Positions 1 to 64,000 of a stretch of 64,000 bases of DNA are shown here, one piece after another. The notes under the pieces were generated by a model. That model did no database searches and had not been told where the DNA came from. It saw nothing but the letters and a program-made list of their open reading frames with translations. This DNA comes from a virus. Its lineage: Duplodnaviria > Caudoviricetes. A program made the translations under genes and the position numbers. The DNA is taken from positions 773-64,772 of the IMG/VR virus record IMGVR_UViG_3300021960_007579, one strand, 5' to 3'. The first letter of the stretch is position 1; every line of letters starts with the position of its first letter.

Positions 1-681
1 GGTAGATATTTGGAGTCTTTATCAGGTGCGGTTCTTACCACTTATAATTCATCCCTTAACTCTGACTCTCGTAACTCACGTGGTGTTACTCGTTTATATC
101 GTAGAGATGATGATTCTGACTTTAGTGTACAAACTTACTGGACTGGTTCATATTGGTTTTTAAAAGGATATAATGGCGATACTTACCATGCGGGTGTACA
201 AGTAGCATATGCTGATAGTGCGGGAACTGCCGACAATATTGATGGATGGGCGTTTAGAAACACAGGTGGTAATACTACTATTAACGCTGATACTCTTGAT
301 AGTAATGGTATAACGTACTATACTGCCGGTGTGACTAACTTCTCAGGTAACGCAACTGACGGAGCGTTATACTCTCAGAGACATGATAGTAACTGGCAGC
401 ATCAGATCGCTGGTGATTATAGATCAGGTCAAATTGCTGTTAGAGGTAAAAACGCGGGAACTTGGCAATCATGGAAGAAAGTCGCCTTAGTTAATACCAC
501 AACCTTCTCAAGTGTAACTTCCGTATCATTCACTCATGGATTAGGTACGGATAATGTTATTGTTCAAGTTTACGATAGTGGTGGAAGTTTATTCTTCCCT
601 TCAGAATTAAGATCTGCCGGTGGTGTTGTCACTGCAACATTTGAAGTTGCTAGAAGCGGTAGGTTGGTTGTTACTGGATAA
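1..681 (+). CDS. Tail fibre protein, C-terminal part (5'-truncated by the window)
   Basis: Frame is open from base 1. Gly/Thr/Ser-rich; QIAGDYRSGQIAVRGKNAGTWQSW resembles a fibre knob; ends in a THGLGTDNVIVQVYD module typical of phage fibres. Confidence 0.65.
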   Translation, partial: GRYLESLSGAVLTTYNSSLNSDSRNSRGVTRLYRRDDDSDFSVQTYWTGSYWFLKGYNGDTYHAGVQVAYADSAGTADNIDGWAFRNTGGNTTINADTLDSNGITYYTAGVTNFSGNATDGALYSQRHDSNWQHQIAGDYRSGQIAVRGKNAGTWQSWKKVALVNTTTFSSVTSVSFTHGLGTDNVIVQVYDSGGSLFFPSELRSAGGVVTATFEVARSGRLVVTG

Positions 682-692
682 AGAAAATATGT

Positions 693-1835
693 ATGTTAAG
701 AGAAAACGTTATAGTAAGTGGTTCGCTGGATGTAAGTGGACAGTTTGTAATTCCGAGAGGATCCAGAGCTCAGAGACCCACAAGTCCTGAGTTCGGTTCT
801 TTATATCTCGAGGAATCTGTTAGTGGTAGTTTTGTCATTACATATACAGGATCATCTAACTATGACGATGGTTGGGAACCGGTAGGAACTCAAAGTACTG
901 ATAGAACCGCATTTAAGTATAGACAAATATTAAACTACTCCTATTTGGCGGGTGGTTATAAATCGGGATCTCCGTGGAAGAATGTCCACAAAGCAACTAA
1001 TGCCACAGATCAAACAGTACATATAGGTGAATTATTAGATTACCCCGCAAACTATACCTCAGGGGCTTGTAGTAAAACCAAATTATTTATATGGTCATCG
1101 AACACGGACAACGCACATAAAGGTGCGACAACAGTGTATTCCACATATACATCGGGTGTTGATATGGTTAATGAAACTGCATATGCCCACCAAACCAAAT
1201 GGGACTTATTAAATGCGAGGGATGATTGCGGTACTTTGTTTAAAGAAACCGAATTCGCCTACATATTTGGTGGATCGGTTGCTGCGGTTGAAAAGTTTAA
1301 CCTCACAAACGAAACAATGTATACTTCTTATTATCCAAGTGGTACCCAACCTTATACAACAACACAAACATCTATAACAAGTACGTTAGGGTGTAGTGGG
1401 TTTTCTGATGAAAATTATGGTTATGGATATGGTTCAGAGAGTGCTAATAAATGTCACTTTGCCACAGATACGTTTGAAACAAGAGGTTCTTCATGGGCAT
1501 CAAGTGGACAACAAAAGGGTATTAGTTCTAAAGTTGGTAAGGGATATTGTGGTAACGAAGGAACATACCAAGGAGGTTACAATTTAAGAAGATGGGATGC
1601 ATTTACTGAGACTAATCTTGGGAACGTAGCAAAACCAAGAGCAAATAGTGGTGAGGAAAATTTCGCATTGGGTCAGGACCACCAATACATGTTGGGGTGT
1701 TATGCCGATAGTTTACAAAATAATGATAGTTGGAAGTTCACATATGCCACGGATACGGGTATTGTAAATCCTGCGGGATTGGCACCTGGAGTTAATGGTG
1801 GAACATCATCGGGTCACTGTGGTTGGAGAAATTAG
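693..1835 (+). CDS. Virion fibre-associated repeat (beta-propeller-like) protein, paralog 1
   Basis: N-terminal PRGSRAQRPTSPEFGSLYLE motif, YLAGGY and GYxGxE repeats, C-terminal TSSGHCGWR shared with the next two ORFs. Confidence 0.55.
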   Translation: MLRENVIVSGSLDVSGQFVIPRGSRAQRPTSPEFGSLYLEESVSGSFVITYTGSSNYDDGWEPVGTQSTDRTAFKYRQILNYSYLAGGYKSGSPWKNVHKATNATDQTVHIGELLDYPANYTSGACSKTKLFIWSSNTDNAHKGATTVYSTYTSGVDMVNETAYAHQTKWDLLNARDDCGTLFKETEFAYIFGGSVAAVEKFNLTNETMYTSYYPSGTQPYTTTQTSITSTLGCSGFSDENYGYGYGSESANKCHFATDTFETRGSSWASSGQQKGISSKVGKGYCGNEGTYQGGYNLRRWDAFTETNLGNVAKPRANSGEENFALGQDHQYMLGCYADSLQNNDSWKFTYATDTGIVNPAGLAPGVNGGTSSGHCGWRN

Positions 1836-1848
1836 ATACTTATAAGAT

Positions 1849-3330
1849 ATGTTATTTGAGGATTTAGAAATTAGTGGATCATTAAGAGGTCAAGGGGTAA
1901 CAAAACCACCAAGGGGTTCTCGTGCGGCAAGACCATCATCGCCGGAGACGGGTTCTTTATTTTTAGAACAAAATAGTCTTAATACTGGTTGGACTGATTA
2001 TGGTGGAAACTCCGCAAACTACACAGTGATAGATGCCGATAACATCATCATAAAAAATACATCAACAGGGTGGATAGGTTATTTTGTTGCCAATACCACA
2101 ATGATTGCTAAACACGTTGTCCAATTTACCTATAGTACATCCTCGGGCACATCATCTTTAGTTGTGGATAATGATGGTATTGACGATAATACATTTAATA
2201 CAACATTATCGGTAACAACAACCCCACAGGTTTATAGAGGGGTCGTAACAACCACAACCACAGGACAGATAAGAATGTTCTTAAGACATAACGGTGGGGG
2301 AGGTGACATAACCATTAGTAATTTTAGGTTAGTTGAGGAGATTAATGAAGGTAAAAACTACTTAACGGTCTATACTGGTTTAAGTAACAACGATAGTGGT
2401 TGGGAAAGGATCGCCAACCAAAACAAGTTTGGTAACACGGCTTATAAGTATAGACATGTTATTGCTTATTCATATTTGGCGGGTGGTTATAAATCATCCT
2501 CACCGTGGAAGAACGTACATAAGACAGTAAATGCCACCGACCAAACATCACATGTTGGGGAGTTATTGGATTATCCTGCATCATATACTTCTGGTGCTTG
2601 TAGTAGGTTTATATTCTTTATGTGGTCTGTAAACACGGACAATGCGTGGAAATCCGCGGGGGAGATTCACGGAACATATACATCTGCAGTAAACATGTGG
2701 AATGATACAAACTACGCTCACCAAGCTAAATTTGATACAACAATTGCGAGAAGTGATTTAGGTACTATGTTTAAGGAACAGACCTACGCTTACTTGTTCA
2801 GTGGTGGGTCTGCTACCGTTGAAATATTTGATTTAACAAACGAGAGTTTAATCACATCATACACATTATCAACAATAAATGGTTCTGATGGTGGGTCCGC
2901 CTTCTCAGATGAGAATTATGGTTATGGTTGGACCGCAAGTGCGGGGGTAAAACTAAATTTTGCCACTGAAACATTTACATCGTCTCCTCATTGGGGTAAC
3001 CACTCACAACAAAAAGGTATTAGTTCAAAATTGGGTAAAGGTTATGCCGGTAATGAAGGATCATATTCTGGTGGATATAACCTCAGAAGATGGAGTAACA
3101 ATACAGATACTAACTTAGGTAATGTGGCGAAACCTGACGGTAACTGTGGTGAAGAGAATTTCACTTTGGGTCAGGATTGGCAGTACATGTTAGGTAACTA
3201 TAATGGTTTACAAAATAATAATAGTTGGAAGTTTACATACGCAACTGATACGGGGGTGTTGAATCCTTCGGGATTGTCACCTGGTGTTAATCCAGGTACC
3301 TCATCGGGTCATTGTGGTTGGAGAGATTAA
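1849..3330 (+). CDS. Paralog 2 with an inserted carbohydrate-binding-like beta-sandwich
   Basis: Same N and C motifs as paralogs 1 and 3, plus an ~125-aa insert (TGWTDYGG...ITISNFRLVE). Confidence 0.55.
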   Translation: MLFEDLEISGSLRGQGVTKPPRGSRAARPSSPETGSLFLEQNSLNTGWTDYGGNSANYTVIDADNIIIKNTSTGWIGYFVANTTMIAKHVVQFTYSTSSGTSSLVVDNDGIDDNTFNTTLSVTTTPQVYRGVVTTTTTGQIRMFLRHNGGGGDITISNFRLVEEINEGKNYLTVYTGLSNNDSGWERIANQNKFGNTAYKYRHVIAYSYLAGGYKSSSPWKNVHKTVNATDQTSHVGELLDYPASYTSGACSRFIFFMWSVNTDNAWKSAGEIHGTYTSAVNMWNDTNYAHQAKFDTTIARSDLGTMFKEQTYAYLFSGGSATVEIFDLTNESLITSYTLSTINGSDGGSAFSDENYGYGWTASAGVKLNFATETFTSSPHWGNHSQQKGISSKLGKGYAGNEGSYSGGYNLRRWSNNTDTNLGNVAKPDGNCGEENFTLGQDWQYMLGNYNGLQNNNSWKFTYATDTGVLNPSGLSPGVNPGTSSGHCGWRD

Positions 3331-3340
3331 AATATAGATT

Positions 3341-4456
3341 ATGATATACGAAAACATGTCCGTTAGTGGAAAATTAAAGGTAGATAAGGTGACTGCAAGA
3401 CCACCCAAAGGACCGAGATCCGCTCGACCAACAAATCCGGTCTCAGGTTCCTTATTTTTAGAGGAATCTTCGGAGTATACAAATTATTTAATGGTTTACA
3501 CGGGTGTAAGTAATATTGATGATGGTTGGGAAAGAGTGGCAGCACAGGATCGAGTGACTACTAATTTTAAATTTAGACAAATCATCAATTACTCTTACTT
3601 GGCGGGTGGATATAAGAGTTCATCCCCATGGAAAAGTGTACATAAGGCAACCAACTCAACAGATCAAACAACATACGTTGGGGAGTTATTGGATTATCCT
3701 GCGTCGTATACTTCGGGGGCTTGTAGTAAGTCTATATTTTTCATGTGGTCAGTGAATACGAGTGGTGGATTTATGGGTCCTGGTAGTTTGGATGGTACCA
3801 CAACTTCCGCAGTTAATATGATCACTGACACAAATTATGCACATCAATCAAAATTCAATTTAGCTTATACTAGATCTGATTGTGGTACTATGTTTAAAGA
3901 AACTGAGTTCGCTTGGATCTTTGCGGGTAATAGAACAGAGATTGAGAAATTTAACCTAACTAATGAATCTTTATTCACCTCGTACGCAGCAACAACAATA
4001 GGTGGAGGTGATGGTGCATCCGCATTCTCAGATGAAAATAACGGATATGGTTGGTCTAATGGTGGAAACATTAAAATGAACTTCTCGACAGAGACAATTA
4101 CATCAGGAACGGCATCTTGGGCCGCACACGGACAACAAAAGGGAATTAGTTCTAAAGTATCCAAAGGTTATGCGGGTAATGAGGGTTCATATAATGGTGG
4201 GTATAACCTAAGAAGATGGGATTTAAATACTGACACAAATGTTGGTAACATCGCAAAAATAGAGGGGAATACTGGTGAGGAAAACTTCACAATGGGACAA
4301 GACCACCAATATATGTTAGGTAACTATAATGGACTACAAAATAATAACTCGTGGAAACTATATTATACCACAGACACCGGTACTTTAAACCCCGCAGGAT
4401 TAAGTCCCGCTGTTAACCCAGGTACTTCATCAGGACATTGTGGATGGAGACAATAG
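3341..4456 (+). CDS. Paralog 3 of the fibre-associated repeat protein
   Basis: Collinear with paralog 1; ends TSSGHCGWRQ. Confidence 0.55.
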   Translation: MIYENMSVSGKLKVDKVTARPPKGPRSARPTNPVSGSLFLEESSEYTNYLMVYTGVSNIDDGWERVAAQDRVTTNFKFRQIINYSYLAGGYKSSSPWKSVHKATNSTDQTTYVGELLDYPASYTSGACSKSIFFMWSVNTSGGFMGPGSLDGTTTSAVNMITDTNYAHQSKFNLAYTRSDCGTMFKETEFAWIFAGNRTEIEKFNLTNESLFTSYAATTIGGGDGASAFSDENNGYGWSNGGNIKMNFSTETITSGTASWAAHGQQKGISSKVSKGYAGNEGSYNGGYNLRRWDLNTDTNVGNIAKIEGNTGEENFTMGQDHQYMLGNYNGLQNNNSWKLYYTTDTGTLNPAGLSPAVNPGTSSGHCGWRQ

Positions 4457-4482
4457 ATTATCGGTTAATTCAACGATAATCC

Positions 4483-4516
4483 AAAATATCACTTTATTAT
4501 GTGATATTTTTTTTTT
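4483..4516 (+). terminator. Hairpin plus U-tract, putative terminator
   Basis: AAAATATCAC-8nt-GTGATATTTT followed by Ts; preceded by a second inverted repeat GATTATCG..CGATAATC. Confidence 0.4.
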
Positions 4517-4540
4517 ATATTATAGTAAAATTTTCAATAC

Positions 4541-5305
4541 ATGGAAGAGACATACAATTACAATAAAGAGAGTGGATTAAAAGACGAAATGAGTAAGAAA
4601 TTACTCGATATTGCTGAAGAGGTTTCTTTTGCGTTACCAAAATATAAGGCGGAAAACTTCGTGGGGGGTGCTCAAATAACACCTTACGCCAAACTAAAAC
4701 AATGGTTACTTGAATTAAGGGGTAGAGAAGACATTGTTGAACACTTAGAATATACTGTTAAAAAACAAGAATTGGAAATTCAAATACAAGAAGAAAGTAA
4801 ACAGTTTTTAACCGATCCTAAAAGAAAACAATTAGTTGATTTAACCATTGCCGATATGAAGATCGATCTTAGAAAGTTCGTAAGAAACTTGAAGGACGCA
4901 CATATTGAGAGACAAGGTTTTATTGATTTAATTAAAGAGTTCTTAAGTAGTGATGATGCTAAATTACCTGATGGAGGATCATTAATGGATGTAATTGGTA
5001 ATAAAGAATTAGAACACAAGTACGAACACGAGTATTGGACTGTACGTATGGCTAAACAGGCGATGTTAGACATGGTGGCTTATGGTAGAATTGGAACGGG
5101 TAATCTAGATTCAATATTGATGATGGGTCCCGAACAACAAAAACAAGTTTTATCACTTGCTTCTTCTTACACGGTATTTATAGATAAAAACATGAATACA
5201 TTAATGTCTAACGCAACTATGAATAACTTCTCTATTGAGGATTCATTAAGAGGACAACTTAAGTTGGGTGAGGCGGATAAACCTGATACTGAAAAACTAC
5301 TATAA
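4541..5305 (+). CDS. Hypothetical coiled-coil protein
   Basis: 254-aa ORF, helical and charged, coupled to the next ORF (TAATG). Confidence 0.75.
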   Translation: MEETYNYNKESGLKDEMSKKLLDIAEEVSFALPKYKAENFVGGAQITPYAKLKQWLLELRGREDIVEHLEYTVKKQELEIQIQEESKQFLTDPKRKQLVDLTIADMKIDLRKFVRNLKDAHIERQGFIDLIKEFLSSDDAKLPDGGSLMDVIGNKELEHKYEHEYWTVRMAKQAMLDMVAYGRIGTGNLDSILMMGPEQQKQVLSLASSYTVFIDKNMNTLMSNATMNNFSIEDSLRGQLKLGEADKPDTEKLL

Positions 5306-6045
5306 TGAAACACATAATCTTTAAACAAAGGGGTGATGTACCCGGATACATACAAGTGATAGGTCCTCACATGAATTATTACTACGCCAGAATTGATGAT
5401 ATCTATGATGATATGAGATTACAATTAAATGAATTGAATGCTCAAGTCATTTCTGAGGAGGTGGCGTCTGGATTTATTTTCGCCGATAACTATAAAGATT
5501 ATATCAGTATCAGGACTGAGTCGTCATTAATGGCTGAGATACCTGAATTGGCCAACTCATCAGAAACAGATGAACAAAAAGTAAAATACTTTTTAACTGA
5601 AGAGGACAAATCAAAAGGTGTTGCGTTCGCAAAGGCGGTTATGATGAAATTCATTGCCGATAGATTTAGTGAAAGACACAAAAACTTAATGGTGGATGCA
5701 TCTAGTTTAGAGAAGGCAACATGGGAGGAACAAAAAAGAGAGGCGTTTGGATTTATGTCTGATAACACCTACCCAACACCAATCATCGATACTCTATCAG
5801 AAGGTAGAGGTCTTGATAAATCGACACTAGTACAAAAGATTATAGATAACGTAAATGCGTATAATTTAAAATTAGCTAACCTTCTTTTAGAACAACAATT
5901 ACTTGAGCAAAGAGTTAAAGATTGTGTGACTCTTGCCGATACACACAGACTTAAACATGAGAAGTTTGGTATTGCGATGAGTAAGCAACAAAAGGAGGAT
6001 GAGGGAATTAACACAACTCCTCTTACGTTGAAATTGGACTTCTAA
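5305..6045 (+). CDS. Hypothetical protein, possibly tail-fibre-assembly-like
   Basis: EKATWEEQKREA...TPIIDTLSEGRG..LVQKI resembles fibre-chaperone C-terminal domains. Confidence 0.5.
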   Translation: MKHIIFKQRGDVPGYIQVIGPHMNYYYARIDDIYDDMRLQLNELNAQVISEEVASGFIFADNYKDYISIRTESSLMAEIPELANSSETDEQKVKYFLTEEDKSKGVAFAKAVMMKFIADRFSERHKNLMVDASSLEKATWEEQKREAFGFMSDNTYPTPIIDTLSEGRGLDKSTLVQKIIDNVNAYNLKLANLLLEQQLLEQRVKDCVTLADTHRLKHEKFGIAMSKQQKEDEGINTTPLTLKLDF

Positions 6046-6055
6046 AAACTATTAA

Positions 6056-7054
6056 ATGAATTTAGCAATAAATGGTACATGTGCTAAAGGTTGTTCATTT
6101 TGTTTCACAAAGGAAGATGCGAGATTAAAACACACTCTTGGTGAAATGTCGATCGAAAAGGTTGGCGAGTTGATCGATCACTTCCATATAAACAACAATC
6201 AAGAAGAGGTTACTATTTTAGGTGGTGAACCCACTCAACATTCAAACTTTATGGGTATTATGGATTACATAATATCTAGAGGTATAAAAGTTAATCTTGT
6301 CAGTAATCTTCTATTCGGTCAAAAGACGTTAGACTATATCGTTGAAAATATTCGACATATTCGTTGGATTCTACCTAATGGGGCAGAATTAAATGAAAAA
6401 AACAGAATTACACTTTTTAAAAAGAATTACTTATCCCTGTATTCCGCTTATGCGAATACGTGGGGTTTCGAGGATAGTCCAAGAATGTTTATTGCCATCA
6501 CCATGAGTAGTGATTGGAAAGAAAGAAACATATATGATTATATAACATGGTTGTATATGGAATTAGGTGGTCGAGTAAATGCGATAAGATTGGGTTTAGA
6601 TTTGACAGGTACATACCTAATCAACAATAAATTAATGGGTGAGGAGATCACTAAAATATTGAAGTTCGGTAAGTATAATAATGTTAGAATAACCTCAGAC
6701 TGTCAGGTCCCTCCGTGTCTTTGGGAAGGAGGAACTAAACAAAGTGTTTTAGAAAATTCGTTAGGGTTCGCCACATTTAAGATACCGGGTCACGAAACCA
6801 TTTGTGGTTTTATGCCTTTAGATATTTTTCCTGATGGTAGTTCGATCCACTGTTACCCATTACAAGACAAACTAAAAATAGATAATGTCTTGAATATTTC
6901 GGGTGAAAATAGTATATTAGGTCTTAGGGATGAATTTGATAATCTCTATAAAGAAAACCATAAAAATTACGATATCCCCCAGGACTGTATAGACTGTGTT
7001 TTTTACGAAACAGAATGTAATGGAATATGTGGGGGATGTTTAGAAGGTGAATGA
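6056..7054 (+). CDS. Radical SAM protein with C-terminal SPASM-like Cys cluster
   Basis: CAKGCSFC (CxxxCxxC), GGEPT, C-terminal CIDC..ECNGICGGC. Confidence 0.9.
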   Translation: MNLAINGTCAKGCSFCFTKEDARLKHTLGEMSIEKVGELIDHFHINNNQEEVTILGGEPTQHSNFMGIMDYIISRGIKVNLVSNLLFGQKTLDYIVENIRHIRWILPNGAELNEKNRITLFKKNYLSLYSAYANTWGFEDSPRMFIAITMSSDWKERNIYDYITWLYMELGGRVNAIRLGLDLTGTYLINNKLMGEEITKILKFGKYNNVRITSDCQVPPCLWEGGTKQSVLENSLGFATFKIPGHETICGFMPLDIFPDGSSIHCYPLQDKLKIDNVLNISGENSILGLRDEFDNLYKENHKNYDIPQDCIDCVFYETECNGICGGCLEGE

Positions 7055-8088
7055 AAATATTCTCTATACCCCTAAATCCAATGATGAGCGCAACCGCGTT
7101 CGAACATGTCTTTTACCCTTTTTTAGAAAAGAATAAAGATTGGATCTACGATATTTATTTTACCTGTAGGATCCCACCCTTCACACAAGACGCGATGGGG
7201 TCTGTAATCCAAGAAAACGATTGGGAATCGGTCTTTGGAAATGCTATGTATATCCAAGAATCGTTAGGTATAAGGGTGAGTGCCACATTTAATAACTTTA
7301 ATGTCTCACCAAAATACGATAACTACAAACTTTTTATTGAGAACTTAAAACCGTTATACGAAAAAGGGTTAAGGTCGATGACTATACCACATGGTCATTG
7401 GGTTGCTATGGGTTTAAAGGAACACTTCCCCGAAATGGAAATCAAAAACACCATTTTAAGAAAGGTATCAACCGCACAGGACTTTTGGTACAATGCCGAA
7501 CAAGGGTTCGACTACATTAACGTTGATCGGATTCTGATGAGGGATGTAGAGGAACTTAAGAATATCAGAAGAGCGCAACTAATGTTCCAACAAAAACATG
7601 GTAGATATGTGAAGATAGCACTTCTAACTAACGAAGGATGTTTAGGTAGATGTCCTGTAATGGATGAACACTATTCATATAATAACCTAAGACAACCAAA
7701 CGAACTCCCATACTTTCATCATGAAATATCAAAAGTGACCTGTGAATATAAATGGGAAAAAGAGATTGGGGCATTCTTCTTTAAGACTGCGACCATACCA
7801 CCATTCAAAGAAGAGTTTGATGAATTTTTAAATCACGTAGATATATTCAAAATGCATGGTAGGGACAGTTTCGATAGATTAAATGAAACTATGGAAATTG
7901 TGGAATCATATGTGAAAGGTTCTGATGTTTTGGCGGATAGTTCTAAACTTTATTTAGATGGTATTCCACATGAAGAACTTAGGGGTTGGAGGAATAAGAT
8001 TAAGAAGTGTAAGTTCCAATGTTGGGATTGTAATTACTGTGACATCGTGGCGGACCATAAAAAGAAAAAGATTTATGGATCTAATTGA
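7051..8088 (+). CDS. U32 'peptidase' family Fe-S protein (hydroxylase-like)
   Basis: NVDRILMRD, LTNEGCLGRCP, FKMHGR, C-terminal CKFQCWDCNYC. Confidence 0.75.
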   Translation: MKIFSIPLNPMMSATAFEHVFYPFLEKNKDWIYDIYFTCRIPPFTQDAMGSVIQENDWESVFGNAMYIQESLGIRVSATFNNFNVSPKYDNYKLFIENLKPLYEKGLRSMTIPHGHWVAMGLKEHFPEMEIKNTILRKVSTAQDFWYNAEQGFDYINVDRILMRDVEELKNIRRAQLMFQQKHGRYVKIALLTNEGCLGRCPVMDEHYSYNNLRQPNELPYFHHEISKVTCEYKWEKEIGAFFFKTATIPPFKEEFDEFLNHVDIFKMHGRDSFDRLNETMEIVESYVKGSDVLADSSKLYLDGIPHEELRGWRNKIKKCKFQCWDCNYCDIVADHKKKKIYGSN

Positions 8089-8737
8089 ACATATTGATAA
8101 GTCTTTAGAATGGGGTGGTTTAGAAGTATCTAAACTAACTCAAGACATATTAGATATCCACGGGATTACATCTAATAAAGTAAGATGTTTTCTAAATAAC
8201 ATATGTTCTATTGGTGGGACTTATTTGGAGGTTGGTGTCTTCAGGGGTGCCACGTTCTGTTCTGCAATTTATGGTAATAACGTCCACGGAATTGGTTTGG
8301 ATAACTTCGCTTCCCCAAATCTCATGCCTATGGGTGTCAGTCAAAAACTGGCAACCTATTTAAGACAGAGACTTGATATACCACCACAAGAAGATTTCAT
8401 CAACAACGTTAAACGGTTCGGAAGTCCCGAACACTTAGATGTGTATAAAACGGACTACACCACATTCGATTATTCCCAACTACCCAAACTTGATATTATT
8501 TTCTATGATGGAGACACTCGTTTCCACGATCAATACACAGTCCTCAAAAAATTAATTCCCCAATTCTCAAAACAAACCATTTTAATTATGGATGATTGGA
8601 ATTGGAATAGTGGTGCGATTGATAGAATTATAGAGGAGGAACAACTTATTGTTACTCACAGACGAGAAGTATTCACAAACGGTGAGGATATTGACTCATA
8701 TTGGAATGGGTTGGGTATTTTCCTTATCGAGTCTTGA
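8075..8737 (+). CDS. Class I SAM-dependent methyltransferase (Methyltransf_24-like)
   Basis: YLEVGVFRGAT, FYDGD, IMDDWNW; start re-called at ATG 8075. Confidence 0.8.
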   Translation: MDLIEHIDKSLEWGGLEVSKLTQDILDIHGITSNKVRCFLNNICSIGGTYLEVGVFRGATFCSAIYGNNVHGIGLDNFASPNLMPMGVSQKLATYLRQRLDIPPQEDFINNVKRFGSPEHLDVYKTDYTTFDYSQLPKLDIIFYDGDTRFHDQYTVLKKLIPQFSKQTILIMDDWNWNSGAIDRIIEEEQLIVTHRREVFTNGEDIDSYWNGLGIFLIES

Positions 8738-8806
8738 TAAAACCCCTTTTTTTCTTTATATTTTAGATGTGTCATTTGACACATAAATTTTCATTAAACA
8801 AATAAT

Positions 8807-9733
8807 ATGAAGAATGAAAAAAGACCATTGTTATGGTTGGTCAACTCGTTGGATACGATCATGAAGTTCGTTAACAACAAAACAATGTTAGTTTTATTAT
8901 TGGTGGTTCTGTTTAGTTCAAACTCATTTGGACAATATACAGGACGAGCCCTAAACAATGGGGAAGAACCCACAGATTCAATTAGAAGTCTAAAAGAGGT
9001 CGTAGTAACGGCAAGAAAATATTCTCAGTTTGAATTAGTGGGGGAAAATCAACAACCCGCGTGGACACTAGTCAGAAAATTTCCATCTACGAGAACTTAT
9101 ATTATGGTGCCAAAGGGTACTGTAATGTATGAGAAATGGTTTGACGCAAGAACCAAAAGAAATGATGGTGGAACTGAACTAAGAATGAGGGATGAATTCG
9201 CCTTTGGTCTGGCTAAGAGATTAGAATTAGATTTATACCTCCATACAGTATACAAATACTCGGGTGAGAACTCAACCTACGGTTTTAGAGGTTTTTCATG
9301 GGAAGTTAGATACGCACTTGCCGATTGGGGAAAGTTATGGGGTAATCCAACACTATATTTCGAACACAAATTACTTGATGGTAAGAGAATGGGTATAGAA
9401 CCTAAATTACTATTAGGTGATCGTATCGGTAAGAATGGTATATGGGGGGTTAACCTAATCTATGAAGGTTATGTGGCAAAAGACCGAATCAATCAAGAAA
9501 GGGAGTACGCCTATACCGCCTCTTATGGTAAGATCCTCAATGATGATTTAACTATTGGTGTGTCTAATATGTACAGACATAATGATGTGGATGGGTCTAA
9601 TGAATGGTATTTAGGTCCCGCCCTCCAATATAGATTCAACGGAAATGCATATGTTAACTTGGAGGTACTACCAGGACTAAACCAAGACGCTAAACTGTTT
9701 AGAAACACAATTATATTCGGATGGAGATTCTAA
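8807..9733 (+). CDS. Outer-membrane beta-barrel protein with signal peptide
   Basis: Hydrophobic signal segment, LKEVVVTA motif, alternating amphipathic strands, C-terminal FGWRF; true start may be 8861 or later. Confidence 0.65.
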   Translation: MKNEKRPLLWLVNSLDTIMKFVNNKTMLVLLLVVLFSSNSFGQYTGRALNNGEEPTDSIRSLKEVVVTARKYSQFELVGENQQPAWTLVRKFPSTRTYIMVPKGTVMYEKWFDARTKRNDGGTELRMRDEFAFGLAKRLELDLYLHTVYKYSGENSTYGFRGFSWEVRYALADWGKLWGNPTLYFEHKLLDGKRMGIEPKLLLGDRIGKNGIWGVNLIYEGYVAKDRINQEREYAYTASYGKILNDDLTIGVSNMYRHNDVDGSNEWYLGPALQYRFNGNAYVNLEVLPGLNQDAKLFRNTIIFGWRF

Positions 9734-10725
9734 TAAAAGGACAACACTTTTTACTATACCTAACCTTTATAATGTTTGTGACGGGTATCCTTAAAGATAA
9801 AGGGTACCTATCTGACATTTTTAGATGGTTAGCACAAAATGTGAAGTCAAAGAAGATGGTTGTCTTCTTAGTCTCCCTCTTCGGTGGAGTGTTACCAATA
9901 CCCGGTAGAGTGGCACTATCGGCAAGTATGTTAAACAGTATCGCACCTGTAGATAACAAGAAGAGAAAGAAGTTTGGTATCATTGATTACCTCGCAACTC
10001 ACCACTACTATCTGTGGTCACCTTTAGAGAAGACGGTGATTATACCGATGGCGGTTATCGGATTCACCTATAAAGAATTCATGGGTTACGTGTGGCCGCT
10101 ATTATTAATTAGTGCGATTTATATTCTTTATTACATAATTACACTAAAGGATGATGAGATCGATATTGAAATAAGGGATGGTGAAATAAATTGGAAAAAC
10201 TTTTCATTGGTTATTCTACCATTTATTGGAACTATCCTAATCTCATGTTTTACCGATTTTTACTTTGAGTCGTTTACCCTTTTTACGTTCTACCTAATAA
10301 CTTATTCTAAGTCGTGGAAAAGTTTGTACGGGTATGTAAATGGAGAGTTATTAGTAATTGTTGCGGGAGTAATCATATTAGGTAATATCGCCAACACGTA
10401 CTATGACGACATTGAGAATTTGATAAGAAACTACTCAGAACCAGAACACATTGTCATTGTATCGGTTTTAGGGTTTCTTGCATCCTTTTTAATGGGGTCG
10501 TCGGCAAAATATGCGAGTATTGTTAGTCTATTAACAGTTGTATTCGGTGTTGAATATTTTGTCCTGTTTTTTACTTTAGAATATTCGGGATATTTAATAT
10601 CACCATCTCATAAATGTCTACCGATAGGACAAAAATACTTTCACACAGGATTTCTTACCTATCTAAAGGCATTGGTGATTTGGATAGGATTAATGATAAC
10701 ATATTCACTTTTAACAGTGATTTAG
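9721..10725 (+). CDS. DUF401-like / ion-transporter-superfamily inner-membrane protein
   Basis: About 9-10 TM segments; GVLPIPGRVALSA and GYLISPSHKCL motifs. Confidence 0.6.
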   Translation: MEILIKGQHFLLYLTFIMFVTGILKDKGYLSDIFRWLAQNVKSKKMVVFLVSLFGGVLPIPGRVALSASMLNSIAPVDNKKRKKFGIIDYLATHHYYLWSPLEKTVIIPMAVIGFTYKEFMGYVWPLLLISAIYILYYIITLKDDEIDIEIRDGEINWKNFSLVILPFIGTILISCFTDFYFESFTLFTFYLITYSKSWKSLYGYVNGELLVIVAGVIILGNIANTYYDDIENLIRNYSEPEHIVIVSVLGFLASFLMGSSAKYASIVSLLTVVFGVEYFVLFFTLEYSGYLISPSHKCLPIGQKYFHTGFLTYLKALVIWIGLMITYSLLTVI

Positions 10726-10773
10726 GCTTGACAATTAAATAAATAATAATTATATTTTTAAAAAAGACAAAGA

Positions 10774-11220
10774 ATGACAACAAAATTGACCATCGATGAA
10801 ATTTTACAATTAGATGCTGAGATTAATGGGTTCACAACCCCTCAGGGTCAGGTTGTGTATGAGGGTTTTAACAAACAACCTCTATCAATCCTCCTCAAGT
10901 ACGAACTTTCTGAGTTCTCTAAGAGATTAAAAGAAGAAAGAGAAACTGTTGAGGGTTTGAGAAATGAATTAATTACAAAATACGGGGAAGCTCAAGAAGA
11001 CGGATCAATTCAAATCAGTCCTACAATTGAGGAGAAGAAAGGTAAGAAAAGTGAAGCCGTTAAAAATCCTAAGTATGTTGAATTCATTGAGGAGTATGGT
11101 AAACTTCTAAATAAAGAAATTGAGTTGGATCATCCCGAAATCAGTAAAGATGATTTAAAAGATGCGGGTAAAACAAAAGATCAATACAATATCCTGTTTA
11201 GATTGGTGACCAAGGGTTAA
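10774..11220 (+). CDS. Hypothetical phage protein (DUF1617-like)
   Basis: Charged helical 148 aa with RNELITKYG motif; own TTGAC-N-TATATTT promoter. Confidence 0.5.
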   Translation: MTTKLTIDEILQLDAEINGFTTPQGQVVYEGFNKQPLSILLKYELSEFSKRLKEERETVEGLRNELITKYGEAQEDGSIQISPTIEEKKGKKSEAVKNPKYVEFIEEYGKLLNKEIELDHPEISKDDLKDAGKTKDQYNILFRLVTKG

Positions 11221-12311
11221 ACCTTATTACGAATCTCAATTAACAAATTTCCGATTTGATATTCTCCTACGTCATAGTGGGGAATTGATAATCGGATTTT
11301 GTTTATTGTATATATGTCTTCATCAGTCATTGGAGATGTTTCATAAATCATAACATCAACCACGTCAGTCAAGATAAACTTTGATCTTAAATCGTAATTA
11401 GTATTTACCTGTTCGTTGTTAATATACTCTTCAGGTATTCTCCCTAAATCTATTTTATTAAAGTAAGGTTCTACATTGTAGAGTTTACTATCACTCCTGG
11501 TAGTCAACCCCATGTTAAAAGTTTTGTAAGAGAATATCTCGTCCTCCCAATACTTCATCTCATTAAATACCGGAATCGGTATCCCCCATTTTCTTATGAA
11601 GTTTCTTATGTTTTTATGTTCGGATAATCTACTTGCTTCGGGATTAGATCGACTAGTTTTAGAAACGAAGTGGTAGACCACCGCACATTCAGTGGTCTTT
11701 AGTTTATACCCTTTTAGTTTGGCTCTTATTAAAAAGTCATCATCTTCACAGAAATAGGGTGAGAAACTAAACCCATCAAACAAACCAATATCAATAAAAG
11801 TATTTTTATATCCCGATAAAAAGAAAGAACCCCCATTCACCAATGTTTTATTTGATTTGACTTTTTCCACATATTGATTGAACAAACCATAATTAAAGTC
11901 AAAGAAGTTATTACCAAAGTCCTGTATCACTTTACCCGCCCTTTTATGTCCTTTAAAAATCGGAGGTTCAATAGTTGTGTAAGTGATTAAACTTTTCTCA
12001 TCTATTAAGTCTGATAGATTCTCTAAGAAATTCTCACCAATAACCATATCGTTATGAATTAACACTAACTTATCAGTATCAACCAAATTGATTGCAGAAT
12101 TATAGTTATCTGAAAATGTCAATCTATCATCGTCATGTATATAGGAGAGGTAATCATCTGATAAAGACTCCAACCACTCTAAGGTACCATCGTTAGAACC
12201 TCCACTACTTATGACCATTGGGGCTTCGGGATATATTTCCCTAACCCTTTTATAACAATCTTTCGTATAACCTAAATTATTGTATACTGATAAAACTATT
12301 GATATATCCAT
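11217..12311 (-). CDS. Glycosyltransferase family 2
   Basis: ISIVLSVYN, LIHNDM, EDDDF..RA, VYHF. Confidence 0.85.
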   Translation of the reverse strand: MDISIVLSVYNNLGYTKDCYKRVREIYPEAPMVISSGGSNDGTLEWLESLSDDYLSYIHDDDRLTFSDNYNSAINLVDTDKLVLIHNDMVIGENFLENLSDLIDEKSLITYTTIEPPIFKGHKRAGKVIQDFGNNFFDFNYGLFNQYVEKVKSNKTLVNGGSFFLSGYKNTFIDIGLFDGFSFSPYFCEDDDFLIRAKLKGYKLKTTECAVVYHFVSKTSRSNPEASRLSEHKNIRNFIRKWGIPIPVFNEMKYWEDEIFSYKTFNMGLTTRSDSKLYNVEPYFNKIDLGRIPEEYINNEQVNTNYDLRSKFILTDVVDVMIYETSPMTDEDIYTINKIRLSIPHYDVGEYQIGNLLIEIRNKV

Positions 12312-12892
12312 TAATTGTGTACGTATAATATTTTTTTAATTTTTATTCTTGGATACTTTGGGTTTTGTTCCAAGAAATCCTCAACAAATTTACCATCAGA
12401 CGTGGCTTTCTTAGGGTCTAATCTCAAGTCACCAATTAATCGTGACTTCACCATAAAATTCCCAATATCTATCTTACTTATTACTGGTTTAGAATCAATA
12501 TAGATATAATCTTCAGATAACCAATTATGGACTAAATCACAATAAACAAATCCTACTTTGGGGTTTAATTCCACGGCTTTTATAAAATTATCAACAAATA
12601 CAGGGACATAATAATTGTCGTCACCACTCATAACGACCCAATCCTCTTTTAGATTGTCTAAACCGTAATTACGGGCGGTGTGACCCCAATCATTATGAGG
12701 TCCCTCTAATACAGATACTCTGAGGTTTTCATATTGTTTGAAAATATCAATGATTTCCCAAAAACCCTCATACTCAGCATCCGCCACAACATGTACGGTA
12801 AAGTTAGGATTGTTCTGACAAAACAGAGAACTTAAACAAGTCCTTAATTCCTTCGGTCTGTTATAGGTCGGGATAATAAATTCAATCTTCAT
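12311..12892 (-). CDS. Glycosyltransferase family 2
   Basis: FIIPTYNR, ARNYGL, GDDNYY. Confidence 0.85.
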   Translation of the reverse strand: MKIEFIIPTYNRPKELRTCLSSLFCQNNPNFTVHVVADAEYEGFWEIIDIFKQYENLRVSVLEGPHNDWGHTARNYGLDNLKEDWVVMSGDDNYYVPVFVDNFIKAVELNPKVGFVYCDLVHNWLSEDYIYIDSKPVISKIDIGNFMVKSRLIGDLRLDPKKATSDGKFVEDFLEQNPKYPRIKIKKILYVHN

Positions 12893-12893
12893 A

Positions 12894-13451
12894 TTAAAAT
12901 CTATAAATTACAAGTACATCGTCCGAACGATTCTTTATTTTTCTATTATCTATGATCTCACAATTTGAATGCATCGAATTAAAATTATCAATAGATGTGT
13001 CAATGGATTCGATATCCTCGATGATATATAAACCATTGGGATTCATCCTTTTTTTAAAAATATTAAAACTATTAATTTGGTGTTTTAGTTTGTGACTACC
13101 GTCGTCAATAATAACGTCAAATTTTAGATTGGTGGGAAAACAGTCCAATATGTTGGGTTGAGTGGCGTCACCAATAAAAATAGTAAAACCCCCATCCTCT
13201 TTTAGACCTTTCATGAAATTACGATCACTTATGTCAATCCCATATATTTGAGAGTCAGTGAAGTATTCAGACCACATCTTTAAAGATAGACCCGTATGTA
13301 CCCCTATCTCTAATACTGATGAACCACCCCTATAATCCTCTAATAATTTTGAGTACTCGTTTATATATGTGTGGGCAGTCCCCTTGTCTCCATGACCGTC
13401 GGGAAATTGGTAGTTGTCGTATATCTCATTTAATGTTTTCATTTTTTCCAA
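12894..13451 (-). CDS. Class I SAM-dependent methyltransferase
   Basis: VLEIGV..G.S, GIDI, IIDDGSH, YIIED. Confidence 0.85.
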   Translation of the reverse strand: MEKMKTLNEIYDNYQFPDGHGDKGTAHTYINEYSKLLEDYRGGSSVLEIGVHTGLSLKMWSEYFTDSQIYGIDISDRNFMKGLKEDGGFTIFIGDATQPNILDCFPTNLKFDVIIDDGSHKLKHQINSFNIFKKRMNPNGLYIIEDIESIDTSIDNFNSMHSNCEIIDNRKIKNRSDDVLVIYRF

Positions 13452-14437
13452 AAACTATATATCCCTTTATCTAATTCATATGACGGCCACACAAACCTAT
13501 CTCTCATGGGTTGTTCTTTCGCCCATTCCCACATAGTTGTTAGACCTTCCCTCATTTGAGTTCTATATTCAAATCCTAAAAGGTCAATTGATTTTTGGTA
13601 GGTGGGAATAGAATGTTTAACCTCGTGTCTCCCTTCTAAATAAATTACATCACCCTCACCTATAACATCTCTCAGAATATCCGCAGCACTATTGATTGAA
13701 ACTTCTTCGATACCACCTAAATTGATGATCTCTTTCGATGATTCTTCCCTTACCGCAGAATTCCATAATGGTTCTAATGAATCATCAATAAATGAGAATG
13801 CTCGAGTTTGATCACCATCACCGAAGATCGTCATTGGTTGACCATTTAGGTGTTGGTACATCCAAATTCCTAAAACATTACGGTACTTATCCCAAATATT
13901 TTGTTTGATACCGTATACGTTATGGGGTCTAATTATACACCAATCCAAACCATGTTGTTCTCCCGCAATTTTAATATCCATTTCACAGGCATACTTAGCA
14001 ACACCATAAGGATCTATTGGATTGGGAATCTGACTCTCGTTAAACACCCCCCCATCACCATGTCCGTAAACGGCCAAAGTTGATGTGAACACTAGTCTCT
14101 TAACGTCATGTTTTATACATTCGTTAACAATCCTTGCGGTTGCCTTTAAATTATTATCATAGTTATAGGATCTGATAAATGGGGATAGTCCCTCGGCGGC
14201 GTAGGCTGCGAAATGAAAAACATACTCAGGTTTGTGGTGTTGGAAGCAATTCTCGATGGGGTGGTTCACTAAGTCCATCTGCCAAAAGTTCACCTTATCA
14301 TTCACATTTTCCCTATATCCACCACTCAGGTCATCGATACCGATAACTTTATACTCTGGTTTATTCTCTATAATCCAATCAGCTAATCTACTTCCTAATA
14401 GACCTGCAACACCAGTTATTAATATGGTTTTACTCAT
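13439..14437 (-). CDS. NAD-dependent nucleotide-sugar epimerase/dehydratase
   Basis: ITGVAGLLG, YGVAK (YxxxK), NVYG. Confidence 0.9.
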   Translation of the reverse strand: MSKTILITGVAGLLGSRLADWIIENKPEYKVIGIDDLSGGYRENVNDKVNFWQMDLVNHPIENCFQHHKPEYVFHFAAYAAEGLSPFIRSYNYDNNLKATARIVNECIKHDVKRLVFTSTLAVYGHGDGGVFNESQIPNPIDPYGVAKYACEMDIKIAGEQHGLDWCIIRPHNVYGIKQNIWDKYRNVLGIWMYQHLNGQPMTIFGDGDQTRAFSFIDDSLEPLWNSAVREESSKEIINLGGIEEVSINSAADILRDVIGEGDVIYLEGRHEVKHSIPTYQKSIDLLGFEYRTQMREGLTTMWEWAKEQPMRDRFVWPSYELDKGIYSFWKK

Positions 14438-15062
14438 TAGTATTCATGAGGTTTTTATATAAATTATTTTGTCTTTCCTGACGATCAATATCTTTAGGGT
14501 GATAAAGACAGAATATCTCCTGATCGGGTAATCCCGCATAGGTGTTATAATTAGAAAGTCTCTCATGGACTTTACCCACCCACCTAATCTTATTGTTCTT
14601 TTTCCAAATCCTACTTTGATAGTCAGGGAAATTTACCCACCCCTTTGAATTAAGAACCCAATTCCACTTTTCAATATGTTCTTCAGTTATACCTTCTACA
14701 GTATTAATTCTCGGAACTAAATAGACTTCGGTTTTGGGATTTGTCTGTAGTATACCGGGTAAATTAAGGATTAGACTTTTATGTGGCATCTCATCAGCAT
14801 CTATTTGAAATATATAATCACCGAGACACTGTTCAGTCAAAAAGTTCTTCCACTCGGAGAAATCACCACTAAAATCTTTTTTAATTATATTGACATTAGT
14901 GGGTGTTTTATTTAAAAAGTTAATTACGTCTAAACTACCGTTCTTCTGATCAAATAAAACCACAATTTCATCATTAGGTCTTTTATTCTCTAAAAGAAAT
15001 TGTATGAGACGTTGGATTTCAACAAACTCATTACATACTGTAATCGCGTAACTTATTTTCAT
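14430..15062 (-). CDS. Glycosyltransferase family 2
   Basis: ISYAITVCNE, QIDADE, PDYQSR, VHE. Confidence 0.85.
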   Translation of the reverse strand: MKISYAITVCNEFVEIQRLIQFLLENKRPNDEIVVLFDQKNGSLDVINFLNKTPTNVNIIKKDFSGDFSEWKNFLTEQCLGDYIFQIDADEMPHKSLILNLPGILQTNPKTEVYLVPRINTVEGITEEHIEKWNWVLNSKGWVNFPDYQSRIWKKNNKIRWVGKVHERLSNYNTYAGLPDQEIFCLYHPKDIDRQERQNNLYKNLMNTNE

Positions 15063-15063
15063 T

Positions 15064-16323
15064 TTACTTTTCTATTTTAGTTAGTTCCGGTAAGACTAGA
15101 TTAGTTTTAGTCGGTTTCGCAACTATTAATGGTTCTAAAATTTTTTTAAACTTAGATGTGGTAGACTCTAAGGAAAAATTTTTCTTATTCGTTTTTCTTA
15201 GTTCCTCTGATTTGCCCCTAAAATCATCATATTTTTCGTATACGATCTTAAGGACTTCTACTGCCTCAGAATAGTTGGCGGTAAACCATTTAGATTCTTT
15301 TAGGATAAAATCGTCACTAGCACTTTCATGTACATTTGTTAATTTACCACCTACCATAATGGCCTTGTCCATTGGTAGAAAGTCTTTATGACCCGACCAA
15401 TTAGAGGCAATTACGGGTTTCCCCGTCATGGTAAACTCTAAAAGAGGTCTACCAAATCCCTCACCCTTTGTTAGGGTGATCATTGATTTTATTTTAGGGT
15501 GATTGTAGAAAGAATTCATCTCTTCGTCTGTTAATTGACCAAACATCAAATAAACCGACGGAGGTGTAGGGTATTGGTTAGTAACCCTTTGTATCTTCTT
15601 CCTGAGTTCTTCTCTTTGTTTTACTGAGAATGTAGCACTGGATGTTTTTAAAATTAGTGCGGGTCTATCATCACCCTCTTTAAATGACTCACAAAAACAT
15701 TTAATCAACATAGAAACATCTTTTCTATCCTGACCTATATCACCTCTCAACCAATGACCCACAAATAGATACGCGAAATCTTCTTTGATGTCCAATTTAA
15801 ATTTAGAATCCTCTTTATTATAAATCGATACATCAACACCCTCATGAAGTATTTCAATGGGTACCTCTATTTTATGTTGTTTGACTAGCTTACCCGTGAC
15901 CTTATCGGTTTCATTGTAAACTGTCTGTAAGAGGACATCTCTAGAGAAAACCGAGGTAGTAATCACCTTATCCATCCTATTTATACCGTCAACCCACGAT
16001 TTAGGTGCTGCGGTTGTTTCAATACCCGCGGTGATTCCAATATTATACTTACCCATTCTTTTAAATTCGTTAGGTACGGTAACTTGTATGTAGATATCAG
16101 GTGTTTCTCTTAAGGTGGTGACAATATTAGATTCTATCCATGAATGGAATAAATTGTTTTTAGGATCCAATGCCGACATGGGGGTGTTTCCCCAATTAGA
16201 ACTATCGATTTTTATATCGAATAGATCCATGTCATATAAAGATTTTAGTAGGTCTCTAGAATGAGATCCATAACCACTTAATGTTTTAACGGGTCCTCTA
16301 AATAAAATTGATGGCTTACTCAT
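15064..16323 (-). CDS. Glycosyltransferase family 4 (GT-B)
   Basis: SGYG, RKD, GEGFGRPLLE. Confidence 0.85.
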   Translation of the reverse strand: MSKPSILFRGPVKTLSGYGSHSRDLLKSLYDMDLFDIKIDSSNWGNTPMSALDPKNNLFHSWIESNIVTTLRETPDIYIQVTVPNEFKRMGKYNIGITAGIETTAAPKSWVDGINRMDKVITTSVFSRDVLLQTVYNETDKVTGKLVKQHKIEVPIEILHEGVDVSIYNKEDSKFKLDIKEDFAYLFVGHWLRGDIGQDRKDVSMLIKCFCESFKEGDDRPALILKTSSATFSVKQREELRKKIQRVTNQYPTPPSVYLMFGQLTDEEMNSFYNHPKIKSMITLTKGEGFGRPLLEFTMTGKPVIASNWSGHKDFLPMDKAIMVGGKLTNVHESASDDFILKESKWFTANYSEAVEVLKIVYEKYDDFRGKSEELRKTNKKNFSLESTTSKFKKILEPLIVAKPTKTNLVLPELTKIEK

Positions 16324-17699
16324 GATATTTTATATAATTCGTATGGTTTTTTCTTCTTATATGTCTTTAGAGTACGATTAATACCTTCTTTAAGACTTTC
16401 ACACATAACTTTGCTCGAGAAGTGATCGATCATGTACTCCCTACCAATTAATCCTCTTCTTTTTCTTTCTTCACGACCCAATTCATACATCTCTTTAATT
16501 GCGTCAACCACGTCATAATGGTTGATCCTATCATCAAAGATGTAAGGGGTGTTAGGTGAACCGTTCAACGTTATAGATGATGGCCAAATAGGACTAACCC
16601 ATTCACCCCATTTTAAATTTTTAGGTAAATCTCTATTGTTGTGTAATGAACCTAATTTAATGTAGTCGTCTGCGCTTAGGTATGAACCTTTAACCTTAAA
16701 CCCACATTGATCCTGTAGTCCTCCCGTTACGTTTACAATAATTGGTGTACCCGCCATTAGAGACTCGGCAGTGGTTAACCCAAAACCCTCATTATTAGCG
16801 ATGTTGATTGTACAATCAACCATGTTATAGATTCTATTGAGTTTATTCTGATCAAACTTGTCGTTCGTAAACTTTACATCATAATCAGGACAAAGCTCAT
16901 TCACCACCGCAACCAAATCAGTGCCGTTACTATCCAAAGAGGCTGTATGCATTACCAAAAGACACTTAGATGATTTCTCTTTAGGTAATGTGTCACAGAA
17001 CATTTTATAACTATAGATAACGTCTGAAGGTTGTTTTCTCTTAATGTTTCGATTATTAAAGAATAGAATGAAATCGTATTCTTTATCCCCATGTATAAAT
17101 TTCTTCATCTCCTCATCCGTTTCGGTAATAGGTTTGAAAGACTCGGGGTTAATCCCATGAGGGACATAAGATATTTGCCAATCTTTGAGGGGTTGGTGGG
17201 TTAACTCTCTTTTACTTTTACCAACCCTATGTACAATTCCATACGTTTGTTTCGATATACAACCTAACCAGTCACATGACTCATAATAATCTCTATTGTA
17301 ATGTGGGTCAGGTAAATCATCCCAAATGTGATAGAATAGAATAGGTACCTGTTGTCTTATCTCATGTTCATTATCGTACAACCACTGCCAGTAATGTGGA
17401 TCAGTAAAATGTAATATTGCATCAGGTTTTTCCTCGGCTATTAATTCTCTTAATCTGAATATATCCCCATAACCGTTATGTGGGTAGATCTTCACGTTGG
17501 CGTCTGAAACACCAGTCCTCTCCCTAACATCATTATTAAGATCGACAATCTTTCCGTACTCGGGGTGTTTGATGGCAGCACCTAACTGAACCCAATCATA
17601 GGTGTCGACAGTACCAACCACTAATTCTTTGGACATGGTCGCGACTCCTGAGGTCATCCTTAAGTCATCGGACAACAATAGAATTTTCTTTTTAGGCAT
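16320..17699 (-). CDS. Glycosyltransferase family 4 (GT-B)
   Basis: NRNIKRK, NEGFGLTTAESL, TGGLQDQ. Confidence 0.85.
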   Translation of the reverse strand: MPKKKILLLSDDLRMTSGVATMSKELVVGTVDTYDWVQLGAAIKHPEYGKIVDLNNDVRERTGVSDANVKIYPHNGYGDIFRLRELIAEEKPDAILHFTDPHYWQWLYDNEHEIRQQVPILFYHIWDDLPDPHYNRDYYESCDWLGCISKQTYGIVHRVGKSKRELTHQPLKDWQISYVPHGINPESFKPITETDEEMKKFIHGDKEYDFILFFNNRNIKRKQPSDVIYSYKMFCDTLPKEKSSKCLLVMHTASLDSNGTDLVAVVNELCPDYDVKFTNDKFDQNKLNRIYNMVDCTINIANNEGFGLTTAESLMAGTPIIVNVTGGLQDQCGFKVKGSYLSADDYIKLGSLHNNRDLPKNLKWGEWVSPIWPSSITLNGSPNTPYIFDDRINHYDVVDAIKEMYELGREERKRRGLIGREYMIDHFSSKVMCESLKEGINRTLKTYKKKKPYELYKIS

Positions 17700-17702
17700 A
17701 TA

Positions 17703-17909
17703 TCAAAATCTTGATCCACTCACCGCTAAAACGTCGTGATTATCAATCAATTTCTTGAAATCCTCATTCGTGTTGTAAAGATCTAAGGATCTGTTAACCA
17801 ATTTTTGGAAATTAACACCTTCGGTTTCTATGGTGTTGATTCTGAATTGTTTGTAAGTGTCTTCAATAACATTTACAGTTGTTAGTTTAGTGTTTGCCTT
17901 ACTCATATT
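17703..17909 (-). CDS. Small hypothetical protein (possible ribbon-helix-helix-like regulator)
   Basis: MSKANTKLTTVNV...FQKLVNRSLDLY; first gene of the GT operon; start re-called. Confidence 0.55.
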   Translation of the reverse strand, partial: NMSKANTKLTTVNVIEDTYKQFRINTIETEGVNFQKLVNRSLDLYNTNEDFKKLIDNHDVLAVSGSRF

Positions 17910-17941
17910 AGTATATATTTTTATATATATCACCTAAGTCC

Positions 17942-17967
17942 AAAAAAAGCCACAGTTGTGGCTCCTT
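17942..17967 (-). terminator. Rho-independent terminator
   Basis: Minus strand AGCCAC-AACT-GTGGCT-TTTTTT, downstream of the MGCGC ORF. Confidence 0.7.
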
Positions 17968-17990
17968 TTAGTTAATTCGTTATTTTCGAA

Positions 17991-18122
17991 TTACGAATTT
18001 TTTACTTCCTCCACTTTGACAGTCACAGGTGATTGTGTGTTTTGTTGTTCAGTAACTGTTTGTTGCTGAGTTGTTGTCGTGGTTTGAGTCGTTTGACTGC
18101 TCTTTTTACATCCGCATCCCAT
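17991..18122 (-). CDS. 43-aa MGCGCKK Thr/Gln-rich microprotein (not in ORF track)
   Basis: MGCGCKKSSQTTQTTTTTQQQTVTEQQNTQSPVTVKVEEVKNS*, followed by its own terminator. Confidence 0.7.
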   Translation of the reverse strand: MGCGCKKSSQTTQTTTTTQQQTVTEQQNTQSPVTVKVEEVKNS

Positions 18123-18146
18123 AGTTGTAGCTTTTAATTATAATTA

Positions 18147-18178
18147 TTTGGTTTTTAAAAAAACTTTCGTTATGTTTG
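18147..18178 (+). promoter_or_regulatory. Bacteroidota-type -33/-7 promoter
   Basis: TTTG-N20-TATGTTTG. Confidence 0.6.
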
Positions 18179-18216
18179 TTAAAGTATAATCAAATTATTT
18201 TAAAAAATAAAGTGTT

Positions 18217-18597
18217 ATGTCAGAAAAAGTCTATGTTCGAAAGTGCGAAAGGTACACTATTTGGGAATCGTCCACCCCTTTAGAGGTTGATGTAGAAAAA
18301 TTAAAGAGGTGTGATCCACCATATGAGGGTGAGAGTCATGAAGACCTTCTTAATTACTTATCGGAAAATGTTTTTAATAATTACGATTGGGCGGACAATG
18401 AAACTAACAAAGAAGTATATGGTGAAGACGAAGCATACGACTTAACTATGGATGATTCCCCTGAAATGGATGTTTATTCAGATAGTCGAGAAAAATCTGC
18501 CGACGATTGGATTGAGATTGGTGTACCTAATGAAGAGTATAGAAAAACGGGGAGGTTTGAAACCTTTGCGGATAACATGCCACGTAATGATTGGTAA
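18217..18597 (+). CDS. Hypothetical acidic protein
   Basis: 126-aa ORF between a promoter and a terminator. Confidence 0.75.
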   Translation: MSEKVYVRKCERYTIWESSTPLEVDVEKLKRCDPPYEGESHEDLLNYLSENVFNNYDWADNETNKEVYGEDEAYDLTMDDSPEMDVYSDSREKSADDWIEIGVPNEEYRKTGRFETFADNMPRNDW

Positions 18598-18628
18598 TGC
18601 CGATTAAAATTCGGTGCCGATTAAAATT
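18598..18628. repeat. Tandem 14-bp direct repeat
   Basis: TGCCGATTAAAATT x2, separated by CGG. Confidence 0.8.
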
Positions 18629-18636
18629 GAGTTAAG

Positions 18637-18666
18637 ACCCTCCACGAAAGTGGGGGGTTGTTTTTT
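18637..18666 (+). terminator. Rho-independent terminator
   Basis: ACCCTCCAC-GAAA-GTGGGGGGT then T-rich. Confidence 0.75.
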
Positions 18667-18704
18667 ATTTTTAATTTCTTTATCTTTTTACAAAAGGACC
18701 AATT

Positions 18705-19400
18705 ATGTCAATGGATAAAGATTTTAAAATGGTTAAGAGTGTATACACTTCCAACCAAGAGGCGATTCAAAATATAATGCACCTATACGGTATTGAACAG
18801 TTCGATTTGGACTGTACATACTCTAAAGGTAACTTTTGGAAGGGATTACCCGACCCAAAACACAAAACAGATTTATACCCACACTACGAAAATGTAACTC
18901 AAGCCGATTCTGAAGACTTACCATTTGAGGATAAGTCAATGTCAGCAATTATGTATGATCCACCATTTGTCATTGTCGGTAGTGGTAAAGGTCACAAGAA
19001 AAATGGACCAAATAGTTCCATCATTGCTAAAAGATTTGAGGGTTACGGAACTTATGAAGATCTGAAGATCAACTACTATAACACCCTCAAAGAATTATTT
19101 AGATTAACTAAAGATGGTGGATTTGTGGTTATGAAATGTCAAGATACGGTCTCTGGTGGAAAACAACACTTTAGTCATGTCATGGTAATGAATATGGCTT
19201 ATCAGATTGGGTTTTACCCAAGAGACATGTTTGTACTAACCTCCAATGTCAGAGTTAATGCCTTTAATGGTACAAAATGGACGAAACAATATCACGCACG
19301 TAAGTACCATTCATATTTTTGGGTGTTTGAGAAAATCAAACCTAAAGTAACGTATGATTTTATACCACAGGGTTTTGTGGAGTACCTAAATAAAGATTGA
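18705..19400 (+). CDS. Putative DNA amino-methyltransferase
   Basis: DCTYSKGNFW SAM motif, MYDPPF catalytic motif, KCQD. Confidence 0.7.
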   Translation: MSMDKDFKMVKSVYTSNQEAIQNIMHLYGIEQFDLDCTYSKGNFWKGLPDPKHKTDLYPHYENVTQADSEDLPFEDKSMSAIMYDPPFVIVGSGKGHKKNGPNSSIIAKRFEGYGTYEDLKINYYNTLKELFRLTKDGGFVVMKCQDTVSGGKQHFSHVMVMNMAYQIGFYPRDMFVLTSNVRVNAFNGTKWTKQYHARKYHSYFWVFEKIKPKVTYDFIPQGFVEYLNKD

Positions 19401-19719
19401 TTCGATCCCCAACCTTAAAATTTTGACAAGTCCCCGCAGGAAACTCAACAACATGATCACCTATACCTGTATATCTTTCGGGGCAGTCCATATCACAGGG
19501 TTGACAACTATGGTGAATCCTACTGATGATATTCTTATTGACAAAAACAATATCTAATGGGATTAGACAATTTTTCATCCAAAATCTATGATGACCCTGT
19601 CCCATATTAAAAACGACACACCCATCCAATGAGTCCCTACCCATCATTCCTCGTTTTATATCTTCAGGTGAGGTTAGGTATTCCGCGTCAAAGACTTTAT
19701 CCTTAATCATTACTGCCAT
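19360..19719 (-). CDS. DUF192 family protein
   Basis: RGMMGR, FWMKNCLIPLDIVF, VVEFPAG; start re-called at 19719. Confidence 0.85.
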   Translation of the reverse strand: MAVMIKDKVFDAEYLTSPEDIKRGMMGRDSLDGCVVFNMGQGHHRFWMKNCLIPLDIVFVNKNIISRIHHSCQPCDMDCPERYTGIGDHVVEFPAGTCQNFKVGDRINLYLGTPQNPVV

Positions 19720-19785
19720 AACTATAATTATTTGACTTTGAGAATTAATTTGTGTATGTTTTATATATGTCTCTAATTTTTCGAA

Positions 19786-20220
19786 ATGAATGAGTGGATC
19801 GTTGATATTGATAAAGTAAATTATTTGGAAACTTATCCGGATGTTAGGGTGGTCAATCACCCTAACTACGCTGATTTAAGGAGAGAGATTATGTGCTTTA
19901 ATACCGATATTAAATGGGACGGTATGTGGACTTATGAGGACGCCATAGAAAGAATAGGTAAGGGTTGGATCTTCGTATGCCTGTTTATAGATCATCAAAT
20001 AAAGGGGTGGTTATGGTACAATCCTAAATCGAATCTCTTTCAGAACATATACGTTAATAAAGAATATAGAAAAATGGGGTATGCCCAACAACTCTTTAAA
20101 AGAATGTGTAAAGAATGTCAGTCGAGGGGAATCAAAGAAGTTAGGGCATACGTCGACGAATGGAACGTTGACAGTAGTAATATCTTAAAAACAAATAACT
20201 CAAGATTAAATAATAATTGA
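19786..20220 (+). CDS. GNAT family acetyltransferase
   Basis: IYVNKEYRKMGYA (RxxGxA), WNVDS. Confidence 0.8.
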   Translation: MNEWIVDIDKVNYLETYPDVRVVNHPNYADLRREIMCFNTDIKWDGMWTYEDAIERIGKGWIFVCLFIDHQIKGWLWYNPKSNLFQNIYVNKEYRKMGYAQQLFKRMCKECQSRGIKEVRAYVDEWNVDSSNILKTNNSRLNNN

Positions 20221-20369
20221 TATGTACATAGAAAAGTATGTTCACAATAATGTTTGGCATTTATTACCAACAGTATTAATAACAACAGATGGTCCTGTTT
20301 ATTACAGTATCGATTTTGTTTGGTTAAAATGGGGGGTTAGTTGGGTTATTAAAGATAAAATGAGGAGAT

Positions 20370-21374
20370 ATGAATAACCTAGATAAGCAATACCAAGACC
20401 TCTTGGTGGATATTATCACCGAGGGTAAGGAAAAAAAGGACAGGACCGGCACTGGTACTGTCTCACTTTTTGGTAGACAGATCAGACACGATATGAGTGA
20501 AGGGTTTCCTCTACTAACCACCAAAAAGATGGCAATCAAAACAATGATGACCGAATTGAGGTGGTTTTTAAAAGGAGACACCAACATTAAGTACTTGGTG
20601 GAGAATGGGTGTAACATTTGGAATGGTGATGCATTCAAAAACTATATTAGTAAAACAAATGAGTATAAGGGTAAGTGGCCCGATACGATGGAGGAATATC
20701 TCGAACGCATCAAAACAGATGACGAGTTCGCCAAAAGGTGGGGTGAGTTAGGTCCAATCTATGGTAAACAATGGAGACAATTTCAGGGTAAAGACTTTAT
20801 AGATAATGACCAGATCAAAAATTTAATAACTGACCTCATCACCAACCCCGATTCGAGAAGACTAATGGTGTCAGCATGGAATGTCTCTGAATTACATAAC
20901 ATGGTTTTACCACCCTGTCATTATGGGTTCCAAGTCTATACAAGAGAATTAAATCTTGATGAGAGGATTGATTATTATAATGGTAATTCTGACCCACTTA
21001 ACCGATCGTCAGATTATTTCCACGAACACATGGACATCTATGGTGTACCACGTAGATCAATCTCATTGATGTGGAACCAAAGAAGTGTTGATACCTTCTT
21101 AGGTTTGCCCTTCAACATTGCATCTTATGCAACATTACTCATTTTGATCGGCAAAGAGGTGAACATGGTCCCCGAACATTTAATAGGTAATTTAGGTGAC
21201 ACTCACCTGTATTCCAATCACATCGAACAGGCGAAGGAACAAATATCAAGAGAACCAATGTCACATCTACCTAAACTGAAAGTGAGTAATGTGGATATCC
21301 TGAATGGTGAATTTGATTATGAGGTTTTACATTACCACTCACACCCAAGTATAAAAGCACCTTTAAGTAATTAG
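20370..21374 (+). CDS. thyA: Thymidylate synthase
   Basis: DRTGTGT, FPLLTTKK, ELRWFL, LPPCHY, NQRSVDTFLGLPFN, HLYSNH. Confidence 0.97.
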   Translation: MNNLDKQYQDLLVDIITEGKEKKDRTGTGTVSLFGRQIRHDMSEGFPLLTTKKMAIKTMMTELRWFLKGDTNIKYLVENGCNIWNGDAFKNYISKTNEYKGKWPDTMEEYLERIKTDDEFAKRWGELGPIYGKQWRQFQGKDFIDNDQIKNLITDLITNPDSRRLMVSAWNVSELHNMVLPPCHYGFQVYTRELNLDERIDYYNGNSDPLNRSSDYFHEHMDIYGVPRRSISLMWNQRSVDTFLGLPFNIASYATLLILIGKEVNMVPEHLIGNLGDTHLYSNHIEQAKEQISREPMSHLPKLKVSNVDILNGEFDYEVLHYHSHPSIKAPLSN

Positions 21375-21376
21375 AA

Positions 21377-21703
21377 ATGAAATATTTTGTGGAGATATTA
21401 AAACAGTTTACGCAACCACAGAGATTAATAGTTTTAATCTTACTGTTGGTTACTGTTATTATGGTACAATACTTCAGAACAGATGATTGTTCTTCCTTAG
21501 TTCGTCAAAATAGATTAATGCAGGAAGACTTCGTAGTGATAAGTCAATTATTGAGGGAGGAAATGATGAAGGTTTCAACCCCACCGCCAATGACCGATTC
21601 AACAACGGTATCTATTGATACTATTCGTATTGTTGAACCCCAACACAGTATTAACGATCAGATATTGGAAATCGTAAATAAACATACCGTAGTTTTAGAA
21701 TAA
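21377..21703 (+). CDS. Single-TM hypothetical protein
   Basis: N-terminal hydrophobic helix. Confidence 0.65.
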   Translation: MKYFVEILKQFTQPQRLIVLILLLVTVIMVQYFRTDDCSSLVRQNRLMQEDFVVISQLLREEMMKVSTPPPMTDSTTVSIDTIRIVEPQHSINDQILEIVNKHTVVLE

Positions 21704-22000
21704 ATGGACTATAATCAAAAATTAGAGGAACTAAGAAACACGATTGATGCAATCGATCATGATATCTACACATCAATATTGAAGAGATTCGATGCGATCG
21801 TAAAAATCGCAGAACTTAAAAGAGAAAGTGGCATCATGGAGATGTCACAGCAAAGGAGAGATGAGATTATAATGAAAGTTAAAGAATGGGCCATAAAAGA
21901 CGGCATACCAACATATCTTGTATTAGGTATTTTTAACCAACTCATCGACGCGTCTGTTTTAGAACAAACATTGATTATCCATGAAAAAAAGTACGATTGA
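21704..22000 (+). CDS. Chorismate mutase type II (AroQ)
   Basis: R11, R28, K39, R51, S84 and Q88 match AroQ active-site spacing; LEELRNTIDAID. Confidence 0.8.
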   Translation: MDYNQKLEELRNTIDAIDHDIYTSILKRFDAIVKIAELKRESGIMEMSQQRRDEIIMKVKEWAIKDGIPTYLVLGIFNQLIDASVLEQTLIIHEKKYD

Positions 22001-22214
22001 TTTACATGGGATAGCTCGGGAAGATGCCTTTATGTTAATAGAGGACGAATTACTATTAATGTCCTCTAGAGGTCCATTTACTCTAGATGTCATTACAGGT
22101 AACAGTGAGGGAATGAAAAGAGGTGTTATTGATGTATGTGAAAGATATGGGTTTGATTATTATACCTCCGCATACAACATGGGAGTCATAACAATTATGT
22201 ACCAACCAATCTGA
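21981..22214 (+). CDS. Standalone Smr-domain protein
   Basis: IDLHG...VITG...NMG. Confidence 0.7.
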   Translation: MKKSTIDLHGIAREDAFMLIEDELLLMSSRGPFTLDVITGNSEGMKRGVIDVCERYGFDYYTSAYNMGVITIMYQPI

Positions 22215-22358
22215 TCACTTACCCTGACCTCTGTACTTCTTTTCGTAGTGTTTTCCGTTCTTGTGAACTGATCTCTTAGTCTTCGCGTGAACACCAGGTC
22301 TCTTTTTTCTGGTTTTACGTCTGAACGTTGAGCTCGAATTTACCTTTGCCTTTGCCAT
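22215..22358 (-). CDS. 47-aa basic microprotein ending YRGQGK (not in ORF track)
   Basis: MAKAKVNSSSTFRRKTRKKRPGVHAKTKRSVHKNGKHYEKKYRGQGK*; upstream ATATTTAT motif. Confidence 0.75.
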   Translation of the reverse strand: MAKAKVNSSSTFRRKTRKKRPGVHAKTKRSVHKNGKHYEKKYRGQGK

Positions 22359-22433
22359 GTTGATAAAAATATACGTATAAATATGTCCATATAATATTAG
22401 TTTCTATTATATTTGGGAAATAAATAATACGTC

Positions 22434-24251
22434 ATGAAAGAAACTATATTTTCACAAAGAGTCAATTACGCAATAATAGAGAAGTACAAGAATTACTCTC
22501 ATCTTTCACAAAAACCAAAAGACATGTCTATCGACATTGTTGGTAGAGTGTTTGAGACTAACCACCAACCATCGTTTGTCGATATTGTTAATTTACCACC
22601 ACCCGAGGTTCGAGGTAAAAAACTAAAACAACTGTTTCATTTTATATCACCAAAAAAAGATGGGGAAAGACTCAGAGTTTGTAGAGCACCCATGGGTGGG
22701 ATGTTTTTAACCCAAGATTCACAGAAGATAGGTAAAGCGTTGTCGGACCCATTCTCAAACATTAATATTTTTACGAGAGAGAATATAATTACTCGGGAAG
22801 GTAATGTTGTTAAATTAGTGATGGATGTGTACACAAAACACAAAGATTTTAATCACAAATTTGCGAGGAAAAGGATAAATAAGGTAACCATAAAGTTTGA
22901 TTTTGATAAGGGGAACACCCTGATAATGAAACAAAGAGGTAACCATAAAGAATTTAGAACCAACTCTTTATGGTTTTTTGACGAAATTGATTTTGAGTAC
23001 TTTAAAAATCTATTCCCTAAGAGTGCTAACTCTCGCAACCAAACGCTATCTAAGAAACATAAGGATATAGAAGTTCTTATGAATATGGGTATCTTGATAT
23101 TAACCTTAAAGGCGGTTTGTGATCAATACATTAAGTTCGATGAACCCACCTCGAAATTGAACTTCTTTACAAAATTGAATGATCACCGTGAAAGGTTCAC
23201 TCTGAAACAAATATCCCTTCTTAATTTGGTTAAGGGTAAAGGAATAAAAGTGAACAACAATTACGAAGATATTTTAATAAACCTATACCCCACACAAAAG
23301 TATCTTAAACGAAACGGTTACAAACTAATACAATCCTGTTTGGATAGAATGGGTATAAAACATTCACCCTGTATTAAAATTGCCCATAATAATTTCACCC
23401 ATACATGGTTAATCCTAAAAATTAAAACCATTGTAGGTAACGACTACTACAGGTATATCTCAAACGTAAAGTGGTCACACGTAACTTTAGATTATGATAT
23501 TCTCGTAAACGGTAGAATGAGATACCAAGTGTACGGTGAAATTGATGAAAACCAACCACTAAAAAGTAAAAGGGAAAAAACAAACTTCATTAAAATTTTG
23601 AACGAGGTTATTACCAGTGATGTAATGACTAACGATAGTCTAACTCAATTTATTGGGGATATCATTGACCACATTAGAATAATGGATAAAATTTCTGATA
23701 TAAATCCATATATCTCTTTAAATGCGTGTACATACCAAACCTTTATGGAAGAGCATAGGGTTTACTCTAAGATAGAACGTAGAATGGACAGAGACTCAAC
23801 AATTCTAATTGAGTATGATGAAAATTTTATAGACATAATGAATGAACCATTTGATATGGATGGTTACACCTTTAAACCCGTAGTATTGGTCAATGAGGAT
23901 CAGTACATTGATGAGGGTGAAGAAATGAACCACTGTGTTGCGGGATACATCACAAACAGGAACTCAATAGTTGTTAGTTTATGTGAAACCACAACAAAGG
24001 AAAGATCAACCTTAGAGTATGATACCTTAACAGGTGCATTAAAACAGGAAAGATCAAAGTACAATAAAAAACCTGTAGACTATCTTTTAAGAGCCACTAG
24101 AATTATGACTGAAAGGATTAACTCCATTCAAAGTTCTATGAGAAATGGTGAACGAAAACGTATGGATAGGAATGGAAATTATATCGATTATATACAAGAA
24201 AAAAAATGGGGTGATTTCCGCGGTGTACAGAGATTTCCCATAGACTTTTAG
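22434..24251 (+). CDS. PcfJ-domain protein
   Basis: EGEEMNHCVAGY, RSTLEY, QERSKYN; TATATTTG promoter at 22408. Confidence 0.75.
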   Translation: MKETIFSQRVNYAIIEKYKNYSHLSQKPKDMSIDIVGRVFETNHQPSFVDIVNLPPPEVRGKKLKQLFHFISPKKDGERLRVCRAPMGGMFLTQDSQKIGKALSDPFSNINIFTRENIITREGNVVKLVMDVYTKHKDFNHKFARKRINKVTIKFDFDKGNTLIMKQRGNHKEFRTNSLWFFDEIDFEYFKNLFPKSANSRNQTLSKKHKDIEVLMNMGILILTLKAVCDQYIKFDEPTSKLNFFTKLNDHRERFTLKQISLLNLVKGKGIKVNNNYEDILINLYPTQKYLKRNGYKLIQSCLDRMGIKHSPCIKIAHNNFTHTWLILKIKTIVGNDYYRYISNVKWSHVTLDYDILVNGRMRYQVYGEIDENQPLKSKREKTNFIKILNEVITSDVMTNDSLTQFIGDIIDHIRIMDKISDINPYISLNACTYQTFMEEHRVYSKIERRMDRDSTILIEYDENFIDIMNEPFDMDGYTFKPVVLVNEDQYIDEGEEMNHCVAGYITNRNSIVVSLCETTTKERSTLEYDTLTGALKQERSKYNKKPVDYLLRATRIMTERINSIQSSMRNGERKRMDRNGNYIDYIQEKKWGDFRGVQRFPIDF

Positions 24252-24315
24252 ACTACACATTCCAAAAAATTAAGTTTATATTTTATTGGATGGACTAATT
24301 ACTCCGTCTAATATT

Positions 24316-25746
24316 ATGGACTTAATATTCAATCACACACAAAAAAGAAAGACGGATAAAGGAAAGTGTAATGAGCTATATGAATTAAATATATTTCATA
24401 ACAACGATCTACTCTTAATAGAGATAGATTACTTGTACACGTTTAACAGACCAAAGGACAATAACGACCAAGAAGAGTACACCTTAAGTCGAGAAGTTAA
24501 AAACGAATATACTGTAACAATAGACTTAAGTAATTCAAATGTGTGGACCTACAGTCATATAACCACTAAAGGGTTCTTTGGTGAGAGACACGGAGGTAGG
24601 TCACACAAAAAAAGAAACGATTTTAAAACTCTATCCGAAATTACAACCGACGCACTCTTTAATGGATGTAAAAAATCAAATGAGTGGGGTAAAAGGTTTG
24701 GGACCAAAATCAACGAAGCATTTTATATTGTAAAAAACATCCTACAACCACATATTAATAATGAATACCTTAAAAGTAAGGAGTATTATAAGGTTGAGGT
24801 AGATCCACTCTTCGACCTAATTGTGGATTACCACTTAGATAAAAAACGAATTAAAGGACATAACTTAGTTTATATAGATATCCAACAGGACTATCCTAAA
24901 GAAAAGTTCCTGAAGTTAAACGACCGAAAGTTTGTCCCCGCGATTTTAGATGGGTATGGGATAAAAACTAAACAGTACGTCAGTTTACTAAACAACAATG
25001 AAGAGGGACTCCCTATTATTATTAAAACACTAAATTATTTTTGTAAACTCTTCGGTGACAATTACATAGACTTTATGAATAAGATCAATTGGGAGTTACA
25101 TGCATACACAACACCCCCCACATCAAAAACCCATACACTCAAAAATGAGACAGAAAAGAGGAATATGGTTAAACTAATCAGTAATTGGGAGAGTCACAGT
25201 CTTAGGGGAACCAACATCTCAAATGATGGTAGTTTAGTTAAGTGTATACATAATACACTTGAGCTTAGAGATAAAATAGAGAAAAAGGGGATTGAATTAA
25301 AATTCACCGCCAAGAGCGATGATGAATTAGATACCCTTTACGAAGAGTGGATGGGGTTAAAAAAGTATATTACCAGAGGATATAGACTTAGATATGCCTT
25401 CCCCAAAGAGTTTGTTAATACCATAGAAAGGGAAATAAGAATTGGAGATGTGATATACCAACCCATATTATTAAAGAGAGAGGAAGACTTTAAAATAGAG
25501 GGACATATTATGAAAAATTGTATGGGAAATCAATTTTCCCACGGAGCAATATCTATTTATATATCACTAAGAAAAGGTAAGAGATGGGTTGATGTACAGT
25601 ATAGGAATGGGGAAAAACATATGTGTTACGGTAAAGCAAATTCACCCATACCTAAAGACTTTGTTCAGGCTGTTGAGGTATTAAACAAAAGATTCAAGAA
25701 GTTCAAAACCATTGAATGGAATAAAGAAAAGTACGATTTGATTTAA
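24316..25746 (+). CDS. PcfJ-domain protein, paralog
   Basis: EGHIMKNCMG, YGKANSP; shares a YP.(Q/E)K.LK.N..K segment with the upstream paralog. Confidence 0.7.
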   Translation: MDLIFNHTQKRKTDKGKCNELYELNIFHNNDLLLIEIDYLYTFNRPKDNNDQEEYTLSREVKNEYTVTIDLSNSNVWTYSHITTKGFFGERHGGRSHKKRNDFKTLSEITTDALFNGCKKSNEWGKRFGTKINEAFYIVKNILQPHINNEYLKSKEYYKVEVDPLFDLIVDYHLDKKRIKGHNLVYIDIQQDYPKEKFLKLNDRKFVPAILDGYGIKTKQYVSLLNNNEEGLPIIIKTLNYFCKLFGDNYIDFMNKINWELHAYTTPPTSKTHTLKNETEKRNMVKLISNWESHSLRGTNISNDGSLVKCIHNTLELRDKIEKKGIELKFTAKSDDELDTLYEEWMGLKKYITRGYRLRYAFPKEFVNTIEREIRIGDVIYQPILLKREEDFKIEGHIMKNCMGNQFSHGAISIYISLRKGKRWVDVQYRNGEKHMCYGKANSPIPKDFVQAVEVLNKRFKKFKTIEWNKEKYDLI

Positions 25747-25780
25747 TCAATAAAATTTGTTATATTTTAAATAAAAAATT

Positions 25781-25942
25781 ATGCAAGAGAAAGAATCTAA
25801 AACAAAGTCACATTTTTATTTGAGTTTACTAAAATCATTTATAAGATTAGGTGCTGCAGTATGTCTAACTCAATCAGAGTTTGGTTGGGCGGGTATACTA
25901 TTTTTCGTTGCCGAATTAGTGGGAATCTTAGAAGAAATTTAA
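25781..25942 (+). CDS. 53-aa membrane microprotein (not in ORF track)
   Basis: MQEKESKTKSHFYLSLLKSFIRL...AELVGILEEI*. Confidence 0.65.
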   Translation: MQEKESKTKSHFYLSLLKSFIRLGAAVCLTQSEFGWAGILFFVAELVGILEEI

Positions 25943-25944
25943 TT

Positions 25945-26274
25945 ATGGTGACTATTACACAGACCGCCATGGAAAAACTGATCTCTCTTATGATGGATGA
26001 GGGAATCACACCAGACACTCACAACTTAAGGGTTGGAGTGAAGGGAGGTGGGTGTAGCGGGTTATCATATGTTATGGATTTTGATACAGACATTAATGAT
26101 GGGGATGAGGTTGTCGATTTAGAAGTTATTAAAGTTATAATCAATAAACCATCATTATTATACTTAGCCGGAACCATACTAGATTACCAAGGAGGTTTGA
26201 ATGGAAAAGGGTTTGAGTGGATTAACCCCAACGCAAGTAGAACATGTGGGTGTGGGGAAAGTTTTAGTTTGTAA
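25945..26274 (+). CDS. iscA: A-type Fe-S cluster carrier (IscA/HesB)
   Basis: GGGCSGLSY and CGCGESF motifs; start re-called at 25945. Confidence 0.92.
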   Translation: MVTITQTAMEKLISLMMDEGITPDTHNLRVGVKGGGCSGLSYVMDFDTDINDGDEVVDLEVIKVIINKPSLLYLAGTILDYQGGLNGKGFEWINPNASRTCGCGESFSL

Positions 26275-26396
26275 TGGATTATAATAAAAACATATGTGTG
26301 TCATGTGGTGAGGAAATACCACCACTATTATTGTCACAGAACATATGTTATAAATGTTTATGTAAACCATTAAATGGGGGAGAAAAAACCAGATAG
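26274..26396 (+). CDS. 40-aa zinc-ribbon-like microprotein
   Basis: CVSC...CYKC; TAATG-coupled to iscA. Confidence 0.45.
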   Translation: MDYNKNICVSCGEEIPPLLLSQNICYKCLCKPLNGGEKTR

Positions 26397-26772
26397 TATT
26401 GTATGGAACGAGGAGGATGGATACAACGCCAATATCCTACCTTACGCATCAAACGTTGGTGCCCCTGCAATAAAACTTGACGACATAGGTGGTTGGAAAA
26501 GTAGACAGGTCGTTAACGTAAACCACCAAATCAAAACAAAATTTGAAGAACTAAAAGACGAATACAATAAATTAATTGATGAGTACAATTGGAATCAATT
26601 AATTTATAAATCTAAGTATTCTTTTATTCCTCTTATTGGTGGCACATATCATCTCTATGTGAATAACAAAGAGGAAGTCTTTCTATCCTTAATTGGTCCT
26701 AATGAATGGAATCAAAAATATGTAGGATCCTTTAAGTTAGATTCAACGGAAAAATGGATTAAAGTTTCTTAA
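26374..26772 (+). CDS. DUF2452-like protein
   Basis: FIPLIGGTYHLY...FLSLIGPNEW. Confidence 0.7.
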   Translation: MGEKKPDSIVWNEEDGYNANILPYASNVGAPAIKLDDIGGWKSRQVVNVNHQIKTKFEELKDEYNKLIDEYNWNQLIYKSKYSFIPLIGGTYHLYVNNKEEVFLSLIGPNEWNQKYVGSFKLDSTEKWIKVS

Positions 26773-26774
26773 AG

Positions 26775-26783
26775 GATATTTAT
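26775..26783 (+). promoter_or_regulatory. Putative phage late-promoter motif (G/A)TATTTAT
   Basis: Same motif just upstream of genes at 27281, 30843, 33936 and 53373, and on the minus strand near 22380, 37450, 44465, 57620 and 62583. Confidence 0.5.
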
Positions 26784-26787
26784 CTAT

Positions 26788-27279
26788 ATGTTGATATCCG
26801 AACAAATCAAACGTATAAGTCAGTTAATGGAGGTTAAATCCATCAGTAGACCCGATATAGAGGGTGAGATGGAAGAAATCCAAAGAGTCGCTCAATATCT
26901 TAATAGGGAAGAAGGTTTCCACGTTAAGGTACAAGAGTTGGTCGATATATTCGATAAGTCAACCGAGACTACATTGACCGACGATGTGTGGGAAAAACTT
27001 GAAAACACCGAATCTAATGAGATTGAGAAAGGTGATATGAAGGGGGCTTACAATGTCTCTAAGATGTATGGTAAGAGCAATCCCGATAAACTAAAACGTA
27101 AGTTTGAGGATGGTTCATACAAGAGACCACTCATTCTAAAGTTCGGAGATAGATACCACTTAGTTGCTGGTAACACAAGACTGTCCACTGCGGCGGGAAT
27201 GGGTATCAACCCCAAAGTGTTCATTGGAGTATTAAGTACGGAAGATCAGATGGATACTGACAACAATTTAGATAAATAA
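26788..27279 (+). CDS. ParB/Srx-like domain protein with N-terminal leader
   Basis: RPLIL...YHLVAGNTRL. Confidence 0.6.
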   Translation: MLISEQIKRISQLMEVKSISRPDIEGEMEEIQRVAQYLNREEGFHVKVQELVDIFDKSTETTLTDDVWEKLENTESNEIEKGDMKGAYNVSKMYGKSNPDKLKRKFEDGSYKRPLILKFGDRYHLVAGNTRLSTAAGMGINPKVFIGVLSTEDQMDTDNNLDK

Positions 27280-27303
27280 AGTATTTATATATAAAAGAAT
27301 TCC

Positions 27304-28800
27304 ATGGAAGAATTAAGTAAGAAAGATATACTCACAATTTTGGGTGAAAACCTTACGGATAACCGTCATGCGGGATACCAAGGTTTTGACGAAGAAGAAG
27401 TTGATGAGATGGCACGTACAAAATATAAGGTCGATAAGAACACGGGACAAATGATTGTTGACCCTAAGTGGCCAAAGAAGGGTATTCCAACAGACGAACC
27501 ATCTAAAGCGGGTGCTAAATTCCAAAGATTTAGACCGATGTACTCACCTCCTTACGAGACTGAAGATGAGAAAGAACCAAGAGAACACGTTGGTTGGTAT
27601 TATTTTAAAGATGAGAATTCCGAACCAATACCATTAGTTTTCACTTGTGAGTGGGATGAATTAACTGAGAGAGAGCCTAAGTTGGTCCCAATGCTTCAGG
27701 AAAAATACGGTAATGTCATGCTAGTTAATGACAACTGTCCTACCGACGAACCAAGAGGTAAAGGGTCTTATAAGGCCGAGCCAATTCCGGGTGAAGAGGG
27801 TGATGAAATGGATATTGAAAAGAGCTTCATTACTCCAGGTATCGATAAAGAGACTGGTGCCACGACAACAATCCCAACAAGAACTAAAATATTAAACACA
27901 TTAAACTCAACATTAAATGAGTTTTCATCTGATGAAGAAGTAGTAAACACACTTAAGAAATTAAGTTTACCACCAATTATCACTGATAATAGACAGAACG
28001 TAACGGACGATGCAAGGGTATACCCACACGTTAATAGATATAGTGAAGTAAATAACGAAGACATTGAATTTGAATCACATTCAATCCAAACCTATCCAAG
28101 TCAGGAAATGTTCTTGAGACACACAACAACGTCTTTAAGAAAACCGGTAGAACAGATTGAGAAAGTCCCAACATTCGGAATTAGAAGAAAAGTTACACAC
28201 AGAACACGTAATTGGGATCCACTTATCTTTACCTCCAGTACTAACTTAGGTAAAACACCCGTTCTTAATTTAAATACATATGATTTCCCTGAAGATGATT
28301 TCGAGGTAATGGTTATGTCCCAAATTAAGATCTCAGGTAAAGCTATTCAAAAGAATCAAAACGATGAGGTTGAAAGATGGGAATGGAGTCTAAAGTATGA
28401 TGTGGATTATGCAAAGAAATTACCAGGGGAAAGACAGGCATCGAAACTTAAGAATGATGCTCAGATTGTAAAAAGAGTTGTTATTGATTTAGACAACCCC
28501 CAGAAATTTGACGGTAAAACAATTATGACAGGAACCGATGATGCATCTACACCTGTTAAAATTGATAGAGAAAGAAGTGATTTCGGTTCGAACCACCCAC
28601 TGACAGACGAAAAAATTAAAGAAGGTTTAATAGAGTTATTGGATCAGTTTAAAAACGAACTTAAGAGCACCAATCCAAATATGTCAGTACAAAGAGCATT
28701 GGCAACATTTAGAGATGAAGGTGCGATGGCATTCCAAGAAAGACCAAGTCTTAATGAAAATGAAATTAAGAGTTTGATCCATAAGTTTATGAAGGGTTAA
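27304..28800 (+). CDS. Hypothetical acidic protein, possibly virion-internal
   Basis: 498 aa; late motif upstream; terminator downstream. Confidence 0.7.
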   Translation: MEELSKKDILTILGENLTDNRHAGYQGFDEEEVDEMARTKYKVDKNTGQMIVDPKWPKKGIPTDEPSKAGAKFQRFRPMYSPPYETEDEKEPREHVGWYYFKDENSEPIPLVFTCEWDELTEREPKLVPMLQEKYGNVMLVNDNCPTDEPRGKGSYKAEPIPGEEGDEMDIEKSFITPGIDKETGATTTIPTRTKILNTLNSTLNEFSSDEEVVNTLKKLSLPPIITDNRQNVTDDARVYPHVNRYSEVNNEDIEFESHSIQTYPSQEMFLRHTTTSLRKPVEQIEKVPTFGIRRKVTHRTRNWDPLIFTSSTNLGKTPVLNLNTYDFPEDDFEVMVMSQIKISGKAIQKNQNDEVERWEWSLKYDVDYAKKLPGERQASKLKNDAQIVKRVVIDLDNPQKFDGKTIMTGTDDASTPVKIDRERSDFGSNHPLTDEKIKEGLIELLDQFKNELKSTNPNMSVQRALATFRDEGAMAFQERPSLNENEIKSLIHKFMKG

Positions 28801-28859
28801 ACTTTAACGAAGCCTGCTACCTTAGGCAACAAACAACCTCAAATTAAACTTTGAGAACT

Positions 28860-28885
28860 AACCCCTCGAATTCGAGGGGTTTTTT
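28860..28885 (+). terminator. Rho-independent terminator
   Basis: AACCCCTCG-AATT-CGAGGGGTT-TTTT. Confidence 0.85.
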
Positions 28886-28942
28886 ATTGACATATTAAAA
28901 TAAATTCTTTATATTAGTATCGAAAACACAAATTTTCTTAAT

Positions 28943-29152
28943 ATGGTCAGTAAACTAAGAGATGAATGGGTTAACGATCCCGAACTTAAAAAGTGGGATG
29001 GTGTAAGTTGTATCGACAAAGGTAGATGTAGATGTTCTGATGACTCAAGTCACGTTGAGTTATGGGACCATGATCATTCATACAGAGGAAGAATAGATAC
29101 TGTGGTATGTACTAGTTGTAATGTTATTATTAATTTTGATATTATAAGATAA
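28943..29152 (+). CDS. Small Cys-containing hypothetical protein
   Basis: CRC..CTSC; promoter upstream. Confidence 0.6.
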   Translation: MVSKLRDEWVNDPELKKWDGVSCIDKGRCRCSDDSSHVELWDHDHSYRGRIDTVVCTSCNVIINFDIIR

Positions 29153-29646
29153 TGGGAACAAATTATTACAGAATTCCTCAAGCAGATGAGGTGAAAAAGA
29201 AAAGAGATATTTTAGTTGTTCAGATAGAAACCATGGAACTTAATCCTTCAGATATTGAAGGTGGGTTTAAGTTCATTAGTCCCAACAAAGATTTGGAATG
29301 GTTTAGTCCGTGGGACATGTTCATGGAGGGTATGTCCATTCATTTGGGTAAACGAAGTATGGGTTGGAAGTTCTGTTGGAATTTCCATAACAATAAATAC
29401 TACAACAATAAACAGACATTAATTGACTATGTGCTGTCGGGTCGAGTGGTGAATGAATATGGTGAGGAGATCGATTCACAAGAATTTCTGAATATGGCTT
29501 TTGATTGGGGGGGACCTGATGGTTGGGTCCACGATGAAAAGTATGAGGAGATACAAAGGTTGGAGGGTGGACACGTATGGGGACCCAAATACCATGATAG
29601 AATAATCGATGGACTTAGAGTCTCATCATCAACTGAATTTTCTTAA
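29152..29646 (+). CDS. Conserved phage hypothetical protein
   Basis: MGTNYY...HLGKRSMGWKF...NEYGE. Confidence 0.75.
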   Translation: MGTNYYRIPQADEVKKKRDILVVQIETMELNPSDIEGGFKFISPNKDLEWFSPWDMFMEGMSIHLGKRSMGWKFCWNFHNNKYYNNKQTLIDYVLSGRVVNEYGEEIDSQEFLNMAFDWGGPDGWVHDEKYEEIQRLEGGHVWGPKYHDRIIDGLRVSSSTEFS

Positions 29647-29648
29647 CC

Positions 29649-30311
29649 ATGATAACACTATTCGATACTTATGAACAAATGTCAGAGTACGTCGCATCAA
29701 TAGTTGCGGAGGAAATAACAAACAACCCCAACCTACGTTTAGGTTTACCAACCGGATCGACACCGATCGGGATGTACAAAAACCTAATCCAATTCGACTT
29801 GGATTGGTCCAATGTAAAAACTTTCAACTTAGATGAGTATGAGGGGATTAGTCATTCACATCCTGAATCGTATCATATGTTTATGAATAAGAATCTATTC
29901 CTACATGTGAATTTAAATAAAGAGAACATACACTTCCCCGATGATCAGTACGATAAAATTATTGAGGGGTTAGGTGGATTGGACCTAACCATTTTAGGTA
30001 TTGGTCATAATGGTCACATTGCATTTAATGAACCAGGTTCTTCGGTTACCTCTAGAACTAGAAAAGTTAAATTAACTGAAGAGACTATTAGTGCCAACAG
30101 TAGATTCTTCGATTCCATAGACGAAGTCCCAAAGAGGGCGTTTACTATGGGATTAAAGACTATTAGAGAATCAAAGAAAATAATTGTAATTGCCAACGGT
30201 CAAAGTAAGTGGGACATTTTAAATGAGTGTTTCTATGGTGAGTTGAGTAAGGATAGACCCGCAAGTATTTTACAGGTACACCCAAACATTGAGGTCTTTT
30301 ATGCCGGTTAA
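29649..30311 (+). CDS. nagB: Glucosamine-6-phosphate deaminase
   Basis: LGLPTGSTP, TFNLDEY, LGIGHNGHIAFNEPGS, PASILQ. Confidence 0.95.
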   Translation: MITLFDTYEQMSEYVASIVAEEITNNPNLRLGLPTGSTPIGMYKNLIQFDLDWSNVKTFNLDEYEGISHSHPESYHMFMNKNLFLHVNLNKENIHFPDDQYDKIIEGLGGLDLTILGIGHNGHIAFNEPGSSVTSRTRKVKLTEETISANSRFFDSIDEVPKRAFTMGLKTIRESKKIIVIANGQSKWDILNECFYGELSKDRPASILQVHPNIEVFYAG

Positions 30312-30834
30312 TAAACTCATGATTGTTGCCCACCCAGACGATGAAACCCTATTCGGGGGTGGTGAGCTGTTGAAGTGTAAGGGTGAATATAAGGTTGTTT
30401 GTTTGGACTACGGAAACCACTTAGTTAGGCACAAAGAATTTATTTGTGCTATGGAACTTTTAGGTGTTGAGAAATGGGAGCATTGGGATGGGGAACCCTA
30501 TAAATCATCAGTCTCCTATAATGAATCGATACTCATACCTAGATTGGAAAGGGTATTAAAAGAAAGGGAATGGGAAAAGGTGGTGACTCACAATCAAGGA
30601 GGTGAATACGGACATTACAGACACATTGGAACACATAACGTTCTTGTTCGGTTGTGTCCCGAAAAACTATGGGTCTTCGACACCTGTATTGATTACCCCT
30701 TAACTGAGGAGATAAAAATAAAAAAAGGTGAAATACTTAAAGACTGTTACCCAACACAGAAACAAGTCCTTAGATGGTTCAAATGGGATTGTGAAAGAAT
30801 AATCAAATATGATGTGAATCAAGTCCACATTTGA
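30301..30834 (+). CDS. PIG-L/LmbE family N-acetylhexosamine deacetylase
   Basis: VAHPDDE, THN..GEYGHYRH. Confidence 0.85.
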   Translation: MPVNKLMIVAHPDDETLFGGGELLKCKGEYKVVCLDYGNHLVRHKEFICAMELLGVEKWEHWDGEPYKSSVSYNESILIPRLERVLKEREWEKVVTHNQGGEYGHYRHIGTHNVLVRLCPEKLWVFDTCIDYPLTEEIKIKKGEILKDCYPTQKQVLRWFKWDCERIIKYDVNQVHI

Positions 30835-30868
30835 TTTACCATGTATTTATATATAAGAAAAGAATATT

Positions 30869-31144
30869 ATGGAAATAGATTTAAAAAAAATCATTTCGGC
30901 GGTAAGAATTAAGATATCACCTACGGAGGAGCAGAAAGAATTGGCTCTTAAGAGGTTGGAGGTATGTAACGGATGTGAGTTCAGATCAAGGGATATTAAC
31001 AATCCCCTTTGTAGATGTCTTTCATGTGGTTGCTTTATAAATGCTAAAGTATTTACTGATATCTATTCCGATTGTCCGCAAAATAAATGGAGCGAGGTTG
31101 ACAAACCATACTTCAAAGTAAAAAATGAGAAAACATTAATATGA
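30869..31144 (+). CDS. Small Cys-rich protein
   Basis: RLEVCNGC...CRCLSCGC...CPQNKW. Confidence 0.75.
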   Translation: MEIDLKKIISAVRIKISPTEEQKELALKRLEVCNGCEFRSRDINNPLCRCLSCGCFINAKVFTDIYSDCPQNKWSEVDKPYFKVKNEKTLI

Positions 31145-32754
31145 AAGGCGTTTTATTAGCAACAGATTACGTTAAAGACAACGATGGATCATTTAAAATT
31201 TTAGAAACGAATACCTCAATTGTTGTTGCCACAACCTACTTCAAAAATTATTTTAACAGCCAATCGTTTATACAATTAATCAATGATAATGGTATCGACG
31301 AAGTCTATGTGATCCTACCCAAAGGTTCTGGAACTGTCGATGTAAATGATTTAAACAAAAATGAAGGTGACAATATAAGTTATTGGGTATATGCAATTAA
31401 CGATGGTTTGCCGGAGACAACCACGTTTGAGATAAAAGTAAGTCAAAGTAATCTTTTCCCATCCATTGATGTGGAGGACGCCCCAAATAGACTCCTACTG
31501 AGAGTTTGTTTTGATACTAACGCATTAATCGACGAGACCTACGCTAAAGACAACTTCAATTTCTTTAAGTTATTACACGATAACAATTCTTCTAACATTT
31601 GTCCCACGTACTTTAATGATGGTAATGGGATATCTATGGATCTATTAGGGACCGACTTAAGAGATAACGGGGCATATCCAAATTATATAATTAAAAACAG
31701 ATACCCAACATCGGATTATAATGAATATCCCAAGGTATTAAAAGTTAACTCGGTGGAGGATTTAAATATTTTAAAAGGTTCTTTATTACCTGACGAATTA
31801 TTACAGGAGTATATTATTAATACGGATGATTTAGTCGAAGGGAAAATAAAAACCTATAGGACTGTACACCTACTTTATGGTAACGAATTAAATGTGTTAG
31901 ATTTTATGACACCTTATATACACACCAATAGGGTATCCATAGATCCCAACGTTGATTACAAACCTAATGGACAAATTGAATTATGGGAAAGACCTAAGTT
32001 TATACAAAAGATAGGTAACAAAAATTTAAACAAAAATTACCACACCTATTCTGTATCTAAGGTTATTGATTCTAACGGAAACCTAAGGACTGTTAACAGT
32101 ATGTCTGTTGGTGAAAGTGTAAGATCTTTAAGTTTATACAACCTTAATTTAGATAACGATCACAGATGGCCATCTTATAGTGAACCCGTAAGTCAGGTCT
32201 ACTCCAATAGTCCACTCGCAAGTTCTATCATTATCAGTAATAATTATGGTTCTGATTTGGTGGTAATTAGTGAAATAACATTAGAAGATGGTACGATTTT
32301 TTTAAACGGTCTTTTAGGTGTTTGTTTAACGGTAGATCCTACGGATAATGTGGTTTTCCAAGAAGTAAAAAACCTTAAGGTGGGGGATAAATTAGTTATT
32401 CATAGATTTAGCGACGACCAAATGGAAACTAAAACAATCACAGATGTTGGTTTCACATTCAAAGAGGTGACTAGACACTTCTTCGATGTGGAAGAAAGAG
32501 ATTTGTATTTTATTGTTGAGAACTCCGAGTCACCAAGCTACTATATGGTACAACATAACCCTCCGGGAGTATGTTCATGTTATAGGTACGGCTCGGGTTG
32601 TTTTTGTCCAGAACCTTGTATAACAACACTTACGTGTGAACAGCATGGGGATAATTTTGCCCAAAGGGCGGAATGTTGTACCTCGGCTATGATTTGTGAA
32701 GGTAAGGCCGCGGTGGATGAGGGTGAGGCACTTTGTACGGATGGTGAGAAATAA
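31141..32754 (+). CDS. ATP-grasp-like domain fused to a Hint (intein-like) domain and a 64-aa, 10-Cys C-terminal peptide
   Basis: DYVKDNDGSFKILETNT, YIIK, LLQEYI; Hint-like VKNLKVGDKL...FDVE..DLYF...VQHN; Cys-rich tail. Confidence 0.65.
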   Translation: MKGVLLATDYVKDNDGSFKILETNTSIVVATTYFKNYFNSQSFIQLINDNGIDEVYVILPKGSGTVDVNDLNKNEGDNISYWVYAINDGLPETTTFEIKVSQSNLFPSIDVEDAPNRLLLRVCFDTNALIDETYAKDNFNFFKLLHDNNSSNICPTYFNDGNGISMDLLGTDLRDNGAYPNYIIKNRYPTSDYNEYPKVLKVNSVEDLNILKGSLLPDELLQEYIINTDDLVEGKIKTYRTVHLLYGNELNVLDFMTPYIHTNRVSIDPNVDYKPNGQIELWERPKFIQKIGNKNLNKNYHTYSVSKVIDSNGNLRTVNSMSVGESVRSLSLYNLNLDNDHRWPSYSEPVSQVYSNSPLASSIIISNNYGSDLVVISEITLEDGTIFLNGLLGVCLTVDPTDNVVFQEVKNLKVGDKLVIHRFSDDQMETKTITDVGFTFKEVTRHFFDVEERDLYFIVENSESPSYYMVQHNPPGVCSCYRYGSGCFCPEPCITTLTCEQHGDNFAQRAECCTSAMICEGKAAVDEGEALCTDGEK

Positions 32755-32780
32755 AATTAATATAATAGAAAAAAAATATC

Positions 32781-32921
32781 ATGTCAAACGAAAATAAAAC
32801 CTACACAACAATAAGTGAGATAACTCCTATTGTTGATAAGACAACAGAGTCAGACACCGCAGCTTTAAATGCAATATTTCATTCATTTGTCCAAATGATC
32901 AGAGACAAACATTTGATCTAA
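32781..32921 (+). CDS. 46-aa microprotein (not in ORF track)
   Basis: MSNENKTYTTISEITPIVDKTTESDTAALNAIFHSFVQMIRDKHLI*. Confidence 0.6.
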   Translation: MSNENKTYTTISEITPIVDKTTESDTAALNAIFHSFVQMIRDKHLI

Positions 32922-32958
32922 ATTTGATATTATAAAATATTTTTTTTATCTTTCTCTT

Positions 32959-33228
32959 ATGAAAAATATTGAGAAGATACATGAGATGTACCCGGATATG
33001 GATTTTTTACAAGCCGACGGGTTTGATGAAGCAATCGTCGGGGTTGAGCCATTAAGTGGTAAATTAATATATAATATTACCAAGATGATGTGGGTTTTAG
33101 TAGATGAAGGGCTCTCCACTGAGGAAGCAATGGAATACTTAGATTACAATGTTCTTAACTCGTATGTTGGAGAACAAACACCGATTTACATACAATCAAT
33201 AGAAGATTATGATACCAACAATGACTGA
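32959..33228 (+). CDS. Conserved phage hypothetical protein
   Basis: ADGFDEAIVG...EEAMEYLDYN..NSYVGEQTP. Confidence 0.75.
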   Translation: MKNIEKIHEMYPDMDFLQADGFDEAIVGVEPLSGKLIYNITKMMWVLVDEGLSTEEAMEYLDYNVLNSYVGEQTPIYIQSIEDYDTNND

Positions 33229-33421
33229 AGCCTATGAAAAGGCGATCAAGGTTATTAACAGTTGTAAGAATGAGGTACAATTAGAAGGTGCCTTTAATTA
33301 CTGTAATAATTTTAAGACCCAATTCACTATATTGGGTGGAGATGAAATCCTTATTAATATCTATCACAAAGATCTTTTGTCCCATCTCTCAAATATGATT
33401 GGTGAAACTTACAGAAACTAA
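33209..33421 (+). CDS. Hypothetical protein
   Basis: KVINSC..QL.GA.NY motif. Confidence 0.6.
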   Translation: MIPTMTEAYEKAIKVINSCKNEVQLEGAFNYCNNFKTQFTILGGDEILINIYHKDLLSHLSNMIGETYRN

Positions 33422-33947
33422 AATAAAAGATTGTTACATCATTGAATGGGAAAGGTTTGATGATGGGAGAGGATATTTTAATATCCCTTTTAATGTTGAC
33501 GACTTTAATAGTTTAACAGGATTAAATTTTTCGGTAGTCCAAGAGAATGAATCCTATTCCATTAAAAACGTAATAAGGGGACTACACTTCCAAAAACCAC
33601 CGTATGAACAATCTAAATTAGTTAGATGTACACATGGAATGGTGTTGGATGTGATTGTCGACATAAGAGTTGGATCATCCACCTACGGTAATGTTGTAAA
33701 GGTGCCTCTTCATGCGGGGATACAAAGATCTGTCTTTGTCCCTAAAGGTTGTGCCCATGGATTCTCAACCAAATCAAAGTCCGCCATTTTTAACTATAAA
33801 GTGGATAATCCCTACAATAAAGAAAGTGAGGGAGGGATTATTTTTAACGATCCCGATTTAAATATTAATTGGGAATTAATTAAGGGACCATTATTATCCC
33901 AAAAGGATTTAGAACTACCCTTTTTTAAAGATTTGGATATTTATTAA
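33399..33947 (+). CDS. rmlC: dTDP-4-dehydrorhamnose 3,5-epimerase
   Basis: DGRGYF, QENES.S..NVIRGLHFQ, KLVRC, VPKGCAHGF, YKVD. Confidence 0.93.
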   Translation: MVKLTETKIKDCYIIEWERFDDGRGYFNIPFNVDDFNSLTGLNFSVVQENESYSIKNVIRGLHFQKPPYEQSKLVRCTHGMVLDVIVDIRVGSSTYGNVVKVPLHAGIQRSVFVPKGCAHGFSTKSKSAIFNYKVDNPYNKESEGGIIFNDPDLNINWELIKGPLLSQKDLELPFFKDLDIY

Positions 33948-33959
33948 TAAAACATTGTT

Positions 33960-34304
33960 ATGTCAAAGAGAGTAGTCAAATTAAATCAACAGGATATACA
34001 ATCTATTGTATCTAAGATAATTAAAGAGCAAGAGGAGTGGAAGGGTTCGACCGATCCTGAGATAATGGCATTAGGAAAACAAGACCCTGAAGAACAACCG
34101 GGGTTTGAGGACCACGAAGATCAGAATGACATTGACAATTCGGACTTATCACCTGATGATTCAGATAATGAAGAAGTGGCGGGCGGAGACTCTGACGGTA
34201 TCCCTCTAAAACTCGCTAAAGACCCCAACGGTAATTTCTTTATCTTTAAAGACGATGGTACTATGGATAGTAGTGCTTACATGGGTAAGGTTACCAAACA
34301 ATAA
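33960..34304 (+). CDS. Acidic hypothetical protein with leader motif
   Basis: VVKLNQQDIQSIVSKIIKEQ; late motif upstream. Confidence 0.7.
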   Translation: MSKRVVKLNQQDIQSIVSKIIKEQEEWKGSTDPEIMALGKQDPEEQPGFEDHEDQNDIDNSDLSPDDSDNEEVAGGDSDGIPLKLAKDPNGNFFIFKDDGTMDSSAYMGKVTKQ

Positions 34305-34326
34305 TTTTATTTATTAACGTCATGTC

Positions 34327-35181
34327 GTGGGAATTAAATTACTGCCTTTGGTTGAAAATGATCGTAAGATAGCATACTATAAGAATCTCTTTGAGAGAAA
34401 CCCATCAGTATTCTTAGAACCAAACGCAATTAAAATCCCATTCCAATTAAATCTTTTCGACTTCACATTAGAGATCACTCCTGACGATTTAGATCGTTAT
34501 TTAGATGGTGATTGGGTAGTTAGAAAATACACCAATAAAGAAGGTAGAACTGTGTCTATCGGTTTCTTTGAAACGGTAATGTCAGGTGATGCGTGGGAGT
34601 TATATGATTCACACGGATATGATGGTGATTGGGAGAGTGTTTTAGATTATCATATTAATGATGAGAATGAATCTAAAATAAAAGAGATTATAAATAAAAT
34701 GATAACCGACAATGGTTATGATCTCGAAGACTTTGCCGATAGTCCATTACAAGATTTGATTAATGAATTTGATGATGATGACGAGATAAAATCCGCTCTG
34801 AGATGGTCGTTATCCGACGCCGAATCCAACGAGTATGTGGATTATTGTAGAAATCAAATAAAATCCGCATTAGAGGAAGTAGGTAACGTCATTGAGTTTA
34901 ATGACGAATCGATTAAAATCGAGATTCAACTTAGTAAATTAATACCAGATTACTTTAATATCGATATTAATTCTGAAGACCCAAATGAATTTGATGAATT
35001 TTTAGATTGGTTGGAGGATAAATTCGAATTAAATGATTCAGAAAATATATTCGGAGAGTTGTTTTATGATGGGTATAGTGAAAAACCAAGCGTAAGGTTA
35101 GATGATAGATGGTATCCATCTATCGATGATAAAGAATTCAACATGATCCTTTCGGATAGGATATCTGATATAAATTATTAA
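34327..35181 (+). CDS. Highly acidic hypothetical protein
   Basis: 284-aa ORF, GTG start. Confidence 0.7.
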   Translation: MGIKLLPLVENDRKIAYYKNLFERNPSVFLEPNAIKIPFQLNLFDFTLEITPDDLDRYLDGDWVVRKYTNKEGRTVSIGFFETVMSGDAWELYDSHGYDGDWESVLDYHINDENESKIKEIINKMITDNGYDLEDFADSPLQDLINEFDDDDEIKSALRWSLSDAESNEYVDYCRNQIKSALEEVGNVIEFNDESIKIEIQLSKLIPDYFNIDINSEDPNEFDEFLDWLEDKFELNDSENIFGELFYDGYSEKPSVRLDDRWYPSIDDKEFNMILSDRISDINY

Positions 35182-35184
35182 GAT

Positions 35185-36975
35185 ATGAGATTAATAGATA
35201 CAGTTTATGATTTAATTATGGAGGCGGCTCCTGAACAGATCTATCAGAAATACTATTCTGATATTGAAAAGGAGACATTTAATCGTATCATATCTGTTGA
35301 CCCCGCAACAAAGATCGCGGGAGACCAAATTAAAAAGATTGGTAAGTTTTCCAAGTTATTGATTTCCATGTATAAGGACGGTAACTTGAAACCCGAAGAT
35401 TACCCTAAGGCAACCGACTACTTAAACTTGGTTTATAAACACCAAGTACCTGTTGATATGACCAAGATTAAAACTCTTGGTGATTTATTCTCATTAGTTG
35501 AGAAGTATTATAGTAGAGAGACAGGTAATGTGTTTGATCTACTGAATGTTTTAAGTGACGATGAGTTCGATTTAGAACATAGTGGTGATGAATGGTTAAT
35601 ATACATCCCTAAAAATGAGAAGGCGGCAGCTTACTTAGGGACAGGAACTGAGTGGTGTACTGCATGGGGACCATACTCAACCAACCAAAACTATAAAGAC
35701 AGAAAGAACCACTTTGCATCACATAGTGGTCAAGGACCATTATATGTTGTAATAAAGAGAGAAGACCCAACGGAGAAATATCAATTCCATTTTGAAACCA
35801 AACAATTCATGGATAAGAACGATAGGGGTATTAGTCTACCTGATTTCTTTGATAGACAAATTGAGGTTACGGGTTATTTCTACCCTTCACTATATAACAA
35901 TGAACCAGTTTCAGATGAAGAGACAGATAGGATGGGTTTCTTAAGTAATAGACTTTCTGCGACTCTCATTGAGAAAATAGTGGGAGATAACGATAACCCA
36001 ATTGTCGATATTCTCGTTAATAAAGGGGGTGATGAACTGGTTGAAGATTTGAAAAACTACATAACAGACGGTGAATTAGAAAACTTAAGTTACGAATATA
36101 AAAGAGGTGGAGATTTGTTGGAATTTAGTTTTGATGGTGAAGATGATGACTTAAATCAGGTTATGGAGACATCAAACTACTATTCATATGACTCAGACCC
36201 ATATGCAGATCATGGGGAACGTTTAAGAGAGGATATTACTGAGGCGGATGAGGATTGGCAAGATGAACGAGTAGAAGATTTTATAAAACAATTATGGGAT
36301 AGTGGGTATGTAACCTTTACCGACGATTACGACATGTACAAAGAAATGATGATGGCCCATAAAGATGATATCATAAATGATTTTGCTGACGAACACTCAT
36401 ACCTACACGAGGATAGTGTAAGAAACGAGGCAGAAACCCAACTCAACTCAATACATAAATTCATTATGATTGATGAGGGTTACATAATTTCAATACCACC
36501 GTCACAAATGGCGTTGTTTGTTCATAGAGAAAAACTAACCGAGATATCTCATTTAGAGTCTTTCTTCTCCGCATATGTTAACTACCATGGGTTAGTATTT
36601 GAATATGAAAATCCGATGTGGAACATGAATTTAGATTACCCAACCTATGAAGATATGAAATCACATATGGAGGGTTACTGTAAAAAAATACAAGAGGAGT
36701 TTGAACAAAGTCCTGATTGTTTAGAGAAAAGAAGAGAGTTTTCAGAACTTAGAAGTAAGTTCTTTGGTAGTGGTAATCGATATAGTAAAGAGGACATTCG
36801 TATAGAGTTACAAGGTAACTACAACTGTGAAAAAGGAACGGTACCTGTAAAAATTAATTACCTCGAGAAAACTAATCCCGAGGTAAGTAATTGGAGGTAC
36901 TGGAGTGGTGAGATGACTATGGAAAGAATAATCGAATACATCACCAACGAAAGACTTTTAGAGGATTTAAACTAA
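35185..36975 (+). CDS. Large acidic phage protein with GTxWC motif
   Basis: AAAYLGTGTEWCTA...GPLYV...EKYQFHF. Confidence 0.7.
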   Translation: MRLIDTVYDLIMEAAPEQIYQKYYSDIEKETFNRIISVDPATKIAGDQIKKIGKFSKLLISMYKDGNLKPEDYPKATDYLNLVYKHQVPVDMTKIKTLGDLFSLVEKYYSRETGNVFDLLNVLSDDEFDLEHSGDEWLIYIPKNEKAAAYLGTGTEWCTAWGPYSTNQNYKDRKNHFASHSGQGPLYVVIKREDPTEKYQFHFETKQFMDKNDRGISLPDFFDRQIEVTGYFYPSLYNNEPVSDEETDRMGFLSNRLSATLIEKIVGDNDNPIVDILVNKGGDELVEDLKNYITDGELENLSYEYKRGGDLLEFSFDGEDDDLNQVMETSNYYSYDSDPYADHGERLREDITEADEDWQDERVEDFIKQLWDSGYVTFTDDYDMYKEMMMAHKDDIINDFADEHSYLHEDSVRNEAETQLNSIHKFIMIDEGYIISIPPSQMALFVHREKLTEISHLESFFSAYVNYHGLVFEYENPMWNMNLDYPTYEDMKSHMEGYCKKIQEEFEQSPDCLEKRREFSELRSKFFGSGNRYSKEDIRIELQGNYNCEKGTVPVKINYLEKTNPEVSNWRYWSGEMTMERIIEYITNERLLEDLN

Positions 36976-37431
36976 GTAAAGTCCTGACACAATCGTTGCG
37001 AACGCGGCGATCTCCACCCACCAAATAAAGTGATTTACTTTTAATAGTTTCAGGATAACCGCTGAGGCTAACCATAGTATTGCTGGTATCCATGTATGGG
37101 CTTCGACACCTATACCAACTAGTCCACCAACAATACCCACTAAGGCACCTAAGTAGTGGATCTTATCTGTGGATCCTATATTTTGTCTGAAAGCCACCAT
37201 CCCTCCAACAAAACACAAACCTAATCCAGACAAGAAAAAGTAAATGGTGTCACCACTTCCTTGGAATAACATTGCCCCACCTAAAGACCAACAAAAAACA
37301 CTAAAAAGTAATTTTTCTTTCTGAGGTAATTGGTACCAAGAGTCTGATATGGAGTGGATTGGACCGTTAAATTTTTTCATTATGTATGCCACATATGAAA
37401 CGAATACGATTAATTGAAATGTTGTTATCAT
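36967..37431 (-). CDS. Multi-pass membrane protein
   Basis: SISDSWY, several TM helices, IHYLGA, WWVE. Confidence 0.75.
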   Translation of the reverse strand: MITTFQLIVFVSYVAYIMKKFNGPIHSISDSWYQLPQKEKLLFSVFCWSLGGAMLFQGSGDTIYFFLSGLGLCFVGGMVAFRQNIGSTDKIHYLGALVGIVGGLVGIGVEAHTWIPAILWLASAVILKLLKVNHFIWWVEIAAFATIVSGLYLV

Positions 37432-37475
37432 AATACTGTTTTAAGATAAATACTAAAAATTTTTTTTTTATTTTC

Positions 37476-37505
37476 TTGGATATATTGAAATTATCATTAT
37501 CTTTG
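37476..37505 (+). promoter_or_regulatory. Bacteroidota-type promoter
   Basis: TTG-N19-TATCTTTG. Confidence 0.7.
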
Positions 37506-37524
37506 TGTTATAAACATTACTATC

Positions 37525-37815
37525 ATGGAACTAAAACAAGTTAATTTCAAACAAAAACCCTACGGTGGTTGGGCTGGTAGAGTACCATTTCCAAACGGTT
37601 TAGAGGTTTCTATTGTTGCGGGTCAGTTCGCATATTCATCCCCACGTATGGATCTGAACGACCCATATGAGTATGATATGTATGAGGTCGCAGTGTTCAA
37701 AGATGGAGAATTCACAAGGGAATTCTTTATAGACCCATACGACGATGTATTGGGATACCAAGATGTTACTGAAGTTGAAGAGTTACTTACTAAAGTTGAA
37801 AATTATGTTCCCTAA
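37525..37815 (+). CDS. Conserved phage hypothetical protein
   Basis: FPNGLEVSIV...YEVAV...DVLGY. Confidence 0.75.
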   Translation: MELKQVNFKQKPYGGWAGRVPFPNGLEVSIVAGQFAYSSPRMDLNDPYEYDMYEVAVFKDGEFTREFFIDPYDDVLGYQDVTEVEELLTKVENYVP

Positions 37816-37916
37816 GTTTGAAGATTTAGACCCGAAGCTACAAGGGTTTTTTATCGGTGTGGGTGTCACACTGTTAACAGTATTTGTTTTAGGTTTTTAT
37901 TTAACTACATTCAATC

Positions 37917-38504
37917 ATGGTTAAAACTGAAGATAGAGTAGAACTACTCACGGAGATGTTCCATAAGGAGTTAGAGTTCAATAAACTCTACTCTAGAACT
38001 GAAATAGAGGAACTTATGGATAAACGAATGGATTACTATTATAATGTAACCGCGTTAACCTATAACCGTTGGAATAAGGGGATGTCCTATACATGTCCCT
38101 TGTTTGAACACACTGACAGGGGAACTTACCGATACTTAGGTTCCAACTATCCCTACTGTGGTATCGTATCACACTTCCCCCAAGGGGTGTCTGAAGAATT
38201 TATTATTGGCCGGTGGTGGGAAGGTGAGTTGAGATTCACAAACCCTAACATCACGACCTTTAAGGAATGGATTAACTCAGATTATGATGGTGAAAGAATC
38301 TCTTCCATGGGTTCTAAAGTTGTTGTTAACAGGGATGGTAAACAAAATTTTAGGTTCTTACTATCGGAAACTAGTGGTGGACTCACAGATGGTTTCGGTC
38401 ACATATCAATAGAAAGTGGTTTGGGTAAAAACCTGAGAGGTAAACAGGTAGGGGAGAACTTTGAGATGGGTGATGTTGTGTACGAAATAATTTCAATTGA
38501 ATAA
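37917..38504 (+). CDS. Hypothetical protein with GreA/GreB C-terminal-like domain
   Basis: ISIESGLGKNLRGKQVGE...YEIISI. Confidence 0.55.
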   Translation: MVKTEDRVELLTEMFHKELEFNKLYSRTEIEELMDKRMDYYYNVTALTYNRWNKGMSYTCPLFEHTDRGTYRYLGSNYPYCGIVSHFPQGVSEEFIIGRWWEGELRFTNPNITTFKEWINSDYDGERISSMGSKVVVNRDGKQNFRFLLSETSGGLTDGFGHISIESGLGKNLRGKQVGENFEMGDVVYEIISIE

Positions 38505-38505
38505 T

Positions 38506-38997
38506 ATGTTACTTTTTGATAATTTAAAATACAAGATCTTCTGTGACATGGATGGTGTTATAGTGGATTTTGATAAAGGGTATAGTAGGTTACCTGGGGC
38601 TTTAGAATTGGACGGCACTTATCAGAGTACTGATGAGTTTTGGTCCCCAATTAATAAGGCTGGAAGTAAATTTTGGGAAGAATTAGAATGGATGAGTGAT
38701 GGTAAGAGGTTGTGGGGGTATATTGAAGAATATTATCCCATCTTATTATCTTCCCCCTCTCGTAAAGGTTTTGGGTCTAGAGAGGGAAAAAAGAATTGGG
38801 TTGATCGGGAACTACCGGGAACACCGTTGATTCTAACGTATTCCTTTCACAAACAAAAATACTCGGGACCCAACAACATTTTAATCGATGACAGAGAATC
38901 GAATATAAATGATTGGATATCTAAGGGTGGTATCGGTATCTTACACAAGACCGCAGAAGAAACTATTGACATATTAAATAAAAAATACGGGTTATGA
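38506..38997 (+). CDS. HAD-family 5'(3')-deoxyribonucleotidase
   Basis: CDMDGVIVDF, LSSP, ILIDDR..N...W...GG; start position approximate. Confidence 0.85.
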   Translation: MLLFDNLKYKIFCDMDGVIVDFDKGYSRLPGALELDGTYQSTDEFWSPINKAGSKFWEELEWMSDGKRLWGYIEEYYPILLSSPSRKGFGSREGKKNWVDRELPGTPLILTYSFHKQKYSGPNNILIDDRESNINDWISKGGIGILHKTAEETIDILNKKYGL

Positions 38998-39437
38998 GCA
39001 CACTAGTAATGAGCAGGGGCATTGTTGATCAACCATCACAATGGTTGAACATAGGTTTTATTATCTTAACTGTTGGTCTATACTTTATGCACCCTCTGTT
39101 AGGATTTTTGTTTTCATTTTTTCTTTTATGGAAAATATTGGTTCTGCGGTTTTGGACGTGGATTTACACTGGAGACTCAATCGTAGAGAGGAAGGGTGTG
39201 TTCAGTGTTACTACGGAAGAGATACAATACTTTAGAATTAAGGACGTTGAGTTATATGAACCATTTCTTTATCGTTTAGTGGGTCTCTCAAAGATTTATG
39301 TTTATACCTCTGATTGGTCTAAACCAACTATTGTTTTAAATGGAATTTATGATGGTCAGACGAAACGAGACATGATTAAGAAGATGGCACTGAATCATCG
39401 AAGAAAAGAAGGTGTAAGGGAGTTTGACTTTAGATAA
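38994..39437 (+). CDS. Membrane-anchored bacterial PH-domain protein
   Basis: Two TMs, then KGVFS...EIQYFRIKDV..PFLYRLVGL. Confidence 0.75.
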   Translation: MSTLVMSRGIVDQPSQWLNIGFIILTVGLYFMHPLLGFLFSFFLLWKILVLRFWTWIYTGDSIVERKGVFSVTTEEIQYFRIKDVELYEPFLYRLVGLSKIYVYTSDWSKPTIVLNGIYDGQTKRDMIKKMALNHRRKEGVREFDFR

Positions 39438-39458
39438 AAAATTCCGTATATTATTCTT

Positions 39459-39641
39459 ATGAGATATCTAGAGTCAGTTGATTGTTATATTGACAATAAT
39501 AATAGAGTTTATGAGACTGATGTGTACGGTGTTCCAAATTTAAATGAAAGTAAAAGTCTGAAGGATATGCCTGATGAGTGGTGGGATAGAATGAGTCCTC
39601 TCGATTTGGCGAGGATTGATGTTAATGGTGGTTTATACTAA
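39459..39641 (+). CDS. Hypothetical protein
   Basis: 60-aa ORF with upstream promoter. Confidence 0.55.
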   Translation: MRYLESVDCYIDNNNRVYETDVYGVPNLNESKSLKDMPDEWWDRMSPLDLARIDVNGGLY

Positions 39642-39676
39642 AAAAAATGGTTGAAATAAACAAGATAGGGGGATCT

Positions 39677-40054
39677 ATGAAGTTCGCTTTAATAGCACAC
39701 GATAATAAGAAGGCAGACTTAGTTGCCTTTGTAATGAAAAGGTTAGATTTTTTTAATAGGGAGGATGTCGATATTGTAACCACCGGAACTACAGGTAAAC
39801 ATTGTGAACATGCGGGTATTGATAAAGTTGAGAAAGTAGCTTCGGGCCCAATGGGTGGAGACGCTGAGATTGGTGCGATGGTAACACGTGGAGAAATAAC
39901 AGGTGTTATATTTTTCAGAGATCCTTTAGATAAACACCCACACGATGTGGACATTGCTATGTTAATGAGGGTTTGTGATGTACACAACGTACCCCTAGCG
40001 ACCAATTATAAAACCGCGAGTATTCTAATTAAGTGGTTTAAAATAAATTCCTAA
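39677..40054 (+). CDS. mgsA: Methylglyoxal synthase
   Basis: ALIAHDNKK, TTGTTG, SGPMGGDAEIG, FFRDPL..HPHDVDI..L.RVCDVHN.PLATN. Confidence 0.95.
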   Translation: MKFALIAHDNKKADLVAFVMKRLDFFNREDVDIVTTGTTGKHCEHAGIDKVEKVASGPMGGDAEIGAMVTRGEITGVIFFRDPLDKHPHDVDIAMLMRVCDVHNVPLATNYKTASILIKWFKINS

Positions 40055-40058
40055 ATAA

Positions 40059-40682
40059 GTGAAGAAATCAAAGTTCTACATAAAACATGAAACAACTTTC
40101 TCTGATAGGGTAAGGTCTTTATTAGAAAGTCTCTTATTTTGGAGGGGTCGTTCCAAAGGGATGATTCACACTCGTAATTTAGAGTGGAGTGACCTACGTT
40201 ATATCTTCTTCCCATCCAATCTAGACAAGTATGGTTATTTGGGTATCACCTTCTATAAAGAAAGTGAAATGACTAAAGTGCTCCGACCACTTGTACTTGC
40301 GATGGACTATGAAGCAAAACCATGGTGGTGTCCTCGTTGGTTCTTACGATTCCTTCATGTATTCGGAAATGATAAATCAATCGTGAGAGTTCGTAATCGT
40401 AGGTTACATAATCTACACAGACATTTGACTAAAGGTATCCAATTTTGGGATTGGAAAACTAAATGGACTCACTATGATTTGCGTATTTCCATTGCAGCAC
40501 CTAAACACTTACAAGATCTTGCGGGTTGGATTGAACGCGGATTCTATTCCGATGGCCGACAAAAAGAATTGGTTGATCAAATCAAAGCAATCGATCCTAA
40601 TGCGGGTATCATTTGGGGAAGTGTCAGTCGTTTAGAAAAACAGTTAGAAGAATTAGAAGATGGTAATAACATTCATATCTGA
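40059..40682 (+). CDS. Hypothetical protein
   Basis: 207-aa ORF in operon. Confidence 0.7.
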   Translation: MKKSKFYIKHETTFSDRVRSLLESLLFWRGRSKGMIHTRNLEWSDLRYIFFPSNLDKYGYLGITFYKESEMTKVLRPLVLAMDYEAKPWWCPRWFLRFLHVFGNDKSIVRVRNRRLHNLHRHLTKGIQFWDWKTKWTHYDLRISIAAPKHLQDLAGWIERGFYSDGRQKELVDQIKAIDPNAGIIWGSVSRLEKQLEELEDGNNIHI

Positions 40683-41343
40683 TACACACACTAAACACGC
40701 CGAGTTGACAGATCAGTTACCCGGTGGTGATTTGATTATCCACGCCGGTGACTTTATGAACAGCGGTTACTTTTGGAGAGAGGCATCACCATTTTTGGAA
40801 TGGTTTGATAGATTAGAGAATTATAAGAATAAGGTTCTAATAGCAGGTAATCATGATCGATGGTTTGAGATAAACATGGGATCGATACCAAAACTATTAG
40901 AATTATATCCAAACATAAGATATCTCTTAGATCAGAAGGCCATTATAGATGATTTAGTCTTATACGGTTCACCGTGGCAACCTGAGTTCTATCAATGGGC
41001 GTTTAACCTACCAAGAAATGGTGCGGATCTTGAAGAGAAATGGTTTTGGATACCTGAAAAGACTGATATATTAATTACACATGGACCACCACAAGATCAT
41101 TTAGATGTAAGTGGACCTCCATGGAATACCCCTCATTTGGGGTGTGAACTACTTAGAGTTAAAGTGGATAAACATCCACCAAAGATTCACGTCTTTGGAC
41201 ACATACATGGGTCTTATGGATATAAATTCCATAATGGTACTCACTTCATTAATGCTTCGGTATTGAATGAAGAATATGAACAAGTAAATTCTCCCATAAC
41301 GGTGGATTGGGACCCCGAAACAAATAACCTTAAATTTTTGTAA
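40660..41343 (+). CDS. Calcineurin-like metallophosphoesterase
   Basis: SDTH, HAGD, GNHD, THGPP, GHIH. Confidence 0.9.
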   Translation: MVITFISDTHTKHAELTDQLPGGDLIIHAGDFMNSGYFWREASPFLEWFDRLENYKNKVLIAGNHDRWFEINMGSIPKLLELYPNIRYLLDQKAIIDDLVLYGSPWQPEFYQWAFNLPRNGADLEEKWFWIPEKTDILITHGPPQDHLDVSGPPWNTPHLGCELLRVKVDKHPPKIHVFGHIHGSYGYKFHNGTHFINASVLNEEYEQVNSPITVDWDPETNNLKFL

Positions 41344-41344
41344 C

Positions 41345-41869
41345 ATGAAGTTAAAGAAAATCAAAGTTATCCTGAAATCAGGAATGACCCACCCACAAAT
41401 GTTCGATACTGTTAGTGAAGCGGTTAGGTCAGTGGGTATCAAGAACATCGGTAAAATGGAGGAGGTGAATGTAGATGTACCTAAAAAGTACGGACACTCC
41501 TTTAATAAAGATGAAATGTTAGTTATTAGTAAACGAAGTAATGAGGATTTAGAAAAATCATTACGTTGCGGATACACCGTAACTTACAATAAACCATCTT
41601 TAGAAAAAGTTTATGAAGGGATGACGGTATTGGAAACCTCGGATGACCGAGTACTAATCGGTAAGTTCGTCGCACTCCGTAGTTGGGATCCGGGTGTCCA
41701 CAAAGACTATGTTCCACCAGGTTATAGACCCGATAAGGATTGGGAGTGGGCGATCTACAATAAAGACTCGCAGATTCTTAACCGTGAGGAATTAGAGAAG
41801 GAAATCGGGAGGATACCAGGAGTACAAGGTGGGATTGGTTATCATATTCCCCTTAAAGAAAAAGTATAA
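41345..41869 (+). CDS. Hypothetical protein
   Basis: 174-aa ORF in operon. Confidence 0.65.
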   Translation: MKLKKIKVILKSGMTHPQMFDTVSEAVRSVGIKNIGKMEEVNVDVPKKYGHSFNKDEMLVISKRSNEDLEKSLRCGYTVTYNKPSLEKVYEGMTVLETSDDRVLIGKFVALRSWDPGVHKDYVPPGYRPDKDWEWAIYNKDSQILNREELEKEIGRIPGVQGGIGYHIPLKEKV

Positions 41870-42077
41870 TGTTTGAGTATCTCTTTAATCTTATTCTAGG
41901 TGGGTCTTTTTTTATTTTGGTCATGTACATTATTAAATCGATAAAACAAGATGAAAAGAAAAATAGGTAAGTCTGAAGACGATTTAGAAAACGAGTTTAA
42001 AACACAGAGGAATTTACTTTTAGTGGTTTTAATCGGTACGATCCTATCACTAACATATTTAATAACTCAATAGATCC

Positions 42078-42584
42078 ATGCAGACGTTCCTCCCATACAG
42101 TGATTTTAGAGAATCATTAAAGGTCTTAGACGACAAGAGGTTAGGTAAACAGAGGGTGGAGGCATTCCAAATAATCTCAGCAATTACGGGTAGACCGCGT
42201 AAAGATGGTAAACCTTATAAGGGTTGGGTTAATCATCCCTGTAGTATCATGTGGGGGAATCATGTGAATGCTTTAAAACTATATTATAATCTCTCCATTG
42301 ACGAATGGGTAAGAAGGGGCTTTAATAACACCATGAAACATGAACCGATCAGGGGTAAAGTTATCGTACCTGATTGGGTTGGTATTGAATTTTTTCACTC
42401 ATCACATCGATCAAATCTCTTAAGAAAAGATTTAGTATATTATTCAGAATTTGGGTGGGATGAGAATCCCGATAACCCTTATGTTTGGATGGATGGTGAT
42501 GGTCGTTGGTACAAACAAATGGTGGGTAAGAACATCAGAGATTACTTTGACGTAGAAAAAGAATTACAACTTTTTTTAGAATAA
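42078..42584 (+). CDS. Pyrimidine-dimer DNA glycosylase-like (MSMEG_6728 family)
   Basis: MQTFLPY..F...LD.KRLGKQRVE, NHP..MW, SHRSNLLRKD. Confidence 0.85.
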   Translation: MQTFLPYSDFRESLKVLDDKRLGKQRVEAFQIISAITGRPRKDGKPYKGWVNHPCSIMWGNHVNALKLYYNLSIDEWVRRGFNNTMKHEPIRGKVIVPDWVGIEFFHSSHRSNLLRKDLVYYSEFGWDENPDNPYVWMDGDGRWYKQMVGKNIRDYFDVEKELQLFLE

Positions 42585-42586
42585 AT

Positions 42587-42616
42587 TTGGAATATCATAA
42601 AATATACCTATATTTG
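42587..42616 (+). promoter_or_regulatory. Bacteroidota-type promoter
   Basis: TTG-N19-TATATTTG. Confidence 0.7.
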
Positions 42617-42640
42617 TCATGTACTTTAAAGAATAAGAAT

Positions 42641-42961
42641 ATGAAAAAGGTATTTTTTATTATTGGTTTGGGGTTACTTATCACCTCTTGTGGGGTCCAA
42701 AGAACCGCTATTGATAATCATGGTGTGGTGGTTAAATACGATAAAACCATGGTTTACTACGATACAATGGGATTCTGTCAACCCACGTTGAGGAATATCC
42801 AATCAATGTACGATCGTCGATCAGTTACAGGTGAAAATTACTTTTGGTGTGGATGTGATTGGAGAACTAAAAAACAGTGCGATGTACTCGACAGTATTGC
42901 ATTGGAAGAATCCAATCAACGACTAATAAAAATGTACCAACACAGTACTATTGTTGATTAG
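42641..42961 (+). CDS. Putative lipoprotein
   Basis: MKKVFFIIGLGLLITSC lipobox. Confidence 0.7.
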   Translation: MKKVFFIIGLGLLITSCGVQRTAIDNHGVVVKYDKTMVYYDTMGFCQPTLRNIQSMYDRRSVTGENYFWCGCDWRTKKQCDVLDSIALEESNQRLIKMYQHSTIVD

Positions 42962-44411
42962 TTATTGTTTTACCACAAAGATCTGTCTGTAGGATAACGG
43001 TTTCGGCCATGGCGCCCCTGTCCATTTTGAGGTTTGGTCTTCCTTGGAATCTAACGTCACCTTCCCTACCGACAATCTTAACAGTGGGGACTTCACTATG
43101 AGAACCTTGATTGAAGAACATTTTGTACGGACCCGTTCTATCAACTTTAGGGACTAAAGAGAAGATAAGTTTATCCTTAACACTTGCGTTTTGAACAATA
43201 TTTTGGGCCATTGATGTATCTAATTTAAAGGTTTGAGCCCTTCTACCACCAACCTGATTATCAGTTTCTCTACCCGCTAAGTTTTTTAGGGCCTTTACCG
43301 TGTTCCCAACGGTATCAACCTCACTCATTTTCTTACCTTTATGATCCCCAAATCCTTTCATAGTCGCAATGAAAGTATCGTCTACAACGGCATCGGGGTT
43401 ATAAACCACCTTACCCTCAAAATCGTTTTTCTCGATATACAGTAGAACTAAGTGTAATCTTAGACTGGTTGCCGAGGTTATTCTGGGGGCTCTTGGACCT
43501 TCGGTAAAATCACTTGCCTTTTTATTTTCTATTCCTAACTCAGGTACATTGATTATGGCATCAGCAAATCTCGCGATACGGGTTTTTGCCCTATTGTCTA
43601 ACCAATTTTTATATTCTCTTTGAGCCCATGGGTTTACTAATGGATCGACAATTCTCTTATTGTGGTTATAAATAGCTTGCTCAATATCTACAACTCCAGG
43701 GACTTGTTCCTGACCCACATCCTTACGTCCGTTATTCAAATTGACTATACCTAATAATTGACCATTTACTTTAAGTCCGAAGATCGCCTCATCACACTGG
43801 TGACCCGAACCTTTTTCGTATGAAACTGTAATATCCATACCGATTAAACAATCATAAGAAGCCGTCGCACTTATATTAAGTTTAACGAATTGTTCATTAG
43901 TATACTTCTGATCCGACGCCTTATCAACCTTTGGATTATAGGCTGTGGTACCTATAACTGTTTTCTTCGTTGGTGTGTTAGGCATGGTTTGGATTAGACC
44001 ATTTGTTTTTAAATCCTGAAATTTCTTTAATAGGAAATCATAAACCGATTGTGCTCTGTTATTTGACAACACACCTGGTTGTAGTTTACACGCCTCACTA
44101 TATACTCCATTACCACAACCCATTTTTTCTCTATCGAAGTTGGTTACCTGAGATTCACCTGCAATAATCTCAATATTAACCTTTGCCATTGGATTAGACT
44201 TTAAGAACTCAACTAACGGGGATAAAGCAGCATTCATACTTTGTACTTGGGTTGCGGTAACTTTCCATCTACCCGATGACCAAACAGATTTAAAATCAAT
44301 AGTTTCGGTTTTAGTTTCGGGATTAAACCCACCTGTGGGTGCCTGTTCATTTAATGATCTATAATTTCTCATTAAACTACTAATCTGATCTTCACGCAAT
44401 ATAAGTTTCAT
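42948..44411 (-). CDS. Protein with N-terminal leader and OmpA-like segment
   Basis: MKLILREDQ leader; IAGESQVTN...LSNNRAQSV resembles the OmpA C-terminal fold. Confidence 0.55.
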   Translation of the reverse strand: MKLILREDQISSLMRNYRSLNEQAPTGGFNPETKTETIDFKSVWSSGRWKVTATQVQSMNAALSPLVEFLKSNPMAKVNIEIIAGESQVTNFDREKMGCGNGVYSEACKLQPGVLSNNRAQSVYDFLLKKFQDLKTNGLIQTMPNTPTKKTVIGTTAYNPKVDKASDQKYTNEQFVKLNISATASYDCLIGMDITVSYEKGSGHQCDEAIFGLKVNGQLLGIVNLNNGRKDVGQEQVPGVVDIEQAIYNHNKRIVDPLVNPWAQREYKNWLDNRAKTRIARFADAIINVPELGIENKKASDFTEGPRAPRITSATSLRLHLVLLYIEKNDFEGKVVYNPDAVVDDTFIATMKGFGDHKGKKMSEVDTVGNTVKALKNLAGRETDNQVGGRRAQTFKLDTSMAQNIVQNASVKDKLIFSLVPKVDRTGPYKMFFNQGSHSEVPTVKIVGREGDVRFQGRPNLKMDRGAMAETVILQTDLCGKTITNQQ

Positions 44412-44448
44412 AGTATCCTAAGTTTTTTTTAAAATATACCAGAAAAAG

Positions 44449-44479
44449 TTTGGTATATAAATAAATATCACTATCTTTG
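44449..44479 (+). promoter_or_regulatory. Bacteroidota-type promoter overlapping a divergent late motif
   Basis: TTTG-N19-TATCTTTG; its spacer contains ATAAATA (minus-strand TATTTAT). Confidence 0.6.
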
Positions 44480-44503
44480 TTTAGAATTTTAAATAATAGT
44501 ATT

Positions 44504-45748
44504 GTGAAAAATCTTTATTTCTTGTGTGTGGTTATGGTTATCGGACTGTATTCCTGTGAAAAGGACATTCTAGAACCTATTGACGAATCCACTATTTTAA
44601 ATGGTGTTGACACATCGTTTAATCCGATCGAATATGAAGATGTGGATCCCTTTCTTTCCACCCCCGCAGTTGGGTCGGGTAGAACAGTTAATGTAATTGT
44701 GATCAACTACATTCCCACTAATGATAAGGGTAAAACCTTAAATCAAAACACATTCCCCTTCAACGGAGACAATGGTTTAAATAAGAAATTATCGGTTCAG
44801 GAGTATAAGAAGTGGTTATTGAGTACAACCGTGAGAGTAAAACATGGTATTGAACAGGGTACGAGATTTCGTGGATATAAAAATGGATCAGACCCGTACA
44901 TCGGGATTAAAGTTGTGAAATACATCAATGTTTACGAGATGCCGAAGATTGCTAGAAATATGCCACAGAATCTATTCGCACAAGATAGTACCGAGGGATA
45001 CTACCCAGACTACCACAAACTATTTGAATCGATAGGTATGGATACTTTGGTTAACGATTATGACGTTAAAGAGGTGTGGTTCAACAGAAAATCGTTGGCG
45101 GTCCCCGAATCCAACATGTCCTCACCAACATCAGGAGATGTAAGTAACGCTTATTATGGGAGTGAAGCCTATGGACTTGTTAATCAAATACAACCAAACG
45201 ATCTCCCAATTTATGATAAGACCTATGTGGTATACTCTCATTGGATGCATAACAGTTATGAAAAAATACTACATGTAAGAGGACATCAAATTGAGGTTCA
45301 GATGAGTGCCATGGAAGGTGGGGACTTTCTTTGGGGTAAATTTAAAGGGTTTACAATGGGTCCCAATGGTCGGGAAAGAGGTTGCGGGACAACCCACCAT
45401 CCCGTTAATGCCACCAATGACTACCAATATAATAACACACATTCCGTGTTATCCGATATTGAAGATTGGTTACCTGACGGTACAGGAACACAAAAATTGG
45501 TCAACAATATGAATTGGACAAGGAATTACGTGATAAACTATAACTTCCCCACATCATTATATAAGTCCGAGGTATCTAGAGATGTTATAGGTAACGATGG
45601 GGAAGGTGGATGGATGATATATTGGTTCCAATCTATACCGGGTTATCAAAACAATCTCCCATATAATCAAACTACCTTAAAAAACTGGTGGGATGTACTA
45701 TACGATTGGGATTACCACTACAGCTCTAATAAAAAATTATACAATTAA
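44504..45748 (+). CDS. Lipoprotein, possible zinc metallopeptidase-like
   Basis: GLYSC lipobox; HVRGHQIE; GCGTTHHP. Confidence 0.55.
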   Translation: MKNLYFLCVVMVIGLYSCEKDILEPIDESTILNGVDTSFNPIEYEDVDPFLSTPAVGSGRTVNVIVINYIPTNDKGKTLNQNTFPFNGDNGLNKKLSVQEYKKWLLSTTVRVKHGIEQGTRFRGYKNGSDPYIGIKVVKYINVYEMPKIARNMPQNLFAQDSTEGYYPDYHKLFESIGMDTLVNDYDVKEVWFNRKSLAVPESNMSSPTSGDVSNAYYGSEAYGLVNQIQPNDLPIYDKTYVVYSHWMHNSYEKILHVRGHQIEVQMSAMEGGDFLWGKFKGFTMGPNGRERGCGTTHHPVNATNDYQYNNTHSVLSDIEDWLPDGTGTQKLVNNMNWTRNYVINYNFPTSLYKSEVSRDVIGNDGEGGWMIYWFQSIPGYQNNLPYNQTTLKNWWDVLYDWDYHYSSNKKLYN

Positions 45749-45801
45749 TAGTTGTATACCAAAAAAATTACCTATATTTGTATCAATATCAAAATAAAAT
45801 T

Positions 45802-46350
45802 ATGAAAACATTAGTTATTCATCCAAAGGATTCGACGACATTTTTCTTAGACATTGTCTATAGAAATATAGAAGATCTAACACTAATCACTGGTGGTGTC
45901 ACTAAAAATTATGTTAAGGAACAGATCAAACAACATGATCGTGTTATGATGATGGGTCACGGATCCCCTAGTGGATTATTTTCTGTTGGTCAATTTGAGA
46001 ACACCAACGGTTATATTATTGATCAGTCCATGGTGGAACTACTGAATGAGAAAAATAACTCAGTGTTCATATGGTGTAATGCCGATCAATTCGTACAGAG
46101 ATACGATCTCAAGGGATTTTACACGGGTATGTTTATTAGTGAAGTGGGTGAGGCATATTATTGTGGTTTACCTGATACAGAACAACCTGAAGTGGATGAA
46201 TCTAACTACTCTTTTGTTGAGATTATGGGTGAGTGTATTAATCACGAACCCAAGATAATCCACGAAATAGCCAAAACTCGATATGGGATGTTAATTGAAC
46301 ATAACCCTGTAGCGAAATACAATCACGAACGGTTATATGTAAATTACTAA
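45802..46350 (+). CDS. Hypothetical protein with clan-CD-like GHG...WC dyad
   Basis: MMMGHGSP, FIWCNA; TATATTTG promoter at 45773. Confidence 0.55.
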   Translation: MKTLVIHPKDSTTFFLDIVYRNIEDLTLITGGVTKNYVKEQIKQHDRVMMMGHGSPSGLFSVGQFENTNGYIIDQSMVELLNEKNNSVFIWCNADQFVQRYDLKGFYTGMFISEVGEAYYCGLPDTEQPEVDESNYSFVEIMGECINHEPKIIHEIAKTRYGMLIEHNPVAKYNHERLYVNY

Positions 46351-46354
46351 TTTT

Positions 46355-46864
46355 ATGGATACTACAATTTTATATTTTGTTTTTGGAACTCTTCTCGTAG
46401 TTAGTTTAATTATGAGACAGTTATTTGATCCGATTAAAAACACGTCTAAATTAAAACTCGTTAATATGGACGATGTTGAAATGGAGGAAATAGGTGTATA
46501 TGTAATGGATAAGTTATCGGGTGACTACAATGTGTCGACACCTAAATTCCAATTAGGTACCCTCAAAGGAACCAATACTATGGGTAACCCTTCAGGTGAT
46601 GTCGCAGCATCTTATTTGGGTCAAATAGACATGATTGTCTTGGACCCGAATATCATGAGAAATTATGACTTATTGGTGGAGGACCTTTTCGGTTACCTCG
46701 CACATGAATTCCAACACTATTTAGACAAGTTAGAGTTGGGTGACTCTAAAAAGTGGGAAAAGGAATATGAAAAAAACGTTGAGTATTATGAACTGAAGGC
46801 AGATAACTTCATGAATAAAACTAAATTCGAGTTAGTTAAAAGTTATGTTAAATCAATTAGTTAA
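46355..46864 (+). CDS. Membrane-anchored HExxH zincin-like protein
   Basis: N-terminal TM, AHEFQH, downstream ELKA. Confidence 0.6.
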   Translation: MDTTILYFVFGTLLVVSLIMRQLFDPIKNTSKLKLVNMDDVEMEEIGVYVMDKLSGDYNVSTPKFQLGTLKGTNTMGNPSGDVAASYLGQIDMIVLDPNIMRNYDLLVEDLFGYLAHEFQHYLDKLELGDSKKWEKEYEKNVEYYELKADNFMNKTKFELVKSYVKSIS

Positions 46865-46869
46865 TAAAA

Positions 46870-47502
46870 ATGGCGAAGTATCGTTTAGAAGTGTATGGTT
46901 GGGAGATGGAGGCGATTGGTCATTCCATCACTGACGAACAAGTTGACCAGATTGTCGATCTCATGGATGAAAATGAGTACGATGAACTGTGGGAGTGTAG
47001 AAACAACGGAGATTTGGAGGAAGAGGGTATTATTCCCGACATCTACAATCCCGATCTCTTCCATGTGAGTCGTGGATTAGATAATGGTACCACTTTCTAC
47101 GTTGTTAAAGATGAGAACGATGAGACTGTTGTTGAATTCGATCACAAAGATTTAGGAGATCCATACGATTTATTGGGTGATGATGATGTCATTGAAAAGA
47201 ATTACCCCTACGAGGGTTACCTCTGTATTCCTGAAATGATGGAAGGGGTTGACAATATCTTATTCATTGCCGATGAAAACAAAGGTGGGATTGCGTCATT
47301 TGAATTTGAAAGTGATGAGGTTCCTACGGCTAAAGATTTCTGCATATTGAATGGGGACATCGGAACGCCTGATGGGGATTGGGACTTTATTTCAAAGTAT
47401 TTCTTTAGGGGACAACTATTAGAATATTGGGACGGGTTGGATAATCGAGGTAAGTCATCCACTGTCGAGATCTACCGAAAAGATGGTACTATAATTAACT
47501 AA
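46870..47502 (+). CDS. Highly acidic hypothetical protein
   Basis: 210 aa, D/E rich. Confidence 0.7.
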   Translation: MAKYRLEVYGWEMEAIGHSITDEQVDQIVDLMDENEYDELWECRNNGDLEEEGIIPDIYNPDLFHVSRGLDNGTTFYVVKDENDETVVEFDHKDLGDPYDLLGDDDVIEKNYPYEGYLCIPEMMEGVDNILFIADENKGGIASFEFESDEVPTAKDFCILNGDIGTPDGDWDFISKYFFRGQLLEYWDGLDNRGKSSTVEIYRKDGTIIN

Positions 47503-47509
47503 TCTTAAT

Positions 47510-47539
47510 AAAGGGTTGACATCCTCAACCCTTTTTTTT
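47510..47539 (+). terminator. Terminator overlapping the next promoter
   Basis: AAAGGGTTGA-CATCC-TCAACCCTTT-TTTTT. Confidence 0.75.
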
Positions 47540-47565
47540 ATATTTTATGTAGAAATACATTTAAT

Positions 47566-47826
47566 ATGAATAGTAATGAATTCGTCAATTGGTTAAAAGG
47601 TTTCGTAGATGCCTGTGGTGTAGACCTCTCAGTAACACAATTAAATAAAATAAAAGACAAGTTGGAAGAGACTTACGACGTGAATTGTCCTCAACAGACT
47701 CAACCGACCCTACCATATTCACCACCATGGAGTATCGGTGATCAACCCTATGATCCAAATAGAATATGGTATACAACTAGTACTGCGGGACCCTCATTCT
47801 CATCTGATCCTGAGGATTACAGTTGA
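47566..47826 (+). CDS. Conserved phage hypothetical protein
   Basis: EFVNWLKGF...IKDKL, Pro-rich tail. Confidence 0.7.
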   Translation: MNSNEFVNWLKGFVDACGVDLSVTQLNKIKDKLEETYDVNCPQQTQPTLPYSPPWSIGDQPYDPNRIWYTTSTAGPSFSSDPEDYS

Positions 47827-47885
47827 CCTAATAAAGTATTTTACATATATTTGTACAATATCAATAAAAAATAAAATTTAAAAAC

Positions 47886-48053
47886 ATGAGCGTAAAACAA
47901 GATTTATTCGAACAAATCGATTCTCACTACCAATCTTTCGTAGAGAATCACAATGGTAACACTAAAGCATCTCAAGCAAGAGCAAGAAAGGCGATTGGTG
48001 AGATTAAAAAATTAGTTACCGACTACAAGAAGGCATCTGTCACAGAACAATAA
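47886..48053 (+). CDS. Histone H1-like (Hc1 family) microprotein (not in ORF track)
   Basis: GNTKASQARARKAIGEIKKLVTDYKKASV; own promoter (47823-47853) and terminator. Confidence 0.75.
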   Translation: MSVKQDLFEQIDSHYQSFVENHNGNTKASQARARKAIGEIKKLVTDYKKASVTEQ

Positions 48054-48081
48054 TATCGTATATCGAGATACACGATATTTT

Positions 48082-48111
48082 AAACCCCTACAGAAATGTG
48101 GGGGTTTTTTT
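48082..48111 (+). terminator. Rho-independent terminator
   Basis: AAACCCCTACA-GAAA-TGTGGGGGTTT-TTTTT. Confidence 0.85.
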
Positions 48112-48182
48112 ATAAAAATATTTTTGTTTTGTTTGTATAATAAAAATTTTTTGTTATATTCGTAAGGTAAATACAATACGTC

Positions 48183-50041
48183 ATGAGAACTGAAGAGATT
48201 ATTAAGAACTTAAATCAGATTCATTCACTTTTGGAGGATGACTGTCCTGCTATGGCTAAGGTGAGAATCAGATCATTAATTTCAGAAATAAAAGATTTTG
48301 AATCTAAAAAAACACTATGGAACATTCTAACAAGAAAGGGGTGAGTCTGATTATTGTTGTGGTCCTAACTCTATATCTATTAAGTAGAGTGGCGATGATA
48401 ATTCGTAACGAATTTTTTCTATGAAACGTTATAATAGTAGTGATATTGGTTATATGGATCATGAGTGGAGTGATTGTCCTAAATGTGGACAGACAATTCA
48501 AAATTGTGAGTGTCATATTCCGGACTCGGTTAAACACGCAGGGTTAGTGGAGTTTATCGATAAATTACCCGAGATTTTAGATAAATTGAAAAAAGATTTT
48601 AAAAATAGAGAAGAGAAATGAAGTGGTTATTTGTTATTGTTGTTATCCTCGTCAGTGTTTTTATGATTATTAAAACAGGTAAAGAAAATGAAAGTATGTG
48701 AACGAATATTACACATCATGGCCGGTATCGGCTTGGGGTGGATCATCTTTAGTAACCTTTAACACCAAAGAGAAATGAAAGAAAGAGATCAATTCATGAG
48801 AATCGCAATGGCCACACTTAAACGGAAGTACCCTTTCCGACCACAAAGGGTGGCGTACGCAGCTAAGTTGTGGACTCGGTACATTGAGAAAAACCTCCTT
48901 AATTTTAAGGGGATTGACGGAGAGTATCTATGATCATTAAGTTCACATTACTCTTAGTTGTTATAGTATTTATCGTTGCTATAAACTTCATAGTAAAGAA
49001 TATTGAAGATTTTTAGAAAAGAAAAATTGATATGTCTTATAGAATATTAAAAAAGTTACCTTCAGGATCGGAGGTCTTTGTGAATGATTCCGATGGGACT
49101 CCAATGGAGTGGTCATCCATGGAGGAAGCTATCATGTATCAGAAACTTTATCAGAAGTTAACAAAACATAATAGTGAGTATGTGTTAGTAAATTTAAGTT
49201 CAAGCCAAGAAAAAGAAGAAGAAACAGCATGAAAAAGTTTTTATTACCGATCGTCATCCTACTTGCGGGATGTTCAATGGAAAAAAATTCTTTGGTTCAA
49301 CAATCTGAATTTGTGATAACAACTCGCAATGAAAAGGTTGTGTGGATAAAAGATAGCGATGTAGGTAGAATGATTTACCCAACATGGGAAAGAGGGGTTT
49401 ATGGGCCGGTAGAGGTTCATTTAGTTGATGAGTACAGTTTCAACACACTCCTTAGAAATGGAAGGCAATAAGTTTAGAGTTTATTACCGAAGATACCAAC
49501 ATGGTGTTAAACAACACATGGGTAAATGGGAGAACGTCAATAAAGAATTCAAAACGGAAAAAGATGCTGATCTTTTTCTCAGTAGAATAAAGGACAATGT
49601 AATTGTTCTTTGGTCCGTAAAATCAAAAATCTATAAATAATGGAAAAGAAAAAGTACATCATTAAGAACTTATTCCATGCCAAGGATATGAGTCAGTACG
49701 TTAATCGAGACACTACAAGTCTTGAGGATATTTGGGTAACTCATTGGCCGAACAGTAAAGAGAAAACACCAGAGGAATATCGTCCTATGTTGTTTGAAAC
49801 CAAACAAGAGGCAAAACGATATTTAACCGAGATCAAACGTCAAGCTCGAGCGGATTGGTCGGAGAATTCACACATCCACCGTATGTATGGATTTAGAAAA
49901 CCTGAGTGGGATATTTATGAAATATAATGTAATTGTATCATGGTACGTAAAATCAAAAATCTATGGAAGTTCCTCCAATTTATAGAGGAGGAACGAATAA
50001 AGGCGGCGATCTATACATGTAGTCCAGGTCCTTTAATGTGA
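48183..50041 (+). other. Operon of about 13 coupled micro-ORFs, several single-TM
   Basis: ORFs include 48317-48424, 48421-48621, 48618-48701, 48688-48762, 48775-48933, 48930-49016, 49032-49232, 49229-49471 (lipobox LAGC), ~49458-49640, 49640-49927 and 49940-50041; several ATGA overlaps. Confidence 0.6.
49596..49964. repeat. 39-bp imperfect direct repeats flanking ORF 49640-49927
   Basis: 49596-49634 and 49926-49964 match at 34/39 positions (AATGTAATTGT....TGGT.CGTAAAATCAAAAATCTAT). Confidence 0.8.
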
Positions 50042-50053
50042 AAACAAATCACT

Positions 50054-50081
50054 AAAACCCGTTTACTTAACGGGTTTTTTT
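50054..50081 (+). terminator. Rho-independent terminator
   Basis: AAAACCCGTT-TACTT-AACGGGTTTT-TTT. Confidence 0.85.
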
Positions 50082-50129
50082 AATTATATTAAAATATATT
50101 TATAATAAAAGAAATAAATCCATTTTAAA

Positions 50130-50399
50130 TTGATTGAATCGTTGTTCCATAACTCAGACGTTGATGATGAATTCGAAGAAAGTTTTAGAAGGGGGATAGA
50201 CAACTCTTATCTAATCTTTACGGGGCAGAAAACCTACCCCGAGATCCTTTCTGATGGGGATGACTCTCACTTTTTCTTCTTTGACCCAGACACTCAGCCC
50301 ACCAAAGAAGATGTGTGGGACCTTATTTATATTTATGAGGAATATGAAGAGTACGAAAAGTGTGGAGAACTATTAAACCTTATTAAAGTTTTAAAATGA
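50130..50399 (+). CDS. Hypothetical protein with EEYEKC (UVR-like) helix
   Basis: YEEYEEYEKCGEL. Confidence 0.6.
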   Translation: MIESLFHNSDVDDEFEESFRRGIDNSYLIFTGQKTYPEILSDGDDSHFFFFDPDTQPTKEDVWDLIYIYEEYEEYEKCGELLNLIKVLK

Positions 50400-50635
50400 A
50401 GTTACACAACTTAAACACCCACGAAGAAACACCATCCAAACTAAGACACCTCTCACATAACCCAACAGGAGAACTAATCAAACTCTTCACCGAAAAAATG
50501 GGTGTTATAAAGAGACATAGAAGGATTAATGAAAAAATTATTGATGGTCAATGGTCATCCAATGGACACAAAACATTCTACCTCAAGATGTTAGAAAATT
50601 TCAAAAAAATTTTTAATATTTTTTTTATTTCGTGC

Positions 50636-50665
50636 TTGACAAACTAAAAATACTTCATATATTTG
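50636..50665 (+). promoter_or_regulatory. Strong Bacteroidota-type promoter for the ncRNA
   Basis: AT-rich upstream tract, TTGAC, 19-nt spacer from TTG, TATATTTG; boxA-like GTTCTTTGA at 50692. Confidence 0.75.
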
Positions 50666-50704
50666 TACAAGAATTGAGAAATCAATCAATCGTTCTTTGA
50701 TTTA

Positions 50705-51520
50705 AAGATATTGGCCGCCTATGGTCACTAAATAAACCACGAAAGTGGGATAAAGTGATGTCCTCATTTACAGAGGGGATGTTGCGGCTTCGGTAACGGA
50801 GCTCGAGTAGGCAAGCGGGATATCATTTCATCTTTAGTATCGAGGGTAACACTGTAGAGAAAGTGATGTAATGACCGGGTGATGTGGGTCATTCGGTTGA
50901 GGTGGGAACACCAATAAGAATAACTCGTAGGATGTTACAGGAAACATGACTCCAATCATGTGATTGTGTATTCCAATATGATGGGAATCTTAAAACCGAA
51001 AGGTAAGATGGTGTACAGGTGGTGCTGTTATCATCCTTTAATTAACCCTACCAAGGGTTTTTTAATGAAGGGGTCCAAAAGTATGGAGGTCGGGAGGTCT
51101 CAGAGAGTAGTTTAGTATCGTGTCGTTCAAAAGATGACATGGCTGGTGATGGGCCGCTACTTTCACAATCCACAAGTAAAACTTTATTTGGATATGCAAC
51201 TTCCAAAGTTAATTAAACAGACAAAGGAAAAGTGTCCATCAGTCATTCGGAGAAAGGTGACTACTTAGTCGTGAGGGGTTCACGGCCATAAAGGTTCCCA
51301 AGACCAATATGATTTTTGAGAAAGTTCTCTAAACCCGCAAGGTCCAATCAGGGAGGCATCCTTGAAGAGCAACGAGTAACGAAAGAGTATCCAATGACTC
51401 AAGGAGTGGTAGGTCTAACTTACCGTCACTGAATCGATACTGTTCAAAAGACAGTGGATAAGAAGGGAAACAATAATCCTTCAAAAGATGGTTCACTAAA
51501 ACGTATAATCTCAGCGTTTT
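50705..51520 (+). ncRNA. Large structured non-coding RNA (~820 nt), GOLLD-like
   Basis: No credible ORF, raised G content, many hairpins (CCAC-GAAA-GTGG, GGTG-GGAA-CACC, ACC-GAAA-GGT, terminal AAAACG-TATAATCTCAG-CGTTTT); bracketed by promoter and terminator. The family name rests on size and context only. Confidence 0.7.
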
Positions 51521-51592
51521 TATTTTTATCGCACACAAGATCACCTAAAGATAATGAGAGGTCTTTGACGTAACACCCGAAGACTAATCACC

Positions 51593-51626
51593 AAACCCTC
51601 GTCCGTAACACCGCGAGGGTTTTTTT
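51593..51626 (+). terminator. Rho-independent terminator after the ncRNA
   Basis: AAACCCTCG-loop-CGAGGGTTT-TTTT. Confidence 0.8.
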
Positions 51627-51670
51627 ATGCCCAAATTTTACTTTTTAAAAACTTTCATGTATCTTTTTGC

Positions 51671-51970
51671 ATGATTAATCCTATTACATTATATCAATGG
51701 GCAAAAAGGAGGTTTGGAAAAAGTAAATGTTTAAAGGTTGTTTACCACAATAACAAACAGAGTTATTATGGTGAATATGATTTTGAGAAAAGAGTGATTA
51801 GGTTAAACCTAAGGTACATTCAAAGTTATGGAACACTTTACAGAACAATGGCCCATGAGTGGACTCACGCACAGCAAAGTGAGTATAGGTATTATAAACT
51901 ATTAAAAAAATACGGATATAAAAACCATCCCTACGAGATTATGGCACGTAATAGGGAAAAAAAAGTTTGA
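51671..51970 (+). CDS. Small zincin-like metallopeptidase
   Basis: MAHEWTHAQQ, HPYEIMA. Confidence 0.7.
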   Translation: MINPITLYQWAKRRFGKSKCLKVVYHNNKQSYYGEYDFEKRVIRLNLRYIQSYGTLYRTMAHEWTHAQQSEYRYYKLLKKYGYKNHPYEIMARNREKKV

Positions 51971-52168
51971 TATAATCGAATATATTTTTTATATTTGGTG
52001 AAATAGTTCATATGAGTCGAGTGTTATCAGTAAAGAATGGTATAAAGTATTTCAAAAACCAGAGAGAAAAGTCAAACTCTCAGGATAAATGGGATTATTA
52101 CAATGATGAGATTTATCGTTTAGAAAAAAAACTTTACGAGTTACAATTAATAGAAGAACTCAAGGAGT

Positions 52169-52420
52169 ATGAAAGTAGATAAGACTCCACTTGAGATGGT
52201 ATCCTCCCAATTAAAGGATTGGGTTGATAGGACAGAAGACGAAATCGCTACATATCCTCTAATTGCTGCCATTGAGATCGTACATAGAGCAATGGCATAT
52301 GAAGAAGAGTTCGCCTCTAAAATTTATGATGATGGTGCCAGTTCCATTTATGGATATGAGACTGGTAGAAAATATTTTTTAGATCAGTTTAAAAAAGGTG
52401 GACCAACCAATAACAAATAA
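52169..52420 (+). CDS. Hypothetical protein
   Basis: 83-aa ORF in operon behind promoter 51966-51997. Confidence 0.6.
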   Translation: MKVDKTPLEMVSSQLKDWVDRTEDEIATYPLIAAIEIVHRAMAYEEEFASKIYDDGASSIYGYETGRKYFLDQFKKGGPTNNK

Positions 52421-53135
52421 TCAAAAAACCGAAGAAGTTAAATCAGTTCTTAAGGGTGTCCTTAATGAACAGGCAAACACATGGAATGCCAAGGCTCGGG
52501 AAAAGTTAACTTTTAGAAAACTTTTAGAGTTGGAGTGGTTACACGATGGAACATTTGTTAAGTCTGATAAGAAGTTCATCGATAATCTTAAATCACTTTA
52601 TTTCTCCTATCAACAGACCTCATTCACAACCTCAAGTATGGTTGAAGATTATTATGTGGTCCATGAGATTTTTGGTCCGAAACAATCACCGGACTATATG
52701 TTCATTACTCCCAAGGGATTCTTCGGTATTGAGGACAAATCGGGGAAGAATGGAAACATAGAATGGAACACAGGTAGTCCGGGGGAAAACAAAATCATTA
52801 CTTTTTTTCATAAAAAAGAAAAGACGGTTCATTTGATTAGTAGTTACGAATATAATTGGACCATTGAACGTCAAATAAAGTATAAAGAACTTAAGAAAGA
52901 CGTAATAGACTATGGATACCGTAAATGGGCGGAAATGTATCCTAACAGTAATGAGAAGGTTTTACAGAAAATGACTTACTACGCTCGACCTATGTTAAGG
53001 GATGCCAATAAGGTGGTTGACCTTTACGATCCCGAAGAGAAGGGTGTCAATAAAATATTAAATCAATTCTTTGACGAGAACACCCCAATTGATCCTATTG
53101 ACCCCATGATTGGTGGTCAACTTTCTTTATTTTAA
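52398..53135 (+). CDS. Hypothetical protein
   Basis: 245-aa ORF ending QLSLF. Confidence 0.7.
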   Translation: MDQPITNNQKTEEVKSVLKGVLNEQANTWNAKAREKLTFRKLLELEWLHDGTFVKSDKKFIDNLKSLYFSYQQTSFTTSSMVEDYYVVHEIFGPKQSPDYMFITPKGFFGIEDKSGKNGNIEWNTGSPGENKIITFFHKKEKTVHLISSYEYNWTIERQIKYKELKKDVIDYGYRKWAEMYPNSNEKVLQKMTYYARPMLRDANKVVDLYDPEEKGVNKILNQFFDENTPIDPIDPMIGGQLSLF

Positions 53136-53154
53136 CTAAATGTATTTATTCGTT

Positions 53155-53367
53155 ATGAAACCAAGAACACTAAAACCATGGTCCTATGTAAAAGAACGTA
53201 GGTACGATTTATCTTCACTAACTAAGGGATGGGGGGCAACGAATCCTGATGACTATTATTTTCAGTTGGACCATTCTTCGATGACCTACACCCCTGCGGT
53301 TTTAAAAGTAGATTTGGACAATTTACCAGAACCGACATTTAAACCCCAAAGAGAAAAGTTTCATTAG
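53155..53367 (+). CDS. Hypothetical protein
   Basis: Start after GTATTTAT motif. Confidence 0.5.
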   Translation: MKPRTLKPWSYVKERRYDLSSLTKGWGATNPDDYYFQLDHSSMTYTPAVLKVDLDNLPEPTFKPQREKFH

Positions 53368-53386
53368 TTTTAGATATTTATAAAAT

Positions 53387-54679
53387 ATGAAAAAAACCCT
53401 AAAAGAGGAGTTGGAGAGAATCCACACATTAACCTATGGTAAAACCATGGGATCTACTCTTATTGAGGGTATCTTCTCTGAAGAAAATAAAGACGAAAAG
53501 AAGGCCGATACAGTACCACCAGATGTCCAAGAGTTTTTTGATACTTTAGAAGGGGCAATAAGTAGTGGTGGGTTATCACAACAAAAATCTGGATCTTATG
53601 ATTTTGTAAAGGGTGTTGAGTCTATGCAAATAGGTCTCACACTTTTAGGATATGAATTACCTCGTCACGGTGTTGACGGTTTATTTGGTCCTGAGACTGC
53701 CGCCGCGGTTAGTAAGTTTAATGAAGATAATAAAGTTTTATCTGAAGCCGTTGAGTATGATGCCACAGGATTAATTGGTAAACCTGGTCAGGGAACACAT
53801 AATGCGTCTGATTGGCAAAGTAGAAATGCGTGGGATGTTAAGATGGATGTGGGTTCATCTGTTAAATCAATCACTAATGGTACAGTATCCAAAGTATACA
53901 GTGCGGGTAGTGGTATGGTTAGAAGGGGTAATAAGAAGATATATGGTGATCAAATCACCGTCAAAAGTTCAGATGGTCCCGATGTGTTCTATACCCACGT
54001 AGAGTCAAGTGTCAGTAAAGGACAAAGTGTTAGTATAGGTGATGAGATTGGTAAGATTATGACATTACCAGGTATGCCGTCACACGTTCACATTGGATTA
54101 TCTAGTGGTAATCTCTCTGATTATATTTCTAATTTACCAAATGCAACAGGTGGAGGAGATTCCGAGGTTATGTCCAAAGCATCACCCAATATGTTGAGAA
54201 AATTAGTGGACCAATTAAAGTCAAAAGATCTTAAATCTGAAGACATTAAAAAGTATACTAATATGGGTATTGATACTGAAGGTTTAGTCGATAAGAATTT
54301 CTATGAGAAATTATTGGAAAATCTCGGAGCACCTGTAAGTGAGGAAAACTTAAAATATCTATACGCTTGGAGACAGGCAGAGGGTAAGGCGGGTGACTTT
54401 AACCCATTTAATACAACACAACCAATGGACGGTGCCACGAAATTTAATAAGGTTGGTGTAAGAAACTATGTATCGTTGGAACAGGGTATGGTTGCCACAA
54501 TTAAAACACTTAAGAATGGCTATTATGATTGTATCGTAGAAGGTCTACGAAACGACATAGGGGCTGATAAGATCGCACAATGTCCTTCTCTTAAAACTTG
54601 GGGTACAGGTGGGTTAGTGGCCAAGGTATTAAATAGTTACAATAGAGGGGCCTCCCCCAAAGTCTCATCCCTTGCGTAA
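53387..54679 (+). CDS. Modular cell-wall hydrolase: PG-binding + M23 peptidase + lysozyme-like domain
   Basis: VDGLFGPET; H..D.., YTH, SHVHIG; AWRQAEG..NPFNTT..GVRNY. Confidence 0.75.
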   Translation: MKKTLKEELERIHTLTYGKTMGSTLIEGIFSEENKDEKKADTVPPDVQEFFDTLEGAISSGGLSQQKSGSYDFVKGVESMQIGLTLLGYELPRHGVDGLFGPETAAAVSKFNEDNKVLSEAVEYDATGLIGKPGQGTHNASDWQSRNAWDVKMDVGSSVKSITNGTVSKVYSAGSGMVRRGNKKIYGDQITVKSSDGPDVFYTHVESSVSKGQSVSIGDEIGKIMTLPGMPSHVHIGLSSGNLSDYISNLPNATGGGDSEVMSKASPNMLRKLVDQLKSKDLKSEDIKKYTNMGIDTEGLVDKNFYEKLLENLGAPVSEENLKYLYAWRQAEGKAGDFNPFNTTQPMDGATKFNKVGVRNYVSLEQGMVATIKTLKNGYYDCIVEGLRNDIGADKIAQCPSLKTWGTGGLVAKVLNSYNRGASPKVSSLA

Positions 54680-54858
54680 TGAAGTTACTAATAACAGAAC
54701 AACAGCTCAGTAAGATTGTAGAAGATAAAAAGAAATCCAAGAAGAAAAAAGACTTCGATCGTGTGGATTTCTACTTTGGTTATTATAAGAACTTAACCCC
54801 ATCAGATTTTGATATCTGTAAAAAAGGTGACGATATAATCATCACTATCCCCAAGTAA
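54679..54858 (+). CDS. 59-aa protein with leader motif (not in ORF track)
   Basis: MKLLITEQQLSKIVED... Confidence 0.65.
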   Translation: MKLLITEQQLSKIVEDKKKSKKKKDFDRVDFYFGYYKNLTPSDFDICKKGDDIIITIPK

Positions 54859-54899
54859 TATTTGTTGACTTTATGGTTTTAATTTCATATATTTTTTAT

Positions 54900-55202
54900 A
54901 TGAGATTAAATAGAGACCAAAAAAAAGAATTGGCCGTTGAACATCTTATAGATAAGATGTTTGAAATCGCGGGACACGATGTCACCTTCCAAGATATAAA
55001 GGGAAGGGAGGATAATTGGTTCCAAGAGTGGACTATGACAGTGGAACAATCTGAACAATGGAAAAAGTATGGTTCAGATTACCTGAGAAAACTTTTTAGA
55101 TGGAATAAAAAAATGGCAGATAATGAAATGCTATGGTTCAACCTGCAATGGGGATTAAAATACAGTGATTTTGGGAGCGTCAGCGGAAATAAAACTAATT
55201 AA
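54900..55202 (+). CDS. Hypothetical protein
   Basis: Trp-rich ORF after a TTGAC promoter. Confidence 0.65.
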   Translation: MRLNRDQKKELAVEHLIDKMFEIAGHDVTFQDIKGREDNWFQEWTMTVEQSEQWKKYGSDYLRKLFRWNKKMADNEMLWFNLQWGLKYSDFGSVSGNKTN

Positions 55203-55797
55203 ATACTTAGATCAATTAACTGAGGGTTCTACTTTCATTGAAATTGGTTCCACATCACCACCTGGACCATTTGGATCCACCTGTTTCTTTAGGAGATTAT
55301 GTACGGGTAATAACTTTAGGTTTTATTCCATTGATATAGATGAGGATAACCACAAAGAACTATTAGAAATTGATCCGCACTTAGAGGGTCATTTGATTCA
55401 TGCGTATGGGGAGGAGTTTCTTCAAAACTATAACATGGAGGAGTATGGTCCAATCTCATGTGCTTATTTAGATGGGTTTGATTGGGTGTACAATTTAAAT
55501 GATTTAGATCTCGATCAGGTTCAAAGTTATAAGGATCGGGGGGAAGAACTAAACAATACAAACTCACAGGTTTCTCATTTAAAACAAACCATGTACATCG
55601 AACAGTATTCCGATGAGAAATGTATCATATTATACGATGATACCTGGTTATGTCCCCAACAAGATATCTACATTGGTAAGGGAGCTGCATCCATTTACTA
55701 CCTATTATCATTGGGATGGAAAATCATCGATTTTGATCGTAGTGGTTTAGAAGTCCCTCACCAAGCCATGATGATAGGTAAAAATATCAATGAATAG
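55165..55797 (+). CDS. Class I SAM methyltransferase-like protein
   Basis: FIEIGS, YSID, YLDGFD, ILYDDT, GKG. Confidence 0.65.
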   Translation: MILGASAEIKLIKYLDQLTEGSTFIEIGSTSPPGPFGSTCFFRRLCTGNNFRFYSIDIDEDNHKELLEIDPHLEGHLIHAYGEEFLQNYNMEEYGPISCAYLDGFDWVYNLNDLDLDQVQSYKDRGEELNNTNSQVSHLKQTMYIEQYSDEKCIILYDDTWLCPQQDIYIGKGAASIYYLLSLGWKIIDFDRSGLEVPHQAMMIGKNINE

Positions 55798-56917
55798 TTT
55801 AAAAGTATATCGGGTTTCAGAGGATTCCGATTTACGGAGTCATCGGTTTTTGGATCAACACCATTCACTTCCCTTTATTTTAGAGGGAAGTCATTTTAAT
55901 TTTGTTACCTCTGTGGAAGAATCGGACATTGTTGTTATTCTTTCGGACACGGGGGATTTGGAATTCCAAAGAGATTTTATTCAACGACATTATGGGGGAC
56001 AACTTATATTGGTTCTTCATATCTTTCATTCGGAGGAGAACTTCTCTGCTCAGTCGGTACTAAATCGGTATGTGGAGGTGTTTGATTTCACTACTCGTTT
56101 GAAGATTGTTCATACGGAATTGAATTTTCAAGGGGGGATTTACTACGATTGGTTATGGAACAGACAGAAAATGTTATTTACCGATTATACCACTTATCGT
56201 TTAGAGAGTTACAATTATATGGATCGAGCATCCAAGAAGATGTATCAATTGGGTGAGATAGTTCCAAAGACTTGGGGATGTAGGAAGTTCTTATGTATCA
56301 ATCGAATAAGAAAGGACGACTTCACGGACAGGAATGTACGTAGAATATTTCTACGGGAATATCTAAAATTAAAGGACGGGTATATCAACGATCCCGAGAA
56401 CAACATCAAGTACATCTCACAGGAATCTGTCCCTTATTATACTCACACCCTTTCTTCTGTTACCACCGATTTTCATTTGGATGCGGGATTTGGTAAGGTA
56501 CATCCCATTCACGACATCTATTATCAGGACACGGTTTTCAGTATTTATGTAGAGACCTTAACTTACTTTGGTCAAGAGAGGATGAGGACCATCACTGAGA
56601 AGACGTGGAATCCTTTGATTAAAGGACACTACATTCTTCCCTACGGGTATTGTGGGATGATCAAAGACATTCGGGGGTATGGGTTTATGTTACCTGATTG
56701 GATAGATTACTCTTACGATTCGATAGAGAATGATTCGATTCGGTTTATGAAGTACATTGAATCCATCAATAAGTTACTTGATTTATCCAATCAGCAATTG
56801 ATTACCTTAAATGACAATGGGTTGGATATGTTAAGGTACAATAGGAGGTTATTCTTTAAAAGGGATTACCATAGTTTATATTCTTCGGTGGTTAAGGAGT
56901 TTACCGATCGGGAATAA
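55790..56917 (+). CDS. Glycosyltransferase-like (GT10-related GT-B)
   Basis: FLCINR, SIYVET, ITEKTWNPL..GH, IDYSYD. Confidence 0.55.
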   Translation: MNSLKVYRVSEDSDLRSHRFLDQHHSLPFILEGSHFNFVTSVEESDIVVILSDTGDLEFQRDFIQRHYGGQLILVLHIFHSEENFSAQSVLNRYVEVFDFTTRLKIVHTELNFQGGIYYDWLWNRQKMLFTDYTTYRLESYNYMDRASKKMYQLGEIVPKTWGCRKFLCINRIRKDDFTDRNVRRIFLREYLKLKDGYINDPENNIKYISQESVPYYTHTLSSVTTDFHLDAGFGKVHPIHDIYYQDTVFSIYVETLTYFGQERMRTITEKTWNPLIKGHYILPYGYCGMIKDIRGYGFMLPDWIDYSYDSIENDSIRFMKYIESINKLLDLSNQQLITLNDNGLDMLRYNRRLFFKRDYHSLYSSVVKEFTDRE

Positions 56918-56921
56918 TTCC

Positions 56922-57605
56922 TTACCTAAAGGTATATAACTCAGATAATAATCCCGATAGGTAATAATTGTCGGGGTGTCTATTGGTATTCCACCCACCG
57001 CTAAAGGTGACACCTTGCGAGGGGGAGATGGTATTGAGTTCAATAAAGTCCACGGGACCTTCGATGAATTGTTCATAGGTTTGAATCTCATTCCCACCAA
57101 AATTCATAATGACCACCAGTTTATAGTTGGAGGTTACTTTATTGAGGGAATCTCGTATGATTCTACCTCTGTGTTTAATCTCTTCTATAATTTGGTCTTT
57201 GGATTTATCCAATGAGATTTTATACAGGTCTAGTGGATGTTGGGTTAATTCGGGGGAGAACATAACAACAAAGAGTTTCTTATCGGGACTTTGACACATA
57301 GTTCTAAAACGATTCACGCATCTATGGTAATAAGAATAATGTTCATCGGTTCGTGGGTCTTTATGGAAGAAGAAGTCTTCGTGGTAGAGACTATGTCCAC
57401 AGGATTGTGGGTGGTATGGATGGGCAACATCCACATAATAGGATGGGTCCAAGAATTTGTTAAAGTCATCTTCCAAACAATCCTTAATGATTTTCTCATC
57501 ACTGAAGACCCAATCAAAGGGATAGGATGTATTCTTTAGTTTAAGTCTTTGTAAGAGTCTTCCCGTGTGACAGATGGTTCCCAAAGAACAGATATATTTG
57601 TACAT
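56922..57605 (-). CDS. DUF1796-like putative papain-like protein
   Basis: SLGTICH, SYPFDW, Y.RCVNRF. Confidence 0.7.
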   Translation of the reverse strand: MYKYICSLGTICHTGRLLQRLKLKNTSYPFDWVFSDEKIIKDCLEDDFNKFLDPSYYVDVAHPYHPQSCGHSLYHEDFFFHKDPRTDEHYSYYHRCVNRFRTMCQSPDKKLFVVMFSPELTQHPLDLYKISLDKSKDQIIEEIKHRGRIIRDSLNKVTSNYKLVVIMNFGGNEIQTYEQFIEGPVDFIELNTISPSQGVTFSGGWNTNRHPDNYYLSGLLSELYTFR

Positions 57606-58013
57606 GTTGTTTTTAACTATAAATATCCCCGAAGGGTCCGTTTCGGTCGGGGTTTAACTATTTATGAGGATGAAGGGTATACTTAACTTCTTGGTATTCA
57701 TTTGTGTAATTTCTTTATACATGTTTACCATACTTTGTTTCACATTATACTTCCCAATATACCATTTTGTTAGGGGGATTAGGGGGAAGTAGATCAAGGT
57801 AGGCAGTAACTGATGGTCCCCTTTCAGGGGAACCATTATCCACATAAGGTATATTTATGGGGTAGTATGTTAGGTATTGCATTTTCCTTTTGTCTTATTA
57901 TGGGTTTAGTATTAATTCCGATCCTTATGATCGAGTATGTGACCCGAAAAAAAAAGAAGTGAGGGCTTGATTCCCAACTTCGCGGGGAGTATCTTTATAA
58001 CAAAAATACTGTT

Positions 58014-58952
58014 ATGAAGAAACTTCTTTTCTTAGTTACCATATTGTATAGTGTCAATGTGTACTCTTCTCATATTCTCGGGGGGTTTATCAATGTGGCT
58101 CAAACTTCCTATGATTCTACCAGTATAGGACTAACTCTTTTATTAGATCATCAAGGGGTAATTCCCAACAGTGTTACGGTTTCCAAGTGGGAAAAAAACA
58201 GCGTGGGGTTTTACGTACAGAATGGTTATATCACATTAACCCAAGGTCATGTTGCCATTCCTTATCAGGGGGATTACTTAGTTACGTATGTGTCGAATTA
58301 TTTAGATTTAGATAGTAATGCCTATAGGTTTATCTATCAGAATTGTTGCTGGGGGATGATCTCTAACAGTACAAGTAGTCAAAACAGTAGTGTAGTTATA
58401 TCTGCCGACTATCTCCACATACCCAATAATTCCACTCCGAATATAGGAGATATGAATGTATTGTTTCATAATCAACAGGTATCCATTAGAAATACGATGA
58501 AACCATTAATGGATATCAATCCGATAAAGGGATATTTTCGTAATAAGGATCCTTTCGATGTGGTGGTTATCTCTCAGGATGATCTTTTCGGGGGTCATGC
58601 CAATAATGTATTTGTTCCTCAGGTATATAACTACAATAATATGAGTCTTCACATAGACAATGACAGTATTAGTTGGATTCCTCCTGCACTGGGTCAGTAT
58701 GGTATAGGGATAAAGGTGGAGGATTACCGAAATGGGACTTTAATCGGTACTCAGAGAATACAGTGGGTCTTTAATGTGGTGACTTCTACCGTAGGTATAG
58801 AGGAGTTAACCAAATCGGGGGAGTACAAGATATATGATTGGTATGGAAATTATATGGGATCACATATAAAAGACTTAGAAAGGTCAGGATTATATGTATT
58901 AAGATATAGTAATGGGTATGTAGAAAAAATCTATTATATGTTTGATTTTTAA
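58014..58952 (+). CDS. Secreted Bacteroidota-like protein with T9SS C-terminal-like domain
   Basis: Signal peptide then SHILGG; NCCW; TVGIEE..KIYDWYG...GLYVLRYSNG. Confidence 0.65.
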   Translation: MKKLLFLVTILYSVNVYSSHILGGFINVAQTSYDSTSIGLTLLLDHQGVIPNSVTVSKWEKNSVGFYVQNGYITLTQGHVAIPYQGDYLVTYVSNYLDLDSNAYRFIYQNCCWGMISNSTSSQNSSVVISADYLHIPNNSTPNIGDMNVLFHNQQVSIRNTMKPLMDINPIKGYFRNKDPFDVVVISQDDLFGGHANNVFVPQVYNYNNMSLHIDNDSISWIPPALGQYGIGIKVEDYRNGTLIGTQRIQWVFNVVTSTVGIEELTKSGEYKIYDWYGNYMGSHIKDLERSGLYVLRYSNGYVEKIYYMFDF

Positions 58953-59032
58953 TATCTTTTTTAATATTTTTGTTATGGGATGAAATATATCATTAACGAT
59001 TTAGAATTTAGTAGTAAAAAAAGTATAAAAGA

Positions 59033-59269
59033 ATGTCGAAACAGAATGACAAAAAGCGGTGGGTAAACCTACCATCTTTAGGAAGAACAAGGTTATTTAC
59101 AAAGAAGATTACCATAAACGGTATGGAGGATCTAAATGTGGCCAAAGTAAAGGTACATGATATATGGATGATCTTTGATATAGAAACGGAAGAAGTTATT
59201 GGTCAGGGACTCACATGGACTGATTGTTTAAATATGGTAAAATCTAGGGGACTCATCAATCAAAGGTAA
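59033..59269 (+). CDS. Hypothetical protein
   Basis: 78-aa ORF. Confidence 0.5.
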   Translation: MSKQNDKKRWVNLPSLGRTRLFTKKITINGMEDLNVAKVKVHDIWMIFDIETEEVIGQGLTWTDCLNMVKSRGLINQR

Positions 59270-59273
59270 TGGT

Positions 59274-59945
59274 ATGAGTAGATTAACCATATGGACCTAT
59301 GAAAAGGTTAAGGAGATAACCAAAGAATTTCAGGGGGAGACCCTAAGTAGTTTAAAAAAGAAACACGGGTATTCAGGTATGGTAAGTTTTATAAAAAGGA
59401 ATGGATATACTTCTGAGGAGTTTGGTTTAGTAAATCGAAAGATTCGGGAGGATCATCAACATCGGGGGAAGTACTCCAATTCATCTGAATGGTCTTCATA
59501 TAAGAATATGAGGTTACGTTGTTATGATTCCAATCACAGATCCTATAGATGGTATGGTGCTAAGGGAATAAAGGTATGTGATAGATGGATGGAAACTCCC
59601 TATGGATTTTTAAATATGATTTCAGATTTGGGGGAGAAACCTAACCAGTCCTATCAGATAGATCGTATAGATGAAGATAAGGATTATTCTCCTGAGAACT
59701 GTATGTGGTCTACTCATTTAGAACAGCAACATAGGAGAGGTAAGAAAAGGAGATATCCTAATTGTAGAAAACCATTTAAACATAACATACAACCTAACGA
59801 TAGGTATGGGAAACATATCGTGATTAAAGAATTGGAAAGTATACGAAGAAGAAAATTCTTATGTAGAGAGGAACATACGGGAAAGACTGTTCAGGTTCGT
59901 ATAGATCGATTATTGGAATCGCGGGGGAAGAATCAATATGAATAG
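59274..59945 (+). CDS. HNH-type free-standing homing-endonuclease-like protein
   Basis: MRLRCY...YGAKGIKVCDRW...IDRIDEDKDYSPENCMW.T..EQ. Confidence 0.75.
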   Translation: MSRLTIWTYEKVKEITKEFQGETLSSLKKKHGYSGMVSFIKRNGYTSEEFGLVNRKIREDHQHRGKYSNSSEWSSYKNMRLRCYDSNHRSYRWYGAKGIKVCDRWMETPYGFLNMISDLGEKPNQSYQIDRIDEDKDYSPENCMWSTHLEQQHRRGKKRRYPNCRKPFKHNIQPNDRYGKHIVIKELESIRRRKFLCREEHTGKTVQVRIDRLLESRGKNQYE

Positions 59946-60525
59946 TGGTATATACATAGTAAAGATAGAAGGATTTGATTACCATAAGATAGGTAGATCA
60001 AATAATATAAAGAGTAGATTAATGAAATATACTGAAATCCCTTTTAATTTAGATTATGTACTAAAATACCCATTAGAGAAATCACTAACAAGTTTAGTAG
60101 AAAAACATCTCCATACAGTATTCAAAAAAAGTAGAGTAAAAGGAGAATGGTTTACCCTATATGAGGATGACATAAAAAGAGTTCCTAAGATCATAGATGA
60201 ATTCTTAAAAAGTAATCATCATGAATTCAGAAAAAGAGTATGGAAGTATAGGGATAATGTTCGTCACCCTCCTATAGAAAATCCATACAAAGTATTCCTT
60301 GACTATAAGGAAAAATTTAAAGAAGTAAAGAAGAGAACAAAGAAGAATCACATGACTCGTACAACGTACGCACATGAGAATAATATCTCTGATGGTCAGT
60401 TGGCAAGGATTCTCTTTTGTGGTAATAACAATGAAGAACTCTTTAAAACTTTCTCCGATAAGGGTATGTCCATTAATGAGACTTACCTCATTATAAGAGA
60501 CGTATCGCGGGGGAAGACTGACTAA
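59938..60525 (+). CDS. GIY-YIG (T5orf172/MUG113-like) nuclease
   Basis: GIYIV...KIGRS...R, EKHLH..F...RVKGEWF. Confidence 0.8.
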   Translation: MNSGIYIVKIEGFDYHKIGRSNNIKSRLMKYTEIPFNLDYVLKYPLEKSLTSLVEKHLHTVFKKSRVKGEWFTLYEDDIKRVPKIIDEFLKSNHHEFRKRVWKYRDNVRHPPIENPYKVFLDYKEKFKEVKKRTKKNHMTRTTYAHENNISDGQLARILFCGNNNEELFKTFSDKGMSINETYLIIRDVSRGKTD

Positions 60526-61273
60526 TATAGTTAATGATATAGTTCCCAATGATAGAATGACCATAGATAGATAAGTGAGAATCCCTATGATTAAAAGAAG
60601 TATAATCACTTATAGTAAGTTTCTCTCTATCTATGTAATCCCTAAGATGTAAATTATCAAATAGAATAAACCTATCCATATAGGAAACATCTCCAATATC
60701 CTCATAAGAGAAAAGGTATAGGTTAGGATTAAAAGAATGTAATAGGTTAGAGAGTCTATGTATGTTCTGTTTCTCATAGGTATAATCATATACATACATA
60801 AGGTAATCCCTATAGAAGGAAGAAAGGTTCTCATAGATAGGATCATATAGAATATCTTCCTTATCCTGATTGAAGATATGAATCAGATCCATAGTACCCT
60901 GAACCCTTAAAGTTTCCTTAGTAGACTCATAGAAGAAATTCCTTCTTGAAAGAATGGTCCATTGTAGAATGTGAATGTCATTAGGGTATTTTACCATAGA
61001 GTCATAACATACCTGAAAGATGTAGTCATTGTTGTTGGCCGTAATGGAATGGTTAATAATCTCTACACCTAAAACCCTCCCTATATGAGAAGGAAAATTG
61101 AAATGATCTCCGTACTCTGTATAGGGTTCTTTACCGTATAGAAAAAACTCTTTCCCCCTTTCTGACCAGTCCTTAGGATACCATACTTTTTCATAGTGAC
61201 TATGGTATTCCTTAGAGTGAAGTCCCCCTCCTTTGGTGAATGAACAACCGTAAAAATGTATCCTCATATTCAT
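60491..61273 (-). CDS. SGNH hydrolase-like protein
   Basis: GCSFTKG, QWT...R, DSHLS..GH. Confidence 0.6.
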   Translation of the reverse strand: MNMRIHFYGCSFTKGGGLHSKEYHSHYEKVWYPKDWSERGKEFFLYGKEPYTEYGDHFNFPSHIGRVLGVEIINHSITANNNDYIFQVCYDSMVKYPNDIHILQWTILSRRNFFYESTKETLRVQGTMDLIHIFNQDKEDILYDPIYENLSSFYRDYLMYVYDYTYEKQNIHRLSNLLHSFNPNLYLFSYEDIGDVSYMDRFILFDNLHLRDYIDREKLTISDYTSFNHRDSHLSIYGHSIIGNYIINYISQSSPAIRLL

Positions 61274-61279
61274 AAGTAT

Positions 61280-61833
61280 CTGTCCCCGCAGGATGGGTCC
61301 TTAGGACCCCATTAGAACCCCTCTGATGTCATACAAACGATAAGTGTAATACATCCCCATAATGTCATACAAAAGGGTCTTAGAATGTCTGTATTACAGT
61401 GGTTATTTGTCGGAAAAAACTTTTCTGTGATAACTACCCCGCAATCGGTACTTTTTTACGATTCCATATATACCAGCCGTAATACACCCACATTTTACCA
61501 CTTTCTGCCACCTCGTAGGGTATTGTGTCCTGTGTGAAATAAAGACATAAATTTATAAAAATTTTAAAATTATACTCTTTTTAGGTTCTGAAACCGTATA
61601 ATAGTATCCCTGTTATATGTCATACAAGGGGGATCACGGTATAATGATTATAGTATTATACGGGGGTAGATTGTCATACACTGTATAATGGTTTTAATGT
61701 AATACACCCCACTAATTCCCACCCCGTAAAAAAGTATACAGATTATTTTATTATACCCGTGAAGGTATAAAATGATATAACGATAATGACATTATACCCG
61801 TTCGGGTGTCATACGTAGTTTGCGGATAAAAAC
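61280..61833. repeat. Non-coding iteron-like repeat cluster
   Basis: TGTCATAC at 61327, 61363, 61618, 61672 and 61807; GTAATACA(C/T)CC at 61346, 61479 and 61699; several hairpins. Confidence 0.7.
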
Positions 61834-61834
61834 T

Positions 61835-62563
61835 TCAGGATCTGTACGGCCACGGTTCGATCAGAACATTTACGCCGTACTCGGTTAGTAGGGATGTAAG
61901 GAAGGTGTTATACTTCTGAACTTCATCCTCTGATTTAAGAAGGGTATCACTTGTGAACATTCCTCTTACACTATAAGTAAAAGGTTTCTGTGAAAGGTCT
62001 TTAGTAGGATCCACCCATATTGACTTTCTGACGTTCTCAATTTTCAATCTCCTAATGTGACCTTCGATTGTACTAACAGAACGTTTAACATTGTCATACC
62101 ACTTAAGGATATCTGTAGAGACCTGTACGGGGGAACGGAAGTTGTAGTTAACTGCGGATAAAAACTCACTCCTGTGTAGATCCCCTTCTTCAGAGTTGTC
62201 TACTCTGAATATACCTTGGGGACTAACTCCACTAACCTTACTAGTAAGGTCTATGTAATCTTCTGTATTTGGGATCTTATACTTAACACTTAATGGTTCT
62301 ACAATGGGTTTTAAAAACATGAAGGTAGGTTTATCCCCCGCTTCGACTGCGGATAAAAACTCGACAGGTAGCTTGCTGTACAGATCCTTCAGGGTGTCGG
62401 TTACATTATCGAGACTTAAGAGCTCGATCGATACGTTTACGTCGTAAGCAATCTCATCCTGTATAGGATTGATACCTTTCCTATCCATCTTAACGATCAT
62501 ACGTGCATCTTTATTTTGAACGTCTGTCTCTATATAACCTTCTATCTGTTCTAAAAGTCTCAT
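61835..62563 (-). CDS. Hypothetical protein
   Basis: Start re-called at MRLLEQIE, after a minus-strand ATATTTAT motif. Confidence 0.7.
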   Translation of the reverse strand: MRLLEQIEGYIETDVQNKDARMIVKMDRKGINPIQDEIAYDVNVSIELLSLDNVTDTLKDLYSKLPVEFLSAVEAGDKPTFMFLKPIVEPLSVKYKIPNTEDYIDLTSKVSGVSPQGIFRVDNSEEGDLHRSEFLSAVNYNFRSPVQVSTDILKWYDNVKRSVSTIEGHIRRLKIENVRKSIWVDPTKDLSQKPFTYSVRGMFTSDTLLKSEDEVQKYNTFLTSLLTEYGVNVLIEPWPYRS

Positions 62564-62646
62564 TGCATTTGTTTTATTAATAAATATTCCCCCCGAGTTG
62601 TTTGCGGATAAAAATCTACAGTGGATCTCCTCCCCGTGTTCAGGGA

Positions 62647-62680
62647 TAAAAAAAAGGGACCACATTGTGTGATCCCCTTC
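62647..62680 (-). terminator. Rho-independent terminator
   Basis: Minus strand GGGATCAC..GTGGTCCC-TTTTTTTT. Confidence 0.65.
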
Positions 62681-62703
62681 TTTCATTAACTCTTCAGTAC
62701 AAC

Positions 62704-62886
62704 TTAAGCCGTTGCTTTCTGCTGTCTGAGTAACTCATTACGGAACTTCAGTGCTTTCGCTTTGTTAGTGAAGTACTGATCATACTGAGTACCGTTAATC
62801 GATACTCTAACTCTGTAACGGTTACCGTTGGAGTTAGTTACCTGGTAAATGTTGTTACCTAGGTTGGTGTAACTGTAGTTTGACAT
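62704..62886 (-). CDS. Small AP2/arm-type DNA-binding-like protein
   Basis: YRVRVSINGTQYDQYF...ALKFRNEL; own promoter and terminator. Confidence 0.55.
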   Translation of the reverse strand: MSNYSYTNLGNNIYQVTNSNGNRYRVRVSINGTQYDQYFTNKAKALKFRNELLRQQKATA

Positions 62887-63169
62887 ACCTTTTAAATTTA
62901 ATTTATACTTTATTACATTAAAAAATATAAAGAAAACTTTTTAATAAGTCAAGCTCCCATAACCAAAAAGAAGGGAAATATTTCAAAGAACTATTTGCGG
63001 ATAAAAACCCACAGTGGATCTCCTCCTCAGATCAGAGTTTCGATTAAGATCATAATTATCACGGTTACAAACATAACTGAGTATGCAACCCCCATAATAT
63101 AATAGGAATCTTCCACCTGTTTAAGGGACCGTCCTTGACGGTAATCCTTGTCTTCTTGTGTCATCTGTC

Positions 63170-63568
63170 TCATACTAATTGTAGTTTTAAGAATTCCTCA
63201 AGTTCTGATCTCTTCACGTATAATGATTTCCCCCGTATACATATGTATCCTTGGAAACCATCCAAATTACTCTCGTCGTAATCAAATGCGGTCCAATGTG
63301 GACTGAGTCTCGGGTTGTATCCAATCCTCACAGGATCTGCAGGGAAACTCGGAAATTCTACACCATCCTTAAATGATATCCATGAACACACTGTCTTATT
63401 CTCTCCATTGAATATACGTGTTGCGGTTCTAACACTGTTGTTTAGTTTTCCCACCGCAATGGTATACTCAAACGTTTCAGGATCATAGTACTCCACACTG
63501 TCTACCTTACGAAGTTGCCACTTCATGAAGTTAGGTCCTTGTCCCAAATGATATCTTAACCTGTTCAT
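63170..63568 (-). CDS. Hypothetical protein
   Basis: RYHLGQGPNFMKWQ; coupled ORF. Confidence 0.7.
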   Translation of the reverse strand: MNRLRYHLGQGPNFMKWQLRKVDSVEYYDPETFEYTIAVGKLNNSVRTATRIFNGENKTVCSWISFKDGVEFPSFPADPVRIGYNPRLSPHWTAFDYDESNLDGFQGYICIRGKSLYVKRSELEEFLKLQLV

Positions 63569-63747
63569 ACCTCTAACTCTTTTTGTCTCGTGGTGAAATA
63601 TTCCAACTTCCCCATGATCTGAGGTATGCGGTGGGTCTCACCGTTAGTTGCAGCTGATACCAATTGTTCAGCCCAATACTTGATCTTTGGAAGGTACCCC
63701 TCAGGATACCTATCCATCCATCTCCATTCTTTTCCTGAATTGATCAT
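63565..63747 (-). CDS. Hypothetical protein
   Basis: ATGA-coupled 60-aa ORF. Confidence 0.6.
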   Translation of the reverse strand: MINSGKEWRWMDRYPEGYLPKIKYWAEQLVSAATNGETHRIPQIMGKLEYFTTRQKELEV

Positions 63748-64000
63748 GACTCGTAGTTTATGGTTCCGTACTCGTCTACTTCTTCCTCCTCATATGAGTC
63801 GTCAATAAAGATGATCTTGAATCCGTGGATTAATCCATCCATCTGACATACCTGTAGTTCGTATGATCCATCACCAATACCCGAGGAGGAAACTACACCT
63901 GTGTCATATGTTCCCCACTGTTCTTTACGGAGTGTGCGATCACACATCTTAATGTACCACTCTGATCCTTCTTCCTCCATGGGCATGAATGGGTGATCAC
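63744..64000 (-). CDS. Hypothetical protein, likely 5'-truncated
   Basis: GVVSSSGIGDGSY motif; frame runs to the window edge. Confidence 0.6.
   Translation of the reverse strand, partial: DHPFMPMEEEGSEWYIKMCDRTLRKEQWGTYDTGVVSSSGIGDGSYELQVCQMDGLIHGFKIIFIDDSYEEEEVDEYGTINYES

Follow-up and report, generated by a model that had tools for sequence, protein, structure and literature searches.

We propose that a conserved module of three genes in an uncultured aquatic phage is built around a 537-aa ORF, and that in it a single chain releases a cysteine-rich peptide from its own end and the ligase carried on the same chain acts on that cargo; we would give this reading an even chance of being correct. 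The window, by which we mean the whole 64,000-nucleotide stretch of DNA analysed, encodes the module on its plus strand. The ORF (31141–32754, stop codon counted in) falls into three parts, as an earlier note on this DNA had claimed and as the ORF list, the predicted folds, including an AlphaFold2 model, and the homologues bear out: a circularly permuted, ATP-grasp amide-ligase-like domain (residues 1–295; 31141–32025), delineated by its fold and invariant residues; a degenerate Hint domain, which we call Hint0 (residues 296–473; 32026–32559), delineated by structure matches and column counts; and a cargo of 64 aa with 10 Cys (residues 474–537; 32560–32751) that ends in Lys537 (codon 32749–32751). 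Upstream lies the gene of a 91-aa six-Cys partner (30869–31144), recognized in the ORF list and in homologue loci, whose end overlaps the start of the 537-aa ORF in the sequence ATGA, and downstream lies that of a basic micro-protein of 46 aa (32781–32921) ending in R-D-K-H-L-I. The AT-rich ‘late motif’ behind which the genes had been placed is present as a putative signal at 30844–30857, 11 nt 5′ of the ATG of the six-Cys gene, and a copy with one mismatch occurs at 27282–27295, 8 nt before an ORF starting at 27304; the number of matches in the window, however, is not clearly above chance (43 against 31 ± 6 expected, with 43 reached in 3 of 100 shuffles). A sigma-70 scan near the module gave background level, and promoter and terminator scans around it gave values at or below background. 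The window also encodes fibre-like paralogs and many glycan-related genes. Homologues numbered 73 in the first search; 103 unique sequences entered the column counts, the N-domain was represented by 311 sequences at 50% identity, and sequences of no fewer than 126 further viral contigs were retrieved. Given the 73 homologs and 311 N-domain representatives, the features of the ORF lie far beyond chance.

Folded alone, the N-domain gave a model with pLDDT 79 and pTM 0.74, and the best 28 of 50 structure matches to it were all ATP-grasp enzymes, among them GspS (2io7; Z 9.8, rmsd 3.9 over 212 residues), YgiC (7uka; Z 9.7, rmsd 3.6 over 205 residues) and eukaryotic glutathione synthetases (Z 7–9.4). 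The whole-protein model led to the same ATP-grasp result in the structure search (Z 9.2–9.8 overall), and these values (Z 9–10, rmsd ~4 Å for the N-domain) are only moderately higher than the background of Z 7–8 quoted by the search tool. Permuted ATP-grasp types align from residue 1, whereas classical types align only from about residue 48–54. The motif order read in the earlier note, D...ExN before YIIK before LLQEYI, is real (D9..E22-x-N24, then K185 in YIIK, then Q222-E223 in LLQEYI) and involves residues kept in 102–103 of the 103 homologs: D9, E22 and N24 occur in 102, the lone exception being a gap, and K185, K212, Q222, E223 and R240 in all 103. The complete invariant set comprises D9, E22, N24, T25, R121, D125, D131, N176, K185, K212, Q222, E223, R240 and D272, of which D9, E22-x-N24, K185, K212, Q222-E223 and R240 are presumably involved in Mg/ATP binding, by analogy with ATP-grasp enzymes (an acidic residue with E-x-N, a phosphate-binding Lys, a Q/E hinge and an Arg) and by the YgiC register. 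That register is given alike by the structural superposition and by hhalign, whose sole local match between the N-domain and YgiC (E 0.23) sets D9..E22-x-N24 on YgiC residues 101–124. Sequence searches were silent: no Pfam family matched the 537-aa protein at E ≤ 1, no ATP-grasp Pfam model matched any of 35 family members at E ≤ 10, GSP_synth (PF03738) found nothing on this genome while the E. coli and Caulobacter controls were positive, and the N-domain had no significant link to PHROGs. A protein-atlas look-up of residues 1–295 returned ATP-grasp-type and GshA clusters with scores of 0.90–0.94, a weak family call by the tool's own figures. The structural models thus identify residues 1–295 as a predicted circularly permuted ATP-grasp fold, in keeping with what had first been suspected, and the domain is modelled as an active-looking amide ligase of the GspS, YgiC and eukaryotic glutathione synthetase type.

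The AlphaFold2 model of the 537-aa protein (pLDDT 81, pTM 0.71) places behind the ligase a domain that matches 1at0 with Z 17.7 and rmsd 1.9 over 141 residues, and inteins and BILs with Z 13–16.7 in alignments that end at residue 473; 28 intein, BIL or Hedgehog structure matches score Z ≥ 9.3, and Foldseek gave a match with E 1.8e-7 and TM 0.83. The Hint-like region recognized from the sequence is therefore borne out as a fold; its start has shifted to about residue 298–301. No Hint Pfam model was reached by the 537-aa protein, and the profile of its own family, searched against solved structures, found only BIL2, which it matched in the Hint part (E 0.08). The terminal Asn of solved inteins aligns with Asn473, whose codon lies at 32557–32559, as already stated, within the His472-Asn473 pair (32554–32559), at which, going by conservation and the intein alignment, Asn cyclisation is predicted to bring about C-terminal cleavage. 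Conservation of this pair in homologs had been set beforehand as a check, and Asn473 was found in 103 of 103 unique sequences and His472 in 99. Columns 300–303 carry no conserved nucleophile; column 301 holds H33, S16, N10, D10, T9, I9, K7, Q6 and others. The +1 residue is Pro474 in the window, and across its clade (n=103) it is P23, Y19, A14, K14, I9, F6 and others, with Ser in 2, Thr in 1 and Cys in none. Measured against class 1 inteins, Hint0 has neither a position 1 nucleophile nor a +1 Cys/Ser/Thr, and has the C-terminal His-Asn. As the N-terminal nucleophile is lost and His-Asn kept, splicing, earlier deemed unlikely for want of an N-terminal Cys and with Pro at +1, is excluded, and C-terminal cleavage is the only plausible reaction. 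The same holds for a second clade of relatives: 33 of its 53 sequences carry Ser or Thr at +1, yet splicing is impossible there as well for want of an upstream thioester. Block B is also lost, and by our reading of the alignment the block-F histidine is apparently replaced by an invariant Asp454, a swap that makes the cleavage competence of Hint0 less than certain. The conservation pattern indicates a Hint domain of whose chemistry only the C-terminal His-Asn step is left, and self-release of the peptide by the predicted cleavage at Asn473 is well supported by the comparison of homologues.

The part to be released stands out in composition: the 64-aa tail has the 10 Cys that had been counted in it, and the preceding 473 residues hold only 3, in line with 0–5 Cys in the ~470 residues upstream of the cargo throughout the window clade. 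Cys counts are even in 99 of 103 window-clade cargos (102 of 103 once Peptidase_S74 segments are removed), and the last Lys is one of the four final residues in 98 of 103. Second-clade cargos (n=53 unique) are 26–33 aa long and all have 6 or 8 Cys; a single Lys is present in 53 of 53, penultimate in 47, and 28 have no Asp or Glu at all, compared with 10 acidic residues in the window cargo. Cargo length ranges across the family from 1 to over 200 residues. Aligning homologs had been suggested as a way of seeing whether the tail is hypervariable, and it does evolve fast: the closest relative is 97% identical in the ligase, 96% in the Hint and 66% in the tail, and near-identical contigs from three further studies diverge at 32587–32595 and 32626–32690. 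Searches of the window protein and 35 members against Pfam matched no toxin family to the tail. The sequences thus describe the predicted cargo as a fast-evolving mini-protein with paired cysteines and a conserved terminal Lys. We also considered a tryptophan halogenase tracking cargo Trp content and set the idea aside: the link is weak (a median of 3 Trp with a halogenase against 2 without), and in the two first-clade loci that have a halogenase, Trp is missing from cargo residues 1–40.

The suspected link of the big gene to both flanking small ORFs is real. In all 45 first-clade loci the six-Cys gene adjoins it in the same orientation even though the gene order varies (upstream of it in 17, downstream in 28), and 71 of 82 second-clade loci have the six-Cys gene too. 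The micro-protein gene is the next one after the big gene in 44 of the 45 first-clade loci and was found in 59 of 82 second-clade loci by HMM and in 20 more by position and ending. Locus conservation therefore argues that both are real partners of the 537-aa protein; a complex prediction of the latter with the 91-aa partner scored 0.01 against a mark of 0.32, a value that counts neither way on binding. The six-Cys protein has the pattern CxxC...CxxCGC...CP..KW, a mean column identity of 52% with invariant residues, and a C-terminus, ...K-T-L-I, that is a form of a tag shared with neighbouring enzymes. It matches phrog_13558 (E 7e-11), and a distant relationship to DUF6171 (PF19668) is possible, as this model scores 19.8 bits with the window protein, under the cut-off of 27, and matches 13 of 32 six-Cys members at E ≤ 0.01 (best 7.2e-6). 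The micro-protein family ends in K-x-K-H-L (consensus of 82 unique sequences), and among the short motifs of the module none is better conserved than this C-terminus.

Relatives elaborate on this plan. In some, another self-cleaving domain follows, so that the cargo is enclosed between two; this second one is a canonical Hint or Peptidase_S74. In one clade Peptidase_S74 starts right after ...C-N-x-x-K; its model matches 15 of 17 relatives from profile position 1 (best E 2.4e-6; 22.6 bits against a cut-off of 22 in the first member), and its start motif S-D-x-x-x-K has S1, the cleavage Ser, D2 and K6 invariant in the relatives. The window protein lacks this domain. Other relatives have a canonical Cys1 Hint within the linker ahead of the terminal Lys, and the extra downstream Hints of distant relatives begin with Cys. 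PT-HINT (PF07591) matches distant relatives, as well as the extra Hints that these carry, at E values as low as 2.6e-21; it gives no match to the window protein, and only 1 of 35 members reaches E 0.057. Relatives often sit in islands of tagged tailoring enzymes, with oxygenase, halogenase and radical-SAM neighbours, which supports the RiPP-like flavour that the earlier note had sensed; the window has none of these enzymes and contains the minimal three-gene module only. The shared tag is an [ST]-hydrophobic-hydrophobic C-terminus, found in 398 of 761 second-clade same-strand neighbours against 6 in shuffled controls. K-x-K-H-L was tried as the common tag and rejected, since it occurs once per locus. 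Some members lack a cargo: in certain ones only 1–8 residues follow His-Asn, and in others tandem canonical Hints end in ...HNK. His-Asn itself is lost in P0156, P0162 and P0122. The two tandem-Hint loci retain the N-domain and the micro-protein, and no six-Cys protein was seen there. Cargo-less variants make up about 22–26 of 110 representatives with a Hint0 match, a count based on approximate regex classes in which at least 4 of the 10 rows classed as ‘no HN’ carry a His-Asn slightly further upstream.

How might the module work? A single chain comprising ATP-grasp ligase, Hint0 and Cys mini-protein would be translated, after which Asn473 would cyclise and cut the chain behind itself, freeing a ~7-kDa cargo with Pro474 as its new N-terminus. 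The cysteines of the freed cargo may then pair as disulfides or become otherwise cross-linked. The ligase would spend ATP on one amide bond in the maturation or attachment of the cargo, most probably at its conserved C-terminal Lys end, where an acyl phosphate would form on the terminal carboxylate to activate it, or else the amine of the Lys side chain would serve as nucleophile. The six-Cys protein and the micro-protein would be obligate helpers or co-substrates. A more ambitious version of this scheme, which we offer tentatively and hold to be rather improbable as it stands, is a peptide-making route led by an enzyme and dispensing with a leader, in which the chain's own ligase and a one-shot autoprotease replace the leader, tailoring enzymes are recruited through the shared C-terminal tag, and the ligase rings or attaches a disulfide-rich product. 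The reactive ends would be the freed N-terminus and the single C-terminal Lys or carboxylate. The ligase might close the peptide head to tail into an ATP-made, cyclotide-like ring, a closure that in relatives with a downstream Cys1 Hint would proceed through a thioester; or it might use the only Lys of the peptide to weld it to a target on the virion or in the host.

Each part of the chain recalls a known system and departs from it. GspS (2io7), YgiC/YjfC (7uka, 7uk6) and the eukaryotic glutathione synthetases, the best structural matches of residues 1–293, have the same domain order, with a D..E-x-N hairpin before the Lys strand and the Q-E hinge. According to RefSeq product names and the available part of PMC12568646, YgiC and YjfC are peptidyl-polyamine synthetases, and enzymes of the GspS/YgiC type are amide ligases that activate a peptide C-terminal carboxylate. 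The window domain, in contrast, has no significant sequence similarity to them (no Pfam match, GSP_synth negative, hhalign E 0.23), spans ~295 residues without an amidase or an extra N-terminal domain, and is fused to a Hint and a peptide. Hint0 shares its fold with type A BILs (C. thermocellum 2lwy; Tetrahymena BUBL BIL2 6tmm and 6y75; Z 15.4–15.6). These end in His-Asn, lack a +1 nucleophile and yield mainly cleavage products, according to the portions of PMC4031507 available; cleavage rather than splicing is likewise expected of Hint0. Unlike them, Hint0 lacks the thioester-forming Cys1, which rules out an upstream thioester and leaves C-terminal cleavage alone. BIL2 forms an isopeptide bond between a Lys-epsilon amine and a C-terminus, as far as the accessible text of PMC8616854 goes, and this joining recalls the conserved cargo Lys, but Hint0 stands behind an enzyme domain and not between ubiquitin-like domains. 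Graspetides and microviridins also encode an ATP-grasp enzyme with a short, fast-evolving peptide, and oxygenase, halogenase and radical-SAM genes lie beside our relatives. Here, however, the peptide is fused behind enzyme and autoprotease instead of being encoded as a precursor of its own with a leader, and the window ligase belongs to a different structural branch. Lactone or lactam rings of the graspetide type would be impossible in the 28 second-clade cargos devoid of Asp and Glu; for the window cargo, with its 10 acidic residues, the sequence does not exclude such chemistry. Pretoxin Hints of polymorphic toxins sit just before a variable C-terminal module, which they are thought to release. 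Hint0 is placed similarly, and the extra Hints of relatives match PF07591; here, though, a ligase fold takes the place of a secretion or filament domain upstream, the predicted released part is a Cys-rich mini-protein of 26–200 aa rather than an enzymatic toxin, and the setting is a phage. The Peptidase_S74 chaperone of phage tail fibres and spikes (GA-1 neck appendage, 3gud) follows the cargo in one relative clade, behind a Cys-rich mini-domain predicted to be released by the Hint rather than behind a fibre shaft, whereas the window cargo simply ends in Lys.

The cargo-less members bear on whether the ligase works on the cargo: as they keep ligase and micro-protein without a Cys cargo, the essential job of the enzyme may lie elsewhere. 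We think it unlikely, yet worth weighing, that the ORF is a pro-enzyme, with Hint0 and tail forming a removable cap or targeting piece that times or places the ligase, and with a substrate that could be the K-x-K-H-L end of the micro-protein, a tagged C-terminus of one of the island enzymes, some polyamine or a molecule of the host. Members with 1–8 residues after His-Asn or with tandem Hints keep the N-domain, the two tandem-Hint loci keep the micro-protein and show no six-Cys protein, and the strong conservation of the micro-protein C-terminus relative to the other short motifs, the tag on 398 of 761 second-clade neighbours (6 in shuffled sequences) and the action of the nearest structural relatives on peptide C-terminal carboxylates (from the available part of PMC12568646) would all suit such substrates. 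A disposable cap, however, would have no need of a Cys framework, a single terminal Lys or a second self-cleaving bracket, and the cargo-less variants are a minority (about 22–26 of 110 representatives with a Hint0 match, in approximate classes).

The tail itself invites two other explanations. Its being the fastest-evolving part of the protein, the even Cys counts, which suggest an extracellular, oxidised product, the ever adjacent small partner gene and the PF07591 matches of distant relatives and extra Hints (E down to 2.6e-21) would fit an arrangement like that of polymorphic toxins, in which, at lysis, Hint0 frees a disulfide-rich peptide that is antimicrobial or blocks a receptor, the six-Cys protein serves as immunity or folding factor, and the ligase has an unrelated role. 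We judge this quite unlikely: immunity proteins usually co-vary with their toxins, whereas the six-Cys protein is well conserved (52%) while tails diverge, and it bears the C-terminal tag of the tailoring enzymes, which groups it with the helpers; upstream there is no secretion or trafficking domain but an enzyme with invariant catalytic-type residues, and no toxin family was matched. More improbable still is a purely structural role, without any cut at Asn473, in which the Hint merely supports the fold of a protein associated with the virion or a fibre, and the Cys-rich end is its knob or metal-binding domain. One clade does end in the kind of intramolecular chaperone that trimeric tail fibres and spikes typically have, and the fibre-like paralogs and the many glycan-related genes of the window would accord with it. 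But a pure scaffold hardly explains why Hint0 has shed the N-terminal nucleophile and block B and holds invariant just the pair for C-terminal cleavage, cargo lengths vary from 1 to over 200 residues, and no structural PHROG or Pfam family was matched.

What would self-release of a peptide and ligase action upon it mean for these phages? The earlier note knew of no described system with this architecture, and that holds across the papers, Pfam, PHROGs and phage genomes searched: the ATP-grasp–Hint–peptide layout was not found in Pfam or PHROGs, tblastn with the whole protein, the N-domain and a second-clade member found nothing in 50,697 deposited phage records, a set that may lack this genome and its near kin, and no paper was found to describe the fusion, including the available parts of PMC2938197, PMC11118758 and PMC7824862, although the supplementary tables of PMC2938197 and PMC7824862 could hold one. 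The module may be an undescribed viral way to make or attach small peptides. If so, it would embody a new logic for peptide natural products, with an autoprotease and a ligase instead of a leader peptide, and would offer a candidate substrate for the unexplained oxygenase/halogenase arrays of aquatic phages; such arrays are described for cyanophages, with no substrate named in the accessible part of PMC2938197. It could also supply tools, namely a natural Hint that cuts at its C-terminus only and a ligase that may be specific for the ends of peptides. That the cargo changes so fast between near-identical strains points to a role in an arms race, fought where phage meets host or another phage. 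If the proposal is true, phages would own a compact and widespread route to small cysteine-rich peptides, in which enzyme, release device and product are one chain.

The 537-aa protein of the window (31141..32754, + strand) joins an N-terminal ligase domain (residues 1-295) to a degenerate Hint domain, Hint0 (residues ~298-473), and a 64-aa Cys-rich tail, the cargo (residues 474-537). This design appears made to excise a small Cys-rich product whose N-terminus is fixed and whose C-terminus bears a Lys, because an invariant His-Asn is kept in an otherwise stripped Hint, Cys parity is strict, a single Lys stands at the end and the cargo is repeatedly bracketed by a second self-removing domain. 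No description of an ATP-grasp–Hint–peptide fusion was found in the main-text literature searched. The protein has no match in Pfam or PHROGs and no relative among 50,697 deposited phage genomes. A word-indexed search recovered 73 relatives, 71 of them 513-672 aa long and two, both distant, bearing Hint-type Pfam domains, and a scan of viral contigs yielded 44 related loci. The alignment set for this first clade comprises 103 unique full-length sequences. A second clade was fetched as 80 viral loci from the distant member P0100 and two from P0186. At E <= 0.001, a profile of the N-domain alone reached 311 family representatives (50% identity level); in all but a few apparent fragments among the 150 listed, it matched the N-terminal end of the protein. 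In the first clade, mean pairwise identity falls from 0.45 in the ligase to 0.27 in Hint0 and 0.25 in the tail, and to 0.15 in the tail once Cys positions are left out.

AlphaFold2 models were obtained for the whole protein (pLDDT 81, pTM 0.71) and for residues 1-295 alone (pLDDT 79, pTM 0.74). When the N-domain model was compared with solved structures, ATP-grasp enzymes filled all of the top 28 rows, led by E. coli glutathionylspermidine synthetase (2io7, Z 9.8, rmsd 3.9 over 212 residues), YgiC (7uka, Z 9.7), a nematode glutathione-synthetase-like protein (Z 9.4) and 3k1t (Z 9.0). Permuted-order enzymes superpose on the model from residue 1, whereas the classical ATP-grasps RimK, LysX/ArgX, TTLL and Ddl do so only from about residue 50; this supports the circular permutation proposed in the earlier note. 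By sequence, the N-domain has no Pfam match, the GSP_synth model matched nothing in the window genome and hhalign against YgiC gave E 0.23. The sole local hhalign match places D9..E22-x-N24 on YgiC residues 101-124, in the same register as the structural superposition. Fourteen residues (D9, E22, N24, T25, R121, D125, D131, N176, K185, K212, Q222, E223, R240 and D272) are invariant in 102-103 of the 103 sequences. YgiC carries the RefSeq product name peptide--spermidine ligase, and a 2025 paper names YgiC and YjfC peptidylpolyamine synthetases (PMC12568646). The closest structural kin of the N-domain are thus enzymes that activate a peptide at its C-terminal carboxylate.

Hint0 resembles the Hedgehog autoprocessing domain most closely (Z 17.7, rmsd 1.9 over 141 residues), together with mini-inteins (Z 13-16.7) and the BIL domains of C. 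thermocellum and Tetrahymena (BIL2; Z 15.4-15.6). The structural alignments stop at residue 473, which corresponds to the intein end; Asn473 is kept in all 103 homologs and His472 in 99. Little else of the active site is left. The position-1 column holds no conserved nucleophile in the 103 sequences, F406 alone is retained in the block-B region, and in the block-F region E451 and D454 are conserved, D454 occupying, on our own reading of the alignments, what would be the place of the His of canonical Hints. The residue after Asn473 is Pro in the window and Cys in no member of its clade. Hint0 is therefore not an intein and splicing is impossible, as had been suspected from the sequence at the outset; the chemistry that would remain to it is that of the C-terminal end of a type A BIL. 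At nine loci (L007-L015, big gene 6001-~8046) the Hint0 region measures 319-323 aa rather than the usual ~178 through an insertion of ~145 residues; the one scanned, from L014, had no Pfam match.

Across the 103 first-clade sequences the tails span 51-203 aa (median 66) and carry 6-16 Cys, an even number in 99, while the ~470 residues ahead of them hold just 0-5. A Lys lies among the last four residues in 97. In one sub-clade the cargo ends in ...C-N-x-x-K(P) and runs directly into a domain of 73-86 aa that starts S-D-x-x-x-K-x-N (L017, L018, L019, L022, L026-L031, L034, L037, L038, L040, L041, L044 and L045). In 15 of the 17 members this domain matches Peptidase_S74 from profile position 1, with a best E of 2.4e-6. 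Among solved structures its top match, a weak one (E 0.47), is to the chaperone released from the GA-1 neck appendage protein, and the alignment begins at the first residue of that chain. With an S74 intramolecular chaperone behind it, the cargo therefore lies between two different self-cleaving domains, and the predicted S74 cleavage ahead of its Ser would leave the cargo with a Lys end. After S74 removal, the Cys count is even in 102 of 103 sequences and the last Lys stands at most four residues from the end in 98. P0032 (672 aa) has an additional insert of ~125 residues between Cys-rich segments of its tail. Divergence at close range is concentrated in the tail: the window and its closest relative, P0001, are 97% and 96% identical in ligase and Hint0 and 66% identical in the tail. 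Contigs from runs belonging to three other studies share ~97% identity with the module. Within the cargo they show indels at 32587-32595 and a stretch of 65 bases (32626-32690) whose divergence prevents alignment, which together mark a strain-level hot spot. One more run, the fourth, is nearly identical and may be where this DNA came from.

The cargos of the second clade are more uniform. All 53 unique ones share a single scaffold of 26-33 aa with a C-W-C start, six Cys (49 cargos) or eight (four), and a Gly/Pro-rich linker followed by Lys and one hydrophobic residue. Each contains exactly one Lys, penultimate in 47, and 28 of the 53 lack any acidic residue, so that their sole carboxylate is the C-terminus. 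Seven relatives (L046, 4001-5926, with P0100, P0103, P0107, P0113, P0115 and P0117) carry a canonical Cys1 Hint between the six-Cys core and the short Lys-bearing end, resembling an intein-like insertion whose +1 residue is not a nucleophile. Elsewhere (L126, 988-3192; L127, 4001-6205; P0186, P0191 and P0197) two or three canonical Hints directly follow the His-Asn, the protein ends ...HNK(K) and a Cys-rich cargo is missing; the micro-ORF is retained at L126 and L127. Some relatives have just 1-8 residues after His-Asn, and three others have lost it. An approximate, regex-based sorting of 141 further representatives gave 68 with a Cys-rich tail only, 18 with canonical Hints after His-Asn, four with tails of <=10 residues, two with other tails, ten whose predicted end lacks His-Asn (parser offsets in four or more), eight truncated and 31 with no Hint0 hit, mostly fragments.

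Two small proteins accompany the big gene. The 91-aa partner (30869..31144, +) has six invariant Cys in the pattern CxxC...CxxCGC...CP..KW, matches phrog_13558 (E 7e-11) and, below cut-off, DUF6171. It adjoins the big gene on the same strand in the window and all 44 related loci, upstream in 17 and downstream, beyond the micro-ORF, in 28; the linkage has thus persisted through a change of gene order. Of the 82 second-clade loci, 71 have the partner. Five misses are contig-edge cuts, four are loci with Cys cargos where none was found within 1-4 kb, and two are the tandem-Hint loci L126 and L127, which have no Cys cargo and no such protein in their flanks. The 46-aa micro-protein (32781..32921, +) directly follows the big gene at 44 of 45 first-clade loci and is present at 79 of 82 in the second (59 by HMM, 20 by position and ending). 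Its consensus is essentially Cys-free, with ~19% Lys plus Arg and the end ...a-i-K-x-K-H-l.

Second-clade modules often lie in islands of tailoring enzymes. One cluster of 2OG-Fe(II) oxygenases, often multi-copy, is found at 80 of the 82 loci, with a GDSL-type hydrolase at 55, a tryptophan halogenase at 52 (Pfam E 1.4e-103), a radical SAM enzyme at 14 and several recurrent proteins of unknown family. Cyanophage arrays of dioxygenases and halogenases were termed unprecedented in 2010 (PMC2938197), where the passages on these arrays name no substrate. Halogenase presence is weakly linked to Trp content, so the island is context and not proof. A C-terminal [ST]-[LIVF]-[LIV], usually preceded by Lys, closes 398 of 761 same-strand ORFs (52%) in the second clade (L046-L125) against 6 when shuffled, and 98 of 609 (16%) in the first (L002-L045) against 1.

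What, then, would the ligase act upon? We favour a single amide bond at the C-terminal end of the cargo, which would serve as acyl donor or react through its Lys amine, since the structural kin of the ligase work on the C-terminal carboxylate of peptides, and many cargos offer just that carboxylate and a single Lys. The ligase is also kept by members of the family without a cargo, which makes the conserved end of the micro-protein, or the tagged enzymes, a serious alternative substrate. Relatives bearing an extra Cys1 Hint have two precedents: BIL2 forms an ATP-independent isopeptide between a Lys-epsilon amine and a C-terminus (PMC8616854), and in the type A BIL mechanism a thioester is attacked by a freed amine (PMC4031507).

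The window itself is part of a 64,772-base record of an uncultured virus (CheckV completeness ~19%). Its three module ORFs are tightly packed, the start codon of the big gene overlapping the preceding stop codon in ATGA; there are no terminator-like sites within 30200-33500, and promoter-like sites around the module are at background level only. The AT-rich motif that the earlier note called late is present at 30844-30857, with a one-mismatch copy directly ahead of the ORF starting at 27304; its matches are not clearly in excess (43 against 31 +/- 6 expected). Near-identical motifs at 27282-27295, 26777-26790 and 30844-30857 stand a few bases 5' of the gene starts 27304, 26788 and 30869, and may be a phage promoter or leader element. 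The module neighbours, at 29649-30834 and 33399-33947, are sugar-modifying genes (glucosamine-6-phosphate isomerase-like, E 2.7e-20; PIG-L-type deacetylase, E 2.1e-12; dTDP-4-dehydrorhamnose 3,5-epimerase, E 1.5e-59), shared by just 2 to ~10 of the 44 related loci. Further afield are adjacent paralogs at 693-1835 and 1849-3330, both matching phrog_1417 of unknown function (E 3e-46 and 2e-47), and a 605-aa protein with a PcfJ-like domain (22434-24251, E 4e-9). Most other large ORFs have no PHROG match, which marks a very poorly charted phage. By BLAST, none of the recurrent second-clade neighbours occurs in the whole 64-kb window, and the C-terminal ending is found on two of its 94 ORFs, the six-Cys partner (...K-T-L-I) and a membrane protein (9721-10725). 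This phage therefore carries a minimal module, and what it contributes to the family is a version of just three genes, whose long 10-Cys cargo has no Trp and varies from strain to strain.
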